Shown: positions 1-64,000 of the stretch, piece after piece
Numbering within the stretch: the first letter of the stretch is position 1
How the letters are laid out: every line of letters starts with the position of its first letter
NCBI GenBank assembly: GCA_963677925.2
Contig: CAXXYH010000004.1
Span: 2,272,001-2,336,000 of the forward strand
Origin: Spirochaetia bacterium
GTDB lineage: Bacteria; Spirochaetota; Spirochaetia; UBA9216
Reading direction: 5' to 3'
DNA length: 64,000 nt
Translations under genes and position numbers: made by a program
Notes under the pieces: generated by a model
Database searches by the model: none
What the model was told of the DNA's origin: nothing
Seen by the model: only the letters and a program-made list of their open reading frames with translations

Positions 1-34
1 TAATATATTTAAAGCTTCTGGGAGGGGGCAGCAA

Positions 35-1210
35 ATGAATATAGAGCTGGTCGAAGATAGATTCGGCGGGGAAATGACCAGCCCCACCGTAATCAAGGTA
101 ATCGGTGTAGGCGGCGGCGGAAACAATGCTGTTAACCGGATGATATCTAGCGGTTTAAAAAATGTTGAATTTCTTGCAGTAAATACTGATCTTCAGGCGC
201 TTAAACTGTCAAGTGCCGAAATGAAAATGCCAATCGGAACAAAGCTCACAGGCGGTCTCGGTGCAGGCGGAAATCCTGAAATAGGACAGAATGCGGCAAT
301 TGAGAGTACCGAAGAACTGCGCAATGCCCTCAGGGGTGCTGATATGGTTTTTATCACTGCAGGAATGGGCGGTGGAACCGGAACAGGTGCGGCCGCGGTA
401 GTTGCACAGATAGCAAGAGAGCTTGAAGCTCTTACAGTTGCTGTAGTTACAAAGCCCTTCACTTTTGAAGGTGCGAAAAAAATGAAACTTGCCGAGCAGG
501 GAATCGAAAAGCTCAGAAAAGCTGTTGATACGCTCATTATTATACCCAACCAGTATCTTCTTAAGATCGTGGAACGGAAGACACCGATTAAAGAAGCCTT
601 CAGAATTGCAGATGATGTTCTGCGGCAGGGTGTTCAGGGTATTTCAGACCTGATTACCGAAGCGGGTGAGATTAATATCGACTTTGCTGATGTCAGAACT
701 ATCATGAAAGGTCAGGGTGATGCCCTTATGGGTATAGGGACAGGCCGCGGCGATAACAGGGCTGTTGATGCCGCCACAAATGCAATCAATAACCCGCTGC
801 TTGAAGACGCAAGAATTGAGGGTGCCAGAGGCATACTCGTAAGTGTTACAGGCGGAGAGGATTTTTCACTCGCAGAATACGAAGAGATTCTTAATATAAT
901 AACCACAAATGCAGACAAGGATGCAATGATCATCTCGGGCACAGCAACTGATCCGACTCTTGAAGATGAAGTAAAGGTAACTGTTATAGCAACCGGTTCA
1001 TCTGATGAAATTACAGAGGTCGTTGAAGAATCCTGTGATGAACCTGAAGCAAAAAGTCAGGAAGTCGTTGGTTATAAAGAGTGGATTGAGATGCAGTCAG
1101 GACTGACAAAGAATAATCAGGTGTCATCACTTTCCAGAAGAAACTCTCTTTTTGATGAAGATCTGGGGATTCCGACTGTTTTCAGGTCTGAGATGTCAAA
1201 AGAAAGCTGA
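35..1210 (+). CDS. ftsZ: Cell division GTPase FtsZ
   Basis: [15 protein letters not shown]-terminus, tubulin signature [17 protein letters not shown]7 loop, C-terminal LGIPTVFR peptide; SD GGGAGG upstream. Confidence 0.99.
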
Positions 1211-1226
1211 TTAACGGCTTTTTGTC

Positions 1227-2129
1227 ATGAATGTAGACAGAATCCTTTCAGATTATGCAGATTATTTAAGACTCGATCTGAGGTTAAGCCGGAATACTGT
1301 GGAAGCCTACATCCGCGGCTGTTCCGGATTCCTGAATTCCATTAATGGAAGGGTGGATTCTCTTGCTGATATCGAGGCCTCCGATATAATCGTATACCTC
1401 AGCGAAAAACAGACTGATGATTCAGAAGGTAAGGGTGTAAGCCAGCGGACGGTTTCCCGTATCCTGAGCTCCCTCAGATCCTTTTTTAACTTTCTGATTA
1501 TTGAAAAAGTCCGTGAAGACAACCCGGCCCGCATGGTTGATATGCCGAGGGTGAGAAAGAAACTTCCCGGAGTTCTGTCTGTTGAGGAAATCGACAGTTT
1601 TTTGTCATACATCGATATAGAAAAACCCTCCGGTCTGCGTGACCGCGCGCTGTTCGAACTTATTTATTCCTGCGGACTTCGTGTCTCAGAGGCTGTTTCG
1701 CTGAATTTCGGCGGCCTCTTTCTTAAGGAGGGATTAATCAGGGTTCACGGAAAGGGTGAGAAAGACCGCTTTGTGCCTCTTGGCGATGAAGGACTTTTCT
1801 GGCTTAAACGATATATTGATGAAGCACGGCCGCTTCTGTGTAAAAAAGCTGATAATTCGGGAATGGTCTTCCTTAATTATCGGGGCGATCCGCTTACAAG
1901 AAAGGGGATGTGGAAACGCTTTCATGCAATCGCTGAAAAGGCAGGAGTTAAGGCGAAGATTCATACCCTCAGACATTCGTTTGCAACCCATCTTCTGCAG
2001 GGCGGGGCCGACTTGAGATCTGTACAGGAACTGCTGGGACATACTGATATTTCAACTACTCAGATTTATACACATCTCAGCCGTGAAGACCTGAAGAACA
2101 GTCATATGAGGTATCATCCAAGAGGATGA
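1227..2129 (+). CDS. xerD: Site-specific tyrosine recombinase, XerD-like
   Basis: R-H-R-H-Y catalytic set: [25 protein letters not shown]; LTRKGMWK is XerD-like. XerC versus XerD assignment is by resemblance only. Confidence 0.85.
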   Translation: MNVDRILSDYADYLRLDLRLSRNTVEAYIRGCSGFLNSINGRVDSLADIEASDIIVYLSEKQTDDSEGKGVSQRTVSRILSSLRSFFNFLIIEKVREDNPARMVDMPRVRKKLPGVLSVEEIDSFLSYIDIEKPSGLRDRALFELIYSCGLRVSEAVSLNFGGLFLKEGLIRVHGKGEKDRFVPLGDEGLFWLKRYIDEARPLLCKKADNSGMVFLNYRGDPLTRKGMWKRFHAIAEKAGVKAKIHTLRHSFATHLLQGGADLRSVQELLGHTDISTTQIYTHLSREDLKNSHMRYHPRG

Positions 2130-2863
2130 AGGACGGAAAGTTTATGAAGATATTTTTCAGAACAGCCATAATCCTCATTCTTCTTTTTCCTGCTCTTTCA
2201 TGCAGCGGTGAACGCAGTACATGGCTTGATAACCTTACTGCAGCAGAGAAGAAAGAATACAAGACCGATCAGATCCCTGAACAGCGTATAGATGAACTTA
2301 AGCAGGGAATAAAGGAATATGAGGCGGAGGTCGGGCGCACTGTAAAAGCTGCCAAGCAGATTGGCATCTATTACCGTATGCTCGCTCTTGAATACATGAG
2401 TCTGGAAATGTATAACGAGGCTCTGAAAAGTCTTGAGCAGGCTGTTAAATATTTTCCGACCAGTCCCATGCTTTACTATTACGCTGCCATATGCGCCGGC
2501 CAGATGAAGGAAGCTGTTTTTACAAAACAGGAAGCTGATGCCTATCTTGCTGAAGCTGAAAGAATGTATCTTCGCGCTGTAAATCTTGATCCGGGATATA
2601 AGGAAGCTCTCTACGGGCTCTCAGTACTATATGTTTTTGAACTTGAGCGGCCTCTGGATGCGGAACCTCTGCTGGAAAGACTTGTTTCAATGGAGCAGAA
2701 GAACTTCAATGCAATGTTTCTGCTTGCAAGGGTTAAGGTTGTAAAGGGTGATTACGATTCTGCAGTTGATATCTATATGGATATTGAAAGCAGAACCGCG
2801 GATGAGGAAATCAAGGCGAAGGCTGCTGATAATATCAGACAGCTTTCAGGAGGCAGGGGATGA
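2126..2863 (+). CDS. TPR-repeat putative lipoprotein
   Basis: Signal peptide with lipobox-like PALSC; several TPR-like helical pairs (ALKSLEQAVKYFP, YLRAVNLDPGY); ATGA overlap with xerD; alternative start 2144. Confidence 0.8.
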   Translation: MKDGKFMKIFFRTAIILILLFPALSCSGERSTWLDNLTAAEKKEYKTDQIPEQRIDELKQGIKEYEAEVGRTVKAAKQIGIYYRMLALEYMSLEMYNEALKSLEQAVKYFPTSPMLYYYAAICAGQMKEAVFTKQEADAYLAEAERMYLRAVNLDPGYKEALYGLSVLYVFELERPLDAEPLLERLVSMEQKNFNAMFLLARVKVVKGDYDSAVDIYMDIESRTADEEIKAKAADNIRQLSGGRG

Positions 2864-3900
2864 GTGACCTGCAGCTTGATATACTTATCAGCCGTTATTC
2901 TTTTCTGCGGAGTGAAGAGAAGCTTCTCGTCCGTGATGTGGCAGGTTCTTTACAGCAGCTGCAGGAGCTGAATGTTCAGGATATAGCCGGAATAATAGGC
3001 CGGAAGCCGCAGATTCGGACCTGGAAACTGGAAAAAGCGTTAAAAGAAGCTGAAAACATACTTAAACATCTTGCCGATGGGCCTGTTAAATGTTTATTTT
3101 TGCATGAAAAGGAATATCCTTTTCTGCTGTCTCAGCTCTATAACCCTCCATATGTACTTTATTACAGGGGTGCATCGCCCGGAAGTATATGCAACTGCGT
3201 AGGAATCGTCGGTACCAGACTGCCTTCAGGAGGCGGTATAGATACGGCTTTTATGCTTGGGTTTGAACTGGGAATGAAATCGGTCTCTGCTGTTTCAGGA
3301 CTTGCTCTGGGAATAGATGCGGCAGCCCATGCAGGTAATATTGCGGCAAAGGTTCCTTCCGTGGCTGTGCTGGGGTGCGGACCGGACAGGATATATCCGT
3401 CGTCCAACCGGAAACTTGCCGGAAGGCTGCTTGAAGCAGGCGGATGCATATGCAGTGAGTATCCCCCCGGGACGGAGCCTTTGAAATTTCATTTCCCGGA
3501 GAGAAACCGTATTGTAAGCGGACTCTCAGACGGAGTTGTGGTTGTTGAAGCACCTTCCAGGTCAGGAGCCCTCATCACAGCCGATTTTGCAATAGAGCAG
3601 AACAGAGAGCTTTTTATACATTCTTCAGCTTTGAAATTTGGAAGTGAACGAATAATGAATTATGTTTTTGAAGGGGCCAGTGTTATAAACCATGCCGGAG
3701 AGATCGTTGAATCTCTTTATCCGGCGGCTGAACGCTGGGATTTCGGTTCGAAAACCCCTGCATATGCATTGAACTCTGTAGGAACAGGTTTAATGCTCGC
3801 CGACAGGCTTCGTAATGAACTTGGAGGCAAAGAAATTAGATTTAATGGTAAATATTTCAGGAGAGCGGGTTATGAAAGTTCATACTCTACTCATAGTTGA
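2860..3900 (+). CDS. dprA: DNA-processing protein DprA/Smf
   Basis: PPYVLYYRG, GIVGTR, VSGLALGIDAAAH, FPERNRIVSGLS, VVVEAPSRSGALITA motifs. Confidence 0.95.
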   Translation: MSDLQLDILISRYSFLRSEEKLLVRDVAGSLQQLQELNVQDIAGIIGRKPQIRTWKLEKALKEAENILKHLADGPVKCLFLHEKEYPFLLSQLYNPPYVLYYRGASPGSICNCVGIVGTRLPSGGGIDTAFMLGFELGMKSVSAVSGLALGIDAAAHAGNIAAKVPSVAVLGCGPDRIYPSSNRKLAGRLLEAGGCICSEYPPGTEPLKFHFPERNRIVSGLSDGVVVVEAPSRSGALITADFAIEQNRELFIHSSALKFGSERIMNYVFEGASVINHAGEIVESLYPAAERWDFGSKTPAYALNSVGTGLMLADRLRNELGGKEIRFNGKYFRRAGYESSYSTHS

Positions 3901-5965
3901 GTCACCGGCAAAGGCAACAACAATCGAGCGGTATCTCGGGCCGGGTTATACCGTCTCAGCATCAATGGGACATCTTATTGATCTTCCGAAATCCAGAATT
4001 GCGATTGACGAAAAAAATAATTTTGAACCGGAATATATTACGGTTCGCGGAAAGGCAAAGATTCTTAAAGAGCTTCAGTCCAAGGCTAATAAGGCCGGAC
4101 ATGTTCTTCTTGCATCTGATAATGACCGTGAAGGGGAGGCCATTGCCTACCATCTCAGGAATTCTCTGGTAAAGAAAAATGATAAGCTCAAGATTGAGCG
4201 TATCATCTTCAACGAAATTACCCCCGGAGCAATCAAGGACGCGGTAGCTCATCCTCTTGCGATTGACGAAGAGAAGGTAAATGCGCAGAAGGCACGGAGA
4301 GTCCTTGACAGGCTTGTCGGATACAACCTTTCACCGCTTCTGTGGTCGAAGGTTAAAAACGGACTTTCCGCGGGGCGTGTACAGTCTGTTGCGCTTCGTC
4401 TCATTTGCGAGCGTGAAAAAGAGGTTGAAAGCTTTATTCCCGAAGAATACTGGACCCTAGACGGTGAGTTTTCAAAGGGCAAGACTGCCTTCCCCGCTCA
4501 GCTGGTTTCTTTCAAGGGTGAAAAGCCCGAAATAAAGAGTGAAGAATCTGTAAACGATATTATCAACTCACTCAAGGAGCTTGATGCGGTGGTCACCGGT
4601 GTGAAGGGCACTGAAAAACAGATTAAGCCAAAGGCTCCCTTTACAACATCTACTCTCCAGCAGACTGCTGCAAACAGGCTCGGATTTACATCAAGAAAAA
4701 CGATGCAGATTGCTCAGCAGCTGTATGAAGGTATCAATATTGATTCAAGCCGTGTCGGTCTTATTACCTACATGAGAACGGACTCCACACGTATCTCCGA
4801 TCAGGCGATTGGCGAGGTTCGCGACTGGATTGAAAAAAATCATCCTGCCGAACTTCCAGAGCAGCCTGCATCCTACTCACCCAAGAAAAATGCTCAGGAT
4901 GCACATGAGGCAATCAGGCCCACTTATATTCAGTACACTCCTGATGATATGAAGCAGCACCTCACCAGAGATCAGCACAAGCTGTATTCCATTATCTGGG
5001 AAAGATTCACATCCTGTCAGATGAAGAACGCAAAGACGCTGACTACATCATATGATATAACAGTTGGAGATGCAGTTTTCAGGATCAGTTCAACCAAATC
5101 GGTTGAAAAGGGGTTTCAGAAGGTTATAAAACTTCTCAAGGCAAAGGAAAAGTCGGTAAAGGTTCCCTCACTGGCGGAAGGCGATGTGCTTAAAACAGAG
5201 GACTTTGCTGCTAATCAGCATTTTACAACCGGTCCGGCCAGATTTACCGACGCCAGTATCGTCAAGATGCTTGAGGAAAAGGGGATCGGACGTCCTTCAA
5301 CCTATGCACCGATTATTTCGGTTCTGCTGGACCGATACTATGTGGTAAGGCGGAATAAGCAGCTGATGCCCACAACACTCGGTCGGATTATCTCAGATCT
5401 GCTTGTGACTCAGTTTCCTGATGTCGTAAACGTTGACTTCACAGCCGGTATGGAGCAGAACCTGGACAGGGTTGAAGAAGACGGTATGGAATGGCATCAG
5501 ATGATTGCCGGATTCTACGGCCCCTTCAAGGATAGGGTTGAGCATGTTAATGAAACTCTTGAATCGATCAAGGGTGTGCTTGATGAGCCGACCGATGAGG
5601 TCTGTGAAAAATGCGGAAAACCAATGGTCAAAAAGCTCGGCCGCTTCGGTTTCTTCCTGGCCTGTACAGGTTTTCCTGAATGCCGTAATACCAAAGCTGT
5701 TCCGCTTGCCGACTGTCCGCGTGAAGGCTGTGACGGCAAAATCGTTGCCAGACGAAAGGCCGGCGGCAAGGGTAAGGAATTCTACGGATGTACCAATTAC
5801 CCGGAATGTGATTTTATAAGTCACTTCAAGCCGACCAGTTCAAATTGTCCGAAATGCGGATACTTCCTGGTTGAAAAGAACGACAAAAAAACAGGATCGG
5901 TAAAAGCCTGTATAAATCCTGAATGTGATTTCCTGCATACTCACGAGGAGGAAAATGAAGGCTGA
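3872..5965 (+). CDS. topA: DNA topoisomerase I (type IA) with C-terminal Zn ribbons
   Basis: TOPRIM LIVESPAKA, DNDREGEAIA, SAGRVQS, ITYMRTDS (catalytic Tyr), three C4 ribbons; ATG 3872 chosen for the AGGAG SD. Confidence 0.97.
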   Translation: MKVHTLLIVESPAKATTIERYLGPGYTVSASMGHLIDLPKSRIAIDEKNNFEPEYITVRGKAKILKELQSKANKAGHVLLASDNDREGEAIAYHLRNSLVKKNDKLKIERIIFNEITPGAIKDAVAHPLAIDEEKVNAQKARRVLDRLVGYNLSPLLWSKVKNGLSAGRVQSVALRLICEREKEVESFIPEEYWTLDGEFSKGKTAFPAQLVSFKGEKPEIKSEESVNDIINSLKELDAVVTGVKGTEKQIKPKAPFTTSTLQQTAANRLGFTSRKTMQIAQQLYEGINIDSSRVGLITYMRTDSTRISDQAIGEVRDWIEKNHPAELPEQPASYSPKKNAQDAHEAIRPTYIQYTPDDMKQHLTRDQHKLYSIIWERFTSCQMKNAKTLTTSYDITVGDAVFRISSTKSVEKGFQKVIKLLKAKEKSVKVPSLAEGDVLKTEDFAANQHFTTGPARFTDASIVKMLEEKGIGRPSTYAPIISVLLDRYYVVRRNKQLMPTTLGRIISDLLVTQFPDVVNVDFTAGMEQNLDRVEEDGMEWHQMIAGFYGPFKDRVEHVNETLESIKGVLDEPTDEVCEKCGKPMVKKLGRFGFFLACTGFPECRNTKAVPLADCPREGCDGKIVARRKAGGKGKEFYGCTNYPECDFISHFKPTSSNCPKCGYFLVEKNDKKTGSVKACINPECDFLHTHEEENEG

Positions 5966-6863
5966 GGAATACCTCAACTATCTTAAAAATCTCAGAAACT
6001 ATTCTTCCGCTACAGTGAAGGCATACTCGGAGGATCTGCAGAAATTTGAAGCTTATCTGGATGCTGAAGGTCTTGATTCCGATGAACCGGGAACCACTGC
6101 TGCCAGGAGGTTTATTTCAGGACTGTCTGCAGACGGCATGAGCAAGACCTCGGTGAACCGGATAATGTCTTCCCTGAAAGGATACTACCGCTATCTTATA
6201 AAGCGGGGCTACACAGATGTGAATCCCTTTGAGAACATCCGCAGTCTCAAGAAGAACAGGACTCTTCCGGAGTATCTTTTTGAGGCTGAGATTGACAGCC
6301 TTCTCAAACTGCCGGGAAATGATTTTGCCGGGCTTCGCGACCGCTTTATCCTTGAACTGCTTTATTCAACCGGCTGCCGTGTCTCCGAAGTTTCGGGAGC
6401 AGGACTTTCCGACCTTGATATCAAATCAAAAACCCTCCGTGTGAGCGGAAAGGGCGGAAAGGAAAGGATAGTCTACCTGGGAAATGAAGCCATGAAAGCC
6501 CTTTCAGGATATCTTCCTTTGAGGAATATACGGGCTGACAAGACTGATCAGGATGCGCTTAATGCCCTGCTTATAAATGTGCGGGGAAGGCGGATAACAC
6601 AGCGCGGAATTGCGCTCATAATTGAAAAGTATATTAACGTTTCGGGAATATCGAAGAAAGTAAGCCCGCATACATTCAGGCACAGCTTTGCCACTCACCT
6701 TGTGGATCATGGTGCAGATATCAGAATGGTGCAGGAAATGCTTGGTCATGAGAGTCTTTCAACCACCCAGATTTATACTCATATGGGGATTGAAAAACTG
6801 AGAAATGTTTATAGACAGGCTCATCCTCATGCCGGCAAACAAAATGACGGAGTTTCAAATTGA
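5955..6863 (+). CDS. xerC: Site-specific tyrosine recombinase, XerC/CodV-like
   Basis: [28 protein letters not shown]; position between topA and hslV as for codV; SD GAGGAGG before ATG 5955. Confidence 0.85.
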
Positions 6864-7393
6864 AAATTAGATCAACAACAATTATAGCAGTCAAAAAAGA
6901 CGGAAAAACAGCCATGGCCGGTGATGGTCAGGTGACCCTCGGCGAAACTGTGATGAAGGGGAACGCCCGGAAGGTGAAGACCATTTACGGCGGAAAGATT
7001 CTCACCGGATTTGCGGGCGCAACTGCGGATGCCTTCACCCTGTTTGAACGCTTTGAGGGCAAGGTTAATGAATATAACGGAGATATTACACGTGCAGCAG
7101 TAGAGCTTGCCAAACAGTGGCGGACCGACCGGATGCTCAGCAAGCTTGAAGCTATGCTTCTTGTTGCAGATAAAGAAAAAATTCTTTTAATCTCCGGAAC
7201 CGGCGATGTTATTGAGCCTGAAGAGGGCGTGCTTGCAATCGGTTCAGGCGGAAACTATGCATACGCTGGCGCACTGGCGTTTCTTTCAACTGAGAACGAA
7301 CTGAGCGCAAAGGATATTGCCCTCAAATCACTGGAAATAGCATCCAGAATATGTATTTACACCAACAGCAGCTTTGTAGTGGAGGAAGTCTGA
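6860..7393 (+). CDS. hslV: ATP-dependent protease peptidase subunit HslV
   Basis: STTIIAV N-terminal Thr, [28 protein letters not shown]; TTG start. Confidence 0.97.
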
Positions 7394-8877
7394 TGATTGA
7401 CGGACTTGAAAAATTGACACCGAAACAAATCGTAGAAGAACTCGATAAGTATATAATCGGTCAGGATAAGGCAAAGAAGGCAGTCGCCATAGCGCTCCGG
7501 AACAGAATGCGCCGGCAGATGCTGAGTCCTGAACTCAGGGATGAGATTGCTCCCAAGAACATTATAATGATAGGACCTACCGGTGTAGGAAAGACCGAGA
7601 TTGCGAGAAGACTTTCCAAGCTTGTAAAGGCTCCATTTATCAAGGTTGAAGCAACCAAGTATACTGAGGTCGGCTATGTCGGCCGGGATGTTGAATCAAT
7701 GGTCCGCGATCTGATGGCAGACGCCGTTTCAATGGTAAAAAAGGAACTCGAAGAAGAAGTCCGGGCCGAGGCGGAACTCAGAACTGAAGATGCAATTCTT
7801 GATCTGCTGCTTCCCGGAGTAAAGAACAAGGCCAAGGGCGAGGGCGGTGCAGGTGCCGTGCTGGGCAGTATTTTCGGAAACAAGGCACCCCAGCAGCCTG
7901 TACAGAGCACTCCTGATGTTATAAACCTTCCCGGTCCTGGCGAATCGGCAGAGGCTGGAAAAATAGGTTTTGACACCGAAGATTCATCAGCAAAGGCTGA
8001 TAAATCCTCAACCAGGGAAAAGTTCAGGCAGATGCTCCGGGACGGAAAACTTGAAGATAAAGAAGTTGAAGTCCTTGTTACCGCACCCCCGTCCTCACCG
8101 ATGGACATGTTTTCAGGAATGAACCTCGAAGATATGGGAATCAACATCGCAGCAATTCCGATGTTCGGCGGGAAAAAGAAAAAACGCAAGGTTACCGTGG
8201 AACGTGCAAGAGAAATCCTGCTGAACGAGGAAATCGATAAGCTTATAGATCCTGAACGGGTTAATGAAATTGCCCGTGAACGGACCCAGCAGATGGGAAT
8301 AATTTTCATTGATGAGATTGACAAGATTGCAGCCAAGGAAAGCCGGAGCGGAGGCGATGTTTCACGCGAGGGTGTTCAGCGCGACATTTTACCAATTGTT
8401 GAAGGCTCAAGGGTTAATACAAAATGGGGGCAGGTAGATACCTCCCACATCCTTTTTATAGCGGCCGGAGCTTTTCATATGAGTAAACCCTCGGATCTTA
8501 TTCCGGAACTTCAGGGACGTTTTCCGCTTCGTGTTGAGCTGGAAGATTTGAACACTGAAGATTTTGAACAGATTCTTACCCAGCCTAAGAATGCGCTTAT
8601 TACCCAGTATGTGGCGCTGCTTGGAACTGAAGATGTGGAACTTGATTTTACTGAAGGTGCAATAAAACGGATGTCCGAGATTGCCTATGAGGTCAATTCC
8701 AGAACCGAAAATATCGGAGCGCGAAGACTTCACACCATTCTTGAGCTTCTGCTTGAGGATTTATCTTTCAATGCACCGGACCTGAAAGGTCAGAAAATTG
8801 AAATTATACCCGAATATGTCGATGAAAGGCTGCAGAGTGTTAAGGAGGACCAGGACTTATCCAGATATATTCTATAG
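7393..8877 (+). CDS. hslU: ATP-dependent protease ATPase subunit HslU
   Basis: Walker A GPTGVGKT, GYVG pore loop, FIDEIDK, ENIGARRL, C-terminal DLSRYIL; TGATG coupling to hslV. Confidence 0.98.
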   Translation: MIDGLEKLTPKQIVEELDKYIIGQDKAKKAVAIALRNRMRRQMLSPELRDEIAPKNIIMIGPTGVGKTEIARRLSKLVKAPFIKVEATKYTEVGYVGRDVESMVRDLMADAVSMVKKELEEEVRAEAELRTEDAILDLLLPGVKNKAKGEGGAGAVLGSIFGNKAPQQPVQSTPDVINLPGPGESAEAGKIGFDTEDSSAKADKSSTREKFRQMLRDGKLEDKEVEVLVTAPPSSPMDMFSGMNLEDMGINIAAIPMFGGKKKKRKVTVERAREILLNEEIDKLIDPERVNEIARERTQQMGIIFIDEIDKIAAKESRSGGDVSREGVQRDILPIVEGSRVNTKWGQVDTSHILFIAAGAFHMSKPSDLIPELQGRFPLRVELEDLNTEDFEQILTQPKNALITQYVALLGTEDVELDFTEGAIKRMSEIAYEVNSRTENIGARRLHTILELLLEDLSFNAPDLKGQKIEIIPEYVDERLQSVKEDQDLSRYIL

Positions 8878-8883
8878 TTTTTC

Positions 8884-8910
8884 TAAGCTCCGGCTGAAAA
8901 AAACCGAGAA
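8884..8910 (+). promoter_or_regulatory. Putative sigma28 (FliA) promoter of the flgB operon
   Basis: TAAG-N15-ACCGAGAA versus consensus TAAA-N15-GCCGATAA, ending 32 nt before the flgB ATG. Confidence 0.6.
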
Positions 8911-8942
8911 TTTATAAGAATAGGTATTTTGGGAGAGCATAT

Positions 8943-9359
8943 ATGTTTTTTGATAACAGTTTTGGAAAAAATCTTGAACTTCTTCACCGCTCAATGGACA
9001 CAAGTGTCTACCGCAGGTCGGTTATCTCCGATAACATTGCCAACGCTGATACACCAAACTTCAAAAGAAGTGTTGTTAACTTTGAATCTGAACTGAAAAG
9101 AGCTCTTGATTCCGAAAAGAAATCCGGAATGGAAGGTGCACTTACAAATGACAGGCATATTGCTTTCAATAAACCGATGAACTGGCGTGATGTAAAGCCC
9201 CGGAAGGTGCTCGACTACCTGACAAGCTCTGATAACAATGGAAACAATGTTGATATCGAAGAAGAGATGATGCTTGCCACACAGAATCAGCTTGAATATA
9301 ACCTGATGGTTAATTCACTTTCAAATCAGTTCTACCAGATTACCAAGGTAACAAGTTAG
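8943..9359 (+). CDS. flgB: Flagellar basal-body rod protein FlgB
   Basis: ISDNIANADTPNFK, NGNNVDIEEEM. Confidence 0.97.
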   Translation: MFFDNSFGKNLELLHRSMDTSVYRRSVISDNIANADTPNFKRSVVNFESELKRALDSEKKSGMEGALTNDRHIAFNKPMNWRDVKPRKVLDYLTSSDNNGNNVDIEEEMMLATQNQLEYNLMVNSLSNQFYQITKVTS

Positions 9360-9371
9360 GAGGCCGAGTAA

Positions 9372-9833
9372 ATGGGATTATTTACAAGTATTAATACAGC
9401 AGCATCCGGTCTTTCAGCCCAGAGGATGAGGCTGGATGTAATTTCAGATAATATAGCAAACGCGGAAACTACAAGAACTCCCGAAGGCGGTGCGTTCAGA
9501 AGGAGCAGGGTTATCTTTAAACCTGAAGTGTCTCAGCCTTACTGGAGAAGTCCCTTTCTGCCGGAAAAACTGGAAAACGGTCTGGGTAAGGGCGTTGAAG
9601 TTGTTAAAATTGAGAAGGATACCAGTACCGAGATGCGCTACGTATACGATCCTACTCATCCCGATGCTCTAAAGACAGGGCCCAAGACTGGATATGTTGA
9701 AATGCCCAATGTTAATATAGTTGATGAAATGGTGGATATGATATCTGCATCAAGATCCTATGAAGCCAATGTTGCCGTTATTGACGGTTCGAAGGCTATG
9801 TTTACTAAAGCACTCGAAATAGGCAGGAGGTAA
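9372..9833 (+). CDS. flgC: Flagellar basal-body rod protein FlgC
   Basis: SGLSAQRMRLDVISDNIANA, YDPTHPDA, GYVEMPNVNIVDEMVDMISASRSYEAN. Confidence 0.98.
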   Translation: MGLFTSINTAASGLSAQRMRLDVISDNIANAETTRTPEGGAFRRSRVIFKPEVSQPYWRSPFLPEKLENGLGKGVEVVKIEKDTSTEMRYVYDPTHPDALKTGPKTGYVEMPNVNIVDEMVDMISASRSYEANVAVIDGSKAMFTKALEIGRR

Positions 9834-9836
9834 TAG

Positions 9837-10169
9837 ATGGCAGGATTACTCGGAGCAGATCAGGTAACCGGAGATGTAGTCAATCTAAGGGCTACTCATA
9901 AAAATCATATAGGCATTCAGGATTCTGCAAAGAAACCTGAAACTTCTGCAGAAGAATTTACCAATGCACTTAGAAATGCTCTTGGTGAAACCAATAATCT
10001 GCAGAATGCGGTAACCGATATTACTCAGGCATATCTTACTGATCCGGAAAGTGTTGATGTTCATGATGTCACAATTGCCATGAGTAAGGCGAATATGTCG
10101 CTGGAAATAACAAAAGCTGTGGTTGACGGCGCGCTGAAAGCGTATAACAATATAATAAATATAAGGTGA
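9837..10169 (+). CDS. fliE: Flagellar hook-basal body protein FliE
   Basis: DVHDVTIAMSKANMSL...AYNNII; position between flgC and fliF. Confidence 0.92.
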   Translation: MAGLLGADQVTGDVVNLRATHKNHIGIQDSAKKPETSAEEFTNALRNALGETNNLQNAVTDITQAYLTDPESVDVHDVTIAMSKANMSLEITKAVVDGALKAYNNIINIR

Positions 10170-10229
10170 TACACTTTCAGGCTTAATAGTCGCTAATTAA
10201 TCCAGGTTCTTTTTTCAATGGGAGGGGAA

Positions 10230-11939
10230 ATGAACGAATGGTTTAAAAAGTTACTGGCTCAAATCCGCAAGTACTGGGATAAGTGGTCAGGTATACAGAA
10301 AATAATCTTTATCGGAATTTTCGTTGTAATAGTAGCAGGAATAATTCTGGTTGCATCCGTAAGTTCGACCCCGAACATGGTTGCCCTTTTTACCAGTCCG
10401 GTAGCAGATCAGGACAAATTATATAAAATCTCGATGAGACTCGATGAGGAAGGCGTAAATCACCGTACCGATGAGAGCGGTATGATCTATGTCGATGACA
10501 GAGCTACTGCTCAGCGGATGATTTCTGTTCTGATGCGTGAAGACCTTATCCCTGATGAGATATCCGTCTGGGATGCCTTCAAAATGGATCGGTGGACTGT
10601 AACCGATTTTGAACGGGAAGTAAATCTTCAGCGGGCTGTTACCGAAAATCTTCAAATTCATATTGAAGCTCTTGAGGATGTCGACTCTGCCCAGGTAACT
10701 CTGGTAATGCCTGAAACAGAGCTCTTTGCAGAGGACCAGGATCCTGTTACTGCATCAGTTATCATAACACCCCGTCCGGGAAGCGATATTATCACAAACA
10801 GAAGCAAGATCGAGGGAATCGAAAAGCTTGTTATGTTTGCGGTCCAGGGTCTTACTGCAGAAAACGTGGTTATAACTGATTACCGGGGTACCATACTCAA
10901 TGATTTTGAAGATCTCGCAGAGTTTGACCGGCTTGAACTGACAAAGAGGCAGATGGACCAGAAGGCTAAACTTGAAGCCAAATATAAGGGTGAGATACTC
11001 AACGAACTCAAAAGTATTTTCGGCGCCGACAGGGTTAAGATTCTAAGGGTCGACATCGATCTGGACATGAGTAAGAAGACTGTTGAAACCGATGAGTTTT
11101 TCCCAATAACTCTTAAAGAAGACAATCCCAACACTCCCTTTGATGAAACCGATGTAATCAAAAATGTTCCAAGATCTGAACAGATTATCGATGAAAGCTA
11201 CAGGGGCACCGGCTTTAATCCTGAAGGCCCTCCCGGCCAGGAAGGCCAGACTCCTCCCGCATACAAGGACCTGGAAGGTCTTGTAGGAGAATATGAAAAT
11301 AAATCGAATACAATCAATTATGAAGTAAACGAAAGAAAGATTTACGAGGAAAAGAACCCCTGGGAGATTCAGAAGATAACAGTCGGTGTTGCCATCGACG
11401 GTATCTGGACCAGGGTTTATACCGACAAGGGCACATTATCCATTACCCCTGAAGGATCGATTGAAAGAAACTACAGGGAAGTGGAACAGTCTGATCTGGA
11501 CAAGGCTAAAACGCTGATAGAACACTCTATAGGCTATGATGCTCTTCGGGGTGATTCGGTTACGGTGCAGCATCTTGCTTTTGACAGGACTGCTCAGTTT
11601 GAACAGGAAGACCAGAAGTACAGAAATCAGAAGAGACTGCAGCAGGCGATCATTTATTCTATAATTGGTATAGCCGTTATTATTGCAGCTTTTATAATTT
11701 TTAGAATTATCTCAAGAGAACTTGAACGCAGAAGACGTCTGCGTGAAGAAGAACTTGCCAGACAGCACCAGGCAATGAGGGAAGCGGCGCTGAGAAGTGC
11801 CGAGGAAGAAAGTCTTGATGTCGAAATGTCTGTTGAGGAGCGGGCCAGAATGGAAATGCAGGAGCATGCCATGAATATGGCCCGTGAACATCCGGAGGAT
11901 GTTGCACAGCTCATCAGAACCTGGCTGGTAGAGGAGTAG
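10230..11939 (+). CDS. fliF: Flagellar MS-ring protein FliF
   Basis: Two TM segments, SAQVTLVMP/TASVII, C-terminal HPEDVAQLIRTWL; ATG 10230 follows GGGAGGGG. Confidence 0.96.
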   Translation: MNEWFKKLLAQIRKYWDKWSGIQKIIFIGIFVVIVAGIILVASVSSTPNMVALFTSPVADQDKLYKISMRLDEEGVNHRTDESGMIYVDDRATAQRMISVLMREDLIPDEISVWDAFKMDRWTVTDFEREVNLQRAVTENLQIHIEALEDVDSAQVTLVMPETELFAEDQDPVTASVIITPRPGSDIITNRSKIEGIEKLVMFAVQGLTAENVVITDYRGTILNDFEDLAEFDRLELTKRQMDQKAKLEAKYKGEILNELKSIFGADRVKILRVDIDLDMSKKTVETDEFFPITLKEDNPNTPFDETDVIKNVPRSEQIIDESYRGTGFNPEGPPGQEGQTPPAYKDLEGLVGEYENKSNTINYEVNERKIYEEKNPWEIQKITVGVAIDGIWTRVYTDKGTLSITPEGSIERNYREVEQSDLDKAKTLIEHSIGYDALRGDSVTVQHLAFDRTAQFEQEDQKYRNQKRLQQAIIYSIIGIAVIIAAFIIFRIISRELERRRRLREEELARQHQAMREAALRSAEEESLDVEMSVEERARMEMQEHAMNMAREHPEDVAQLIRTWLVEE

Positions 11940-11943
11940 GGAC

Positions 11944-12999
11944 ATGGCTAAATCAGGAGCAGGCGGCGGAGGTGCCGCAGCAGGAAAACCAAAGGTAAAG
12001 AAAGATCTAACCGGAAGGCAGAAGGCGGCCATCTTCCTGGTAACTCTCGGCTCAGAGATTTCGGCGGAGATATTCAAGCATCTGCGTGATGATGAAATTG
12101 AGGCTCTAACATTTGAAATAGCACGACTCGACAGTGTTGAACCTGAAGAACGCGACCGCGTTCTTATGGAGTTCAAAGAACTGATGATGGCTCAGGATTT
12201 TATCACCTCAGGCGGTATAGAATACGCCAGAGAGCTTCTTGAGAAATCACTTGGTTCTCAGAAGGCTGTTGATATCATAAACAGGCTCACAAGCTCACTG
12301 CAGGTGCGTCCCTTTGATTTTATCCGGCGTACAGACCCGGCACATCTGCTTAACTTCATTCAGCAGGAGCATCCGCAGACAATAGCACTTATTCTGGCAT
12401 ACCTTGAGCCTCAGAAGGCCTCGGTAATACTGGGCGCGCTGCCTCATGAGGTTCAGTCCGATGTTGCAAGGCGAATCGCTACAATGGACCGTACTTCACC
12501 GGAAGTTCTGCGTGAGGTTGAAAGGGTTCTTGAGAAGAAACTGTCGACTCTGTCTTCCGAAGACTATACTGCAGCGGGCGGTGTCGAGAACATAGTCGAG
12601 ATACTGAACCTTGTAGACAGATCGACCGAAAAGATAATTATAGAAGCGCTTGAAGAAGACGATCCGGAACTTGCCGAAGAAATCAAGAAGAGGATGTTTG
12701 TATTCGAGGATATCGTTCTGCTTGACGACAGGGCAATTCAGAAGGTGCTTCGTGAAGTTGATACAAGTGAGCTCGGCAAGGCACTCAGAGGTGTTGAGGC
12801 CGAAGTTCAGGACAAGATTTTCAGAAACATGTCGAAACGTGCTTCACAGCTTCTGAAAGAAGAAATGGAGTATATGGGTCCGATCAGGCTGAAAGATGTT
12901 GAAGAGACCCAGCAGAAGATTGTATCGATTATCAGAAAGCTCGAGGACCAGGGTGAAATTGTTGTTGCAAGGTCCGGCGAAGATGAAATGGTCGTCTAA
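11944..12999 (+). CDS. fliG: Flagellar motor switch protein FliG
   Basis: QKAAIFLVTLG, EHPQTIALIL, MFVFEDI, GPIRLKDVE. Confidence 0.98.
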   Translation: MAKSGAGGGGAAAGKPKVKKDLTGRQKAAIFLVTLGSEISAEIFKHLRDDEIEALTFEIARLDSVEPEERDRVLMEFKELMMAQDFITSGGIEYARELLEKSLGSQKAVDIINRLTSSLQVRPFDFIRRTDPAHLLNFIQQEHPQTIALILAYLEPQKASVILGALPHEVQSDVARRIATMDRTSPEVLREVERVLEKKLSTLSSEDYTAAGGVENIVEILNLVDRSTEKIIIEALEEDDPELAEEIKKRMFVFEDIVLLDDRAIQKVLREVDTSELGKALRGVEAEVQDKIFRNMSKRASQLLKEEMEYMGPIRLKDVEETQQKIVSIIRKLEDQGEIVVARSGEDEMVV

Positions 13000-13012
13000 C
13001 GGAGGTTTTTAA

Positions 13013-13921
13013 TTGGCTAAGAATGTTTTCAGGCCGCAGGAAATCGTTGCGCTCACGCAGCAGGTTAAACTCAATTCTCCCTTTGAGAAGGAGCCGGAAC
13101 CTGAGATAATTATACCTGCAGAAGAATATAAGGGCCCTACAGCTGATGATCTCAGACGCGAAGCTGAAATGTTCAAGGCCAGCTGGGAAGCTGAAAAAGA
13201 GCTGATGATCTCCCAGGCCAGGGCAGAGGCTGACCGTATAATCAAGGAAGCTGAACAGGCGGCCTTTGATGTAGTGAAAGAAAAAAATGATGAGGCTCAG
13301 CGGCTTCGTCAGACTGCTGAGGATGAAGCTGAAGATCTTGTGCGAAATGCTGAAAAGCAGTCTGCGGCAATGATTGAGGATGCCGAGAAGAGTGTTGAGG
13401 AAGTAACCGGTGCTGCTCACAAGGAAGGTTTTGCCGCCGGCCGCGAGGAAGGCTTTGAAACCGGAAAGGCGGAAGTTGACCGGCTTATTCAGCACCTGCA
13501 TACGATAATTTCCGCTGCAATTGAAAAGCGTAATCACATTATCGATCAGTCTGAAACCCAGATTATTGATCTCGTTCTGGTAATAAGCCAGAAGGTAATA
13601 AAAGTAATTTCAGAAAATCAGAAGAATGTAGTTATTAACAATGTTATTCAGGCTCTGCGTAAGCTTAAGAGCCGCGGTGATGTTGTCATCAGGGTTAATC
13701 TGGATGATGTTAAGCTCACAAGCGATCATGTTAAGGATTTTATGCGGATGGTTGAAAATGTCCGTTCTATTACTGTGATGGAAGATTCTTCAGTCGACCG
13801 GGGAGGCTGTGTCATCGAAACAGACTTCGGACAGATTGATGCCAGAATCTCTTCTCAGTTCAAGGAGATCGAGGAGAAGATTCTCGAACTCGTGCCGATA
13901 AAGGCCGGCGGGGAAGAATAA
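13013..13921 (+). CDS. fliH: Flagellar assembly protein FliH
   Basis: AxxxGxxxGxxxGxxxG repeats, GGCVIETDFGQIDARI; TTG start with GGAGG SD. Confidence 0.95.
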   Translation: MAKNVFRPQEIVALTQQVKLNSPFEKEPEPEIIIPAEEYKGPTADDLRREAEMFKASWEAEKELMISQARAEADRIIKEAEQAAFDVVKEKNDEAQRLRQTAEDEAEDLVRNAEKQSAAMIEDAEKSVEEVTGAAHKEGFAAGREEGFETGKAEVDRLIQHLHTIISAAIEKRNHIIDQSETQIIDLVLVISQKVIKVISENQKNVVINNVIQALRKLKSRGDVVIRVNLDDVKLTSDHVKDFMRMVENVRSITVMEDSSVDRGGCVIETDFGQIDARISSQFKEIEEKILELVPIKAGGEE

Positions 13922-13937
13922 AAAAGTAGAACTTTTT

Positions 13938-13998
13938 TATTCTTCCAGGGAGTTTTAATTTTTTACTTAAAAAATTAAAACGTCCATGGAGAAGAATA
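13938..13998 (+). repeat. Long imperfect inverted repeat in the fliH-fliI intergenic region
   Basis: Perfect 13-bp core GTTTTAATTTTTT (13952-13964) / AAAAAATTAAAAC (13969-13981), extended by TATTCTTCCAGGGA / TCCATGGAGAAGAATA. Confidence 0.85.
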
Positions 13999-14047
13999 GT
14001 AAGGATATAGACGGATATAGTTAACACTTTTCCTGGGAGGGGAGAAA

Positions 14048-15433
14048 GTGAAGATGTTTGATAAATACAGCATGATACTTAACAGGACAGATCCTATTAA
14101 GTATACCGGTGTTGTTGAAAGAGTTACAGGACTACTCATAGAAAGCAGCGGTCCTCAGGTAGTACTGGGGGAGCTGTGTCAGATATTAATTCCCGGTCTG
14201 GATTCTCCGGTCAGGGCCGAGGTCGTAGGCTTCAATGGAAATACAGTGCAGCTCATGCCATACGGCGAAATAGACGGGATAGAACCCGGCTGTGTTGTAG
14301 TGGCTTCCGGAAAAACACTTGAAGTTCCCGTATCGGAAAATATGCTTGGCCGTGTCATAGACAGCCTTGGGCATCCTCTGGACGACCGAGGTTCCTATGG
14401 CGCCGATACCTGGTACAATGCAACCGCAAACTCACCTAATGCAATGAAGCGGAAAGTCATAAAAGAACGGATTGTTACCGGTGTACGTGCTATAGATTTT
14501 ATGACGCCCGCAGGCAAGGGGCAGCGAATCGGCATTTTTTCGGGTTCAGGTGTAGGCAAGTCAACGCTTCTTGGAATGATTGCCCGTAATACAAATGCTG
14601 ATGTAAATGTTATCGCCCTTATAGGTGAAAGAGGCAGGGAGGTCCGCGAGTTCATAGAACGTGATCTCGGGCCCGAGGGGATGAAAAAAACTGTTCTTGT
14701 GGTTTCAACTTCAGATACCCCGCCGCTTTCAAGGCTGCGGGGTGCATATACTGCCACTACAATTGCCGAGTATTTCAGGGACAAGGGCCTTGATGTGATG
14801 CTTCTTTTTGATTCGGTCACCCGTTTTGCCCGTGCACAGCGTGAAATCGGCCTTGCTTCCGGCGAACCTCCTGCAAACAGAGGATTCCCTCCGTCGGTAT
14901 TTGAAAGGCTGCCAAAGCTGCTTGAGCGCTGCGGAACTTCTGACAGGGGAACCATTACCGGTTTCTACACAATACTTGTAGAAGGCGATGATATGGATGA
15001 ACCTATCGCAGATAATGTCAGGGGGATTCTTGACGGGCATATCGTTTTAGACAGGGGGCTTGCACAGAAATATCATTATCCCGCTATAGATGTACTTAAC
15101 TCTGTATCAAGGCTTTCAACGGTTGTTGCCCAGAAGGATGAACAGCAGGCCGCAGGCCGTATGCGACGGCTTCTTGCCGAATACAGGTCTGCTGAGGATC
15201 TAATCAGTGTCGGTGCATATGCGACCGGTTCAAATCCGGTTATCGATGAAGCCATAGACAAAATGGAATATATAAACGGATTTCTGAGGCAGGAAATTGA
15301 TGAGCAGGCGCCTATAGTTCAGACTCTAGCCCTCGCTTCCAGTATCACCGGAATGAATATTGATGCCTCTGTCTACGAAGTGCAGGAAGAACAGAATGCG
15401 CAGGAGGGAGCTGCTTTAAGTGAAAAGGTTTAA
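14048..15433 (+). CDS. fliI: Flagellar export ATPase FliI
   Basis: GIFSGSGVGKS, LIGERGREV, DSVTRFARAQREIGL, DGHIVL, YPAIDVLNSVSR; GTG start with GGAGG SD. Confidence 0.98.
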   Translation: MKMFDKYSMILNRTDPIKYTGVVERVTGLLIESSGPQVVLGELCQILIPGLDSPVRAEVVGFNGNTVQLMPYGEIDGIEPGCVVVASGKTLEVPVSENMLGRVIDSLGHPLDDRGSYGADTWYNATANSPNAMKRKVIKERIVTGVRAIDFMTPAGKGQRIGIFSGSGVGKSTLLGMIARNTNADVNVIALIGERGREVREFIERDLGPEGMKKTVLVVSTSDTPPLSRLRGAYTATTIAEYFRDKGLDVMLLFDSVTRFARAQREIGLASGEPPANRGFPPSVFERLPKLLERCGTSDRGTITGFYTILVEGDDMDEPIADNVRGILDGHIVLDRGLAQKYHYPAIDVLNSVSRLSTVVAQKDEQQAAGRMRRLLAEYRSAEDLISVGAYATGSNPVIDEAIDKMEYINGFLRQEIDEQAPIVQTLALASSITGMNIDASVYEVQEEQNAQEGAALSEKV

Positions 15434-15860
15434 GTTCAACCTTGAGCGGCTGCTTAAGATTCGTGAACATGAGGAACATGAATGGGAAATAAAGCTTGGG
15501 AAAGCTGTTTCTGAATGTGTGCGCATACAATCCGAGATTGCACAGCGGCAGTCCGAGATAAGTAAAACACTGCTTACGCGCGGCAGTATAAACAATCGTG
15601 AGGAAGAACTGCTGGTTATGGAATTCTATAAACACCGGATGAGTAAGGAAGCCGGTGAGCTTCAGGATAAACTTGTCAGAGCAGAGAAGGAAAGGGATAA
15701 GGTTAAGGCCGGTTTTCTGGAAGTCTCAAAGAACAGGAAGATTCTTACCAAGCTTAAGGAAAAGCGTGAGAAGGAATACTATAAGCAGCAGCTTAAACAG
15801 GAATTTAATAATACTGATGAGATTAATAACAGCCGTGCAGCCGGGCACTATGGCCGTTAG
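15420..15860 (+). CDS. fliJ: Flagellar export protein FliJ
   Basis: MKRFKFNLERLLKIR N-terminus, coiled coil, position after fliI. Confidence 0.9.
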   Translation: MKRFKFNLERLLKIREHEEHEWEIKLGKAVSECVRIQSEIAQRQSEISKTLLTRGSINNREEELLVMEFYKHRMSKEAGELQDKLVRAEKERDKVKAGFLEVSKNRKILTKLKEKREKEYYKQQLKQEFNNTDEINNSRAAGHYGR

Positions 15861-15869
15861 GAGGAAAAA

Positions 15870-16499
15870 GTGGCAAAGATATCAGCCGTAAAAACAGGTT
15901 CAAGGGTGGTTGCCCTTATACTGCTCATACTTATTTTGGTGCTCGGAGGATTTGTATGGTTTGACTTTCTCGGGCTGATAAATGCAAAAGAGCTTGTTTC
16001 TCCGCTGCTTCAGAGAGTGGGTATCAATATCGGAATACCCGATCCGGTGGAAAATGTTGAAGACACAATGCTGCTCGAAAAGGAACGCCTTGATAAGCTG
16101 GAGCAGGCTCTGGATTTAAGGGAAAGTGAACTCGATAAACGCGAAGAAGAGATTAAAACCTCTGAAGATGAGATAAAACAGATGCTGGATTCCATAAAAG
16201 AAAGGGAAACAGCTTTCGAAGAACAGGAAAAATCATTTAACGATCGTTTAAAAGCGTACGACAATAGAAATACGAACCTAAGGCAGGCAGCGGAGTATTT
16301 TGTAGGAATGCCCCCTCAGGATGCTGTCAATATGTTCCTGGAGATGGATGATCAGGATGTAATTGACATTATGAGGGCGCATCAGACAATCAGTGATGAG
16401 GCAGGTACCGCATCAATGGTTTCCTACTGGCTATCTCTTATGCCTTCCGACAGGGCGGCAGCTCTCAACAGGAAGATGTTGAAGAAACCTGAGAGCTAA
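15870..16499 (+). CDS. flbB: Periplasmic flagellar collar protein FlbB (MotE-like)
   Basis: N-terminal TM ending WFDFLG, coiled coil, GMPPQDAV and YWLSLMPSDRAA motifs; position between fliJ and fliK. Confidence 0.85.
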   Translation: MAKISAVKTGSRVVALILLILILVLGGFVWFDFLGLINAKELVSPLLQRVGINIGIPDPVENVEDTMLLEKERLDKLEQALDLRESELDKREEEIKTSEDEIKQMLDSIKERETAFEEQEKSFNDRLKAYDNRNTNLRQAAEYFVGMPPQDAVNMFLEMDDQDVIDIMRAHQTISDEAGTASMVSYWLSLMPSDRAAALNRKMLKKPES

Positions 16500-16513
16500 T
16501 AAAATGTTGGAGG

Positions 16514-17908
16514 GTGATGTTGATTTCAGCACCTGTACAATTTAATCCGGTAGAAACAGACGCCGGGTTTGGTACGCTTAAATCCGGGCGAAGTGAACAG
16601 AATGAAAAACCTGCAGATGAATTCAGCAGGGTGTTTGATACTGTAACTGAAAGAAGTAAAAGTAAACCGCCCGGCCGGGAAGCAGAAGCGGCGGAGAATG
16701 CTGCAGACAGGGAGGCAGATACCTTACCGCCGAAAGAAGAAGCTGAAAAATCCGTTAAGGATATGAAGGCTGAAAAGGACGGAGCGGAAAAAAACGGTAC
16801 TGCTGTCAGTAAAAAAAAGACGGAAAATAAATCAGAGCGGGCAGATTCAGAAAAAAAGGAATCGGACGGTAAAAAGGTGAATGCTTCCGAGAGGAAGGCT
16901 TCAGAAGCGGATGAGAATCTCGCAGTTCTTTTTTCGGGGAAACAGATTCTTAAACCGGAAGAAACAAAAAAATCATCTGCAGAATTTGTTTCCCGCGGCA
17001 GTATCGCCAAAGGCGGTCTTAAAATCCGGACCGGCGAGGAATCAGTTAAATCACAGCTTGATGCCTTACTTAAAGATTCCGGTAAGGCTGCAGCCTCAGG
17101 CCGGATCGTTCAGTTTGTAAAATCAGACAAGGCTGATGTTGAAAAGACTGATAAAAAAAGCAGAATAAAAATCGATGCCGATGAACTGAAAACTGCAGCC
17201 GGGAAAAAGCAGGGAATAAATCCTTTATCTGCGGAGGCTGCTCCTGATGCAAAAGATTTAAAGCTTAAAAAGACCGGCAGCGGTGATGATAAGGCTAAAA
17301 TCAGAATAACCGATCACCGGAAGAATCATGATACAGCTAAACAGGTCTCAGCAGATAAAAACAGTTTTACTGAAAAGATTGATGCAAATGAAGTTAAGAC
17401 TGATTCAGCAAAGGCTGTAATAGAACTGAATGCAGAAACTGCGGAGAGAAGCACTTCCTCCGGTCCGTCATCAGTGAAGTCCAGGGCTGAAACAGTTCTC
17501 ACTCAGCTTAAGGAGGGCGTTAATGCCCAGATAGTAAAACAGGCCGGAATTGTTGTAAAAGAGAACGGAACAGGTGAAATCAAGCTTGTTATGAAGCCGG
17601 AAAGCCTTGGAAAGGTAAGAATCCAGCTTTCTCTGAACGATAATCATATAGGCGGCCGAATAATTGTCGAAAATAATACAGTAAGGCAGATTTTTGAGAG
17701 TAATCTTGAAAACCTTTACAAGGCATTCGGAACCGAAGGATTTGAAGCGGGTGCTCTTGAAGTTACGGTCGAAGGTGACGGTTCTTCAGACAGCAGGCAA
17801 TCCTCCGGAAAGGGCTCAGGCCGGCGGATTGTTCAGATGATAGAGGACAGTATTCCGGATGCGGGAATCGACAGCTGGCAGGATAATCTTGTCAACCTTG
17901 TAGTTTGA
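16514..17908 (+). CDS. fliK: Flagellar hook-length control protein FliK
   Basis: Long low-complexity K/E/S-rich region plus C-terminal domain IKLVMKPESLGKVRIQL; precedes flgD. Confidence 0.92.
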   Translation: MMLISAPVQFNPVETDAGFGTLKSGRSEQNEKPADEFSRVFDTVTERSKSKPPGREAEAAENAADREADTLPPKEEAEKSVKDMKAEKDGAEKNGTAVSKKKTENKSERADSEKKESDGKKVNASERKASEADENLAVLFSGKQILKPEETKKSSAEFVSRGSIAKGGLKIRTGEESVKSQLDALLKDSGKAAASGRIVQFVKSDKADVEKTDKKSRIKIDADELKTAAGKKQGINPLSAEAAPDAKDLKLKKTGSGDDKAKIRITDHRKNHDTAKQVSADKNSFTEKIDANEVKTDSAKAVIELNAETAERSTSSGPSSVKSRAETVLTQLKEGVNAQIVKQAGIVVKENGTGEIKLVMKPESLGKVRIQLSLNDNHIGGRIIVENNTVRQIFESNLENLYKAFGTEGFEAGALEVTVEGDGSSDSRQSSGKGSGRRIVQMIEDSIPDAGIDSWQDNLVNLVV

Positions 17909-17923
17909 GTAAGGAGAAACTGA

Positions 17924-18355
17924 ATGGATTTTTCAGCAACAATGTCCACACAGGACAAAGCTGTTTCAGAAGCAATGGTCAACAGTCTTAATGCAGTACT
18001 TAAAACAGAGGGCGTTAAGCAGAACTCTCTCGGAAGGGATGATTTTCTGAAAATTCTCATCACCCAGCTTTCCTATCAGGATCCTACTGCTCCAATGGAA
18101 GACAAGGAATTTATCTCCCAGATGGCACAGTTTTCAAGTCTGGAACAGATGACAAACATGAGTCAGGAATTTTCCAAGCTTTCAGGATTTCTTAACAGGA
18201 ACAGTGCAATCGGGCTTATTGGACGTAATGTGACCATAGGTTCGGGTGAAAACATTATTAACGGTCTTGTTGAAGAAGTGACCGGTAATGAATATCCGCA
18301 GGTACTGGTAAACGGTAAATATTATGATTTCGATGACATACAGAGTGTAAGGTAA
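17924..18355 (+). CDS. flgD: Flagellar hook capping protein FlgD
   Basis: LGRDDFLKILITQLSYQDPTAPMEDKEFISQMAQFSSLEQM. Confidence 0.97.
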   Translation: MDFSATMSTQDKAVSEAMVNSLNAVLKTEGVKQNSLGRDDFLKILITQLSYQDPTAPMEDKEFISQMAQFSSLEQMTNMSQEFSKLSGFLNRNSAIGLIGRNVTIGSGENIINGLVEEVTGNEYPQVLVNGKYYDFDDIQSVR

Positions 18356-18370
18356 GGGGGAAGCAGCTAT

Positions 18371-19759
18371 ATGATGCGTTCATTATATTCCGGTGTATCC
18401 GGACTTCAGAATCATCAGGTTCGAATGGATGTAATTGGAAACAATATATCCAACATCAATACAACAGGTTTTAAGAAAGGCCGGGTAAATTTTCAGGATA
18501 TGCTTTCGCAGAATATGCAGGGAGCTGCACGTCCGACTGAAGAGCTCGGCGGTGTTAACCCCAAACAGGTTGGTCTTGGTATGACTGTCGCTTCAATCGA
18601 CACCATTCATACTCAGGGTTCACTTCAGTCAACCGGTGTTACAACCGACCTTGCTGTACAGGGAAACGGGTTCTTCGTAATGCGCGGAGGCGACAAGCAG
18701 TACTACACCAGAGCCGGAGCCTTCGGTGTTGATGAGGGCGGAAGCCTGGTTAACCCTTCAAACGGTATGAGAGTACAGGGCTGGATGGCCGAGACTGTTA
18801 ACGGTGAAGCCTTTATCAATACAGCGTCCGACGTAGGAGACCTTCTTATTCCTGTCGGAGGAAAAGATCCGGCAGCTGCCACTACCGAAGTCAACCTGGC
18901 CTGTAACCTTGATAAACGTCTTGAAGTTATCCCCGAAGGCGCTGGAGACGAAACAATCCGTAGAAATACTTGGACTATCGACAAGGATATCTATGACAAC
19001 TTCGGAAACGTTCACAGGATGAGAGTAAGCTTTACAAAGATCGATGGAACACAGAACAGCTGGCAGGCTAATGTTGCAATTGATCCGGATGATGAAACTG
19101 GAACCAACACTGCAATTGAGATCGGCGCAGAAAATAACACGACAAACACTTTTACAGTTAACTTCAGCAATCTCGGAACCCTTGAGTCTGTAACCGATGC
19201 CCAGGGAGATATACTTGATGCTGATGAACTTAATGTAGCAGTTTCATTTGATGTTCTGGGTGCAACCGAGCAGGAAGCCGGTATTCCAATCAGACAGACT
19301 TTCAACCTTAATCTCGGTGAAGCCGGCAGTGTCGTAAACACCGTTACTCAGTTTGCAGAAACAAGTTCAACCAAGGCTTTCAAGCAGAACGGTTACGGAA
19401 TGGGATACCTTGAAAATTTCAAGATTGACCAGAGCGGTGTGATTACCGGTGTTTATTCGAATGGAACCAACAGAGTTCTTGGACAGGTTGCCCTCGCTAC
19501 TTTTACAAACCAGGGCGGTCTTGAAAAAGCCGGTGAAACAACATTTGTAGTAACCAATAATTCAGGTGATCCCAATATCGGGCCTGTAGGCGTAGCCGGA
19601 AAGGGTAAGATAATTGCCGGGGCTCTTGAAATGAGTAATGTTGATTTGGCTGAGCAGTTTACTGACATGATTGTAACGCAGAGAGGTTTTCAGGCTAACT
19701 CGAAAACCATAACGACCTCTGATACAATGCTTCAGGAACTGCTGAACCTTAAGAGATAA
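18371..19759 (+). CDS. flgE: Flagellar hook protein FlgE
   Basis: [55 protein letters not shown]. Confidence 0.98.
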
Positions 19760-19777
19760 GCGGATAGACGGTAAGGT

Positions 19778-19975
19778 ATGATAGAAGTTACGAGACTTAA
19801 CGGCGAGGTCTTTTATGTGAACCCGCATCAGATTGAATATGTTACAGCTTCGCCTGATGTTACACTTATCATGCTTTCCGGTAAACGTCTGGTAATCCGG
19901 GAGGATTACCAGACTGTTTTTTCAAGAATTGTTGAATACAGAGGCCTCATCGGGGCTTTTAAGAACGAGGAGTAG
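19778..19975 (+). CDS. flbD: Flagellar protein FlbD
   Basis: MIEVTRLNG...NPHQIEY...PDVTL; position between flgE and motA. Confidence 0.93.
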   Translation: MIEVTRLNGEVFYVNPHQIEYVTASPDVTLIMLSGKRLVIREDYQTVFSRIVEYRGLIGAFKNEE

Positions 19976-19981
19976 ATGTAG

Positions 19982-20764
19982 ATGGATCTAGCTACAGTAG
20001 TAGGATTTGCCCTTGGCATGGGAATGATAATTTGGTCGATTCTTGGCACTGGTGTATCCATGTCAAACTTTATAGATGTCGGCTCCTTCGCAATGGTTCT
20101 CGGAGGTTCTTTCGCTGCTATCATGATTTCAAATCCGCTTCAGCGATTAATGAAACTCGGCGGTATTCTGAAAAATGTAATGAATGTGAATAACTTTGAA
20201 ATTGAAAAGATTATCACTACACTTGTCCGTTTTTCGGAAAAGGCAAGACGTGACGGTCTTCTGGCTCTTGAAGATGATCTTGAAGAGGTTGAAGATGAAT
20301 TCATGAAAAAGGGAATTCAGCTTGTTGTCGACGGTACAGATCCTGAAATTATCAGCACCATGCTGTACAGTGATCTTAATCAGCAGCAGGAACGTCATTC
20401 AGCAGGTATTAAAATATTTGAAGACTGGGGCTCTCTTGCTCCCGCATTCGGAATGATCGGTACGCTTGCCGGTCTTATCGGTATGCTGGCAAACCTTGAT
20501 GACCCGGATTCAATCGGTTCAGGTATGGCACTTGCTCTAATAACGACCATGTACGGCTCATTCTTTGCAAACCTTATTTTTATTCCGATAAAAAATAAGC
20601 TCGGTGACCGGGATGCTGAAGAAACTCTGGTAAAGGAAATCCTTATTGAAGGTATTCTTTCTATCCAGTCGGGAGATAACCCAAGAATTCTTGAATCGAA
20701 ACTTGTATCCTTTCTGCCTCCTGAGAAGCGTGAGGCTGTTCTTTCTGAGATAAATGCGGAGTAA
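19982..20764 (+). CDS. motA: Flagellar stator protein MotA
   Basis: ARRDGLLALE, APAFGMIGTL, ALITTMYG, EGILSIQSGDNPR. Confidence 0.97.
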   Translation: MDLATVVGFALGMGMIIWSILGTGVSMSNFIDVGSFAMVLGGSFAAIMISNPLQRLMKLGGILKNVMNVNNFEIEKIITTLVRFSEKARRDGLLALEDDLEEVEDEFMKKGIQLVVDGTDPEIISTMLYSDLNQQQERHSAGIKIFEDWGSLAPAFGMIGTLAGLIGMLANLDDPDSIGSGMALALITTMYGSFFANLIFIPIKNKLGDRDAEETLVKEILIEGILSIQSGDNPRILESKLVSFLPPEKREAVLSEINAE

Positions 20765-20775
20765 AGGAGCGTAAA

Positions 20776-21504
20776 ATGGCAAGACCTCCTAAAAAAGTTA
20801 AATGTCCCCCTGCAGGTGCTCCCGAATGGATGAATACCTACGGAGACATGGTTACTCTTCTTCTCTGCTTCTTTGTTATGCTTTTTACAACTGCTACCGT
20901 GGACGGGCATGAGATGAAGCTCGTTATTGCTGCATTCAGCGGCCTTGGTCTTCTTGAGGGCGGCAACACCCTTGAATCAGGACATCTTGCCGAGCTCGGC
21001 AACACAATTGAGTCACTGCCTTCAATGCAGACGGGGCGTGCCCTGGATCAAGCCAGAAAGAAGGCTGTAAGTCAGTTTCAGTCTGAAATAAAATCAAACA
21101 AGGTCCGTGTCACCATTGATGAGCGCGGCCTTATAATAAGTCTTGCGGCCGATTCCTTTTTTGAACCGGCATCCTCGGAGATAGATATTGAAGCCGCCAG
21201 GGAAACCCTGCAGAAGGCTTCATCGCTTATCAACAGTCTTGAGGATGAGCGGAGATTCAGGATTGAAGGACATACAGATTCCCTTCCGACTGATCCTGAC
21301 GGGGAATGGCCCACAAACTGGGAATTATCTGCCGCAAGGTCTGCCAATGTTCTTCATTACATGGTAGATTTCGGTGTTGATGAGAGTAAGTTTCAAATAG
21401 CGGGTTTTGCTGATACAAAGCCCTTAGCTGATAATTCTACGGCTGAAGGCCGTGCATACAACCGACGGGTTGATATTGTAATACTTGCCGAGGGGCAATA
21501 TTAA
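20776..21504 (+). CDS. motB: Flagellar stator protein MotB
   Basis: WMNTYGDMVTLLLCFFV (critical Asp), OmpA-like IEGHTD, NWELSAARS, NRRVDI. Confidence 0.97.
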   Translation: MARPPKKVKCPPAGAPEWMNTYGDMVTLLLCFFVMLFTTATVDGHEMKLVIAAFSGLGLLEGGNTLESGHLAELGNTIESLPSMQTGRALDQARKKAVSQFQSEIKSNKVRVTIDERGLIISLAADSFFEPASSEIDIEAARETLQKASSLINSLEDERRFRIEGHTDSLPTDPDGEWPTNWELSAARSANVLHYMVDFGVDESKFQIAGFADTKPLADNSTAEGRAYNRRVDIVILAEGQY

Positions 21505-21527
21505 GGCTTTTCACGGCAGAATTTTTC

Positions 21528-21536
21528 TGTTAGAAT
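21528..21536 (+). promoter_or_regulatory. Possible internal extended -10 sigma70 promoter upstream of fliL
   Basis: TGtTAGAAT in the 55-nt motB-fliL gap; -35 element weak. Confidence 0.35.
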
Positions 21537-21559
21537 TTCCTTAATGAACAGGAGTAATT

Positions 21560-22108
21560 ATGGGTGATGAAGATATCTATGCCGAGGAAGAGATAGCCGG
21601 CGGTGATGAACTAGAGGTAGGAGAAAAATCGAGTGCCATAAAAGAACTTCTTCCCAAGCTGCTCAAGTGGGTTGCGGTAGTTCTTGTAGCAGTTATCTTT
21701 ATTGTCACAGTTGTTTTCTTTACAATGAGAATTCTTATGCGCGGTACAACGAATCAGAGTGTGGCTGTTCAGTCACCTGAATACGCAACCGAACCTCCGG
21801 TTCTCTGGTGGTATGCACTTGATGAAATACGTACGCGTACTGCAGACAAGAATCCTTCAACTGTTATTATCAAGGCTAAACTAGGATATGAATTTGAGAA
21901 TGCCGATGTTCAGACAGACCTGATTCAGCGTTCCGAGATTATCTATGATGCAATGAGGCAGTTTCTCAGTTCCAAGACAGCAGCTGAACTGACTCCGCAG
22001 ACAGAGATGCAGCTCAAGCAGGAAATGAAGGAAAAGATAAACAGACTGTTATCTGCTGGAAAGATTCAGGAGATAGTTTTTATGTCCTACAATATATTCC
22101 AGTATTAA
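21560..22108 (+). CDS. fliL: Flagellar basal body-associated protein FliL
   Basis: Single TM, LKQEMKEKINRLL...IQEIVF; position between motB and fliM. Confidence 0.92.
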   Translation: MGDEDIYAEEEIAGGDELEVGEKSSAIKELLPKLLKWVAVVLVAVIFIVTVVFFTMRILMRGTTNQSVAVQSPEYATEPPVLWWYALDEIRTRTADKNPSTVIIKAKLGYEFENADVQTDLIQRSEIIYDAMRQFLSSKTAAELTPQTEMQLKQEMKEKINRLLSAGKIQEIVFMSYNIFQY

Positions 22109-22129
22109 AATAAGGCGGAAGAGAGTCTA

Positions 22130-23155
22130 ATGAACGAAGTTTTATCACAGGATGAAATAGACCAGTTACTCACAGCTATTTCAACCGGAGATATTGAAAC
22201 AGAAGAGGTTACCCAGGCTGCGGATCAGCGGAAAATCAAGATCTATGATTTCAAACGTCCGGACAAATTTTCCAAGGACCAGATTCGAACAGTTTCAATT
22301 ATGCATGAAACTTTCGCCCGTTTGACAACAACTGCTTTATCCGCACAGCTGAGAAGTCTTGTACATGTGCATGTAGCTTCTGTAGACCAGTTGACATATG
22401 AAGAATTTATAAGATCAATTCCGAATCCTACAACACTCGGAATTATAAACATGGATCCTCTTAAAGGGTCCGCTGTGCTTGAAATAGACCCTGCAATCAC
22501 ATACTCAATAATTGACCGTCAGTTCGGTGGACAGGGTGAGGGCACAAAGATATCCAGGGACCTGTCTGATATAGAGCAGGCAGTAATGGAAGGTATTATC
22601 GTTCGTATACTTGGAAACCTGAGGGAGGCCTGGAGTCAGGTAATTGATTTGCGGCCGCGGCTTGGTCAGATTGAAACCAACCCCCAGTTCGCTCAGATAG
22701 TACCCCCGACCGAAATGGTCATTCTTGTAACACTGGAAACAAAAGTAGGTGAAGTGGAAGGCATGATGAACTTCTGTATTCCCTATCTTACCATAGAACC
22801 CATCATTTCAAAACTTTCAGCCCAGTATATGTATTCTTCAGTACGAAGCGGAGCCACTACAGAGAACCTTAATATACTGAAAGAACGACTTGCCGCTATA
22901 GAAATTCCTATAATGGCCGAAATAGGTATTATGGAGCTGATGATGCGTGACGTGCTTTCGCTTCGCAGGGGAGATATAATCAGACTTCCCAACACACGCA
23001 TCACTGATGAAATGGTGCTCAAGGTTGGTAATAAAGCAAAATTCATGTGCCGTCCGGGTGTGGTCGGAAAGAAGGTTGCGGTTCAGATTACCGACAGACT
23101 TGAGGATATTGAAAAAGATGAGTTTGAAGAACTCATAGCTGAAGGAGAGGAATAG
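22130..23155 (+). CDS. fliM: Flagellar motor switch protein FliM
   Basis: VLSQDEIDQLL CheY-binding peptide, YDFKRPDKFSK, GGQG, ETNPQF. Confidence 0.98.
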   Translation: MNEVLSQDEIDQLLTAISTGDIETEEVTQAADQRKIKIYDFKRPDKFSKDQIRTVSIMHETFARLTTTALSAQLRSLVHVHVASVDQLTYEEFIRSIPNPTTLGIINMDPLKGSAVLEIDPAITYSIIDRQFGGQGEGTKISRDLSDIEQAVMEGIIVRILGNLREAWSQVIDLRPRLGQIETNPQFAQIVPPTEMVILVTLETKVGEVEGMMNFCIPYLTIEPIISKLSAQYMYSSVRSGATTENLNILKERLAAIEIPIMAEIGIMELMMRDVLSLRRGDIIRLPNTRITDEMVLKVGNKAKFMCRPGVVGKKVAVQITDRLEDIEKDEFEELIAEGEE

Positions 23156-23156
23156 G

Positions 23157-24272
23157 ATGAGCGACGGATCATTGTCTCAAGACGAAATTGATGCTTTACT
23201 CCAGGGTGGAGATATGGGATTAGGCAGCGCTCCTTCCGGAGGCGGCAGTTCGAATAACGGAGGTCTTTCCGCAAAAGAAATCTCTGATTTTACAGGTATA
23301 ATTCAGGAACTTATTCCCAGTCAGGCGCAGAACCTTTCAAATATGGTGGGCGACAGTGTTGATATGACCTCACCCAGGGTTGAGGTTGTAAGCAGGGATG
23401 AACTGATATCATCACTTCCGGGTGAAGTGGTTGAAATCAGTCTCGATTTTCAGGATCAGGTAAGCGGAAAACATTCATATATCATAGGCCCTGAAGCGGC
23501 TACCACCATCGCCGGTCTGATGATGGGCCAGGAAGATGTGGAGCTCAACGAAGCCGCTCTTTCTGCAATTGAAGAAGCAGCAAATACCCTTGCGGGATCA
23601 GCGGCTACTGTATTCGGAGAGAAAAGCGGTAAATCTGTACTTACTTCACCGGGTGCAACAAAGAGCGTTTCATCCTCAGAGATTGCCTTTCCTGAAGACT
23701 CAGTTGTAAAGGTTACTTATCAGACAAAGATAGACGGTAAGGATGCAACGGAATTTGTTGAAGCTTTCGGAGTTGATATAGTAAAAGGAATACTTGGAAC
23801 CCCGGCAGCACAGGCTGCACCTAATCCCGGAATGGGCATGGGGATGAATATGGGCGGCGGAGCGCCTTCCATGGGCGGAGGGTTCATGGGCGGCGGAAAT
23901 GCAGCGGCATCAATGGGCGGTGGAATGGATATGTTTGGTATGGGACAGCCAACTCCCAATGTTCAGGCTCTTCAGTTTCCTGATCTTAATCCGCATACAG
24001 TAGCGGCAGAACAGGGTAATATCGGTCTTCTCATGGATGTTTACATGGAGATGACTGTTGAACTTGGTAGAACAAAGAAACTTATAAAAGAAATACTCGG
24101 TATGGGCGAAGGTACCATTATCGAACTTGATAAACTCGCAGGTGAACCGGTAGACATTCTTGTCAATCACAAGCTGATTGCCAAAGGTGAGGTTGTAGTT
24201 ATCGACGAAAACTTCGGTGTTCGTGTAACTGAAATCGTATCACCGATTGACCGTGTGGAGGGTATGGGCTAG
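23157..24272 (+). CDS. fliY: Flagellar switch protein FliY (CheC-like domain + FliN domain)
   Basis: LSQDEIDALL, ExxN motif (EAAN), C-terminal FliN VELG...LDKLAGEPVD...GEVVVIDENFGVR. Confidence 0.9.
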   Translation: MSDGSLSQDEIDALLQGGDMGLGSAPSGGGSSNNGGLSAKEISDFTGIIQELIPSQAQNLSNMVGDSVDMTSPRVEVVSRDELISSLPGEVVEISLDFQDQVSGKHSYIIGPEAATTIAGLMMGQEDVELNEAALSAIEEAANTLAGSAATVFGEKSGKSVLTSPGATKSVSSSEIAFPEDSVVKVTYQTKIDGKDATEFVEAFGVDIVKGILGTPAAQAAPNPGMGMGMNMGGGAPSMGGGFMGGGNAAASMGGGMDMFGMGQPTPNVQALQFPDLNPHTVAAEQGNIGLLMDVYMEMTVELGRTKKLIKEILGMGEGTIIELDKLAGEPVDILVNHKLIAKGEVVVIDENFGVRVTEIVSPIDRVEGMG

Positions 24273-24293
24273 AAATAATTTTCGGGAGGGGAA

Positions 24294-24869
24294 ATGAAAA
24301 AACTTGCTCTTATTATGACCGCAGTAATGATGATTATTGCGGTCGACGTGTATTCTCAGCAGAATTTCACCGATGAAACTGCAATAATCCTCGACGATGA
24401 AGCTCCGCAGGCGGAAACTGATGCCGCAGCCGGAGCTTATTTTACGATCTGGGATTTTGTAAAGGTTATTCTGATACTCGGTGCGGTAATACTTATAATA
24501 TATGCGGTATTCTTTTTTCTCAGGAAATCGGGCAAACGCGGTTTTCAGGACAATGAAATAATCAATATTGTCTCAAGCAAGGCTCTGACTCAGGGGACAT
24601 CAGTGCATATCATTGAAGTTGCCGGAAAATATCACCTTATCGGATGCGCAGAGTCTTCGGTATCGATGCTGTCCGAAATTCTGGACAAGGAATCGATTGA
24701 TGAACTAAAGCTTAAATCACCGCAGGAAAATCAGGTAAACAAGAATTTTTCAGACCTGTTCAGCAGTATATTCGGGAGCGGCAGATCTTCCGGGCGCAAC
24801 ATCGATGAAAAAATAGCTTCCAACCGAAAAATTTTACAGAATCAGACAGAAAGATTAAAAAAAATGTAG
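24294..24869 (+). CDS. fliO: Flagellar biosynthesis protein FliO/FliZ
   Basis: TM followed by VHIIEVAGKYHLIG; position before fliP. Confidence 0.85.
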   Translation: MKKLALIMTAVMMIIAVDVYSQQNFTDETAIILDDEAPQAETDAAAGAYFTIWDFVKVILILGAVILIIYAVFFFLRKSGKRGFQDNEIINIVSSKALTQGTSVHIIEVAGKYHLIGCAESSVSMLSEILDKESIDELKLKSPQENQVNKNFSDLFSSIFGSGRSSGRNIDEKIASNRKILQNQTERLKKM

Positions 24870-24921
24870 CAAAAATACCGGAAAATGTGTTAAAATTTGG
24901 TTGTCATTACCTGGGGGGGGA

Positions 24922-25710
24922 ATGAAAAAGTTATTGATGTTTCTGTGCGTTGTTACGGCACTGTTCGTAATAGTACCGCACGGGGTCCATGCGCAGGAAG
25001 CGGTAGATCCGGATGCTGCAGCTGGGCTAAATATACCATTTGTAGATCTCACAATTTCTCAGCCTGAAAATAATCAGGAAGTAGCTCTGTCCATTCAGCT
25101 GCTGCTTCTTCTTGCTGTGATCACCCTTTCTCCCTCAATAGTAATATTAACTACAAGTTTTCTCAGGGTTTCAATTATTCTGGATTTTATAAGAAGATCG
25201 CTTTCTCTTCAGCAGGTCCCCCCCAATACCGTACTGAACGGCATAGCGCTCTTTTTAACGATATTTATTATGTGGCCCACACTTACGGATGTTTACGACA
25301 ACGGGTTCAGGCCCTTTGCCGAGGGAGAGATAGGTGTGGAGGAGCTTTATCAGGAAACCGAAGGCCCCCTCAGGCTCTTCATGTACAAACAGATGGACGG
25401 AAACTACGGTAATATTCAGCTGTTCATGAAGATGTCGGATCTTGATAAGCCGGAAACCGCAGCTGATGTTCCGACCTACGTGCTGATTCCTGCATTTATA
25501 CTGCATGAACTGACTGTGGCATTTAAAATAGGAATACTGCTGTTTATTCCTTTCATCATCATAGACATGATTGTCGCTTCGACACTTATGTCCATGGGTA
25601 TGATAATGCTGCCTCCGGCTATGATTTCTCTCCCCTTTAAACTGATACTTTTTGTTCTTGTTGACGGATGGAACCTGATTACACAGCAGGTTATCCTGAG
25701 TTTTATGTAG
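24922..25710 (+). CDS. fliP: Flagellar export gate protein FliP
   Basis: TTSFLR, QQVPPN, LIPAFILHEL, MGMIMLPP, KLILFVLVDGW. Confidence 0.97.
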   Translation: MKKLLMFLCVVTALFVIVPHGVHAQEAVDPDAAAGLNIPFVDLTISQPENNQEVALSIQLLLLLAVITLSPSIVILTTSFLRVSIILDFIRRSLSLQQVPPNTVLNGIALFLTIFIMWPTLTDVYDNGFRPFAEGEIGVEELYQETEGPLRLFMYKQMDGNYGNIQLFMKMSDLDKPETAADVPTYVLIPAFILHELTVAFKIGILLFIPFIIIDMIVASTLMSMGMIMLPPAMISLPFKLILFVLVDGWNLITQQVILSFM

Positions 25711-25719
25711 GAGTTGCTG

Positions 25720-25989
25720 ATGAGTATAGGATTTGTAACAGAATTAATAAGGGCTGGTGTTTTTCATGTTCTTATGCTTTCAGCCCCTGTTCTGCTCTCA
25801 GGACTTCTGGTAGGTCTTTTAATTTCCATATTTCAGGCTACAACCTCAATTCAGGAACAGACACTTACATTTGTACCCAAGATTGCAGCAATTCTGCTTG
25901 TACTTGTACTTACGTCGGAATGGATATTCACCTCACTGAGGCAGTATACCATTGAGATAATCCAGATGATACCTGAGATGACAGGCTGA
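25720..25989 (+). CDS. fliQ: Flagellar export gate protein FliQ
   Basis: GLLISIFQATTSIQEQTLTFVPK. Confidence 0.97.
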   Translation: MSIGFVTELIRAGVFHVLMLSAPVLLSGLLVGLLISIFQATTSIQEQTLTFVPKIAAILLVLVLTSEWIFTSLRQYTIEIIQMIPEMTG

Positions 25990-26002
25990 GGGGAGTTTAT
26001 TT

Positions 26003-26800
26003 TTGACGCTGGCCTATATAGTAGCTGAAGCACAGATTTTTCTACTCATCCTTGTCCGGGTAATAGCTTTTATTGAGCTTGCGCCGGTTCTGTCTTCCAG
26101 TGCCGTCCCTCAGATTGGTAAAATTGGGCTTGCTGCTTTTACTGCGGCAGCCGTTCTTCCCTGGGTGGTTAAAAGCGGACTGTATGTCATTCCCGAAACC
26201 GGCGGGGCCTTCGTCTTCATGATTCTCGGTGAAGTTTTTATCGGAATAATATTCGGATTTTTTCTTATTATTATTACATCTGTATTTCAGCTGGCCGGTC
26301 AGTTCTTTTCTACTCAGATGGGATTTGCATCCTCCCAGGTTTTCGATCCCATGGCCCAGGTCCAGATTCCCCTTATGGGACAGTTTTTTAATCTCACCTC
26401 CATGCTGATTCTGCTCTCAATTAATGGTTTTCAGAAGATGTTTCTGGGCGCCGTATATACAGGTTTCAAAGTCCTTAATATAAGCCAGCTTCTGATAAAT
26501 AAAGATAATATCATAATGATGCTGCTCAAGAGCCTTTCAGGTCTTTTTGTACAGGCGCTTGTAATAGCTATGCCGATCATGGGGACACTTCTTCTTATGC
26601 AGGTTACAATGGGGCTTTTAGCCAAGGCTGCACCTCAGATGAACCTTTTGATGCTGTCTTTCCCAATGAATATTTTCATATCTTTTCTGGTTCTCTTTGC
26701 TGCCATGCCCTTCATTATCGAGTCTTTCGAAGCAATTCTTGATGCCGGATTTGAAGGTGTTAACCAGATGATGAAAACAGCAGTCGGAGTAAGCGGATGA
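26003..26800 (+). CDS. fliR: Flagellar export gate protein FliR
   Basis: AGQFFSTQMGF, FDP, GLLAKAAPQMN; TTG start. Confidence 0.95.
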   Translation: MTLAYIVAEAQIFLLILVRVIAFIELAPVLSSSAVPQIGKIGLAAFTAAAVLPWVVKSGLYVIPETGGAFVFMILGEVFIGIIFGFFLIIITSVFQLAGQFFSTQMGFASSQVFDPMAQVQIPLMGQFFNLTSMLILLSINGFQKMFLGAVYTGFKVLNISQLLINKDNIIMMLLKSLSGLFVQALVIAMPIMGTLLLMQVTMGLLAKAAPQMNLLMLSFPMNIFISFLVLFAAMPFIIESFEAILDAGFEGVNQMMKTAVGVSG

Positions 26801-27978
26801 GTATTTATATCAGCGGGAATCCCGGCAGTAATTCTGTAAACGATGTCCTCAGCAGATACCGCAGTACTCAGAATTCGGCATTTGATATTCATCTGCAGTG
26901 GTTTGCTCCCGAAGATGAAGGGCGTACTGAAGATCCGACCGAGTATAAACTCCGCAAGGCACGTGAGGAAGGCAAGGTCGCAAAATCGCCGGACCTGACC
27001 TCGGCGATAGTTTTGATTTTCTGTATAACAGGACTTGCCGCCTTTGGATCATCGATGATCACAGGGCTCCGTGATATGATGTACTTTTTCTTTTCAAAGT
27101 CTGCCGAGCTGGATCCTGTTTCTTCAACCGAAACAGGAATGGTTGCGCTTAGATATTTCATAAAGATTGCATTGCCTCTCGCCGCGGTAGCATTTACCGC
27201 CGCCTTTGCCGGCAATGTTTTTCAGGTAGGCCTTAAATTCTCGGCAAAACCCATAACTCCGGACTTAACCAAGATCGTGCCTAAAATCGGTAAATGGTTT
27301 CAGCGCTCCTTCGCCTCCGGAGAAGCCGCATTCAACCTGATGAAGTCCTTTGTAAAGATAATAATTGTTGGCGGCATCGCTTTTATAAATATCAGGATGG
27401 AATTTGATAAGCTGCTAAACCTAATCAAAATCCCCTTTCTTGATTCCTTCTCTATAGTTTCGGGAATAGCATTCCGGATAATGCTGGAAGCCGCCATATT
27501 TATGCTGATTTTTTCGATTGCCGACTACCGCTTTCAGAAAAAGCAGCATATCGACTCTTTGAAAATGTCCAAGCAGGAAGTCAAGGAGGAACGCAAGATG
27601 ACCGAGGGTGATCCTCTTATTAAAAGCAGGCTGAGAGAAAGAATGCGCGACATCATGACCAGGGATATGATTAGAAAGATCCCAGAGGCAGATGTTGTAA
27701 TCACAAACCCGACCCACTTTGCTGTTGTAATGCAGTGGGACCGTTCAAAGATGATAGCTCCAGTTGTAACGGCAAAGGGGCAGGATAATATGGCACTTAG
27801 AATCAGGGGGATAGCAACTGAACACAATGTCCCGATTATTGAAAATAAACCGCTTGCGCGTGCTCTGTACGCAGAGGTTGAAATAGGCGACGCAATTCCT
27901 GAAAACTATTATCAGGCAATGGCGGTAATTCTTGCGGAAGTCTACCGGATGCGCGGTGAAACGATGGAGGCTGTCTGA
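26797..27978 (+). CDS. flhB: Flagellar export switch protein FlhB
   Basis: RTEDPT, KMSKQEVKEERKMTEGDP, NPTH autocleavage site (27706-27717). Confidence 0.97.
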   Translation: MSIYISGNPGSNSVNDVLSRYRSTQNSAFDIHLQWFAPEDEGRTEDPTEYKLRKAREEGKVAKSPDLTSAIVLIFCITGLAAFGSSMITGLRDMMYFFFSKSAELDPVSSTETGMVALRYFIKIALPLAAVAFTAAFAGNVFQVGLKFSAKPITPDLTKIVPKIGKWFQRSFASGEAAFNLMKSFVKIIIVGGIAFINIRMEFDKLLNLIKIPFLDSFSIVSGIAFRIMLEAAIFMLIFSIADYRFQKKQHIDSLKMSKQEVKEERKMTEGDPLIKSRLRERMRDIMTRDMIRKIPEADVVITNPTHFAVVMQWDRSKMIAPVVTAKGQDNMALRIRGIATEHNVPIIENKPLARALYAEVEIGDAIPENYYQAMAVILAEVYRMRGETMEAV

Positions 27979-30104
27979 TGGCTGAAAACAGACCCGGACT
28001 ACAGGGCTTTATTACTAACGCCCTTACCAGCCAGAAAACAGATGTTCTTGTAGCCGTAGGTGTAATCTTCATCGTAATGATGCTGCTTATACCGCTGCCG
28101 ACTGTTCTTCTGGACCTGCTGATGGCATCAAACCTTGTTTTGAGCATCATGATAATTCTTATTACTCTCTATACCAAGAAGGCTGTGGAGTTCTCAATTT
28201 TTCCAACACTTCTTCTGGTCACTACTATATTCAGTCTGGCGCTGAACGTATCCTCAACCAGACTGATTCTTTCAAAGGGTGCTGAGTTTGACGGAAGAAT
28301 TGTAACCGGTTTCGCAAACTTCGTTGTCGGTACTTCCGGAAACGAAGGTCTGGTTATCGGACTTATTATCTTTATAATTCTTATAGCGGTTCAGTTTGTA
28401 GTAATTACAAAGGGTGCTACCAGAGTTGCAGAAGTTGCAGCAAGATTTACTCTTGATTCTCTGCCCGGTAAGCAGATGGCTATCGAAGCAGAGTATAATT
28501 CCGGGGCGATCACTGAAGATGAAGCTACAAAGAAAAAGGCGGAACTCCAGAAGGAAGCCGACTTTTACGGGGCCATGGACGGAGCTTCAAAGTTTGTCTC
28601 CGGTAACGTTAAGATAGGTATCCTTATGACGGTTATTAATATCGTCGGCGGACTGGTTGTAGGAATGCTCCTGCACGGCGAGCCTGCTTCATCTGCCCTG
28701 TCTAACTATATAACATTTGCAATCGGCGACGGCCTTGTCAGTCAGTTTCCTGCACTGTTTATATCAACAGCTACCGGTCTTATCGTTACAAGAGCTATAT
28801 CAGACGGAACCTTCGGACAGGATATTTCGGTACAGTTTTCATCCCAGGCTCAGATTTACTTTGTGGGAGCCGCTTTCCTCGTAGTTCTGGGCGTGCTTCC
28901 CGGATTTCCCTGGTATGTTCTTATTCCTCTTGCAGCCCTGCTGTTTGTTGTAGGATTCAGGCTAAGAAAGAAGGAAGCCCACAAGAAAAGCTTTGAGGAA
29001 ATGGAGGCTGAATCCGGCCAGCAGGCTCATGAAGCACCGGCGGAAATCTCTCCTGTTGTTCCGCTCGATCAGCTCTCTCTTGAACTCGGTTACGGACTGA
29101 TTCCCCTTGTAGATAAGGACCACGGAGCAGAGCTGCTTGATCGAATAACCAGAATAAGACGCGAATCCGCCCTTGAACTGGGGCTTGTTGTTCCCAAGAT
29201 TAGAATTGTAGACAATATGCGGCTTGAACCCGCTGAGTACTGCATAAAGATAAAGGGTGTAGAAGTCGGAAAGGCTGTCATCAGGGCAGGGCTGTATCTG
29301 GCAATAAATCCGGGCAATGTTGAGGATGAAGTTGAAGGTGAAGCTACATATGATCCTACATTTCATCTTCCCGCCAAGTGGATTACCGAGGACGACAGAG
29401 ATCGTGCAGAGCGGGCCGGCTATACAGTCGTAGACTCTCCGTCAATTATTGCAACGCATCTGACTGAAATTATCCGCAAGCATGCCCGGGAAATGCTCGG
29501 CCGTCAGGAAGTTCAGAAAATTCTCGACACGCTGCGCAATGATTATCCCGCTGTAATTGATGAAATTTCAAAACTGATGTCCACCGGCGAGATTCAGAAA
29601 GTCCTTCAGGGACTTCTTGCCGAGCAGGTTTCAATCAGAAATATGGTTCCGATTCTTGAAACACTTGCAGACTACGCCTCGGTTACAAAGGAAACCAGCT
29701 TCCTTATTGAGAAGGTCCGCCAGACACTTTCCAGGCAGATCAGCCTTCAGTATTCTGACGAGGATCGGACAATGAGGGTTCTTACGGTAAATCCGGAGAT
29801 AGAGCAGCTTATAGGTGAGTCAAGAATTGAAACAGCCTCCGGAGTAATGGCTGCTCTTGAGCCGTCAATACACCGTAAATGGATAAACAGCGTTGCAAAT
29901 GCTATCCACGGTGTAGAGCAGATGGGTTTTTTTCCGGTAATTCTCTGTTCTGAGGCTGTAAGAGCTCTGGTTAAATCGAGTCTTAAGCGGGATTTTCCCG
30001 GAATAGTGGTTCTTTCAGTACCGGAAGTAGTGTCGAATGTCAGGGTTGAGTCGGTGGGTGAAATATCCTTTGAAGAAAGTTACGAAGAACAAGAGGTTAG
30101 ATAG
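27978..30104 (+). CDS. flhA: Flagellar export protein FlhA
   Basis: FSIFPTLLL, RVAEVAARFTLDSLPGKQMAI, FYGAMDGASKFV. Confidence 0.98.
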   Translation: MAENRPGLQGFITNALTSQKTDVLVAVGVIFIVMMLLIPLPTVLLDLLMASNLVLSIMIILITLYTKKAVEFSIFPTLLLVTTIFSLALNVSSTRLILSKGAEFDGRIVTGFANFVVGTSGNEGLVIGLIIFIILIAVQFVVITKGATRVAEVAARFTLDSLPGKQMAIEAEYNSGAITEDEATKKKAELQKEADFYGAMDGASKFVSGNVKIGILMTVINIVGGLVVGMLLHGEPASSALSNYITFAIGDGLVSQFPALFISTATGLIVTRAISDGTFGQDISVQFSSQAQIYFVGAAFLVVLGVLPGFPWYVLIPLAALLFVVGFRLRKKEAHKKSFEEMEAESGQQAHEAPAEISPVVPLDQLSLELGYGLIPLVDKDHGAELLDRITRIRRESALELGLVVPKIRIVDNMRLEPAEYCIKIKGVEVGKAVIRAGLYLAINPGNVEDEVEGEATYDPTFHLPAKWITEDDRDRAERAGYTVVDSPSIIATHLTEIIRKHAREMLGRQEVQKILDTLRNDYPAVIDEISKLMSTGEIQKVLQGLLAEQVSIRNMVPILETLADYASVTKETSFLIEKVRQTLSRQISLQYSDEDRTMRVLTVNPEIEQLIGESRIETASGVMAALEPSIHRKWINSVANAIHGVEQMGFFPVILCSEAVRALVKSSLKRDFPGIVVLSVPEVVSNVRVESVGEISFEESYEEQEVR

Positions 30105-30107
30105 CAG

Positions 30108-31280
30108 ATGGAATACTTTAAAGAACAGGGCAGTTCTTACATGGAAGCCGTTACAAAGGTAAAGACCAAGTACGGCGAACGTGCAAAAATCCTTAATCAC
30201 CGAAGCATCCGGTACGGCGGCTTTCTGGGCGTCTTCTCAAAGGAAGGCGTTGAGGTTGAAGGATACGTCAACAAGGACACTATGATTCCCGCAATGAGGA
30301 ATCTTGATGAGGAAAAAAAGAAGATTATTGCCGCCGCCGGTGTGAAACGTGATGATACGCTGTCCAAAGTTCTTGATATGGTCAAATCCATCGATGAAAA
30401 AATCGAATCAGGTAAAACAGGAACTGCACCTTCAGAGCCGGAATCAATTGAGAAGATTGAACAGCTTCTTGTTGATAATGATTTTTCCTACAGATTCATC
30501 AAAAACATGAAACAGCGGCTTAAAAGTGAGCTTTCACTGGAGCAGCTGAATGATTTTGATGAGGTTCAGGAAAAGACTCTTGAATGGATTGGTAAAAGCA
30601 TCTCTGTATACCGCGATGACCAGCCAAGGAAAAACAGGGTTATCATACTTGTAGGACCAACCGGTGTAGGTAAAACTACAACTATCGCCAAGCTTGCAGC
30701 TTTAAACGGACTTGGAATTAAAGGCGAATCACCAAAAAGTGTCAGGCTTATCACGATAGATAATTACAGGATAGGTGCCAAGGGACAGATTCAGACCTAT
30801 GGAGATTTAATGAATATTCCTGTATCATGTGTTGAAACTATTGATGAGTTAAAAAACAAGATACTGCTTTACCAGCAGGCCGATATGATTCTTGTTGATA
30901 CAATGGGCAGATCTCCCAGGGATTATCAGAACCTTGCACAAATGAGAGAACTGCTTGAGGCATGCGGAAACAATACAGAAATTTATCTGACCGTAAGCTC
31001 CACAACCAAGGCAGGAGATCTTGAGTCCATTTTTCAGGAATTTATGCCTTTTAAATATTGCGGCGTCATTCTTACAAAGCTTGATGAAACAATGAAACTT
31101 GGAAATATTATCAGTGTTCTCAGCGGAAAAGATGTTCCGGTGGCGTATCTTACCGACGGACAGGGCGTACCGCAGGATATAGAGAGAGCTGATGTAATGC
31201 GGTTATTGAGGAATCTTGAAGGTTTCAGTGTCAATAATGATAAATTGAGCCGTGAACTGGCTGAAACTTTAACTATTTAA
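30108..31280 (+). CDS. flhF: SRP-family GTPase FlhF
   Basis: GPTGVGKTTTIAKLAA, DNYRIGA, DTMGRS, TKLDET, GQGVPQDI. Confidence 0.96.
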   Translation: MEYFKEQGSSYMEAVTKVKTKYGERAKILNHRSIRYGGFLGVFSKEGVEVEGYVNKDTMIPAMRNLDEEKKKIIAAAGVKRDDTLSKVLDMVKSIDEKIESGKTGTAPSEPESIEKIEQLLVDNDFSYRFIKNMKQRLKSELSLEQLNDFDEVQEKTLEWIGKSISVYRDDQPRKNRVIILVGPTGVGKTTTIAKLAALNGLGIKGESPKSVRLITIDNYRIGAKGQIQTYGDLMNIPVSCVETIDELKNKILLYQQADMILVDTMGRSPRDYQNLAQMRELLEACGNNTEIYLTVSSTTKAGDLESIFQEFMPFKYCGVILTKLDETMKLGNIISVLSGKDVPVAYLTDGQGVPQDIERADVMRLLRNLEGFSVNNDKLSRELAETLTI

Positions 31281-31292
31281 TTGGAGTGACTT

Positions 31293-32165
31293 ATGACTGA
31301 CCAGGCCGAACAGTTGCGGGAAATGATGAAGGGACGCCAGAACGGCGGTTCTGAAAAAAATGAAAATAAGACACGTATTATTGCTGTATCAAGCGGTAAG
31401 GGCGGTGTCGGAAAAACAAATATATCTGTAAATCTTGCCATAGCCTATGCTCAGCTTGGAAAGAAAGTAATAGTGCTTGATGCCGATCTTGGTCTTGCCA
31501 ACGTCAATGTTGCACTTGGTATAATTCCAAAGCACAACCTGTATCATGTTATCAGAAAACAGAAAAACATGAAGGATATTATAATTGACACCAGCTACGG
31601 GATCCAGATTGTAGCAGGTGCTTCCGGTTTTTCGAAGATCGCAAATTTGAGTGATGAGGAACGTGATACCTTCATACATGAAGTTGCCGATCTTTCTATC
31701 GCTGACGTTATCATTATAGATACCAGCGCAGGTGTTTCCAATAATGTTCTTGCATTCATAGCTGCCGCTGATGATGCAATAATTGTGACTACACCCGAGC
31801 CTACAGCTATCACAGATGCGTACGGAATAATAAAGATCATTGCTACTGAAATAGATAACATGAATCTCTCACTTAAGCTGATTGTCAACAGGGTAAAAAG
31901 TGTTACTGAAGGCAAGAAGGTTTCAGAAAGAGTTATCAGTATAGCGGGACAGTTTCTGAATCTGAAGGTTGACTATCTTGGTTACGTGTATGACGACCCG
32001 TCTGTGTCGGCCTCTGTTATCAAGCAGAAGCCGTTTATGGTAGCAGATCCAGGATGTAAGGCTTCCATTTGCCTTAAACATATAGCAGGAAGACTTGAAA
32101 AAGTTGAATACAAGGAAGGCGGAGGAGTTTCAAGATTTCTTAAGAAACTTTTCGGCAGTTTCTAG
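31293..32165 (+). CDS. flhG: MinD-like ATPase FlhG/FleN
   Basis: DQAEQLR N-terminal helix, deviant Walker [29 protein letters not shown]. Confidence 0.95.
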
Positions 32166-32189
32166 ACGATCCGCTAAAGTCGGTTTGCC

Positions 32190-32218
32190 TTGACTGCTGA
32201 AGTTTTTTGAAATAAGCT
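32190..32218 (+). promoter_or_regulatory. Putative sigma70 promoter for the hyp-fliA-fapA sub-operon
   Basis: TTGACT (32190-32195)-N17-TAAGCT (32213-32218). Confidence 0.6.
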
Positions 32219-32223
32219 GAAAG

Positions 32224-32931
32224 ATGATGTTTGGAGAAAATGCTTCGGTAAAAAGAAATTTAATTATCACTTTTTCCATTTTCGGTTTTGTTCTTTCTAT
32301 TATAACAGGACTGATTGGAAGGGTCTTTTTTGGACCTATGATTGGACGAGCCTTTCTTTTTGCTTTAGTATTCGGCGGAATCGGCTTTCTTGTAATTAAA
32401 ATAGCCGATATCTTTCTTCCCGAACTTTTTCGGCTCGATGATGAAACCGATGATGAAGAACAGGATGAAGATACGGAAGAAACTGATGAAGAATCAGATT
32501 CAGAAAGCGCTGTAGATATAACTGTCGAGGATAATGATAATCCGGATTATATATACAGTCCGGATTCAGGTGAAGCTGAGGCTTCGCTTGAGCCTGAAGA
32601 ACAAACCGGTGAAGATGCAGGAGATGATGTAGCTGAACTGGAGGACGCCGAAGACGGAGATGCGGTTGCTTCAAAAGAAGCTGCGCCCTCAAAAGACGCA
32701 GTTCCGGCTGCTGAGGTCTCCGGTTCAGGAAAGGGTAAATCGAGTTTACCCGATATAGAAACTTTTTCAGATGCTTTTGAGCAGGTGACTGAGACTGAAA
32801 CCGGTGACAACGGATTAAGCAGTATTGACGGCACCGGCTCAGGACAGGCTGAAATACTTGGAAGCCTTCATGACACCGATGAAATGGTTAAGGCTGTCAA
32901 GTCAGTATTAAAAAAGGACCAGGAAGGATAG
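32224..32931 (+). CDS. Hypothetical membrane protein (2 TM + acidic low-complexity tail)
   Basis: Fills the flhG-fliA gap; hydrophobic N-terminus, D/E-rich region. Confidence 0.85.
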   Translation: MMFGENASVKRNLIITFSIFGFVLSIITGLIGRVFFGPMIGRAFLFALVFGGIGFLVIKIADIFLPELFRLDDETDDEEQDEDTEETDEESDSESAVDITVEDNDNPDYIYSPDSGEAEASLEPEEQTGEDAGDDVAELEDAEDGDAVASKEAAPSKDAVPAAEVSGSGKGKSSLPDIETFSDAFEQVTETETGDNGLSSIDGTGSGQAEILGSLHDTDEMVKAVKSVLKKDQEG

Positions 32932-32934
32932 TAA

Positions 32935-33723
32935 ATGGATGCAAAACTTCTAAAGAACAAGAGCGAGGAAGAACTCTGGACTCTTTACAAGAAAAAAAGA
33001 GATCCTATTATCAGGGAACTCTTTGTAAAGCAGTATGCCCCCCTTGTGAAGTATGTAGCCGGAAAGGTTGCGGTAGGTATGCCGCATAATATTGAATTTG
33101 ATGATCTGGTTCAGTATGGTGTATTCGGCCTTTTTGATGCGATAGACAAATTCGACCCTGCAAAACATGTAAAATTTAAAACATATGCCGTTACCAGGAT
33201 CAGGGGAGCAATATTTGATGAACTCCGATCCATTGACTGGGTTCCCAGATCAGTCAGGCAGAAATCAAGAGAAGTTGAGGATGCCGTACATCGCCTTGAA
33301 TCATCACTTGGCAGGGCGGTTTCAGACAGTGAAATTGCAAATGAAATGGGTATGGATCTGCAGGAATATCAGAAGACAATACTTAAAATCAGCGGCACCT
33401 CCATTATGTCTTTAAATGATGTCTGGTACACTGGTGAAGATAACGACAAGGTTTCTATTGTCGACAGCATTGAATCTCCACAGGGCCTTAATCCCGATAT
33501 AATTGTAGAAAAAGATGAAATAAAACGTGTAATAATTGAAGCAATTAACGAACTGCCTGAAAAAGAGAAAAAAGTTCTTGTTCTTTACTATTATGAAGAC
33601 TTAACTTTAAAAGAGATAGGCAAAGTTCTGGAGGTAACTGAATCCAGAGTTTCGCAGCTTCACACTAAGGCGATTATGCGGCTTAGAGCCAAGCTTACTA
33701 ACCTTAAAAAAGGAATTATGTAG
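32935..33723 (+). CDS. fliA: RNA polymerase sigma factor FliA/WhiG (sigma28)
   Basis: [59 protein letters not shown]. Confidence 0.96.
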
Positions 33724-33726
33724 ATT

Positions 33727-35673
33727 ATGGTTCAATTGTCGGAATTAAGAGAATTTATGCGTAAGCAGGCTGAATCGGACCGGGCAAGAAAAACCGTCCA
33801 GGTCAGCGGTCCGACAATTGAAGAGGCGCTTGAGCAGGCCTGTATTGAACTGGCTCTTCCCTTAAAAAAGATAGAATATGAAGTTCTTGAGAGTCCCTCA
33901 GGCGGTATCCTGGGGTACGGAAAAAAGAACTGCCTATTAATAGCCTATGAAATAGCGGCACAGAAGTCTGATGATTTTGATGAAGACGGTTTTGATCTCG
34001 ATTTTGATTCAGGTTTTTCGAGTTCCGAAGTTCCGAAAGACAGAGACGGCGAAATTATTGTAAAACTCAGACAGGAGGGAGTATTTATAAAGGTTTCCCC
34101 GCCTGTCGGAAAAGGAAGTCCTGCAACAGAACGTGATGCCGCGATGAAGATAAAAAGCAGGGGTATTACCGATTATGATCAGCATATGATGGTAAGCGCT
34201 GTTAAGCAGGCGGATGGTGAGCAGGTTCGAATAGGCGATTATGCTTATAACCCGATGAATGATTCAATAATTTCCGTGAATATTATCGATCTCGAGATGA
34301 AGGCTAATATTGTTATTAAAGAGCCCGGTCCTGGCGGTGCGGATGTTAACACAGAAAGCATCATAGGCCTTTTAAAAGCCAATGGAATAATCCATGGAAT
34401 TGATGAAGAAGAGATTGGGCGTATTGAAGATCATCCTGTATTTGATACGCCTCTGCTGGTTGCAGAAGGTTCGAAGCCTGTTAACGGTAATGATGCTCGG
34501 ATAATTTATAACTTTGACAGTCAGAATCTTCAGGTTTCACTGAAAGAGCGGCAGGGGAAGGTTGATTTCAAGGAAATGAACAGAATCCAGAATGTTGTTG
34601 AAGGACAGATTCTGGCAAGAAAGGTTCCTGCGGAAGAAGGCAAACCAGGAAGAACCGTAACCGGGAAATTGCTTCCAGCTAAATCCGGAAATGATATAAG
34701 TTTTAACATAGGTAAAAATGTAAAACTTTCAGATGATAAGCAGACAGCGATAGCAGAAATAAACGGACAGGTTATTATTATGGGTGATAAGCTCACAGTT
34801 GAACCTGTCTACCTTGTTCAGGGCGATGTTAATCTTAAATCAGGCGGAAATATAATCTTTCTGGGATCCGTTATAGTTAAAGGCAGCGTAGAAGACGGTT
34901 TTAAGGTTAAGGCTTCTGGAAATATTGAAGTTATGGGTAATGTAGGAAAGTCTGAGATTGATGCAGAAGGTGAAGTTATTGTTCATCAGGGTATCAACGG
35001 AAAGACCGAAGGTCAGGTCCGGGCCGGAAAAACTGTATGGTCGAAGTTTATTGAGAACGCAAATGTTGAATCCGGAGACCTCGTAGTAGCGACTGATGGA
35101 ATTATAAATTCGAATGTTGTTTCAAACCGTATGATTGTATGTATGGGTAAGCGTGCCACTATAGTTGGAGGAAGACTCCGTGCTACAGAGGAGATACATG
35201 CTAAAACGCTCGGTTCCGCATCAGGATCAGAAACTATTCTTGAAGTAGGCTGGGATCCGAAAAGCAAGGAAAAACTGGTTAATTTAGAAAAGAATATGGA
35301 GGATCTGAATACTCAGATTGATGATATTGATAGAAACATCCTGACGCTTGAAAACTTCAAAAAGAAAAAGAAAAAACTTCCTGAAGATAAGGAAGAATAT
35401 CTGGCAGAGCTGAAACAGCAGAAGCAGGATGTTTATGAAGAAACTCTCGAAGTAAAAGAAGAAATAGACGGTATCAAGGAATATCTTGCTTCTCTTAAAT
35501 ATGTTGGAAAAATATCAGCTGCTTCAAAGGTATTCCCCGGTGTAAGGGTAGTTATCAAGGATGCTCATATGAAGGTTCGAAATGATTATAACAGTGTAAC
35601 TTTCATTAATGAAGAAGGTGATGTTCATACCGTAAAATATGAGGCTCCGGAAGAAGATTTTTCAAGGAAGTAG
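33727..35673 (+). CDS. FapA/DUF342 family protein with N-terminal Jag_N-like domain
   Basis: GPTIEEALEQAC...IEYEVLE (Jag_N-like), VDFKEMNRIQNV, GDVNLKSGGNIIF beta-helix. Confidence 0.85.
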   Translation: MVQLSELREFMRKQAESDRARKTVQVSGPTIEEALEQACIELALPLKKIEYEVLESPSGGILGYGKKNCLLIAYEIAAQKSDDFDEDGFDLDFDSGFSSSEVPKDRDGEIIVKLRQEGVFIKVSPPVGKGSPATERDAAMKIKSRGITDYDQHMMVSAVKQADGEQVRIGDYAYNPMNDSIISVNIIDLEMKANIVIKEPGPGGADVNTESIIGLLKANGIIHGIDEEEIGRIEDHPVFDTPLLVAEGSKPVNGNDARIIYNFDSQNLQVSLKERQGKVDFKEMNRIQNVVEGQILARKVPAEEGKPGRTVTGKLLPAKSGNDISFNIGKNVKLSDDKQTAIAEINGQVIIMGDKLTVEPVYLVQGDVNLKSGGNIIFLGSVIVKGSVEDGFKVKASGNIEVMGNVGKSEIDAEGEVIVHQGINGKTEGQVRAGKTVWSKFIENANVESGDLVVATDGIINSNVVSNRMIVCMGKRATIVGGRLRATEEIHAKTLGSASGSETILEVGWDPKSKEKLVNLEKNMEDLNTQIDDIDRNILTLENFKKKKKKLPEDKEEYLAELKQQKQDVYEETLEVKEEIDGIKEYLASLKYVGKISAASKVFPGVRVVIKDAHMKVRNDYNSVTFINEEGDVHTVKYEAPEEDFSRK

Positions 35674-35675
35674 CT

Positions 35676-36005
35676 ATGTCAGTATCGCCTCTGGACATGC
35701 AGATTCTATACAGTAATCTGAAAAACGTCGGACAGCAGCAGGCTGCAGAGCGTGCATCAGAGTTGGCTCAGCAGCATAAGCAGGCAGATGAATCTGCAAA
35801 AAAGGCTGATGAAAAAGATCACCGGGTGGGTGAAGCCAAAGATGTTGAAACCGGTATCGATAAGGTTAATGATAAAGATAAAAAGCAGGATGAACAGAAG
35901 GGCGCAAAGGATAAAAGTCAGAAGGACGAAGCCCGGGATGATAAGCCTGAAGCTGAGTTTTTTGATGACCCGGATATCGGACATAATATTGATATTTCAG
36001 GATAA
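35676..36005 (+). CDS. Hypothetical protein in flagellar cluster
   Basis: SPLDMQ N-terminus and GHNIDI C-terminus, charged; 2-nt gap after the fapA-like stop. Confidence 0.75.
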   Translation: MSVSPLDMQILYSNLKNVGQQQAAERASELAQQHKQADESAKKADEKDHRVGEAKDVETGIDKVNDKDKKQDEQKGAKDKSQKDEARDDKPEAEFFDDPDIGHNIDISG

Positions 36006-36010
36006 TCTCA

Positions 36011-36538
36011 GTGATTTTTAATATAGTAATAATTCTAATAAATATAATAATTTTCTCGGTTATGTATATTATACTGATCAGAAGAATTGACAGACGGACT
36101 GATCCTGAAAGTATATCTGAAAGTATCATAAGGGATCTGGATCTTGTTCTGGCCGAGATAAATCAGGCAACCGATAGAAATATAATGCTGATAGAAGATA
36201 AACTTAAAGAGCTTAATTCTACTGTTGAGAAAGCGGAAGCCAGAATAAAACTTCTAAAGAAGAATGAGATGCCGAAGACTGAGGTTCGTGTGGAAGAACC
36301 GAAAAAAGATGAGCTTACATACTCCACCATTAATAAAATTACCAACTACAGCGGAATTGTTTCTACTGTAAAAAGTCAGGTTAAGACAGAAGATGGCGTA
36401 GATTCAAAAAAAAGAATTATAGAGCTCTATAAAAGCGGGCTGGATTCCGGTCTTATAGCTGCAAGTCTGGGAGTTAACCGCGGTGAAGTTGAACTGATAA
36501 TTTCCCTATACAGACAATCAAATAACATTCAGGATTAA
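36011..36538 (+). CDS. Hypothetical single-TM protein with C-terminal HTH-like motif (DUF6115/SwrB-like)
   Basis: N-terminal TM, coiled coil, IIELYKSGLDSGLIAASLGVNRGEVELI. Confidence 0.75.
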   Translation: MIFNIVIILINIIIFSVMYIILIRRIDRRTDPESISESIIRDLDLVLAEINQATDRNIMLIEDKLKELNSTVEKAEARIKLLKKNEMPKTEVRVEEPKKDELTYSTINKITNYSGIVSTVKSQVKTEDGVDSKKRIIELYKSGLDSGLIAASLGVNRGEVELIISLYRQSNNIQD

Positions 36539-36539
36539 T

Positions 36540-38360
36540 ATGAAAGATAACCGACTACTAAAGACATTTATCAGCGATACAAGCGTGCATATAAATAAGA
36601 TTAATGATCTTCTTATTGCGATGGAGAATAATAGTTCTGCTCCAGAAGCTGTAAATGAACTTTTCAGGTATGTTCACTCAATCAAATCAGAGGCTGCTTA
36701 TCTCGGTATAGATGATATTTCAGAGACTGCACATGATCTTGAGAATATCCTTGAAACAGTAAGAAGTTCATCATCTGGCAGAATAGAGGAAAAGGATCTC
36801 ATTCTGTTCTGCTACAAGGCCGTAGATAGAATCTCAGAGCAGTTGAAACAGGTTAAAGTTTCAGCTTCCGGCAACTTAAACGATGTTAACAGTAATGAAG
36901 AAAAAAAATATACAGATTTTGAAAAACTTCTGCTCAGGGAAGCTGAAGATCGTGATGAGAAATTGTATGAAGTATGTTTCAGTATTGCTGAAGAAGAGTC
37001 AATGAAATATGCAAGGGCATATCTGGCTCTTAGCAATCTTGAAATGAAATATAATGTCATTAAAACCATTCCTGAACTCGATGAAAATGAAGAGCACTTT
37101 CCTGAAAAAATTACAGTAGTACTTTCATCCGGCTCTGATGAGCAGGAAATTATCAGGGATTTAAATATTGATCAAATCAGTGATTTAAGTATTAAGAGAC
37201 TGAGTTTTTCCGATGAGTACGATGCCAGATTAATAACCGAAGCAGCTTCCGATTTAAGTAAAAACAAGGATAATATTTATAATGTTGATGCTTCAGAGAT
37301 AGATGAAATCAACGATTATCTGGTCGAGATTCGACGCAGAATATCGGGGCTTTCCGGATCATTCGGAGACTCTGCTGAACTGAACAGTATGGAAAATGAA
37401 TTAAAGGGATTAGAATCAATTTCCAGCGGAATAGCCTCGCTTATGGACCGCCTTAAAATGGTTCAGTTTGCTGATCATTTTGCCTCTTACCGGAGAATGG
37501 TTCGCGACCTGGCCGATAAATCCGGCAAAAAGATAGAGCTTTTCATAGAAGGAGATCTAAAAATTTCAAGGGATTTTGCTGAATACCTTAAAGAGCCGAT
37601 AATTCAGATTCTTAAAAATGCGATAGTACACGGAATTGAAGCTCCGGAAATACGTAGCAGTAACGGGAAATCTCCAACAGGTAAAATTACTCTCGCTGTG
37701 AGAAAAACTTCTGAGGCTACAGTGATAACAGTCAGTGATGACGGTGCCGGAATTGATGATAATATATACAGCAGTAATGGAATAGGCCGAAGTGAGCATA
37801 CTGAGGTTCTGAAAATTATTTCTCAACCTGGATTCAGTTCACTTTCCGAGAGTAATAAACTCGGCGGTAGAGGGGTAGGTCTTGACCTTGTTGTACATGA
37901 GATTGAAAAAAAGAAGGGCCGGCTGGAACTTGTTAACAATCCCGGCCAGGGATGTATTTTCAGGATGGTTTTCAGTGACTCAAAAAATGAGACTAAATTT
38001 CTGGTTTTGAAGTATCGTGAGAATAACTACGCTGTTGAGATGAAGTCCGGGATTGAAGCTGAAACATATAATCAGGCTGCAGTCTCCAAAAATGGAATAA
38101 TTTTTGAGATAGACGGTATTGGACTGTACTGTCCTGATGGACGTGTTTCAGATCCTGACAATCAGACTTCGGACTGTAATACAATGATTTATATAAAGAA
38201 TCCAAGCGGTGAGGGCTATGTTGTTTTTGAAGAAGCCCTTTTTGAAGTAAAATACGACAAAAACAGGCTTTTAAAGACGGAACCCGCTGGAAATAACTCC
38301 AGCAGGGTTAATGTTGACAGTCAGCCTGCCGATTTTCTTCTTCTTGAAATGAAATTTTAG
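36540..38360 (+). CDS. Divergent CheA-like histidine kinase (Hpt + P2-like + HATPase_c)
   Basis: LFRYVHSIKS phospho-His motif, N-box KNAIVHGIE, G1 DDGAGID, F-box PGFS, G2 GRGVGLDLV; C-terminal CheW-like domain not recognisable. Confidence 0.8.
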   Translation: MKDNRLLKTFISDTSVHINKINDLLIAMENNSSAPEAVNELFRYVHSIKSEAAYLGIDDISETAHDLENILETVRSSSSGRIEEKDLILFCYKAVDRISEQLKQVKVSASGNLNDVNSNEEKKYTDFEKLLLREAEDRDEKLYEVCFSIAEEESMKYARAYLALSNLEMKYNVIKTIPELDENEEHFPEKITVVLSSGSDEQEIIRDLNIDQISDLSIKRLSFSDEYDARLITEAASDLSKNKDNIYNVDASEIDEINDYLVEIRRRISGLSGSFGDSAELNSMENELKGLESISSGIASLMDRLKMVQFADHFASYRRMVRDLADKSGKKIELFIEGDLKISRDFAEYLKEPIIQILKNAIVHGIEAPEIRSSNGKSPTGKITLAVRKTSEATVITVSDDGAGIDDNIYSSNGIGRSEHTEVLKIISQPGFSSLSESNKLGGRGVGLDLVVHEIEKKKGRLELVNNPGQGCIFRMVFSDSKNETKFLVLKYRENNYAVEMKSGIEAETYNQAAVSKNGIIFEIDGIGLYCPDGRVSDPDNQTSDCNTMIYIKNPSGEGYVVFEEALFEVKYDKNRLLKTEPAGNNSSRVNVDSQPADFLLLEMKF

Positions 38361-38372
38361 TTCAAATAATTC

Positions 38373-38399
38373 TAAAGTTCAAAGCAGGTTTACCGATAT
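38373..38399 (+). promoter_or_regulatory. Near-consensus sigma28 promoter with no downstream ORF
   Basis: TAAAGTTC-N11-ACCGATAT versus extended consensus TAAAGTTT-N11-GCCGATAA. Confidence 0.7.
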
Positions 38400-38405
38400 T
38401 AATCT

Positions 38406-38472
38406 TAGGGTTGAACACCTTATTTGATAATTAACGGTATGCACATAACGTCCAGGCATACCGTTTTTTTTT
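38406..38472 (+). ncRNA. Candidate sigma28-dependent small RNA (~65 nt)
   Basis: Bounded by a sigma28 promoter and an intrinsic terminator; 5' hairpin UAGGGU/ACCUUA; no SD-led ORF. Confidence 0.5.
38433..38472 (+). terminator. Rho-independent terminator
   Basis: Stem AACGGTATGC / GCATACCGTT, 13-nt loop, T9 tract. Confidence 0.85.
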
Positions 38473-38490
38473 GCTTCAGTCTCCCTCAAA

Positions 38491-39501
38491 CTAGACAGGT
38501 AGAAGACAATTATCTGGTTTCTTAAAGAAATCTTTATTTTCTTCAAGAATTTCATTAATAGTTTCCTTAAGTCCGACCACAGCGGAGGCTCCAAGCGGAA
38601 GTAAAGCCCCGCCTCTGCATAGGTTCAGGATCTGGCCTTCTACGATGCTTTTCATTTCATCTTTTGGAATTGCTCCAAGTTTGAGTGAAGCCATATCCAT
38701 ACCGCCGGTTAATACCAGACGATCTCCGTATTTCTTTATAATACCTTCAATATCATTGATAGTTTGTGCAGATGTCCAGTGTTCTATACCGGCCTCGATC
38801 ATTGATGGAATTAGATTTTCAATTTTACCGCAACTGTGAAACCTTAGAAAAATATTTTTCTCCTTGCCAAACTCGGTCAGCCTTTTAATGTGGGGTGCAA
38901 GTAGACTGTTCCAGACTTCGGTGCTGAAAAACTGATTTTCCTGATGTCCCCAGTCATCGTGCAGCTCTATCTGATCAACAGGGTAGTATTCAAGGATTTT
39001 TTCCATAACTCTAATCTTGTGATCAACTACAGCGCTGAAAAAGTCTGAGGAGGCTTCAGGTTCAATCAGCAGCGCCATACAGGCTTCAGACATCCCCATA
39101 AGTGCATGCATTCTTTCAAATGGACCGTTTAAAAGAGTAATATTTGCAAGTTTTTCAGGTACAAAGACATCCTTGTCTCTTTCTGCTGCGGCAGCCCAGT
39201 CTATAGCTTCTAAGTCAGGGAATTTTACCTGTTCTTTCCATTTCTTTATATCAGTCAAAATCGGCGGATACTCATGGCTTACTGTGGCTGCGCGTACGTG
39301 AGGCTGAAAAACCCAGTGAACACCGAACCAGTCAAAACCGGTTCCTCCCAGGGCCTGCTCGATCGAACCATCGCCTGGAGCCCTCTCAGCTATTTCGGGC
39401 GGAATATAGTTGACTTCATCCTGCCTTGCATTAGGAATCCACTCGGGAACCTGATGAGTCAACACTCTAATATAGTTCTCCTTAGGGGTTAAAGTTGACA
39501 T
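38491..39501 (-). CDS. Uroporphyrinogen decarboxylase / MtaA-CmuA methyltransferase-like family protein
   Basis: TPKENY N-terminus, DWFGVHW, GPFERMHALMG, DDWG, FHSCG; SD AGGAGAG. Confidence 0.8.
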   Translation of the reverse strand: MSTLTPKENYIRVLTHQVPEWIPNARQDEVNYIPPEIAERAPGDGSIEQALGGTGFDWFGVHWVFQPHVRAATVSHEYPPILTDIKKWKEQVKFPDLEAIDWAAAAERDKDVFVPEKLANITLLNGPFERMHALMGMSEACMALLIEPEASSDFFSAVVDHKIRVMEKILEYYPVDQIELHDDWGHQENQFFSTEVWNSLLAPHIKRLTEFGKEKNIFLRFHSCGKIENLIPSMIEAGIEHWTSAQTINDIEGIIKKYGDRLVLTGGMDMASLKLGAIPKDEMKSIVEGQILNLCRGGALLPLGASAVVGLKETINEILEENKDFFKKPDNCLLPV

Positions 39502-39551
39502 AAGACTCTCCTTTCTTTATTCAAAAATGAATTTTTTCAGATGTTTTTAGT

Positions 39552-39582
39552 ATGCTAAACCTTACCCCCATGGTAAGGTCAA
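39552..39582 (-). promoter_or_regulatory. MerR-family (CueR-like) operator/promoter
   Basis: Minus strand TTGACC-N19-TAGCAT with dyad ACCTTACC-N5-GGTAAGGT (39559-39579). Confidence 0.75.
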
Positions 39583-41405
39583 ACTATTTTTTCAGAAAGT
39601 CTCAACAGTGCCTGTCCGGCAAGAATTCGATGATAGGCGGCTGCCTCATTGATGCCGAAATATAGTTTTTTAGAATTGGAAAGATAATCGCTGCCGGTTG
39701 TTTCGAGAATATCATTAAGAACCGGCTGCAGGATAAACCCTGCAAGTTCCTTGGCGGGAATTGAAGATATGCTGCGGTCAATTGATTCAAGTTTTTTTAA
39801 ATACTCCGAAAGTTCAGGTGTATCTTTGCTTATCAGTTTCATTAGCTGAATGGCTTCACCAGATAGGGTTTCAAGATTTTTACATTCATGAATGAGATTT
39901 TCAAGCATTGAAATAATACCTTTCAGCTCATTCCGGCCTGATTTAAATCTATCACTTTTAACTTTGATCTTAATATTTTCAATGGTTTTTCTCTGTTCCG
40001 GTGTCTGAAGAAGAGTATCTGATGATAGAAATTGCATTCCGTCTATCTTTATACCATATGACGAAAGATTATAAGTTGCAGTCGAACTATCATTTTTTAA
40101 CTGGTTTTCAAACCACCACTTGTATATTATAAGCCGCTTGTCTGTTAAGGTTTCAGTACCCGAATTATTGTCTGTTTTGAAGGATGAAGTGCTGTTAAGA
40201 TAGGCTGCAGTAAGCGAAGATGCCGGTGTAAGTCTTGTAGAGGACATTGCAATCAGTCTTGAAGAAAGGCTGTTTTTATAATGAGTTTTATTTCCTGGAT
40301 ATCCAAGATCAAGTCCAGCCGCATAGATTTCACGGCAGCCGAGTCTTCTGGCCAAATCCCAGGCACTCGTTGCTACAGATCCTCCGGCACCCAGAACTCC
40401 ATTAATTCTGACATGTTCTTCAAACAGACTTCCAAGCGGAAAAACAGATTTGCAGAAGTATACAGGAAGAGAGCAGTTTCTGAAAATTCCAGGATGGGTT
40501 GAGCTTTCAGATACAAGAATACTGCTGCCGTCAAACAATCTGTCTGACAGCAGGTTGTCAAGATGCCTGGAGTTCAGATACTGCGGATCAACAACTACTA
40601 TGAAATCAGGTGCAATTCGGGCATCTTTGAAAGCTCTTACGGCAGTATCTACACTGATTATTACAGCTCTTTTTTTCATTTCGGGCATCAGGGGCATTAA
40701 CGAATCAAGCGAAGGTCCTGCTGCAGCTACAATTCCCGGAATGCCGGGGAAACGGCCGAACCACTCACTGATATCGCCTGCATGAATCAGGGTTGGAATG
40801 TTGCGGAAAAGATTTCTGACCCAGGATTTACCGAAGCGGTTTATAGTATTCCGGTTTGTTTCCTTCTTAGCCACATATTCATTTATATTTTCTTCCAGAC
40901 TGCTGAAATATTCTTCATTTATTCCTGTCAGCTGACGCAATTTGAAGGTGTATACCGGAAAAACATCAATCTGTTTCAATATTCCCTGTATTGACGAGGG
41001 TACGGTATCAAGAAGAAAACCGGTTCGCGGTGATGATATAACCTCGGTGAAATCTCTTGCTTCTAGTGCTTTTAAGAATATTCCGGGCTCAGGTTCTGCA
41101 ATTAATATTTGAAGTTCCGGATAGTTTTCAAGAAGTGCTTCTATATGATAGCCCAGTCCGAAGCCGAAGACTACACAGATACCTGAGCCGCTTATTCCGC
41201 AGTTTCCTGCAAGCCTCGATGCTTCGGCAGACGGAGCTCTTGAGGAGTGCAGCCATACTTTATTCAGTTTTCCGGACACGGTTCCGTTTACACTTACAAC
41301 TATTTCAAGATCTTCAGATGGTTTGTAGCGGGACAATATTTCAGTTTCGAATCCCTGATATTTCTCTTTCAGTGCATCAAGGTTTTTCCCGGCAAATACC
41401 GACAT
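39579..41405 (-). CDS. Motility-associated factor (Maf/DUF115) putative flagellin glycosyltransferase
   Basis: FGFGLGYH, AAAGPSLD, PDFIVVVDPQ, GGSVATSAWDLA, GLDLGY; ATG 41405 preferred to TTG 41414 on SD spacing. Confidence 0.85.
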   Translation of the reverse strand: MSVFAGKNLDALKEKYQGFETEILSRYKPSEDLEIVVSVNGTVSGKLNKVWLHSSRAPSAEASRLAGNCGISGSGICVVFGFGLGYHIEALLENYPELQILIAEPEPGIFLKALEARDFTEVISSPRTGFLLDTVPSSIQGILKQIDVFPVYTFKLRQLTGINEEYFSSLEENINEYVAKKETNRNTINRFGKSWVRNLFRNIPTLIHAGDISEWFGRFPGIPGIVAAAGPSLDSLMPLMPEMKKRAVIISVDTAVRAFKDARIAPDFIVVVDPQYLNSRHLDNLLSDRLFDGSSILVSESSTHPGIFRNCSLPVYFCKSVFPLGSLFEEHVRINGVLGAGGSVATSAWDLARRLGCREIYAAGLDLGYPGNKTHYKNSLSSRLIAMSSTRLTPASSLTAAYLNSTSSFKTDNNSGTETLTDKRLIIYKWWFENQLKNDSSTATYNLSSYGIKIDGMQFLSSDTLLQTPEQRKTIENIKIKVKSDRFKSGRNELKGIISMLENLIHECKNLETLSGEAIQLMKLISKDTPELSEYLKKLESIDRSISSIPAKELAGFILQPVLNDILETTGSDYLSNSKKLYFGINEAAAYHRILAGQALLRLSEKIV

Positions 41406-41406
41406 A

Positions 41407-43266
41407 TTATTCAAGCTCCAGCAGTATTTCCATTCCCGGTGTGAGTTCAGTTCCCGGTTCCGGAGTCTGTTTCACAACCCAGCCTTCGCCCGAGAGCTTA
41501 AGGCTGAATCTCTTGTCGTTAAGAAGAGGAAGCAGCTGTCTCTTAGTCATTCCGGTGAAATCGGGAATCTTTTCTTCGACTGTAACTGTTTTGTCTTTTG
41601 GTACAGATATATGCCCTGTATGCTCCAGTACTATATCAGTTGTTTTGGGAATTCCGAGATAGGGTACTGTTTCATCAATAATTTTCTTTGCTACCGGGGC
41701 AGCAATAGTTCCGCCGTAGTAGGATACGCCCTTCGGATTCTGAATAACAACATAAATAATCAATCTGGGATCATCCGTTGGAAAAATAGCCAGACAGGAT
41801 GCTATATAATTTTCATCAGAGTACGAACCTGTTTTAGGGTCTATGACCTGGCTTGTTCCGGTCTTGGCAGAAATTCTCAGGCCTTCTGTACGGAGTCTGT
41901 GTGCTGTCCCGCCGTCCTCGGTTGCTGTTTCCATCATCAGCAGCATTCCGCGGGCTGTTTCAGGACTGAATACTCTTCGAACCGGCTCACGTTCCACCTC
42001 TTCAATAACCTTGCCGTCAGGTGAGAGTATTCGATCAACAATATGAGGGCGCAGGAGAACACCGTCATTTGCAAATACTGTTGCTGCTGAGGCTACCTGT
42101 ACTGCCGAAACGAGAATCTCCTGTCCGAACGAAATTGTAGGTTTTGATCTTGCGGACCACTTATCTGGACTTCTTATAAGTCCTGAAGATTCTCCAGGCA
42201 TCGGCAGCTGTGTCTGCCCGCCGAATCCGAGGGCCGTCAGCATCTGGTAGAAATCGCTGTTGCTGACGGTATCTGACGCATAGGCTGCACCTGCGTTGCA
42301 GGAATATTTAATTATTCCGGCAGGCGTAAGCGAGCCGTGGGTTCCAAGGCAGCGAATGGGTTCAGGTATGGCTTCGTTTTCATAGGTGCCGTCACAGTAG
42401 AAGTGTGAGGAAGGGCTAATGCCTCTGAGCTCCATAAATGATGAAATGCTGAAAATTTTCATAATTGAACCCGGCTCATAAGCGGAAGAGACAGTCCTGT
42501 TCCGTCTTTCGGCCTCAGTAAAATCTCCGAATGTATTGGGATCAAAGTCAGGCATTGTTGCCGAAGCCAGAATATCTCCGTTTCTTGCATCCATTACGAC
42601 GATCATTACTGCATCGGCTTTATGGACTTCCATTGTTTCAGCCGCATATTTCTCAGCAAAGTATTCAATATTTGTATCAATTGTAAGGAAAAGCTGATTT
42701 CCATATACATCATTTTCGTCTCTGAGCTCAGGCTTGGGTGACAGGATGTCGTTCATCGTATACTCAATGCCGTCCAGACCTATATTATCTGTACCCGCAT
42801 ATCCGATTATATGGGAAGCCAGCCGTTTTTCAGGATAGTTCCTTCCGTATTCCTTCCTGAGGTAAACACCTTCGAGTTTGCCTGTCTCTTTGAGCTTGCG
42901 AATCTCTTCACTTTCTGTCGGGGTGATTTTTCGTTTTATCCACATGCTGTTGTGCCTGGTGGTAAAACTGATCAGGAGATTATTATAATCAAGTTCGAGT
43001 ATCGTCGAAAGATACTGAGCTGTTTCTTCCGGATTGCTTACATACGGAATCCAGGTTTCAACAGAATCAAGCTGATTCTGAATAGCCAGAATTCTTCCGT
43101 TTCGATCAAGAATGGGGCCTCTTTCGACTACGGGTTTAGATGTAATTTGTGCGGTATCCTGATGATTCAGAACCATCAGTGAAAAGTATTTCCAGACTAT
43201 TATCAGTAATAATATTGCTGTTACTATGCTGAAAAAAAGAAATCTCCGGCCTATTTTCTTATCCAT
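41407..43266 (-). CDS. Class B penicillin-binding protein (FtsI-like) with C-terminal PASTA domain
   Basis: RGPILDRNG, LTIDTNI, SxxK (GSIMK), SxN (SCN), KTG (AKTGT), IPDFTGMT PASTA. Confidence 0.93.
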   Translation of the reverse strand: MDKKIGRRFLFFSIVTAILLLIIVWKYFSLMVLNHQDTAQITSKPVVERGPILDRNGRILAIQNQLDSVETWIPYVSNPEETAQYLSTILELDYNNLLISFTTRHNSMWIKRKITPTESEEIRKLKETGKLEGVYLRKEYGRNYPEKRLASHIIGYAGTDNIGLDGIEYTMNDILSPKPELRDENDVYGNQLFLTIDTNIEYFAEKYAAETMEVHKADAVMIVVMDARNGDILASATMPDFDPNTFGDFTEAERRNRTVSSAYEPGSIMKIFSISSFMELRGISPSSHFYCDGTYENEAIPEPIRCLGTHGSLTPAGIIKYSCNAGAAYASDTVSNSDFYQMLTALGFGGQTQLPMPGESSGLIRSPDKWSARSKPTISFGQEILVSAVQVASAATVFANDGVLLRPHIVDRILSPDGKVIEEVEREPVRRVFSPETARGMLLMMETATEDGGTAHRLRTEGLRISAKTGTSQVIDPKTGSYSDENYIASCLAIFPTDDPRLIIYVVIQNPKGVSYYGGTIAAPVAKKIIDETVPYLGIPKTTDIVLEHTGHISVPKDKTVTVEEKIPDFTGMTKRQLLPLLNDKRFSLKLSGEGWVVKQTPEPGTELTPGMEILLELE

Positions 43267-43615
43267 CGGCAAGTATCCTTGAATGGCAGACCCTTCCAAT
43301 TATCAGATTCTGCGGAATTCTTCCATAGTGCCTTGAATCTGTAGATTCGGGAAGATTGATCCCGGTAACGAAGACTTCTCCACCTTTTACCGCCTGACAT
43401 TTTTTTACTGACATTTCGCCGGAAACCGGATCTGAAAATACGATAATATCGCCTTCCTTCGGGCTGCCGATAAGATAGGCGGCACGGTTGATTATAATAT
43501 AACTCTTATCATGCAGAACCGGTTCCATAGAGCTTCCTGAAACCTTTGCAGGTGAGAAAAAGAAAGATGATGCAAAAAGAAGGATACTGCAAAAAAATAA
43601 AAAAAACTTCCACAT
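43259..43615 (-). CDS. Short signal peptidase I (S26) family protein
   Basis: SGSSMEP (Ser nucleophile), GDIIVF, VKK (Lys base), STDSRHYG. Confidence 0.8.
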   Translation of the reverse strand: MWKFFLFFCSILLFASSFFFSPAKVSGSSMEPVLHDKSYIIINRAAYLIGSPKEGDIIVFSDPVSGEMSVKKCQAVKGGEVFVTGINLPESTDSRHYGRIPQNLIIGRVCHSRILADG

Positions 43616-43659
43616 AATTAAGCGATCTTATAGTAATATGTCGTCAGGAAATTGTCGAT

Positions 43660-44928
43660 ATGAATATTGTAACTATTATGATTGAATTTATTGACAAACA
43701 GAAGATTTACAAAAGACATTCATTCAACGGTTCCCCGGGCCTTCACATGGCTGCGGGAGGCATTTTCCCCGATAAAAGTATTGATCGTTTCAGAAAGAAA
43801 CAGAGCTTTGCCCGGGGGCTTCCTGCGAGAAAGAAGAGGGTTTCACACCATACACCCGAAGAATCAAAAATCAATGAAAAATCCGCTCCTGCTGTTTCCA
43901 GACAGTCGGTTGTAAAACGCAGAAAGCTTAATTTCTCAGGTTTCGGCCGTTTTTTTTCCTCTCTTAAACAAAAGATGTCATTTCTGAGTTTTAAGGTATT
44001 TCTTATTACAGGTCTTGCTCTTTGCGTTATAGGACTTGCTGCCTTCATCACTTACAGCTGGATTCAAAACTCGCAGATGTACGACAGTCTTGCTCTTCCG
44101 CAGGATGTAAATGTCGATGATGTACTTTATGAAAACCTTACAGTAGGATATGACGGTCAGGGCTCGGGTGAAATTGCAGGAATTGAACCCGTACTTATGC
44201 TTACAGGTGAACCTGCATCATATGTAGTACAGCCCGGAGATACCCTTTCAGAGATTGCACGGGACAATAACATAAAAATAGGAACTCTTATAAGCTATAA
44301 TCAGATCTCAGATGTAAGAAGGCTGCTGGTCGGTATGGAGCTGAAGATTCCGGAAGCGGACGGTATTCCATATGAGGTGAAAGCAGGAGACTCGCTTTCC
44401 TCAATTGCATCCAAGTATGAGCTGTCAGTAAACAGTCTTCTCGACGCAAATGACCTTCAGTCTGAGGTTATCGCTCCGGGTGATATGCTTTTTATTCCCG
44501 GTGCCGTAATGAACGAGTTTGATTACAAGAAGGCTATGGGCACCCTGTTCATATATCCCACCTCGGGCAGACTTTCTTCAGGTTTCGGATACAGACCGGA
44601 CCCATTCACCGGGCAACGGCGTTTCCACAACGGAATTGACCTTGCAAATGGAATAGGAACAAGAGTCAGTGCGACGATGTCCGGCCGTGTAGCTGCAATA
44701 GGAGAGCAGGTAAGCGGTTATGGTAAATATGTCATTATCAAGCATGCAAACGGCTATCAGAGTCTATACGGACACATGAACAAGATTACTGTTCGTAAAG
44801 GCCAGTATATCAGTCAGGGCGAGAAAATAGGTGAAATGGGCAATACCGGACGAAGTACCGGACCGCATCTTCACTTCTCAATATATAAAAACAATATCCC
44901 GGTTAATCCGCTTACATATTTATGGTAA
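43660..44928 (+). CDS. LysM-domain M23 family metallopeptidase
   Basis: TM, two LysM domains (YVVQPGDTLSEIA; YEVKAGDSLSSIA), HNGIDL, YGHM, TGPHLHF; start may be 43678. Confidence 0.93.
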   Translation: MNIVTIMIEFIDKQKIYKRHSFNGSPGLHMAAGGIFPDKSIDRFRKKQSFARGLPARKKRVSHHTPEESKINEKSAPAVSRQSVVKRRKLNFSGFGRFFSSLKQKMSFLSFKVFLITGLALCVIGLAAFITYSWIQNSQMYDSLALPQDVNVDDVLYENLTVGYDGQGSGEIAGIEPVLMLTGEPASYVVQPGDTLSEIARDNNIKIGTLISYNQISDVRRLLVGMELKIPEADGIPYEVKAGDSLSSIASKYELSVNSLLDANDLQSEVIAPGDMLFIPGAVMNEFDYKKAMGTLFIYPTSGRLSSGFGYRPDPFTGQRRFHNGIDLANGIGTRVSATMSGRVAAIGEQVSGYGKYVIIKHANGYQSLYGHMNKITVRKGQYISQGEKIGEMGNTGRSTGPHLHFSIYKNNIPVNPLTYLW

Positions 44929-44988
44929 AAGAAATTTGCCATAAATATGTCCGTTTTCTATGGTCGGAGAAACAGGGAAATGTGTTGT

Positions 44989-46269
44989 CTATGGGCTGAC
45001 TTTTAAAAAGTCAGCCTTTTTTTTTAGTATTAAGACAGGTACAAGACAAAGAAGATATATAAGCGATGAAGCTCTGTAGATTGCAGGCGTCGGAATAAAA
45101 CCGTTGGCATTATTAAGGACTGTAGGTATACCGAAATGATTTATTAAAAATGAACCTATAGCCGGTCCGATTATCATCGGCAGCATAACCAGGAATATAA
45201 GCCTTACTCCCTGAAACTGTCCCCGGCTTTCCTGCGGCATCAGGTTTCGTGCCCAGGCTCCGAGCACAATAAGCATTAGAAAACCGAAATTTTTCAGAAC
45301 ACCGAAAAGCACCAGCAGCGGAAGACTGTTCACTGATCCGAAAAAGAACTGACCGGCAGCCGAAATTATAAAACCGGCTACAAGGACTGGAAGCCCGTAG
45401 CCCTTATCTGAAAGCCTTCCAATAGGAATTGCAAATATTATCAGAACGGGCGCTACAAGGGCCGTAAGAAGCCCTGTAAGGCTTTTAGAGATGCCTATGT
45501 AGTTGTTGAGGTATATTATTTCATATGGACCGACTACCTGCTGTGCAATTGAGGATATGGCTATAGTTACAAAAACAATATACAGCGCCCTGTTCCTGCT
45601 TATTACTGAAGGTCTGAAAACCTTGATAAGCTCAATGAAAAAACCGCTGCGGTTTTCCATATCTGAAGGCTTGAGCACGGGACTCTCTTTCAGTATTGAC
45701 GAGCCTGTGATGCCGAGAACCAGGACAAGAGCTCCCAGTACAAGAAAAAACGGAAAGTATCCCAGTTTATCTATCAGAAGGCCGGATACTCCTGTTCCCA
45801 GAACAACCGCGAATACCGGCAGCATCATCAGGATTCCCTCTGTAAGTCCTCTGTTTTTTGTACTTGTGATATCGGTAACCCATGCATTAAAAGCTGCATC
45901 GTTAGCGGTTGAGCCGAAGAAAGTCATGACTGCATCAAGCAGGACAACCAGAAAAACTGCTCTCTGTATGGTGCCGGCCCATCCGGACATGGGAAATACA
46001 GCAGTTGAAAGCGCCCACAGAACATATCCGAAAAGTATAAATGGTTTACGCCGTCCGATTCTGTCGCTGATTGTTCCAATAATTAAAGTTGTAAGAGTGG
46101 CAACTATTGAGCTGACGGCGACCATGACGGCAATGGGTTCAGGATTCGGAGTGATCGTATCGAAAACAAATGTGTTGAACCAGGAATTTTCCACATTCCA
46201 GGCTATCTGGCCTCCCAGGCCGAGCATAATAATTACAGCTAAATTTTTCCCTGACAGTCCGTTATTCAT
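44989..46269 (-). CDS. MFS transporter (probable sugar transporter)
   Basis: About 12 hydrophobic segments, GTISDRIGRRKPF motif A, GRLSDKGY; overlaps the GH2 stop. Confidence 0.92.
   Translation of the reverse strand: MNNGLSGKNLAVIIMLGLGGQIAWNVENSWFNTFVFDTITPNPEPIAVMVAVSSIVATLTTLIIGTISDRIGRRKPFILFGYVLWALSTAVFPMSGWAGTIQRAVFLVVLLDAVMTFFGSTANDAAFNAWVTDITSTKNRGLTEGILMMLPVFAVVLGTGVSGLLIDKLGYFPFFLVLGALVLVLGITGSSILKESPVLKPSDMENRSGFFIELIKVFRPSVISRNRALYIVFVTIAISSIAQQVVGPYEIIYLNNYIGISKSLTGLLTALVAPVLIIFAIPIGRLSDKGYGLPVLVAGFIISAAGQFFFGSVNSLPLLVLFGVLKNFGFLMLIVLGAWARNLMPQESRGQFQGVRLIFLVMLPMIIGPAIGSFLINHFGIPTVLNNANGFIPTPAIYRASSLIYLLCLVPVLILKKKADFLKVSP
44994..45025 (+). terminator. Rho-independent terminator of the M23 gene, lying within the 3' end of the convergent MFS CDS
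   Basis: GGCTGACTTT-taa-AAAGTCAGCC followed by T9. Confidence 0.75.
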
Positions 46270-48025
46270 TATTTTCGCACCTTTTTAATTCCATATAAAT
46301 TTCAAGATTCAGTTTCTGAACTTTATTTCTGTCGATTTTCAGCACCTTACGGTCGTAGGTGTACAGTCCGTTAATTTCAATTTCAACATCAGAAAGCTGT
46401 GTATAGACAGCAGCAGACAATCCCCTGCTTATAAGAGGGATAAGCTGCTCCCTGATAAGCGCAGTGTATCTTTCTGTAAGTTCTTCGGAGGATTCCATTG
46501 TTTTGTAGCCGAATTCTTTATCTTTATTCCAGAGCCGTCCTTCAACAGCAAGATTGTAGCCGCCGTATTCGGAAATAAAATAAGCTCTTCTATCCTGTTT
46601 TCTGGGATTCTTAAGCTTGATGAAGTATGTATGCCTGCTGTTAAAACCGCCTCCTCCCTGATCAAACCAGCCGGAGGTTCGGTCAACAAGTCTTGTAGAG
46701 TCAGCTGCTTCAGTCAGCCTGCCAATTTCCTGCGAATCAAACTGTCCCCAGCCTTCGTTAAACGGAACCCACATGACAATTGATGGATGATTGTACAGGT
46801 GAGTGATTAATCCCCCCAGTTCCTTTTTAAAGAAATGACGATTTTCACTATTCTTTCTTCCCAGACGGCGGCGGCTGTATCTTCCTGTATCATTTATCCT
46901 GAATCCGAAAAGCAGTGCCATCAGAGTAAGCGGACTGTTTGCTATATGTCTGCCGCCTGAAATCATATCCTGAATTACTAAAATACCAAGCCGATCAGCA
47001 TGATAATACCATCTTCGCGGTTCAATTTTTATATGCTTGCGTACGGAGTTGAACCCCAGCTCCTTGACAGCTTCAATATCAAAGATCATTGCATCATCAT
47101 CCGGCGGCGTCATCCCCGATTCAGGCCAGTAGCCCTGATCCAGAGGGGCATGCAGAAACAAGGGCTTGCCGTTTAGAAAAATCCTTTTAAACCCTGAGCG
47201 TCCTTCCTTTAGTTCTATCTTCCTGAATGCGAAATAACCGGTTACTGTATCTGCGCTGCTGTCCTTCAGACTTAACCTGAAACTGTAGAGAACAGGGGTT
47301 GATGGTGACCATAGTTCAGGAGCACTTACAGCAAGACTGCCGTTGCCGTCTGGAGTACAAACTGTCTCCTGTATTTTCCTGCCGTCAAGCATTATCTCAA
47401 ATAAAGCTTCACTCTCTTTCGCAAGATCAGCAGACAGTACTATTTCAGATCTGTCCGGATCTGCAGTTATTTTATAGCCAATAATATGATTGGTTTGGGG
47501 AACAGCTTCAATCCAGACGGTCTGCCAGATTCCGCTTGTTGCAGTATAAAATATAGTAGCCGGTTTCAGGCTCTGTTTTCCTCTTTGATTGAAGCTTTCA
47601 TCTGTCGGATCTTTTACTGATAAAATAATTTCATTTTCACCAGGTAGCAGATAATCAGTAATATCAAAGGAAAAGGGCAGGTATCCGCCTTTATGTGAAC
47701 CGATAGTCTTCCTGTTAACGTAACATAAGCATTCCCAGTCAACTGCCTCAAAATTCAGAAGGATCCGCTGCTTAGACCATTCTTCCGGAACTGTAAAGAT
47801 TCTGCTGTACCACAAAACCTCATCCGGCAGAAGTCTTCCGCCTACTCCGGACTTTTCAGTTTCTATAGAGTAGGGAACAAGAATCCTCCCCTCAAAGGTA
47901 TCCGGAATTATTTGTTCATTATTATTTATTGTGTAATTCCAGTACCCGTTCAGGCATTGCCATCGTTCCCTGACCATCTGAGGTCTAGGATATTCAGAAT
48001 GCGGTATCACTAAGTCTGATGACAA
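46262..48025 (-). CDS. Glycoside hydrolase family 2
   Basis: EYPRPQMVR, LNFEAVDW, HKGGYLPF, SGIWQTVW, LDQGYWP, PFNEGWG (acid/base), ISEYGG (nucleophile); TTG start with GGAGG. Confidence 0.92.
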   Translation of the reverse strand: MSSDLVIPHSEYPRPQMVRERWQCLNGYWNYTINNNEQIIPDTFEGRILVPYSIETEKSGVGGRLLPDEVLWYSRIFTVPEEWSKQRILLNFEAVDWECLCYVNRKTIGSHKGGYLPFSFDITDYLLPGENEIILSVKDPTDESFNQRGKQSLKPATIFYTATSGIWQTVWIEAVPQTNHIIGYKITADPDRSEIVLSADLAKESEALFEIMLDGRKIQETVCTPDGNGSLAVSAPELWSPSTPVLYSFRLSLKDSSADTVTGYFAFRKIELKEGRSGFKRIFLNGKPLFLHAPLDQGYWPESGMTPPDDDAMIFDIEAVKELGFNSVRKHIKIEPRRWYYHADRLGILVIQDMISGGRHIANSPLTLMALLFGFRINDTGRYSRRRLGRKNSENRHFFKKELGGLITHLYNHPSIVMWVPFNEGWGQFDSQEIGRLTEAADSTRLVDRTSGWFDQGGGGFNSRHTYFIKLKNPRKQDRRAYFISEYGGYNLAVEGRLWNKDKEFGYKTMESSEELTERYTALIREQLIPLISRGLSAAVYTQLSDVEIEINGLYTYDRKVLKIDRNKVQKLNLEIYMELKRCENNE

Positions 48026-48049
48026 GTATGCCTCCCGGGTACTTTTTTA

Positions 48050-50779
48050 CTACTGGTTAATCCCGCAGCAGTGTTTATATTTCTTTCCGCTGCCGCAGGG
48101 ACATGGATCGTTTCGACCCACTTTAGGAGTGCTTCTTTTTACCTGAGTTCCTCGAGGTGTTGCCTCCGCAGCTTCACCGCCTTGGGGTGAGCCTCCGCCT
48201 GCAAAAGCTCCAAGTTCAGCATGCTTTGTCTGGATATTCAGATCAGGCTTTCTTCTTTCATCACGATCATACCGCTTGATTCTTACCTTTATTGCCTTTC
48301 TGGCAATATTCAATTTTATATCCATGATCAGTTTGTCAAAGATATCAAAACCTTCAAGCTTGTATTCCAGAAGCGGATTTTTCTGTGCATAGGATCGAAG
48401 ATAAACTGCCTCACGAAGTGCTTCAAGATTTTCAAGGTGTTCCTGCCATTTGCTGTCTATACTTTTCAGGTATTCAAAACGGATAAACTGGTTGAAATTC
48501 TCTTTGCCGAGTTTTTCTTCTTTTTCCCTGATATCCTCGGTAATATAGTTCATGATTCTGCTTTGAAGCTCGGCCTCGGTGAGTGCCGCAAAATTTTCAT
48601 CACCGGGTTCATACATAAAGTTCAGCATTAAATCTTCATAAAACTGAGTAACAGCGCCCGGATTGTCTTTACCGCCGTTTCCACGGAAGGCATCAACTAA
48701 ATCCTCGGTTATTTCTTCAGCTGTGTCCAGAATCCTCCTGCTGAGATCTGCATTCTGGGTTATATCATCGCGCTGAGAGTATATGAACTTTCTCTGCTCA
48801 TTAAGAACATCGTCAAAGTCAAGAAGGTGCTTTCTGATCTCGAAGTTGCGGTCCTCAACCCTTGTCTGTGCTCGTTCAATAGCTCTGTTTATTAGAGGAT
48901 GGTAAAGCGGTTCACCGTCCTGCATGCCTGAACGGGCCATTATTGAACGCAGGCTGTCCCGGGCAAAGAGTCTCATCAGATCATCATCCAGACTAAGGAA
49001 GAATCTCGATTCACCTGGGTCTCCCTGACGTCCGGAACGTCCTCTGAGCTGGTTGTCTATACGCCTTGATTCATGACGTTCCGTACCAAGAATGTAAAGG
49101 CCGCCAAGATCTTTTACCTTTTGGTAGTCCTTCTTCCATTTTTCGTATTCTGTTTCATATGCTTTCTGGAAAACTTCTTCAGATGCATCAGTTCCTGCCT
49201 TTTTTCTGGCTCTGAATTCGGGGTTTCCGCCCAGTTTGATATCTGTACCACGGCCGGCCATGTTAGTCGCAATAGTTACGCTTCCTTCTGCACCGGCTTC
49301 GGCAATAATCATTGCCTCACGGGAATGGTTTTTAGCATTGAGTACTTCATGCCTCACACCGCGCTTCATAAGGAGTTTTGAAATCTTCTCTGATTTTTCG
49401 ATAGAAACAGTTCCTACAAGGATCGGCTGACCCTTTTCATTAACCCTGGCAATTTCATCACAGATTGCGTTGTTCTTTATTTCTTCGTTGAAATAGATAA
49501 CATCGTCATCATCATTTCTTGCAACAGGCCTGTTGGTAGGGATAACAACTACATCGAGTCCGTAGATACTGTTGAATTCCTTTGCTTCGGTATCTGCAGT
49601 ACCTGTCATTCCGGAAATCTTGTCATACATCCTGAAGAAGTTCTGAAAGGTTATTGTTGCAAGGGTACGGTTTCTTTTAGCAACCTTGATGTGCTCTTTG
49701 GCCTCAATTGCCTGATGAAGACCGTCGGAGTATCTTCGCCCATGAAGGATACGGCCGGTAAACTCATCGACAATCTGAACCTGACCGGCTTCAACGACAT
49801 AATCTACATCCTTTTTATAAAGGGTATGTGCTCTAACAGCCTGTGTTATATAGTGTATAAGTTCAAAATTTTCATCATTGTACAGAGAATCCTTGATAAC
49901 ACCGGCTTTCAGGAAAATCTTTTCAACATTGTTCAGCCCCTCTTCTGTGAAGGTGACTTTCTTCGATTTTTCCTCAAGCTTGTAATCTCCTACCGGCTCT
50001 TCAGGATATTCACCTGTTTCCGGATCTATATCGCATTCTTTAAGCTGATTAACGAAGGCGTTTACCTGGTTGAATTTCCCGGTATCATCATCAGCGGCAC
50101 CGGAAATAATAAGAGGAGTTCTAGCCTCATCAATAAGGATTGAGTCTATTTCGTCAATAATGCAGTAGTTATGCACCTTCTGAACACGTCCGTCAGAAGT
50201 CCACTTCATGTTATCACGAAGATAATCAAAGCCCAGTTCATTATTTGTTCCGTAAGTGATATCACACTCGTATGCCTTCTTTCTGGCTTCGGGGTCCATA
50301 TCGGAAAGGACAGCCCCCACTTTAACACCCAGAAGTTCATATATCGGTGTCATCCACAATGCATCTCGTCCAGCCAGGTAATCATTGACGGTAACGATAT
50401 GCACTCCTCTTCCTGTAAGGCTGTTGAGGTAGGCTGCTGCGACACTGGAGAGCGTTTTACCTTCACCGGTTTTCATCTCCATTATCTTTCCCTGATGAAG
50501 AACAATTCCGCCAAGCAGCTGTACATCATAGGGCCGTTCACCAAGGGCTCTTCTCGAGGCTTCTCTGGCAAGTGCATAGGCTTCAGGCAATATGGAATCA
50601 AGGCTTTCGCCGTTTTTTATTCTTGATTTAAAGGTTTCGGTCTGGGCGGGAAAGTCTTCGGACGGAATGCTTACAGCCCAGCTCTCTTTTTCATTAATTT
50701 TGTGCAGTATGGGCAGCAGTTCCTTCAGGTCGCGTTCATGCTTCGAGCCCACAATGGTAGTAAATATTTTTTTGAGCAT
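48050..50779 (-). CDS. secA: Preprotein translocase ATPase SecA
   Basis: [73 protein letters not shown]. Confidence 0.99.
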
Positions 50780-50886
50780 CAGATATCTCCTAAACAATTG
50801 AATATAATATAATACTATTTTTTTTTATTGTATACATTAACGTGTTTTTTGGAGGTCTCTGACTAAAATCTCACAGAATTGACCCT

Positions 50887-50915
50887 TTGACTAAGAGGTT
50901 AACAGATAGTAGTAT
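50887..50915 (+). promoter_or_regulatory. Putative sigma70 promoter (leaderless geometry)
   Basis: TTGACT-N17-TAGTAT, ending 7 nt before ATG 50922. Confidence 0.6.
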
Positions 50916-50921
50916 CTTCCT

Positions 50922-52163
50922 ATGAAAATCAGACAGTTCTTACTATGCCTTGGGCTCTCACTGATGCTCGCAGGACTTGTATCATGCCGTGATGATGAAC
51001 TTGGTATTCTTGAACGGGAAAACCTTTTCAGTATGGATATCGGAAAGATGGAAGATCAGCTTTTCATTCAGCAGGAGGATGGAGTCAACGCCAGGGGCAG
51101 AATAAACCTCAGGATGAATGACGGCTTTTTCCAGATTTCAAACGGCGATTCTTTTAAGGTTATGGAATTTAATTCTTTCGGAGATCTGATTTCATTATTT
51201 TACAATCCATCTGAAAATCCGGAGCCTGTTATCATTTCCTCAGAAAAGCGGGCGGGAACCGATGTAACAAGAGGCGCTACAACCTATTCCTTTAATAACC
51301 CGGGTGATGTAATAAAGACATCTGGAGGTGATCTCCTTGTAGATGATCTTATTTCTGAAATGAGATGGGAAGATGACGAAAATATTGATGCCAGACTGGA
51401 TAGAATCGTATTGCGGTTTGACCGTAACGGTGACTTTGTGTCCTATCTTGGACAGGAGGGGCTTGGAGGCACTCCCTTTCCTTATATTCAGGCATTATAC
51501 ACCTCAGGGAATGATGAGGTCGTTGTTGTTACAAGGAACCCCGGCGGGTGGCGTATTTACTGGTTTACAAGAATGGGAGATCCGCTTTATATGGTTGATT
51601 TCAGAAATGAACTTCTTCCTTCTCCGGATGGTGAGCGGATAGTTTCCATCGAAAATATATTTCCTGATCCGGACAGCCGGATATGCTATCTGAAACTGGA
51701 TTATTACCTTAGGGATAAGGAAAATAACGATAATATTAAATTTGATAAATCTGTGATCTACTGGTACGATCTTGGTGAGCAGAAGTATACAGGAAGTGTT
51801 GATCTTCCGCGAAATATCGTTAAATCCGAGGAGCCTGTAATTTTTGAGGCAAGGGAACATGAGTATCTCTACGAATTCCTCGGAGTTGCCCACGGACCGT
51901 ATTTCTATCTGATGAGTCCTGATGAAGGAACCTTCTACCGCCTTGTTGTTCTGTCCCCGTCCGGACAGGTTGAAGGACGTGCGCTTATAAACTTCTCTGA
52001 TGAGGAAATTTTTTACCGCAGCTACAGTCTTAACCGTGACGGAATCCTCAGCGCAATTGTTGTCGGTGAGTACGGAGCTGATGTTGTCTGGTGGCGGAGC
52101 GACCGTTTTATAGAGGAAAAAGGTAATGAAAATCGTCAGTTCTTCAAGAATGCAGGAAATTGA
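50922..52163 (+). CDS. Spirochete lipoprotein (LIC_12708-like)
   Basis: Lipobox LVSC; KVMEFNSFGDLI and YLGQEGLGGTPFPYI motifs; family name from memory only. Confidence 0.7.
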   Translation: MKIRQFLLCLGLSLMLAGLVSCRDDELGILERENLFSMDIGKMEDQLFIQQEDGVNARGRINLRMNDGFFQISNGDSFKVMEFNSFGDLISLFYNPSENPEPVIISSEKRAGTDVTRGATTYSFNNPGDVIKTSGGDLLVDDLISEMRWEDDENIDARLDRIVLRFDRNGDFVSYLGQEGLGGTPFPYIQALYTSGNDEVVVVTRNPGGWRIYWFTRMGDPLYMVDFRNELLPSPDGERIVSIENIFPDPDSRICYLKLDYYLRDKENNDNIKFDKSVIYWYDLGEQKYTGSVDLPRNIVKSEEPVIFEAREHEYLYEFLGVAHGPYFYLMSPDEGTFYRLVVLSPSGQVEGRALINFSDEEIFYRSYSLNRDGILSAIVVGEYGADVVWWRSDRFIEEKGNENRQFFKNAGN

Positions 52164-53601
52164 CAGGGAGAGTATAAATGAATACGGTTTCGGTGATCTC
52201 ATTCTTATGGAGAATGCCGGAATAAAAATCCTTGAAGAATCCCTGAAGCTTCCTCAATTCACTCAAAATATTCCTGTAATCAGTATAGCCGGCAGCGGTA
52301 ATAACGGCGGGGATGCACTGGTAATTGCAAGGCATATCTTTTCTGAAAGACCAAACCCTGTAACTGTAATTTTAAAATCCGCCTCCGGAAGTCCTGCATT
52401 TGAGAAGCAGTATCAGATATGCATAAAACTCGGAATTGAAATTGTTGAATATCCTTCAGAGCAGGCAGATGCTCTGCTGTCGGAAAACTGTATAATCTTT
52501 GACGGACTGACCGGTACGGGGCTTAAGAGCGCTCTCCGCGAACCTGCGGCAGGTCTCTGCGGCAGGATCAATTCGTCACCGGGGACCGTTATTGCAATTG
52601 ATATTCCCTCCGGTATAGGTGAGGGATACTGCAGCTCATGGCCGGCAGTTAAAGCAGATCTTACAGTAACAGTCGGGCTGCCGAAACGTGCTCTCTATCT
52701 TCCTGTCTGCAGGACTTTCTGCGGAGAAATAAGAAGCGTCCAGATTGGTTTTCCTGAACAGGTAATTAATTCTGATATTCCCGATGAGGATGGTCTTCAT
52801 ATAAGCCTTTCTGATGAAAAAGATATTGAACGCCTGATGCCGGTGCTTAAGGCAGACTCATACAAGAACAGCAGGGGCCATCTTGCTGTTTTGGGCGGTT
52901 CTGAGGGAACTCTTGGTGCCGCCTCTCTATGTGCAGAAGCTGCCGCCAGAACCTCAGCAGGACTTGTGAGTCTTTTCATCGATGAACAGTATTACTCTGT
53001 GCTGGCTGCAAAGCATAACTCAGTCATGGTAAAAGTTCTCGATTCTGAAACTGCAGCGGATAGGGTGGCCTCATCGGCGGCCTCAGCTGTTGGTCCGGGC
53101 TGGGGGACGGGCGATGAACGCAAAAAACTGCTATTAGAGCTGCTTGGCATCGGCAGAGGCGTTCTGGATGCCGATGCTATTACAATACTGGCGAAGCTGA
53201 AAAAATCAGGTGAAAAGCTGCCTGACCTTGGAAATCGCTGGGTGCTGACTCCGCATCAGGGCGAATTCAAACGCTTGTTTCCGGAACTCAATCCGGAGTA
53301 TACATACGCCTCGGTTTCCGCTGCCGCCGCCGAACTGAACGCTGTTGTTCTGCTCAAGGGCCATGTGAGCATGATTGCATCGCCTGATGGAAGGATAACC
53401 GTGATAGACGGACTATTCCCGCAGCTAGGCACTGCCGGCAGCGGTGATCTTCTCTGCGGTATTATAGGAGGTTACTGCGCCTCGGGTATGAACTGCTATG
53501 ATGCAGCGGTACTCGGGGTTCTCGTACACCTGAGGGCAGGAAAACGCTGTGCCGCTGAGCACGAATGGTTCCCGGCTGATATGATTTTACAGTATATATA
53601 A
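52126..53601 (+). CDS. nnr: Bifunctional NAD(P)H-hydrate epimerase/dehydratase
   Basis: LMENAG, GSGNNGGD, AIDIPSG, VGPGWG, LDADA, LTPHQGEF, GTAGSGDLL. Confidence 0.94.
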   Translation: MKIVSSSRMQEIDRESINEYGFGDLILMENAGIKILEESLKLPQFTQNIPVISIAGSGNNGGDALVIARHIFSERPNPVTVILKSASGSPAFEKQYQICIKLGIEIVEYPSEQADALLSENCIIFDGLTGTGLKSALREPAAGLCGRINSSPGTVIAIDIPSGIGEGYCSSWPAVKADLTVTVGLPKRALYLPVCRTFCGEIRSVQIGFPEQVINSDIPDEDGLHISLSDEKDIERLMPVLKADSYKNSRGHLAVLGGSEGTLGAASLCAEAAARTSAGLVSLFIDEQYYSVLAAKHNSVMVKVLDSETAADRVASSAASAVGPGWGTGDERKKLLLELLGIGRGVLDADAITILAKLKKSGEKLPDLGNRWVLTPHQGEFKRLFPELNPEYTYASVSAAAAELNAVVLLKGHVSMIASPDGRITVIDGLFPQLGTAGSGDLLCGIIGGYCASGMNCYDAAVLGVLVHLRAGKRCAAEHEWFPADMILQYI

Positions 53602-53614
53602 GAGGAGTTTTATT

Positions 53615-54154
53615 ATGCCGTCAGAAAAAGGCCGAATGCCTGAAAGCCATACACCCGGTGAATTTCATTACCACTACGATCGTGAAAAAAGAGAACAGAT
53701 GCTTTCAGAGGAGACAAAGAAAGTTCTTAAGAAAGGCAAATTTCTTACTCTGAACAGGCGTAATCTTATTATCCTTGCGGATATTGGAATTATTATCCTT
53801 TTTACCATGATTTTTGTTCCTTTCAGCATGAACGGTAAAAAGAATGCAAGCTTTGACGGCGGGTACAGGGCTGTTTTTAAAGCAAGTGAATTCGACAGCC
53901 GTGCTCTTTTGAGTGTCAAAATCAGTTCAGAATCGGATATTGAAAGTCAGGACTCCATGGTCCGGGTTCTTTTTTCTATGGAAGGGCAGGATATGACTGT
54001 TGAGCAGCTTGATTTACTGCCTGTTTCTGCTGATGAACCGAGATATCTCAGGGCCGAATTCCCAATTGAGGGAGCCGACCGTATTAAGGTATTCGCAGAA
54101 GTTGAAATTGATGGAAAGTCCAGAAAACTCTCTTCTGCTGTAAGGGTTCAGTAG
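53615..54154 (+). CDS. Hypothetical single-TM protein
   Basis: SD AGAGGAG; FHYHYDREKR N-terminus, one TM. Confidence 0.75.
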   Translation: MPSEKGRMPESHTPGEFHYHYDREKREQMLSEETKKVLKKGKFLTLNRRNLIILADIGIIILFTMIFVPFSMNGKKNASFDGGYRAVFKASEFDSRALLSVKISSESDIESQDSMVRVLFSMEGQDMTVEQLDLLPVSADEPRYLRAEFPIEGADRIKVFAEVEIDGKSRKLSSAVRVQ

Positions 54155-54290
54155 CCAGCGAACGGGATAATCAACCCAAAATCCGGATATAATCGATACC
54201 CTTAATTTATTCCTGATTAATTGAGTTGACCAGAGACAGTGTTTAAGATAATCTTTTATATATACCATCTTTAAACGGAGAAAGAGGACT

Positions 54291-54692
54291 ATGGTTCAAA
54301 TTTATTTTCTGTCGATCTTACTGAATCTTCTTGGCGGTTTCGGACTTGCTTCCGAAACAATGGTTGAACGTATCAGCGGTCTGAGAATTTTTTCAGATTT
54401 CTTTGAAGGCAGAACTACCTTGAAGATAACCGTTGGTATACTTTCATTTATTGTCGGCATACTGAAACTTCTGTCTTCGATGGATGTTCCGGTAGCCGGA
54501 GACCTGCTTCCAGCTCTGGGCAATATAGCTGTGGGGTTCGCCCTTGTTCTCGATTACTATAAAGATCGCTCTGAATCCACCAGCAGTGAGAAGTTAAACG
54601 ATTTTTTTGCCAGAAACAGCTCTTTTATAGGAATAGCTGCCGTACTCTTCGGTGTTCTGCATTTCTTTATACCAAGGGTGCTTCTTCTGTAA
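54291..54692 (+). CDS. Hypothetical membrane protein (4 TM)
   Basis: SD AGAGGA; VAGDLLPA, GVLHFFIP; possible promoter TTGACC-N17-TAATCT at 54226-54254. Confidence 0.8.
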   Translation: MVQIYFLSILLNLLGGFGLASETMVERISGLRIFSDFFEGRTTLKITVGILSFIVGILKLLSSMDVPVAGDLLPALGNIAVGFALVLDYYKDRSESTSSEKLNDFFARNSSFIGIAAVLFGVLHFFIPRVLLL

Positions 54693-54705
54693 TTTGGACT
54701 CTTAC

Positions 54706-55086
54706 ATGAAATACTCTGTAGCCGGCGTAGCTGAACGCAATGGAAAATTTTTTATCGCACTTAGAAATCCAGGGACAAGTATAGGCGAGAGCTGGGAATT
54801 CCCGGGAGGCAAAATGGAGGAGGGGGAAAGTCATGAACAGGCCCTTATCCGTGAATACCGGGAGGAATTGGGAACCGATATTACTGTCGGAAGTTTCCTC
54901 TGCGAGGGCGATTTCTCAAACGGGGTATCTGAATACCATCTGGTCGCTTATAAAATAAAATTAAACGATGACAATATTGCACTGACCGAGCATCAGAAGG
55001 TTATGTGGGCGTCACTTGAACAGATGGAATCTCTCGATTTCCCTTTTTCCGATAAAATAATCATCGATTATCTTCTTTCAAGATAA
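54706..55086 (+). CDS. NUDIX hydrolase, MutT-like
   Basis: WEFPGGKMEEGESHEQALIREYREELG Nudix box. Confidence 0.92.
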   Translation: MKYSVAGVAERNGKFFIALRNPGTSIGESWEFPGGKMEEGESHEQALIREYREELGTDITVGSFLCEGDFSNGVSEYHLVAYKIKLNDDNIALTEHQKVMWASLEQMESLDFPFSDKIIIDYLLSR

Positions 55087-55988
55087 CTTATACGGTAATC
55101 ATTCCTTAATATAAACCCATTCTTCTCATAGAGTCTCACTGCCGGAGTGTTAGAGGGTTTTACAAATAATGTAAGATTCTTTTTCTTCATCGCTGAGAAT
55201 TCTGCTATCTTTCGCAGGACAGCAGACGAAACCCCCAGGGAGCGGTATTCAGGCATTGTAAAAACCCCTCCAAGCTGGTTCCAGTTTAATCCTGAAGCAT
55301 TTACACAGCATGTAGCAACAGGCCTGTTCTGATAAATACCGTAAAGTACTGTTTTTGTCTTTATTGTATCAAGAAATCTTATTCGGCATGCAGTTTCGTT
55401 AAAGGTAGACGGATCTAAAAGTACCTCTTCAATCTCATAATCTTTGCGCAGCGGCATCAGTAAATCAATATCAGAAGAAACAGCTGTTTTAATTATTATA
55501 TCCTGAAGCGGCAGTTCCCTGTTTCTTAGCTGAGGCAGAGCAGCAATCAGCGCGGAATCTGCAGTAAGCAGCTTATAATCAACAGAATGTGAATTTCTTC
55601 CTGTAAAAAGTTGAGTAAGCAGTCTGACCGATGAGAGTTCACCCATCAGTGTAAGATACTTCTTTCTGATGTTTTTACTTCCCTGAAGTACATTGGTCAG
55701 CTGACCGGATTCAGGGATAGTTCCTTCCGGAAAGAGAGGCACTATTATACTGTCATTTCCGGCAAATACTGCAGCCAGTGCTTGTGAATTACTGTAATAA
55801 ATAAATATCTCGGCATTCTTAAGTTCTCCTGCTGACGGTTTTCCTGCCAGGCTAATCCTTGATGTCATCGGTACACAGAAATGTTCATAGGGTGCAATAA
55901 AATGCAGAAAGGAGTTATAGCCGGCTTTTGAGAGTTTTTTCCAGCCGCTGATATTTTCATTCTTTTTGAAAGTGAATATTTCCTGCAA
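55068..55988 (-). CDS. GNAT family N-acetyltransferase
   Basis: GGVFTMPEYRSLG acetyl-CoA motif, NTPAVRLYEKNGF; TTG start abuts the GH3 stop. Confidence 0.85.
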   Translation of the reverse strand: MQEIFTFKKNENISGWKKLSKAGYNSFLHFIAPYEHFCVPMTSRISLAGKPSAGELKNAEIFIYYSNSQALAAVFAGNDSIIVPLFPEGTIPESGQLTNVLQGSKNIRKKYLTLMGELSSVRLLTQLFTGRNSHSVDYKLLTADSALIAALPQLRNRELPLQDIIIKTAVSSDIDLLMPLRKDYEIEEVLLDPSTFNETACRIRFLDTIKTKTVLYGIYQNRPVATCCVNASGLNWNQLGGVFTMPEYRSLGVSSAVLRKIAEFSAMKKKNLTLFVKPSNTPAVRLYEKNGFILRNDYRISYLERR

Positions 55989-57674
55989 TCAATTTTCTCC
56001 GTATGCATTCAGATTGAGCGGCAGATTTCCCTCAGGCTGAATTGTCCCTGTAAGCGCCGCAAAGCCGGCATCAATAGATTCACGGCTTATTCCATAAACT
56101 GCGATAGCCTTATCCACCCAGGGCAGTTCCCGGAGATACACAGGTGTAAGAACTGAAAAAACTGCAATCTCAGCCTTGCTGCTTTCAAGTTCCTTAAGTA
56201 CCTGAAAACTGTTGGGGTTGGCAAGACAGAAAATTACCGTATCATAATTGTCTGCTTTTTTCTTGATAGAGTTTCTTATTGAGGCTTCGGAAGTATAAAA
56301 AGGTGAATAATCGAAGCGGAAGGTATCAGCATCTGGATAAGCTTTTTTTCCCGAGGTAAAAAACCTGTCCAGCTGCCCGGCAAGTAGAATCTTTCTATTC
56401 TCTCCGTCTACAGTACTGTTCTTGTATATTTCTGTTACTGCACGGTATGCCTGGTCAGTAAAAAAATCCTTACCCTCATGATTAGGTATGTTATCAAGGA
56501 CATGATCGGGATCCGGAAATAGCGGTATAGAGCCCTCATCCTTAAGGTAGGCTAATTTTGTCGTGAGAATACGCTCTGCCGATGCCCTGACGGTATTGCG
56601 GAAATCCTCACTTCTCTTCATTTCTTTAATAAGGTAATCCCATACCTTCTGATGTATCTCGGGGGTACGTGATACAAGAATGATATCATTACCGGCCTCA
56701 ATTGCTGTTTTACAGATTTCAGGAGTATTCATTGAAAGCAGCTGCACCCCGTTCATCATAAGGTCATCTGTTACAACCAGGCCTTCAAAATTAAGTCTTT
56801 CCCGCAGAATATCATTAAGAAACAGGGGGGAAAGGCTTGCAGGTATTTCAGAACCGGTAATTTCGGGAAAAGCCAGATGCCCGGACATTATTGCAGGGAT
56901 ATTTTCTCTGACGAGGTAGCGGTAGGGAAGAAGATCCCTTTCCCACATGGTTTCAAAATTGATATTTATTATAGGAAGCGCTCCGTGCGAATCCTTGTCG
57001 GCATCACCATGACCGGGATAGTGTTTGGCTGTGCATATGACGCCTGCTGAATCCATTCCTTTAAAATAGGCAGTAGAAAGTACTGCGGTCAGAAGTGCAT
57101 CCTGGCTGAATGCTCTTGGTCCTATGACATGGGCTTCCGCATTGGAATAAACATCAACGGTAGGGGCAAAATTCATATTTATACCAAGCTCACGAAGCTC
57201 CATACCTATGTAATAACCTGTTTTAAAAGCATCATCCGGAATTCTGCTGGCGCCCAGAGCCATATTTCCTGGAGTTTCTGAGGTTTCAGCCCTCACGTGC
57301 CGAACCCATCCTCCTTCCTGATCCGTGACAATAAAAAGCGGAATTTGAAGTTCTGTTTTACGGGCTGTCTGCTGCATCTCCCTTATACTTCCGGCAAGAG
57401 TTTCAAGATCTGCAACATTCCATCCGAAAATCTTTACTCCGCCTATCTCACGGTTTTCAATCCAGTCAAGGATGTCGGAAGAGGGAGTGCCTCCCATATA
57501 CCCCAGAAGCATCATTTGTCCAAGCAGCTGTTCGTCAGTCATTGATTCAATAAGACGGCTTTGAAGTTCATCCTTATCTGTGTTGGTCCAGAAATCTATT
57601 GCTGAAACAGGAGTGTAAGCTGAAAACAGGGTTAGAAGTAAAAGTAGATAAAAAGTACATTTTTGCTGTAACAT
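55989..57674 (-). CDS. GH3 beta-N-acetylglucosaminidase (NagZ-like), exported
   Basis: Signal peptide, DQEGG, NFAP, KHYPGHGDADKDSH (NagZ DxH motif), VTDDL. Confidence 0.88.
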   Translation of the reverse strand: MLQQKCTFYLLLLLTLFSAYTPVSAIDFWTNTDKDELQSRLIESMTDEQLLGQMMLLGYMGGTPSSDILDWIENREIGGVKIFGWNVADLETLAGSIREMQQTARKTELQIPLFIVTDQEGGWVRHVRAETSETPGNMALGASRIPDDAFKTGYYIGMELRELGINMNFAPTVDVYSNAEAHVIGPRAFSQDALLTAVLSTAYFKGMDSAGVICTAKHYPGHGDADKDSHGALPIININFETMWERDLLPYRYLVRENIPAIMSGHLAFPEITGSEIPASLSPLFLNDILRERLNFEGLVVTDDLMMNGVQLLSMNTPEICKTAIEAGNDIILVSRTPEIHQKVWDYLIKEMKRSEDFRNTVRASAERILTTKLAYLKDEGSIPLFPDPDHVLDNIPNHEGKDFFTDQAYRAVTEIYKNSTVDGENRKILLAGQLDRFFTSGKKAYPDADTFRFDYSPFYTSEASIRNSIKKKADNYDTVIFCLANPNSFQVLKELESSKAEIAVFSVLTPVYLRELPWVDKAIAVYGISRESIDAGFAALTGTIQPEGNLPLNLNAYGEN

Positions 57675-57719
57675 AGGCTTCGATATTTATACACCAGAAG
57701 ACGTTGATCAGCAAGAGTT

Positions 57720-57748
57720 TTGACTGGTTACGGATTACTGAGTATATT
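57720..57748 (+). promoter_or_regulatory. Putative sigma70 promoter of the MDP-1 gene
   Basis: TTGACT-N17-TATATT. Confidence 0.55.
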
Positions 57749-57801
57749 GTCAGATAAATATCAGGCAAACTGAAAAATATTAAAGGAATATAATAAAGAA
57801 A

Positions 57802-58257
57802 ATGCTGTTTGTATTTGATCTTGATTTTACTTTATGGGATTGCGGAGGCACATGGTGTGACTGTACTGATCCTCCCTTTCGTGTTAAAAATGACTCTGTT
57901 CTGGACAGCTGTGAAAGACATATTTCCTTATACCCTGATGTCCGGTCTATTCTGGAAACTCTTACTGATGCAGGACATCATCTTGCTGCGGCTTCCCGAA
58001 CTCATGAACCTGCCTGGGCAGGGCAGCTTCTGAGGCTTCTGGAAGTTGAATCGTTTTTTAAATACCTGGAAATATTCCCCGGACCGAAGCTTCCGCATTT
58101 CAGGAACCTGAAGAAGAGAAGCGGGTTTGCCTATGAGCAGATGGTGTTCTTTGATGACGAGCAGCGAAATATTGATGATGTTAGTATGCTTGGAGTGCAG
58201 GCTGTCTATGTCGAAAGGGGCGTTCACTGGACTGATGTCGACCCCTTTCTAAAATAA
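57802..58257 (+). CDS. Magnesium-dependent phosphatase-1 (HAD IIIC)
   Basis: FDLDFTLW, AAASRT, IFPGPKLPHF, MVFFDDEQRN. Confidence 0.88.
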   Translation: MLFVFDLDFTLWDCGGTWCDCTDPPFRVKNDSVLDSCERHISLYPDVRSILETLTDAGHHLAAASRTHEPAWAGQLLRLLEVESFFKYLEIFPGPKLPHFRNLKKRSGFAYEQMVFFDDEQRNIDDVSMLGVQAVYVERGVHWTDVDPFLK

Positions 58258-58263
58258 TGTATT

Positions 58264-59487
58264 TTATAGTGAATCCTCGGTTATAACATCAAAGGTTATT
58301 CCGAGCTTTGCCGCCTCATCGATAAAAAACTTTCTTGCATCTGCATCAAGCGCCTCAGGTGCTATCAGGCCCTTCGTTTCTATCACATCGTTCACAAGCA
58401 TCTTGGTAAAGATAAAGGCGCTCTGACCCGTAAGGTAAGATTCGTGACTGATTCCTGCTTTTTCAAATGATTCAATCAGACCCGGCGTATTCACATAGAC
58501 CGTCTTTCTAAGCGGATTACCTGATTTCGTTCCTTCGACAATTATCTGAAAAGCACCTTCTTCGGTAATCAGTCCTTCATTAATAATATCTGCTATCTCA
58601 TCCTTGTATTTTGGAGCCTGAGGTGTCTGGCTGATAATCAGATCAAAGGGGATGTATTCTGTAATTCCGGAGGTGCGTTTCTCTTTTGAAAGGAAGCCCA
58701 TATTATACAACGTTTCAGATACTTCAACATGCGGGCCTCCGTATCTGAACAGAATATTCTTTGCTCCTTTCAGATATTTTTCAGCATTCAGACCCATAGT
58801 TATCGGTTCTTCATGGTTATGATCAACCATCCGAATTTCCTTCCCGACTCCCGGAAACTTCATCATAACCGGATTCCCGAATTGACTGGTGAAGACATGC
58901 CTGCCATTTTCAAATCGGATAGGGACTTCCGCCATGTCGCTGAAGGCTACCTCCGGTGACCACCAGAATGGAATAAACCTTTTTGACCAGACCCCTTCAT
59001 AAACATTTATTTCTATGCTGTTTACGCTGTCGAAATACTCAGCAGTCTCGCGGCATATAACATTTGCAAGTCCGGGTGCAGAGCCTGTGTTCGTGAGTGC
59101 GAGGCAGCCGGCTTCTGCAAACTTTGCATTCATTTCGGTGAACATATAACGGGTGGACTCAACAGCATCAAGTCCGGTTATTTCGGTCATGCAGAGATCC
59201 TGATAATCTATTCCGCATTTTAGAGCTGCTTCCATTACAGTCAGGTTAAAATCAATAGGCAGCCCGTTGAGTACTATATCTGCTCCGGCAAACAGTTTTT
59301 CCAGTTCCGCGGCTGATTTAGCGTTAATCTGAACCGCAGAAGCTTTCTCCAGTCCCTCAGCTGCGGCTTCAGAGGCCTTCAGGCTGTAGTCAGCACATGT
59401 AATTGATTCAACATTTTCTTCATTATTCAGAAGTCTGGCTGCTGCTGTTCCCTGAGCGCCTGAGCCCAGGACTATTACCTTTTTCAT
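58264..59487 (-). CDS. Saccharopine dehydrogenase-like NAD(P)-dependent oxidoreductase
   Basis: GSGAQG Rossmann motif, DYQDL, GSAPGLAN, HNHEE. Confidence 0.85.
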   Translation of the reverse strand: MKKVIVLGSGAQGTAAARLLNNEENVESITCADYSLKASEAAAEGLEKASAVQINAKSAAELEKLFAGADIVLNGLPIDFNLTVMEAALKCGIDYQDLCMTEITGLDAVESTRYMFTEMNAKFAEAGCLALTNTGSAPGLANVICRETAEYFDSVNSIEINVYEGVWSKRFIPFWWSPEVAFSDMAEVPIRFENGRHVFTSQFGNPVMMKFPGVGKEIRMVDHNHEEPITMGLNAEKYLKGAKNILFRYGGPHVEVSETLYNMGFLSKEKRTSGITEYIPFDLIISQTPQAPKYKDEIADIINEGLITEEGAFQIIVEGTKSGNPLRKTVYVNTPGLIESFEKAGISHESYLTGQSAFIFTKMLVNDVIETKGLIAPEALDADARKFFIDEAAKLGITFDVITEDSL

Positions 59488-59657
59488 ATAATTCCCTCTG
59501 CATATCTTGTTTCATCTGATTATATCTGCCTGAAGCTTGCAGATAATCTTCATCTGAAGTATAATAACAACGAATATAGATTATAGTCAATGTTTATTAT
59601 ATGTAAAACATAAATATAATGATGTTAAAAATACGAATATAGTAGAAGGGGTGCAGG

Positions 59658-60128
59658 GTGGGGCCTGAGATCGATGAAATAGATTCAAAAATAATATGCT
59701 TTCTGCAGAAAGACGGTCGGATGGCTTATACCAGGATTGCAGAAGAGATAGGTATTGCCGAAGCGACTGTGAGAACACGTGCCCAGCGGATGATGAAGGA
59801 CGGCGTTATTGAGATAGTCGCAGTATGTGATCCCGTGAAGGTTGGTTTTGCTATGGCCGGCAATATGAAGCTGTATATTGAATCGCGCAAACTCGATGAA
59901 ATAGTTGAAAGTCTCAGAAAGATGCGGAATATTACCTATGTCGCTGTAATGATAGGTGATTCAAATATAGACTGTGATTTTATTGCCGAATCACTTGAAG
60001 ACCTTCATCAGCTCGTTTATGAGAAAATTGCAAAAATTGATGGTGTTCAAAAAATCGATACAGCTATTGTAAGCGGATATAAGAAAGAGATTTATGATTA
60101 CGGAACCTGCTTTCATCGTCCTTCTTAG
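59658..60128 (+). CDS. Lrp/AsnC family transcriptional regulator
   Basis: IDEIDSKII...LQKDGRMAYTRIAEEIGIAEATVRTR HTH, C-terminal RAM domain. Confidence 0.94.
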   Translation: MGPEIDEIDSKIICFLQKDGRMAYTRIAEEIGIAEATVRTRAQRMMKDGVIEIVAVCDPVKVGFAMAGNMKLYIESRKLDEIVESLRKMRNITYVAVMIGDSNIDCDFIAESLEDLHQLVYEKIAKIDGVQKIDTAIVSGYKKEIYDYGTCFHRPS

Positions 60129-60136
60129 ATAGCTAT

Positions 60137-60180
60137 AAAAAAATCCCCGAAGCGGTCAGAGCCGCACGGGGATTTTTTAT
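60137..60180. terminator. Bidirectional intrinsic terminator between Lrp and ilvC
   Basis: A7-TCCCCG..GCGG-loop-CCGC..CGGGGA-T6. Confidence 0.88.
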
Positions 60181-60222
60181 TCTTCACGCATGTTAAGAAC
60201 ACGCGTAGAGATTCTTTTAAAA

Positions 60223-61686
60223 TTAAAGTGCCTTCATTGCAGTCATGTAACCGCGGAGAGTTCTTCCGATTACTTCTACCGGATGATTTCTGATTGCATC
60301 GTTAACCCTGATCAGCTCAACATTGTCTACTTCATTTTCGCCTGCGGCGTAGGTCTTTCCGATAACATCGGTTGAAACCTTCTTCATGAAGTCTCCAAGC
60401 AGCGGAACACAGTCGTTTGCAAAGAGGTAGCATCCGTATTCTGCTGTGTCTGAAATAACCTTGTTCATTTCATAGAGTTTCTTTCTGCTTATAAGGTTGG
60501 CAATAAGAGGTGTTTCATGAAGTGATTCATAATAAGCAGATTCAGCTTTGATACCTGAGTTCGTCATTGTTTCAAAAGCAAGCTCAACACCTGCCTTGAT
60601 CATTGCAACCATCAGTACACCATTGTCAAAGTATTCCTGTTCACTGATATCCATTGTACCTGCAGGAGTCTGCTCGAATGCGCTTGCACCTGTTTCTTCT
60701 CTCCAGGTAAGAAGGTTCTTGTCGTCATTAGCCCAGTCAGCCATCATTGTTGAAGAGAATTCACCGCTGATGATGTCATCCATATGCTTTGTATACAGTT
60801 CAGACATGATCTCCTTGAGCTCAAGAGAGAGCTGGTGAGCCTTGATTTTTGCAGGATTTGAAAGACGGTCCATCATATTGGTGATTCCGCCCTGCTTCAT
60901 TGCTTCTGTAACTGTTTCCCAGCCGTACTGGATAAGTTTTGAAGCATATGCTTTGTCAATTCCGTCGGCGACCATCTTGTCAAAGCAGAGAAGGCTTCCG
61001 GTCTGAAGCATGCCGCAGAGAATGGTCTGCTCTCCCATAAGGTCTGATTTTACTTCTGCAACGAAAGATGAACCAAGTACACCTGCTCTGTCGCCGCCGG
61101 TACCGCAGCAGTATGCCTTGGCAATCTCAATACCGTCTCCGTTGGGGTCGTTTTCAGGATGAACGGCAATCAGGGTAGGTACACCGAATCCTCTCTTGTA
61201 TTCCTCACGAACTTCGGATCCCGGTGATTTTGGTGCGATCATGATTACAGTGATGTCCTCTCTGATCTGCATTCCCTCTTCAACGATGTTGAAACCGTGT
61301 GAGTAGGAGAGGGTTGCTCCCTTTTTCATAAGAGGCATTATCTTTCCAACAACATTTGAGTGCTGTTTATCCGGAGTAAGGTTTGCAACCAGGTCAGCCT
61401 GGGGAATCATTTCTTCATGTGTTCCAACTGCAAAGCCGTTTTCACTTGCATTGAGGTATGACTGTCTTTTCTGTTCAATTGCCTCTTTTCTGAGGGCGTA
61501 TGAAACATCAAGACCGCTGTCTCTAAGATTAAGTCCCTGATTAAGACCCTGGGCCCCGCATCCTACGATTACAATCTTTTTACCTTTCAGTTTTTCTACG
61601 CCTGAGAAGACTGATTTATCAAGAAAATCACAGGTTCCCAGCTGTCGAATCTGCTCTCGCAGTGGAATCGAGTTAAAATAATTCAT
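60223..61686 (-). CDS. ilvC: Ketol-acid reductoisomerase, long (class II) form
   Basis: [51 protein letters not shown]; 487 aa. Confidence 0.97.
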
Positions 61687-61715
61687 ATATTTATCCTTAT
61701 AATATTGTTAGATGA

Positions 61716-61744
61716 AGAATAACTCTTGTATCTGTCATTGTCAA
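61716..61744 (-). promoter_or_regulatory. sigma70 promoter of ilvC
   Basis: TTGACA-N17-TATTCT on the minus strand. Confidence 0.7.
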
Positions 61745-61746
61745 CC

Positions 61747-61792
61747 TTGCAAATATTGCAAATATATACATTTATAATTGCGTAAAACGCAA
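61747..61792. promoter_or_regulatory. Tandem LysR (IlvY-type) operators
   Basis: TTGCA-aatat-TGCAA (61747-61761) and TTGCG-taaaa-CGCAA (61778-61792), 31 bp apart, abutting the ilvC -35. Confidence 0.7.
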
Positions 61793-61836
61793 ATACAGGT
61801 GTAGAAAAAAAATCACAATAGATTTAGAATCAAGCC

Positions 61837-63318
61837 ATGAAAACTTCTTCAAAACAGGCACTTATCTCCTTTAAAGACGTAAGCATCGTCAGTAAATCCG
61901 GACTTAAACTTGAAAACATGAATTTTGAAATTCCCGCATCAGGGATAATTTGCATTTACGGGCCTAACGGTTCCGGAAAGGGGCTTATAAGCGGTCTGAT
62001 AGACGGCAGTCTTAAACCCGTCAACGGAGAGCTGATTAGAAGTGCAGAAATTACCCGCTCCGGCGTTGTGACAGTGTCTCAGGCCGAACAGAAAAAGATC
62101 ATGGATTATGAGCGATACTTTGATGACAGTGAGTTTATGCAGGGGGCAACGGATCCCGGTAGAAGTGTAAGAAAGATCATACTGGAAAATATTACAGAAG
62201 AGGGCAGAAGAGCCTTTGAAGAACTGTCTGACAAGCTCGGAATGGATAAAATCCTGGGACGGGGATTGCGGTTTCTTTCAACCGGTGAATTCAGAAAGAC
62301 AATGATTCTCAGGGGGGCATGTTCATCACCGGAAATACTGATCCTGGATGATCCGTACACAGGTCTCGATATCACTTCACGTGAGGAGCTGCACAGTCTT
62401 ATTCCCCATCTGCTTGACTATGTCAGGACTGTAATTATTTTTACAGGCCGTTCACATGATATCCCTGAATGTGCCGACAGAATCCTGAAGATTAATAACA
62501 GCACGGTGTCTGTTGTTGATGATAGAAGCGGGCTGACCGTAAAATATTCAGAAAGCAGGAAAGACGGTATTGAAGCGCTTATTGATAATTCAGTGGAAAA
62601 GACTAAGAACGAAGCTGCTGTTGAATTGATATCGATGACAAATGTAAATTTAAGTTATTATGAGGTGCCTATCCTTAAGGATATTAACTGGAGAGTTAAA
62701 ACAGGTGAGCACTGGAAACTCAGCGGTCCAAACGGTTCCGGAAAAACCACTCTGTTAAGCCTTATTAATGGAGACAACCCCAAGGCTTACGGACAGGATA
62801 TTTATCTCTTTGGAAGGAAAAAGGGGTCCGGTGAGAGTATATGGGATCTCAAAAAGGAAATAGGTGTCGTCTCCGGCGCTCTTCAGCATAGCTACCGAAT
62901 CAGACAGACAGTTATTGAAGTTATAATGTCAGGTTTTTTTGATACCATCGGATTGTATGATAAACCCGACCTTCATCAGCGTGAGACTGCAGAGAAATGG
63001 TGCAGGGGGCTTGGGATTATTGAATACAGAGACAGGGAATTTCCCGGTCTTTCCGCCGGGATAGCCAGAGTAGCACTTATTGCAAGGGCTATGGTCAAAA
63101 AACCGGAACTGCTGATTCTCGATGAACCCTGCCAGGGGCTGGATGATGAAAACTCGAGGTTTATCCTGGATGCTGCAGAGGCAATAATCAGCAGCCGGCA
63201 TTCAACCCTTCTTTATGTCAGCCATGATACAGACTTTCAGCTGAAGGGAATTACGCATAATCTTCAGCTTGTTCCGCATCCGGAAGGCGGTTCGACCTGT
63301 GAAATCAGTCTGAACTGA
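61837..63318 (+). CDS. ModF-like dual-domain ABC ATP-binding protein
   Basis: Two NBDs: GPNGSGK / LSTGE / LDDPYTGLD and GPNGSGKTT / LILDEPCQGLD; GESIWDLKKEIG. Confidence 0.88.
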   Translation: MKTSSKQALISFKDVSIVSKSGLKLENMNFEIPASGIICIYGPNGSGKGLISGLIDGSLKPVNGELIRSAEITRSGVVTVSQAEQKKIMDYERYFDDSEFMQGATDPGRSVRKIILENITEEGRRAFEELSDKLGMDKILGRGLRFLSTGEFRKTMILRGACSSPEILILDDPYTGLDITSREELHSLIPHLLDYVRTVIIFTGRSHDIPECADRILKINNSTVSVVDDRSGLTVKYSESRKDGIEALIDNSVEKTKNEAAVELISMTNVNLSYYEVPILKDINWRVKTGEHWKLSGPNGSGKTTLLSLINGDNPKAYGQDIYLFGRKKGSGESIWDLKKEIGVVSGALQHSYRIRQTVIEVIMSGFFDTIGLYDKPDLHQRETAEKWCRGLGIIEYRDREFPGLSAGIARVALIARAMVKKPELLILDEPCQGLDDENSRFILDAAEAIISSRHSTLLYVSHDTDFQLKGITHNLQLVPHPEGGSTCEISLN

Positions 63319-63362
63319 TTTTGAGTCAAAAATCATAAATTTATAAAAAACTTAAATATCTC

Positions 63363-63389
63363 TAAACTGCCTTTTTTAAATTCCGATGA
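63363..63389 (+). promoter_or_regulatory. Putative sigma28 promoter of flgN-flgK
   Basis: TAAA-N15-TCCGATGA. Confidence 0.65.
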
Positions 63390-63409
63390 TTAAAAAGAGG
63401 TATTATCTG

Positions 63410-63910
63410 ATGACTATAAACATACTGAGCGAAAAACTTGCCGATCTCATGGAGAAGGAAACGGAACTTATTGAAACAATAAGCTCTGAGGAACAGCTTC
63501 TCCAGAAAACCCTCACTGAAAAGAACTGGTCTGAAATGGAAAAAGTTATCTGCAGACTTACACCTCTGTCAGCTAAGGTTGAGAAAACTGAATCTGATCG
63601 TGAAAAAGTTTTCAGTACACTCATGGATGCCTGCGGTAAAAAGGAGTCTGAAGGCTTTTATGCTGTCGCTATGTATATGGAAGGCGATGCAAAAGAACGC
63701 TGTATGGCATCATACAGAAAACTGAAGGTATCTCTTTTGAAAGTTCAGAGCATAACCGGAAGTATAGATCAATATGTTAAGAACGTTGGAAATACAACCC
63801 AGAAAATTTTAAGTGAAATCTTTCCGTACAGGAAAGGAAGTATATATTCCAGTCGCGGAGGTACCAGGCCGGTGCACAGCGACCCGATGGTGTTTAACAG
63901 GCACTTCTAA
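63410..63910 (+). CDS. flgN: Flagellar export chaperone FlgN family protein
   Basis: Helical protein ending GSIYSSRG, directly upstream of flgK; SD AAGAGG before ATG 63410. Confidence 0.75.
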   Translation: MTINILSEKLADLMEKETELIETISSEEQLLQKTLTEKNWSEMEKVICRLTPLSAKVEKTESDREKVFSTLMDACGKKESEGFYAVAMYMEGDAKERCMASYRKLKVSLLKVQSITGSIDQYVKNVGNTTQKILSEIFPYRKGSIYSSRGGTRPVHSDPMVFNRHF

Positions 63911-63921
63911 AGGAGAAGAGC

Positions 63922-64000
63922 ATGCAGTCAACCTTTTCAGGAATTGAGTTAGGAAAACGCGGTCTTGTATCTCATACAACAGGACTTCAGACTATAGGAC
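63922..64000 (+). CDS. flgK: Hook-associated protein FlgK (5' part, truncated by the window end)
   Basis: SD AAGGAG; MQSTFSGIELGKRGLVSHTTGLQTIG matches the spirochete FlgK N-terminus; too short for the ORF track. Confidence 0.85.
   Translation, partial: MQSTFSGIELGKRGLVSHTTGLQTIG

Follow-up and report, generated by a model that had tools for sequence, protein, structure and literature searches.

A match to the sigma-28 promoter lies directly behind the last gene of the flagellar superoperon of this spirochete, and as a sequence match it is real and unlikely to be due to chance. Our leading, still tentative, interpretation is that this motif drives an RNA of ~66 nt that is nested in the 3'UTR of the operon and shares the operon terminator. 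FliA (sigma-28) would recognize a promoter 12 nt past the stop codon of the last gene, and transcription from about 38406–38408 would proceed to the operon's own intrinsic terminator, in the way known from 3'UTR sRNAs transcribed from a promoter of their own. As fliA is itself a gene of the operon, synthesis of this RNA would have to await active sigma-28, making it a late-class output. Its most likely mode of action would be base pairing, by the unpaired linker, by the terminator loop, which at 13 nt is unusually large, or by both, and the effect would be an adjustment of flagellar or related mRNAs. The motif and how rarely it occurs, the fold, the lack of an ORF and the conservation in one relative are direct observations; that the promoter is active and FliA-dependent, that the RNA starts at this position and that it has a regulatory function or a target are inferred. 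The features are collected in Table 1, with positions counted in the window, that is, the whole stretch of 64 000 nt that was analyzed.

Table 1. Elements of the candidate sRNA locus and the genes around it. L001 is the orthologous locus of the one close relative
Feature	Position	Strand	Details
-35-type element TAAAGTTC	38373..38380	+	Identical in L001
-10-type element ACCGATAT, core CCGATA	38392..38399	+	Identical in L001
Predicted RNA, about 64–67 nt	38406..38472	+	Predicted start 38406–38408, 7–9 nt past the -10 element; end in the T-run
Weak 6-bp 5' hairpin UAGGGU-UGAAC-ACCUUA	38406..38422	+	-4.2 kcal/mol
AT-rich single-stranded linker UUUGAUAAUU	38423..38432	+	9/10 bases A/T
Terminator hairpin	38433..38465	+	10-bp stem, 13-nt loop; -13.5 kcal/mol, z -4.85, 0/200 shuffles
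T9 run	38464..38472	+	T7 then A in L001
fliA/whiG (sigma-28) gene	32935..33723	+	NCBIfam NF004935 WhiG 426.9 bits (cut-off 343), TIGR02479 FliA_WhiG 295 bits, Pfam Sigma70 r2/r3/r4
CheA-like kinase, last operon gene, 606 aa	36540..38360	+	Pfam Hpt, P2, HATPase_c; NCBIfam below cut-offs; homologues
URO-D/MtaA-like (methyltransferase-fold) gene, convergent, last of the minus-strand operon	38491..39501	-	Stop 18 nt from the T-run
Maf/PseD-like flagellin-modification gene, same minus-strand operon as the URO-D/MtaA-like gene	39579..41414	-	

Flagellar superoperon and convergent operon

The window comes from a spirochete. The periplasmic-flagellum collar gene flbB is present, and the only close relative is a Spirochaetia metagenome-assembled genome (MAG). 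On the plus strand, one flagellar superoperon begins with flgB (8943) and continues through flhA, flhF, flhG, a 235-aa gene, fliA/whiG, a FapA-family gene and two small genes to the CheA-like kinase of 606 aa. The cognate sigma factor FliA/WhiG is encoded within the same operon as the candidate promoter, and its match to the WhiG family model is well above the cut-off (Table 1).

The stop codon of the CheA-like gene is TAG at 38358–38360. The label that the earlier note gave to this gene is fair, considering the Hpt, P2 and HATPase_c domains of its product. Neither a dimerization domain (PF02895) nor a CheW-like domain (PF01584) was detected in the protein with Pfam. This reduced architecture is common to the first 24 of the 120 listed homologues, among which P0015 is also without Hpt; where the source names them, these 24 are proteins of Spirochaetales or Spirochaeta MAGs. 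Among the listed homologues, canonical CheA proteins are found only at ~29% identity and below. The FapA-family protein encoded at 33727–35673 (FapA_N and FapA) has a Jag_N domain at its N-terminus. Jag_N is otherwise known from RNA-binding Jag/EloR (KhpB) proteins. The product of the 235-aa gene between flhG and fliA (32224–32931) has no match in Pfam or NCBIfam; by position alone, this gene matches the site reported for flgV adjoining sigma-28 in spirochete superoperons (PMC11607428).

The next gene is convergent, as had been described. This URO-D/MtaA-like gene and the Maf/PseD-like gene form a pair on the minus strand, located downstream of a PBP2-type transpeptidase. The composition of the convergent operon hints at flagellin glycosylation in this spirochete.

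A sigma-28 promoter match after the last gene of the operon

The E. coli sigma-28 consensus is TAAAGTTT-N11-GCCGATAA. The promoter-like motif TAAAGTTC-N11-ACCGATAT at 38373–38399, which starts 12 nt past the CheA-like stop codon, matches this consensus at 13 of 16 positions. The TAAA and CCGATA cores are perfect and lie 15 nt apart, and the spacer has the canonical length of 11 nt. Sites were ranked with an ad hoc weighted score (maximum 25) against the E. coli consensus. On this scale the motif scores 22.5 and ranks first in the window on both strands, ahead of the matches before flgN (20) and flgB (17.5). The earlier note had placed the motif 12 nt after the CheA-like stop and called it the best match in the window, better than those before flgB and flgN, and we find the coordinates and the ranking to be correct.

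A score this good was reached anywhere in only 5 of 200 dinucleotide-shuffled windows, corresponding to an expectation of 0.025 per shuffled window. The simpler pattern TAAA-N14-16-CCGATA gives a similar picture: the window has three occurrences where 0.33 would be expected, and none of 100 shuffles gave as many. The remaining two occurrences are within coding sequence, while the motif at 38373–38399 sits in the ~2.1 kb (3%) of the window that is outside listed ORFs. The same -10 core is found in another spirochete. In Treponema denticola, the sigma-28 promoter of flaB2 was mapped by RLM-RACE and its -10 element is CCGATAA (PMC9481697).

Other sigma-28-like motifs of lower score are scattered over the window. 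The second-best match, TAAAGTGG-N11-TCCGATAT at 50298–50324 on the minus strand, scores 21.5 and is located within secA, on the sense strand and ~470 nt from the start of the gene. This could be an intragenic FliA site or a match by chance; since this runner-up lies inside secA, near-consensus sigma-28 matches evidently do arise by chance. Upstream of flgN, the motif TAAACTGC-N11-TCCGATGA (region 63363–63411) matches the consensus at 11 of 16 positions and is ~22 nt before the likely flgN start. The start that the ORF list gives for the FlgN-family gene (63386) falls inside the -10 element. The ATG at 63411, which follows AAGAGG, is the more likely start of flgN and would give a short leader. 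The weak motif upstream of flgB, TAAGCTCC-N11-ACCGAGAA at 8884–8910, has 10 of 16 matches and lies in a 65-nt gap after hslU. A further motif, TAAAGATT-N11-CCAGATAA at 38510–38536, scores 21 on the minus strand. It falls within the 3'-terminal part of the URO-D-like gene and is directed toward the terminator of the candidate RNA. We treat it as a chance match, as its -10 element CCAGATAA is not kept in L001 (CCTGAGAA). A sigma-70-like match on the minus strand (38382–38354, 9/12) was also set aside, because such matches occur at background frequency (13 found, 11.9 expected).

Predicted RNA and the shared terminator

The predicted RNA folds with -17.8 kcal/mol (z -3.46), and none of 200 shuffled sequences folds as well. 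This signal is due to the terminator hairpin, which by itself is also unmatched in 200 shuffles (Table 1). Its stem is formed by AACGGUAUGC (38433–38442) and GCAUACCGUU (38456–38465), and its loop is ACAUAACGUCCAG (38443–38455). The stem-loop is stable, contains G+C and is directly followed by a T-run to 38472, as is characteristic of an intrinsic (Rho-independent) terminator. The T-run overlaps the stem, so two of its nine T are within it. The hairpin was absent from the terminator scan because that scan accepts only loops of 3–8 nt and the loop here has 13 nt. The AU-rich linker and the 10-bp terminator with U9 are thus as the earlier note described them, apart from the two T inside the stem. 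For the 5' hairpin UAGGGU/ACCUUA, the position and the pairing hold but its stability does not stand out, with 25 of 200 shuffled sequences folding as well as the hairpin alone.

The terminator is 73 nt from the CheA-like stop and is the only one after the last operon gene. Since the operon itself has no other terminator, no sRNA is needed to explain its presence. Read on the minus strand, the same hairpin folds with -19.6 kcal/mol and is located 18 nt past the stop of the convergent gene, suggesting that it may serve both operons. The description of the candidate as a stand-alone sRNA therefore needs to be qualified: it is a short terminator-ended unit, but it is nested in the operon's own 3'UTR and uses the operon's sole terminator.

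RNA families, copies, coding potential and targets

No Rfam 15 family matches the window at gathering thresholds, so the Rfam search that had been proposed for the candidate sRNA assigns it to no known family. A local E-value search gave nine weak matches, all far below gathering; the best of them reaches 18.7 bits against a gathering threshold of 37 and is on the opposite strand. A 32-nt pattern allowing up to three mismatches finds only itself as a copy, and blastn-short of 38361–38475 against the window and L001 finds only itself and the orthologue. There is no conserved ORF in the predicted RNA, in agreement with the proposal that the promoter points not at a gene but at a short unit ending in a terminator.

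Possible targets were searched in the start regions of 60 gene starts drawn from the ORFs of the window. With RNAduplex, the best of these start regions (fliJ) gives -35.5 kcal/mol, a value reached by 27% of 200 shuffled RNAs. The longest perfect complement in any of the 60 regions is 9 nt, which was reached or exceeded in 136 of 300 shuffles. Over the whole window, perfect complements of at least 10 nt amount to four k-mer matches at two sites, about the chance expectation; at 56443 the matches overlap and cover 12 nt antisense to a GH3 gene, and at 32260 there is an AT-rich 10-mer. The 13-nt loop and CACCUUA had been put forward as seed regions, and pairing at chance level across the 60 start regions of the window does not bear this out. 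Nor is the term anti-SD-like appropriate for CACCUUA, which is paired within the predicted hairpin stem and does not have the CCUCC core of the anti-SD sequence. The RNA does not look like a CsrA sponge either, because by inspection it contains no GGA motif.

Conservation in the one close relative

A search of genome contigs with the CheA-like protein matched 99 pattern stretches, of which one was confirmed. It corresponds to a single locus, L001, with 89% protein identity. The next CheA-like homologue in the protein search is only 40% identical and the lineage is sparsely sampled, so no other alignable intergenic DNA is expected. The window and L001 are 90.5% identical at the nucleotide level over a 13.8-kb alignment (12485/13802 positions).

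Between 38361 and 38470 there are four substitutions. One is upstream of the -35 element (38367), one is in the spacer (38386) and two are between the -10 element and the predicted start (38402 and 38404). The 16 positions of the promoter octamers and the 66-nt run 38405–38470 show no change at all. The probability that four random substitutions would all fall within the other 28 of these 110 positions is ~0.004 by post hoc arithmetic. The conservation of the promoter in the orthologous intergenic region, which had been suggested as a point to examine, is thus seen in the one relative aligned. The RNA region has one change in 68 nt. For comparison, 36–39% of fourfold-degenerate sites are changed in the flanking genes (CheA-like 74/208, URO-D-like 50/128), and the 18 nt directly past the terminator have four changes and a gap. 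This difference suggests that the RNA stretch is under constraint. The linker and the 13-nt loop are also identical in L001, though a plain terminator needs neither. With the RNA (38405–38470) identical in this single relative, no stem pair varies that could give covariation. The argument from conservation is weakened by further intergenic regions of this alignment, which likewise show few changes (3/58, 6/77 and 0/44). The 66-nt identical run is tied for the 15th longest in the 13.8-kb alignment.

Alternative explanations

The main rival explanation is an ordinary 3'UTR with an intrinsic terminator, in which the sigma-28-like motif arose by chance or represents a promoter that is unused or has no regulatory role. 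Conservation would then reflect the short distance to L001 together with different demands on the 3'UTR, for instance from mRNA stability or from a hairpin common to both convergent operons. We regard this as a possibility to be taken seriously, though doubtful. In its favor, the hairpin at 73 nt from the stop is the sole terminator past the last gene and is needed by the operon regardless of any sRNA, and the secA motif indicates that a score of 21.5 can be reached by chance. Yet a motif as good as the one at 38373–38399 is expected only rarely in shuffled windows (0.025 per window), and this one adjoins the fliA operon, belongs to the 3% of sequence outside ORFs and has a suitable strand and distance relative to a terminator. 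Other intergenic regions are equally conserved and the identical 66-nt run is unexceptional over the whole alignment, but none of the four substitutions hits a promoter octamer, loop and linker are unchanged without being required by a terminator, and the sequence just beyond the T-run diverges (4/18 and a gap). Another alternative, that the unit encodes a small protein or leader peptide, we consider extremely improbable. A TTG-initiated frame of seven codons (38412–38435) and an ATG frame from 38440 are present. The TTG directly follows AGGG without usable spacing, and the sole ATG frame is in the terminator stem, continues past the terminator and is frame-shifted in L001, and we reject the reading on these grounds.

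It is also conceivable, though we think it unlikely, that the promoter is active and its RNA does not act in trans. The RNA could be a by-product, as many E. coli FliA promoters are reported to yield unstable RNAs without evident function (10.1101/188474). The whole RNA is invariant, however, including the 5' part outside the overlap with the convergent transcript, and this argues against pure noise. In a cis version of the same explanation, the RNA would act on the convergent URO-D-like/Maf transcript, which must cross the same hairpin and to whose predicted 3' end the 3' part of the RNA is fully complementary. Overlap of the two transcripts is likely, because the minus-strand stop is 18 nt from the T-run and the hairpin is followed on that strand by no canonical U-tract (UUAAUUAUCAAAU). 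Sigma-28 activity could in this way alter the processing or stability of a flagellin-modification mRNA, or shield against read-through, and the Maf/PseD-like gene gives the convergent operon a flagellar link. The window contains no signal of a trans target, but this is weak evidence for such a reading because the scans were limited to 60 window start regions.

The preferred interpretation, a late-class FliA-dependent sRNA in the 3'UTR of the operon, agrees in its core with what the earlier note had proposed. The promoter match, the presence of FliA/WhiG in the operon, the terminator-ended unit without an ORF and the conservation in L001 all point to it. Of the rest of that proposal, the seed regions found no support in the scans of the window, the 5' hairpin folds no better than shuffled sequences and the stand-alone character is imprecise.

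Relation to known sigma-28-dependent RNAs

The concept of sigma-28-dependent sRNAs is already established elsewhere. FliA/sigma-28-dependent sRNAs are documented to control flagellar assembly post-transcriptionally in both Enterobacteria and Campylobacter (PMC10578931, PMC11187230). A close parallel in arrangement is E. coli UhpU, an RNA that represents the uhpT 3'UTR, is transcribed from a separate sigma-28 promoter and shares the 3'UTR and terminator of the mRNA, as the candidate would (PMC10578931). The UhpU promoter, however, is inside the coding sequence of uhpT, a non-flagellar host gene, whereas that of the candidate follows the last stop codon of the FliA-encoding operon. The two RNAs are similar neither in sequence nor by Rfam. 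E. coli MotR, FliX and FlgO are, as is proposed for the candidate, late-class sigma-28-dependent sRNAs derived from UTRs of flagellar mRNAs (PMC10578931). The genes whose UTRs they represent are late flagellar genes, with MotR transcribed from the motA promoter. The accessible text of that paper describes none of the three with a promoter between a stop codon and the terminator, as in the candidate, and no sequence similarity to the candidate was detected.

In Campylobacter jejuni, CJnc170 (FlmR) is a 47-nt, unprocessed, FliA-dependent RNA and is short like the candidate, while CJnc230 (FlmE) is located directly downstream of the flagellar structural gene flgE, comparable to the position of the candidate at the end of a flagellar operon (PMC11187230). 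Both tie sRNA output to the flagellar hierarchy. CJnc230 differs in being RpoN-dependent and processed from the flgE transcript, unlike the candidate with its predicted own sigma-28 promoter. The two RNAs belong to another phylum, and no homology to the candidate was detected. UhpU is Hfq-bound with mapped targets (PMC10578931), and expression data and phenotypes are available for CJnc170 and CJnc230 (PMC11187230), while the candidate is a prediction from sequence.

A less favorable comparison is provided by the genome-wide FliA binding sites of E. coli. Most of them are active promoters, and many yield unstable RNAs that were judged non-functional (10.1101/188474). These non-functional promoters share with the candidate a strong sigma-28 motif that does not precede a protein-coding gene. 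They are intragenic and mostly unconserved between species, whereas the candidate lies between genes, precedes a terminator and is kept in the one relative available.

A full-text literature search found no description of a sigma-28-dependent sRNA in spirochetes, in agreement with the earlier note. The predicted sigma-28 targets named in the accessible text of a Leptospira interrogans TSS/sRNA paper and a 2025 review are only flaA1, flaB1, flaB4 and fliS. A bolder version of our interpretation, which we consider unlikely though worth stating, is that the candidate would be the first sigma-28-dependent sRNA of the spirochete phylum, located between the stop codon and the terminator of sigma-28's own operon. 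Completion of the hook-basal body, with release of sigma-28, might then be converted into post-transcriptional feedback on early flagellar genes; alternatively, the complementary 3' end of the RNA might act on the convergent flagellin-modification (Maf) operon. Pairing would possibly involve the conserved 13-nt loop.

The host is uncultured and represented only by assemblies, and its lineage is sparsely sampled, which limits the reach of the finding. If the RNA is validated, it would mean that a third, distant lineage has evolved an sRNA coupled to its late flagellar sigma factor, and it would offer a compact reporter of sigma-28 activity in systems with periplasmic flagella.
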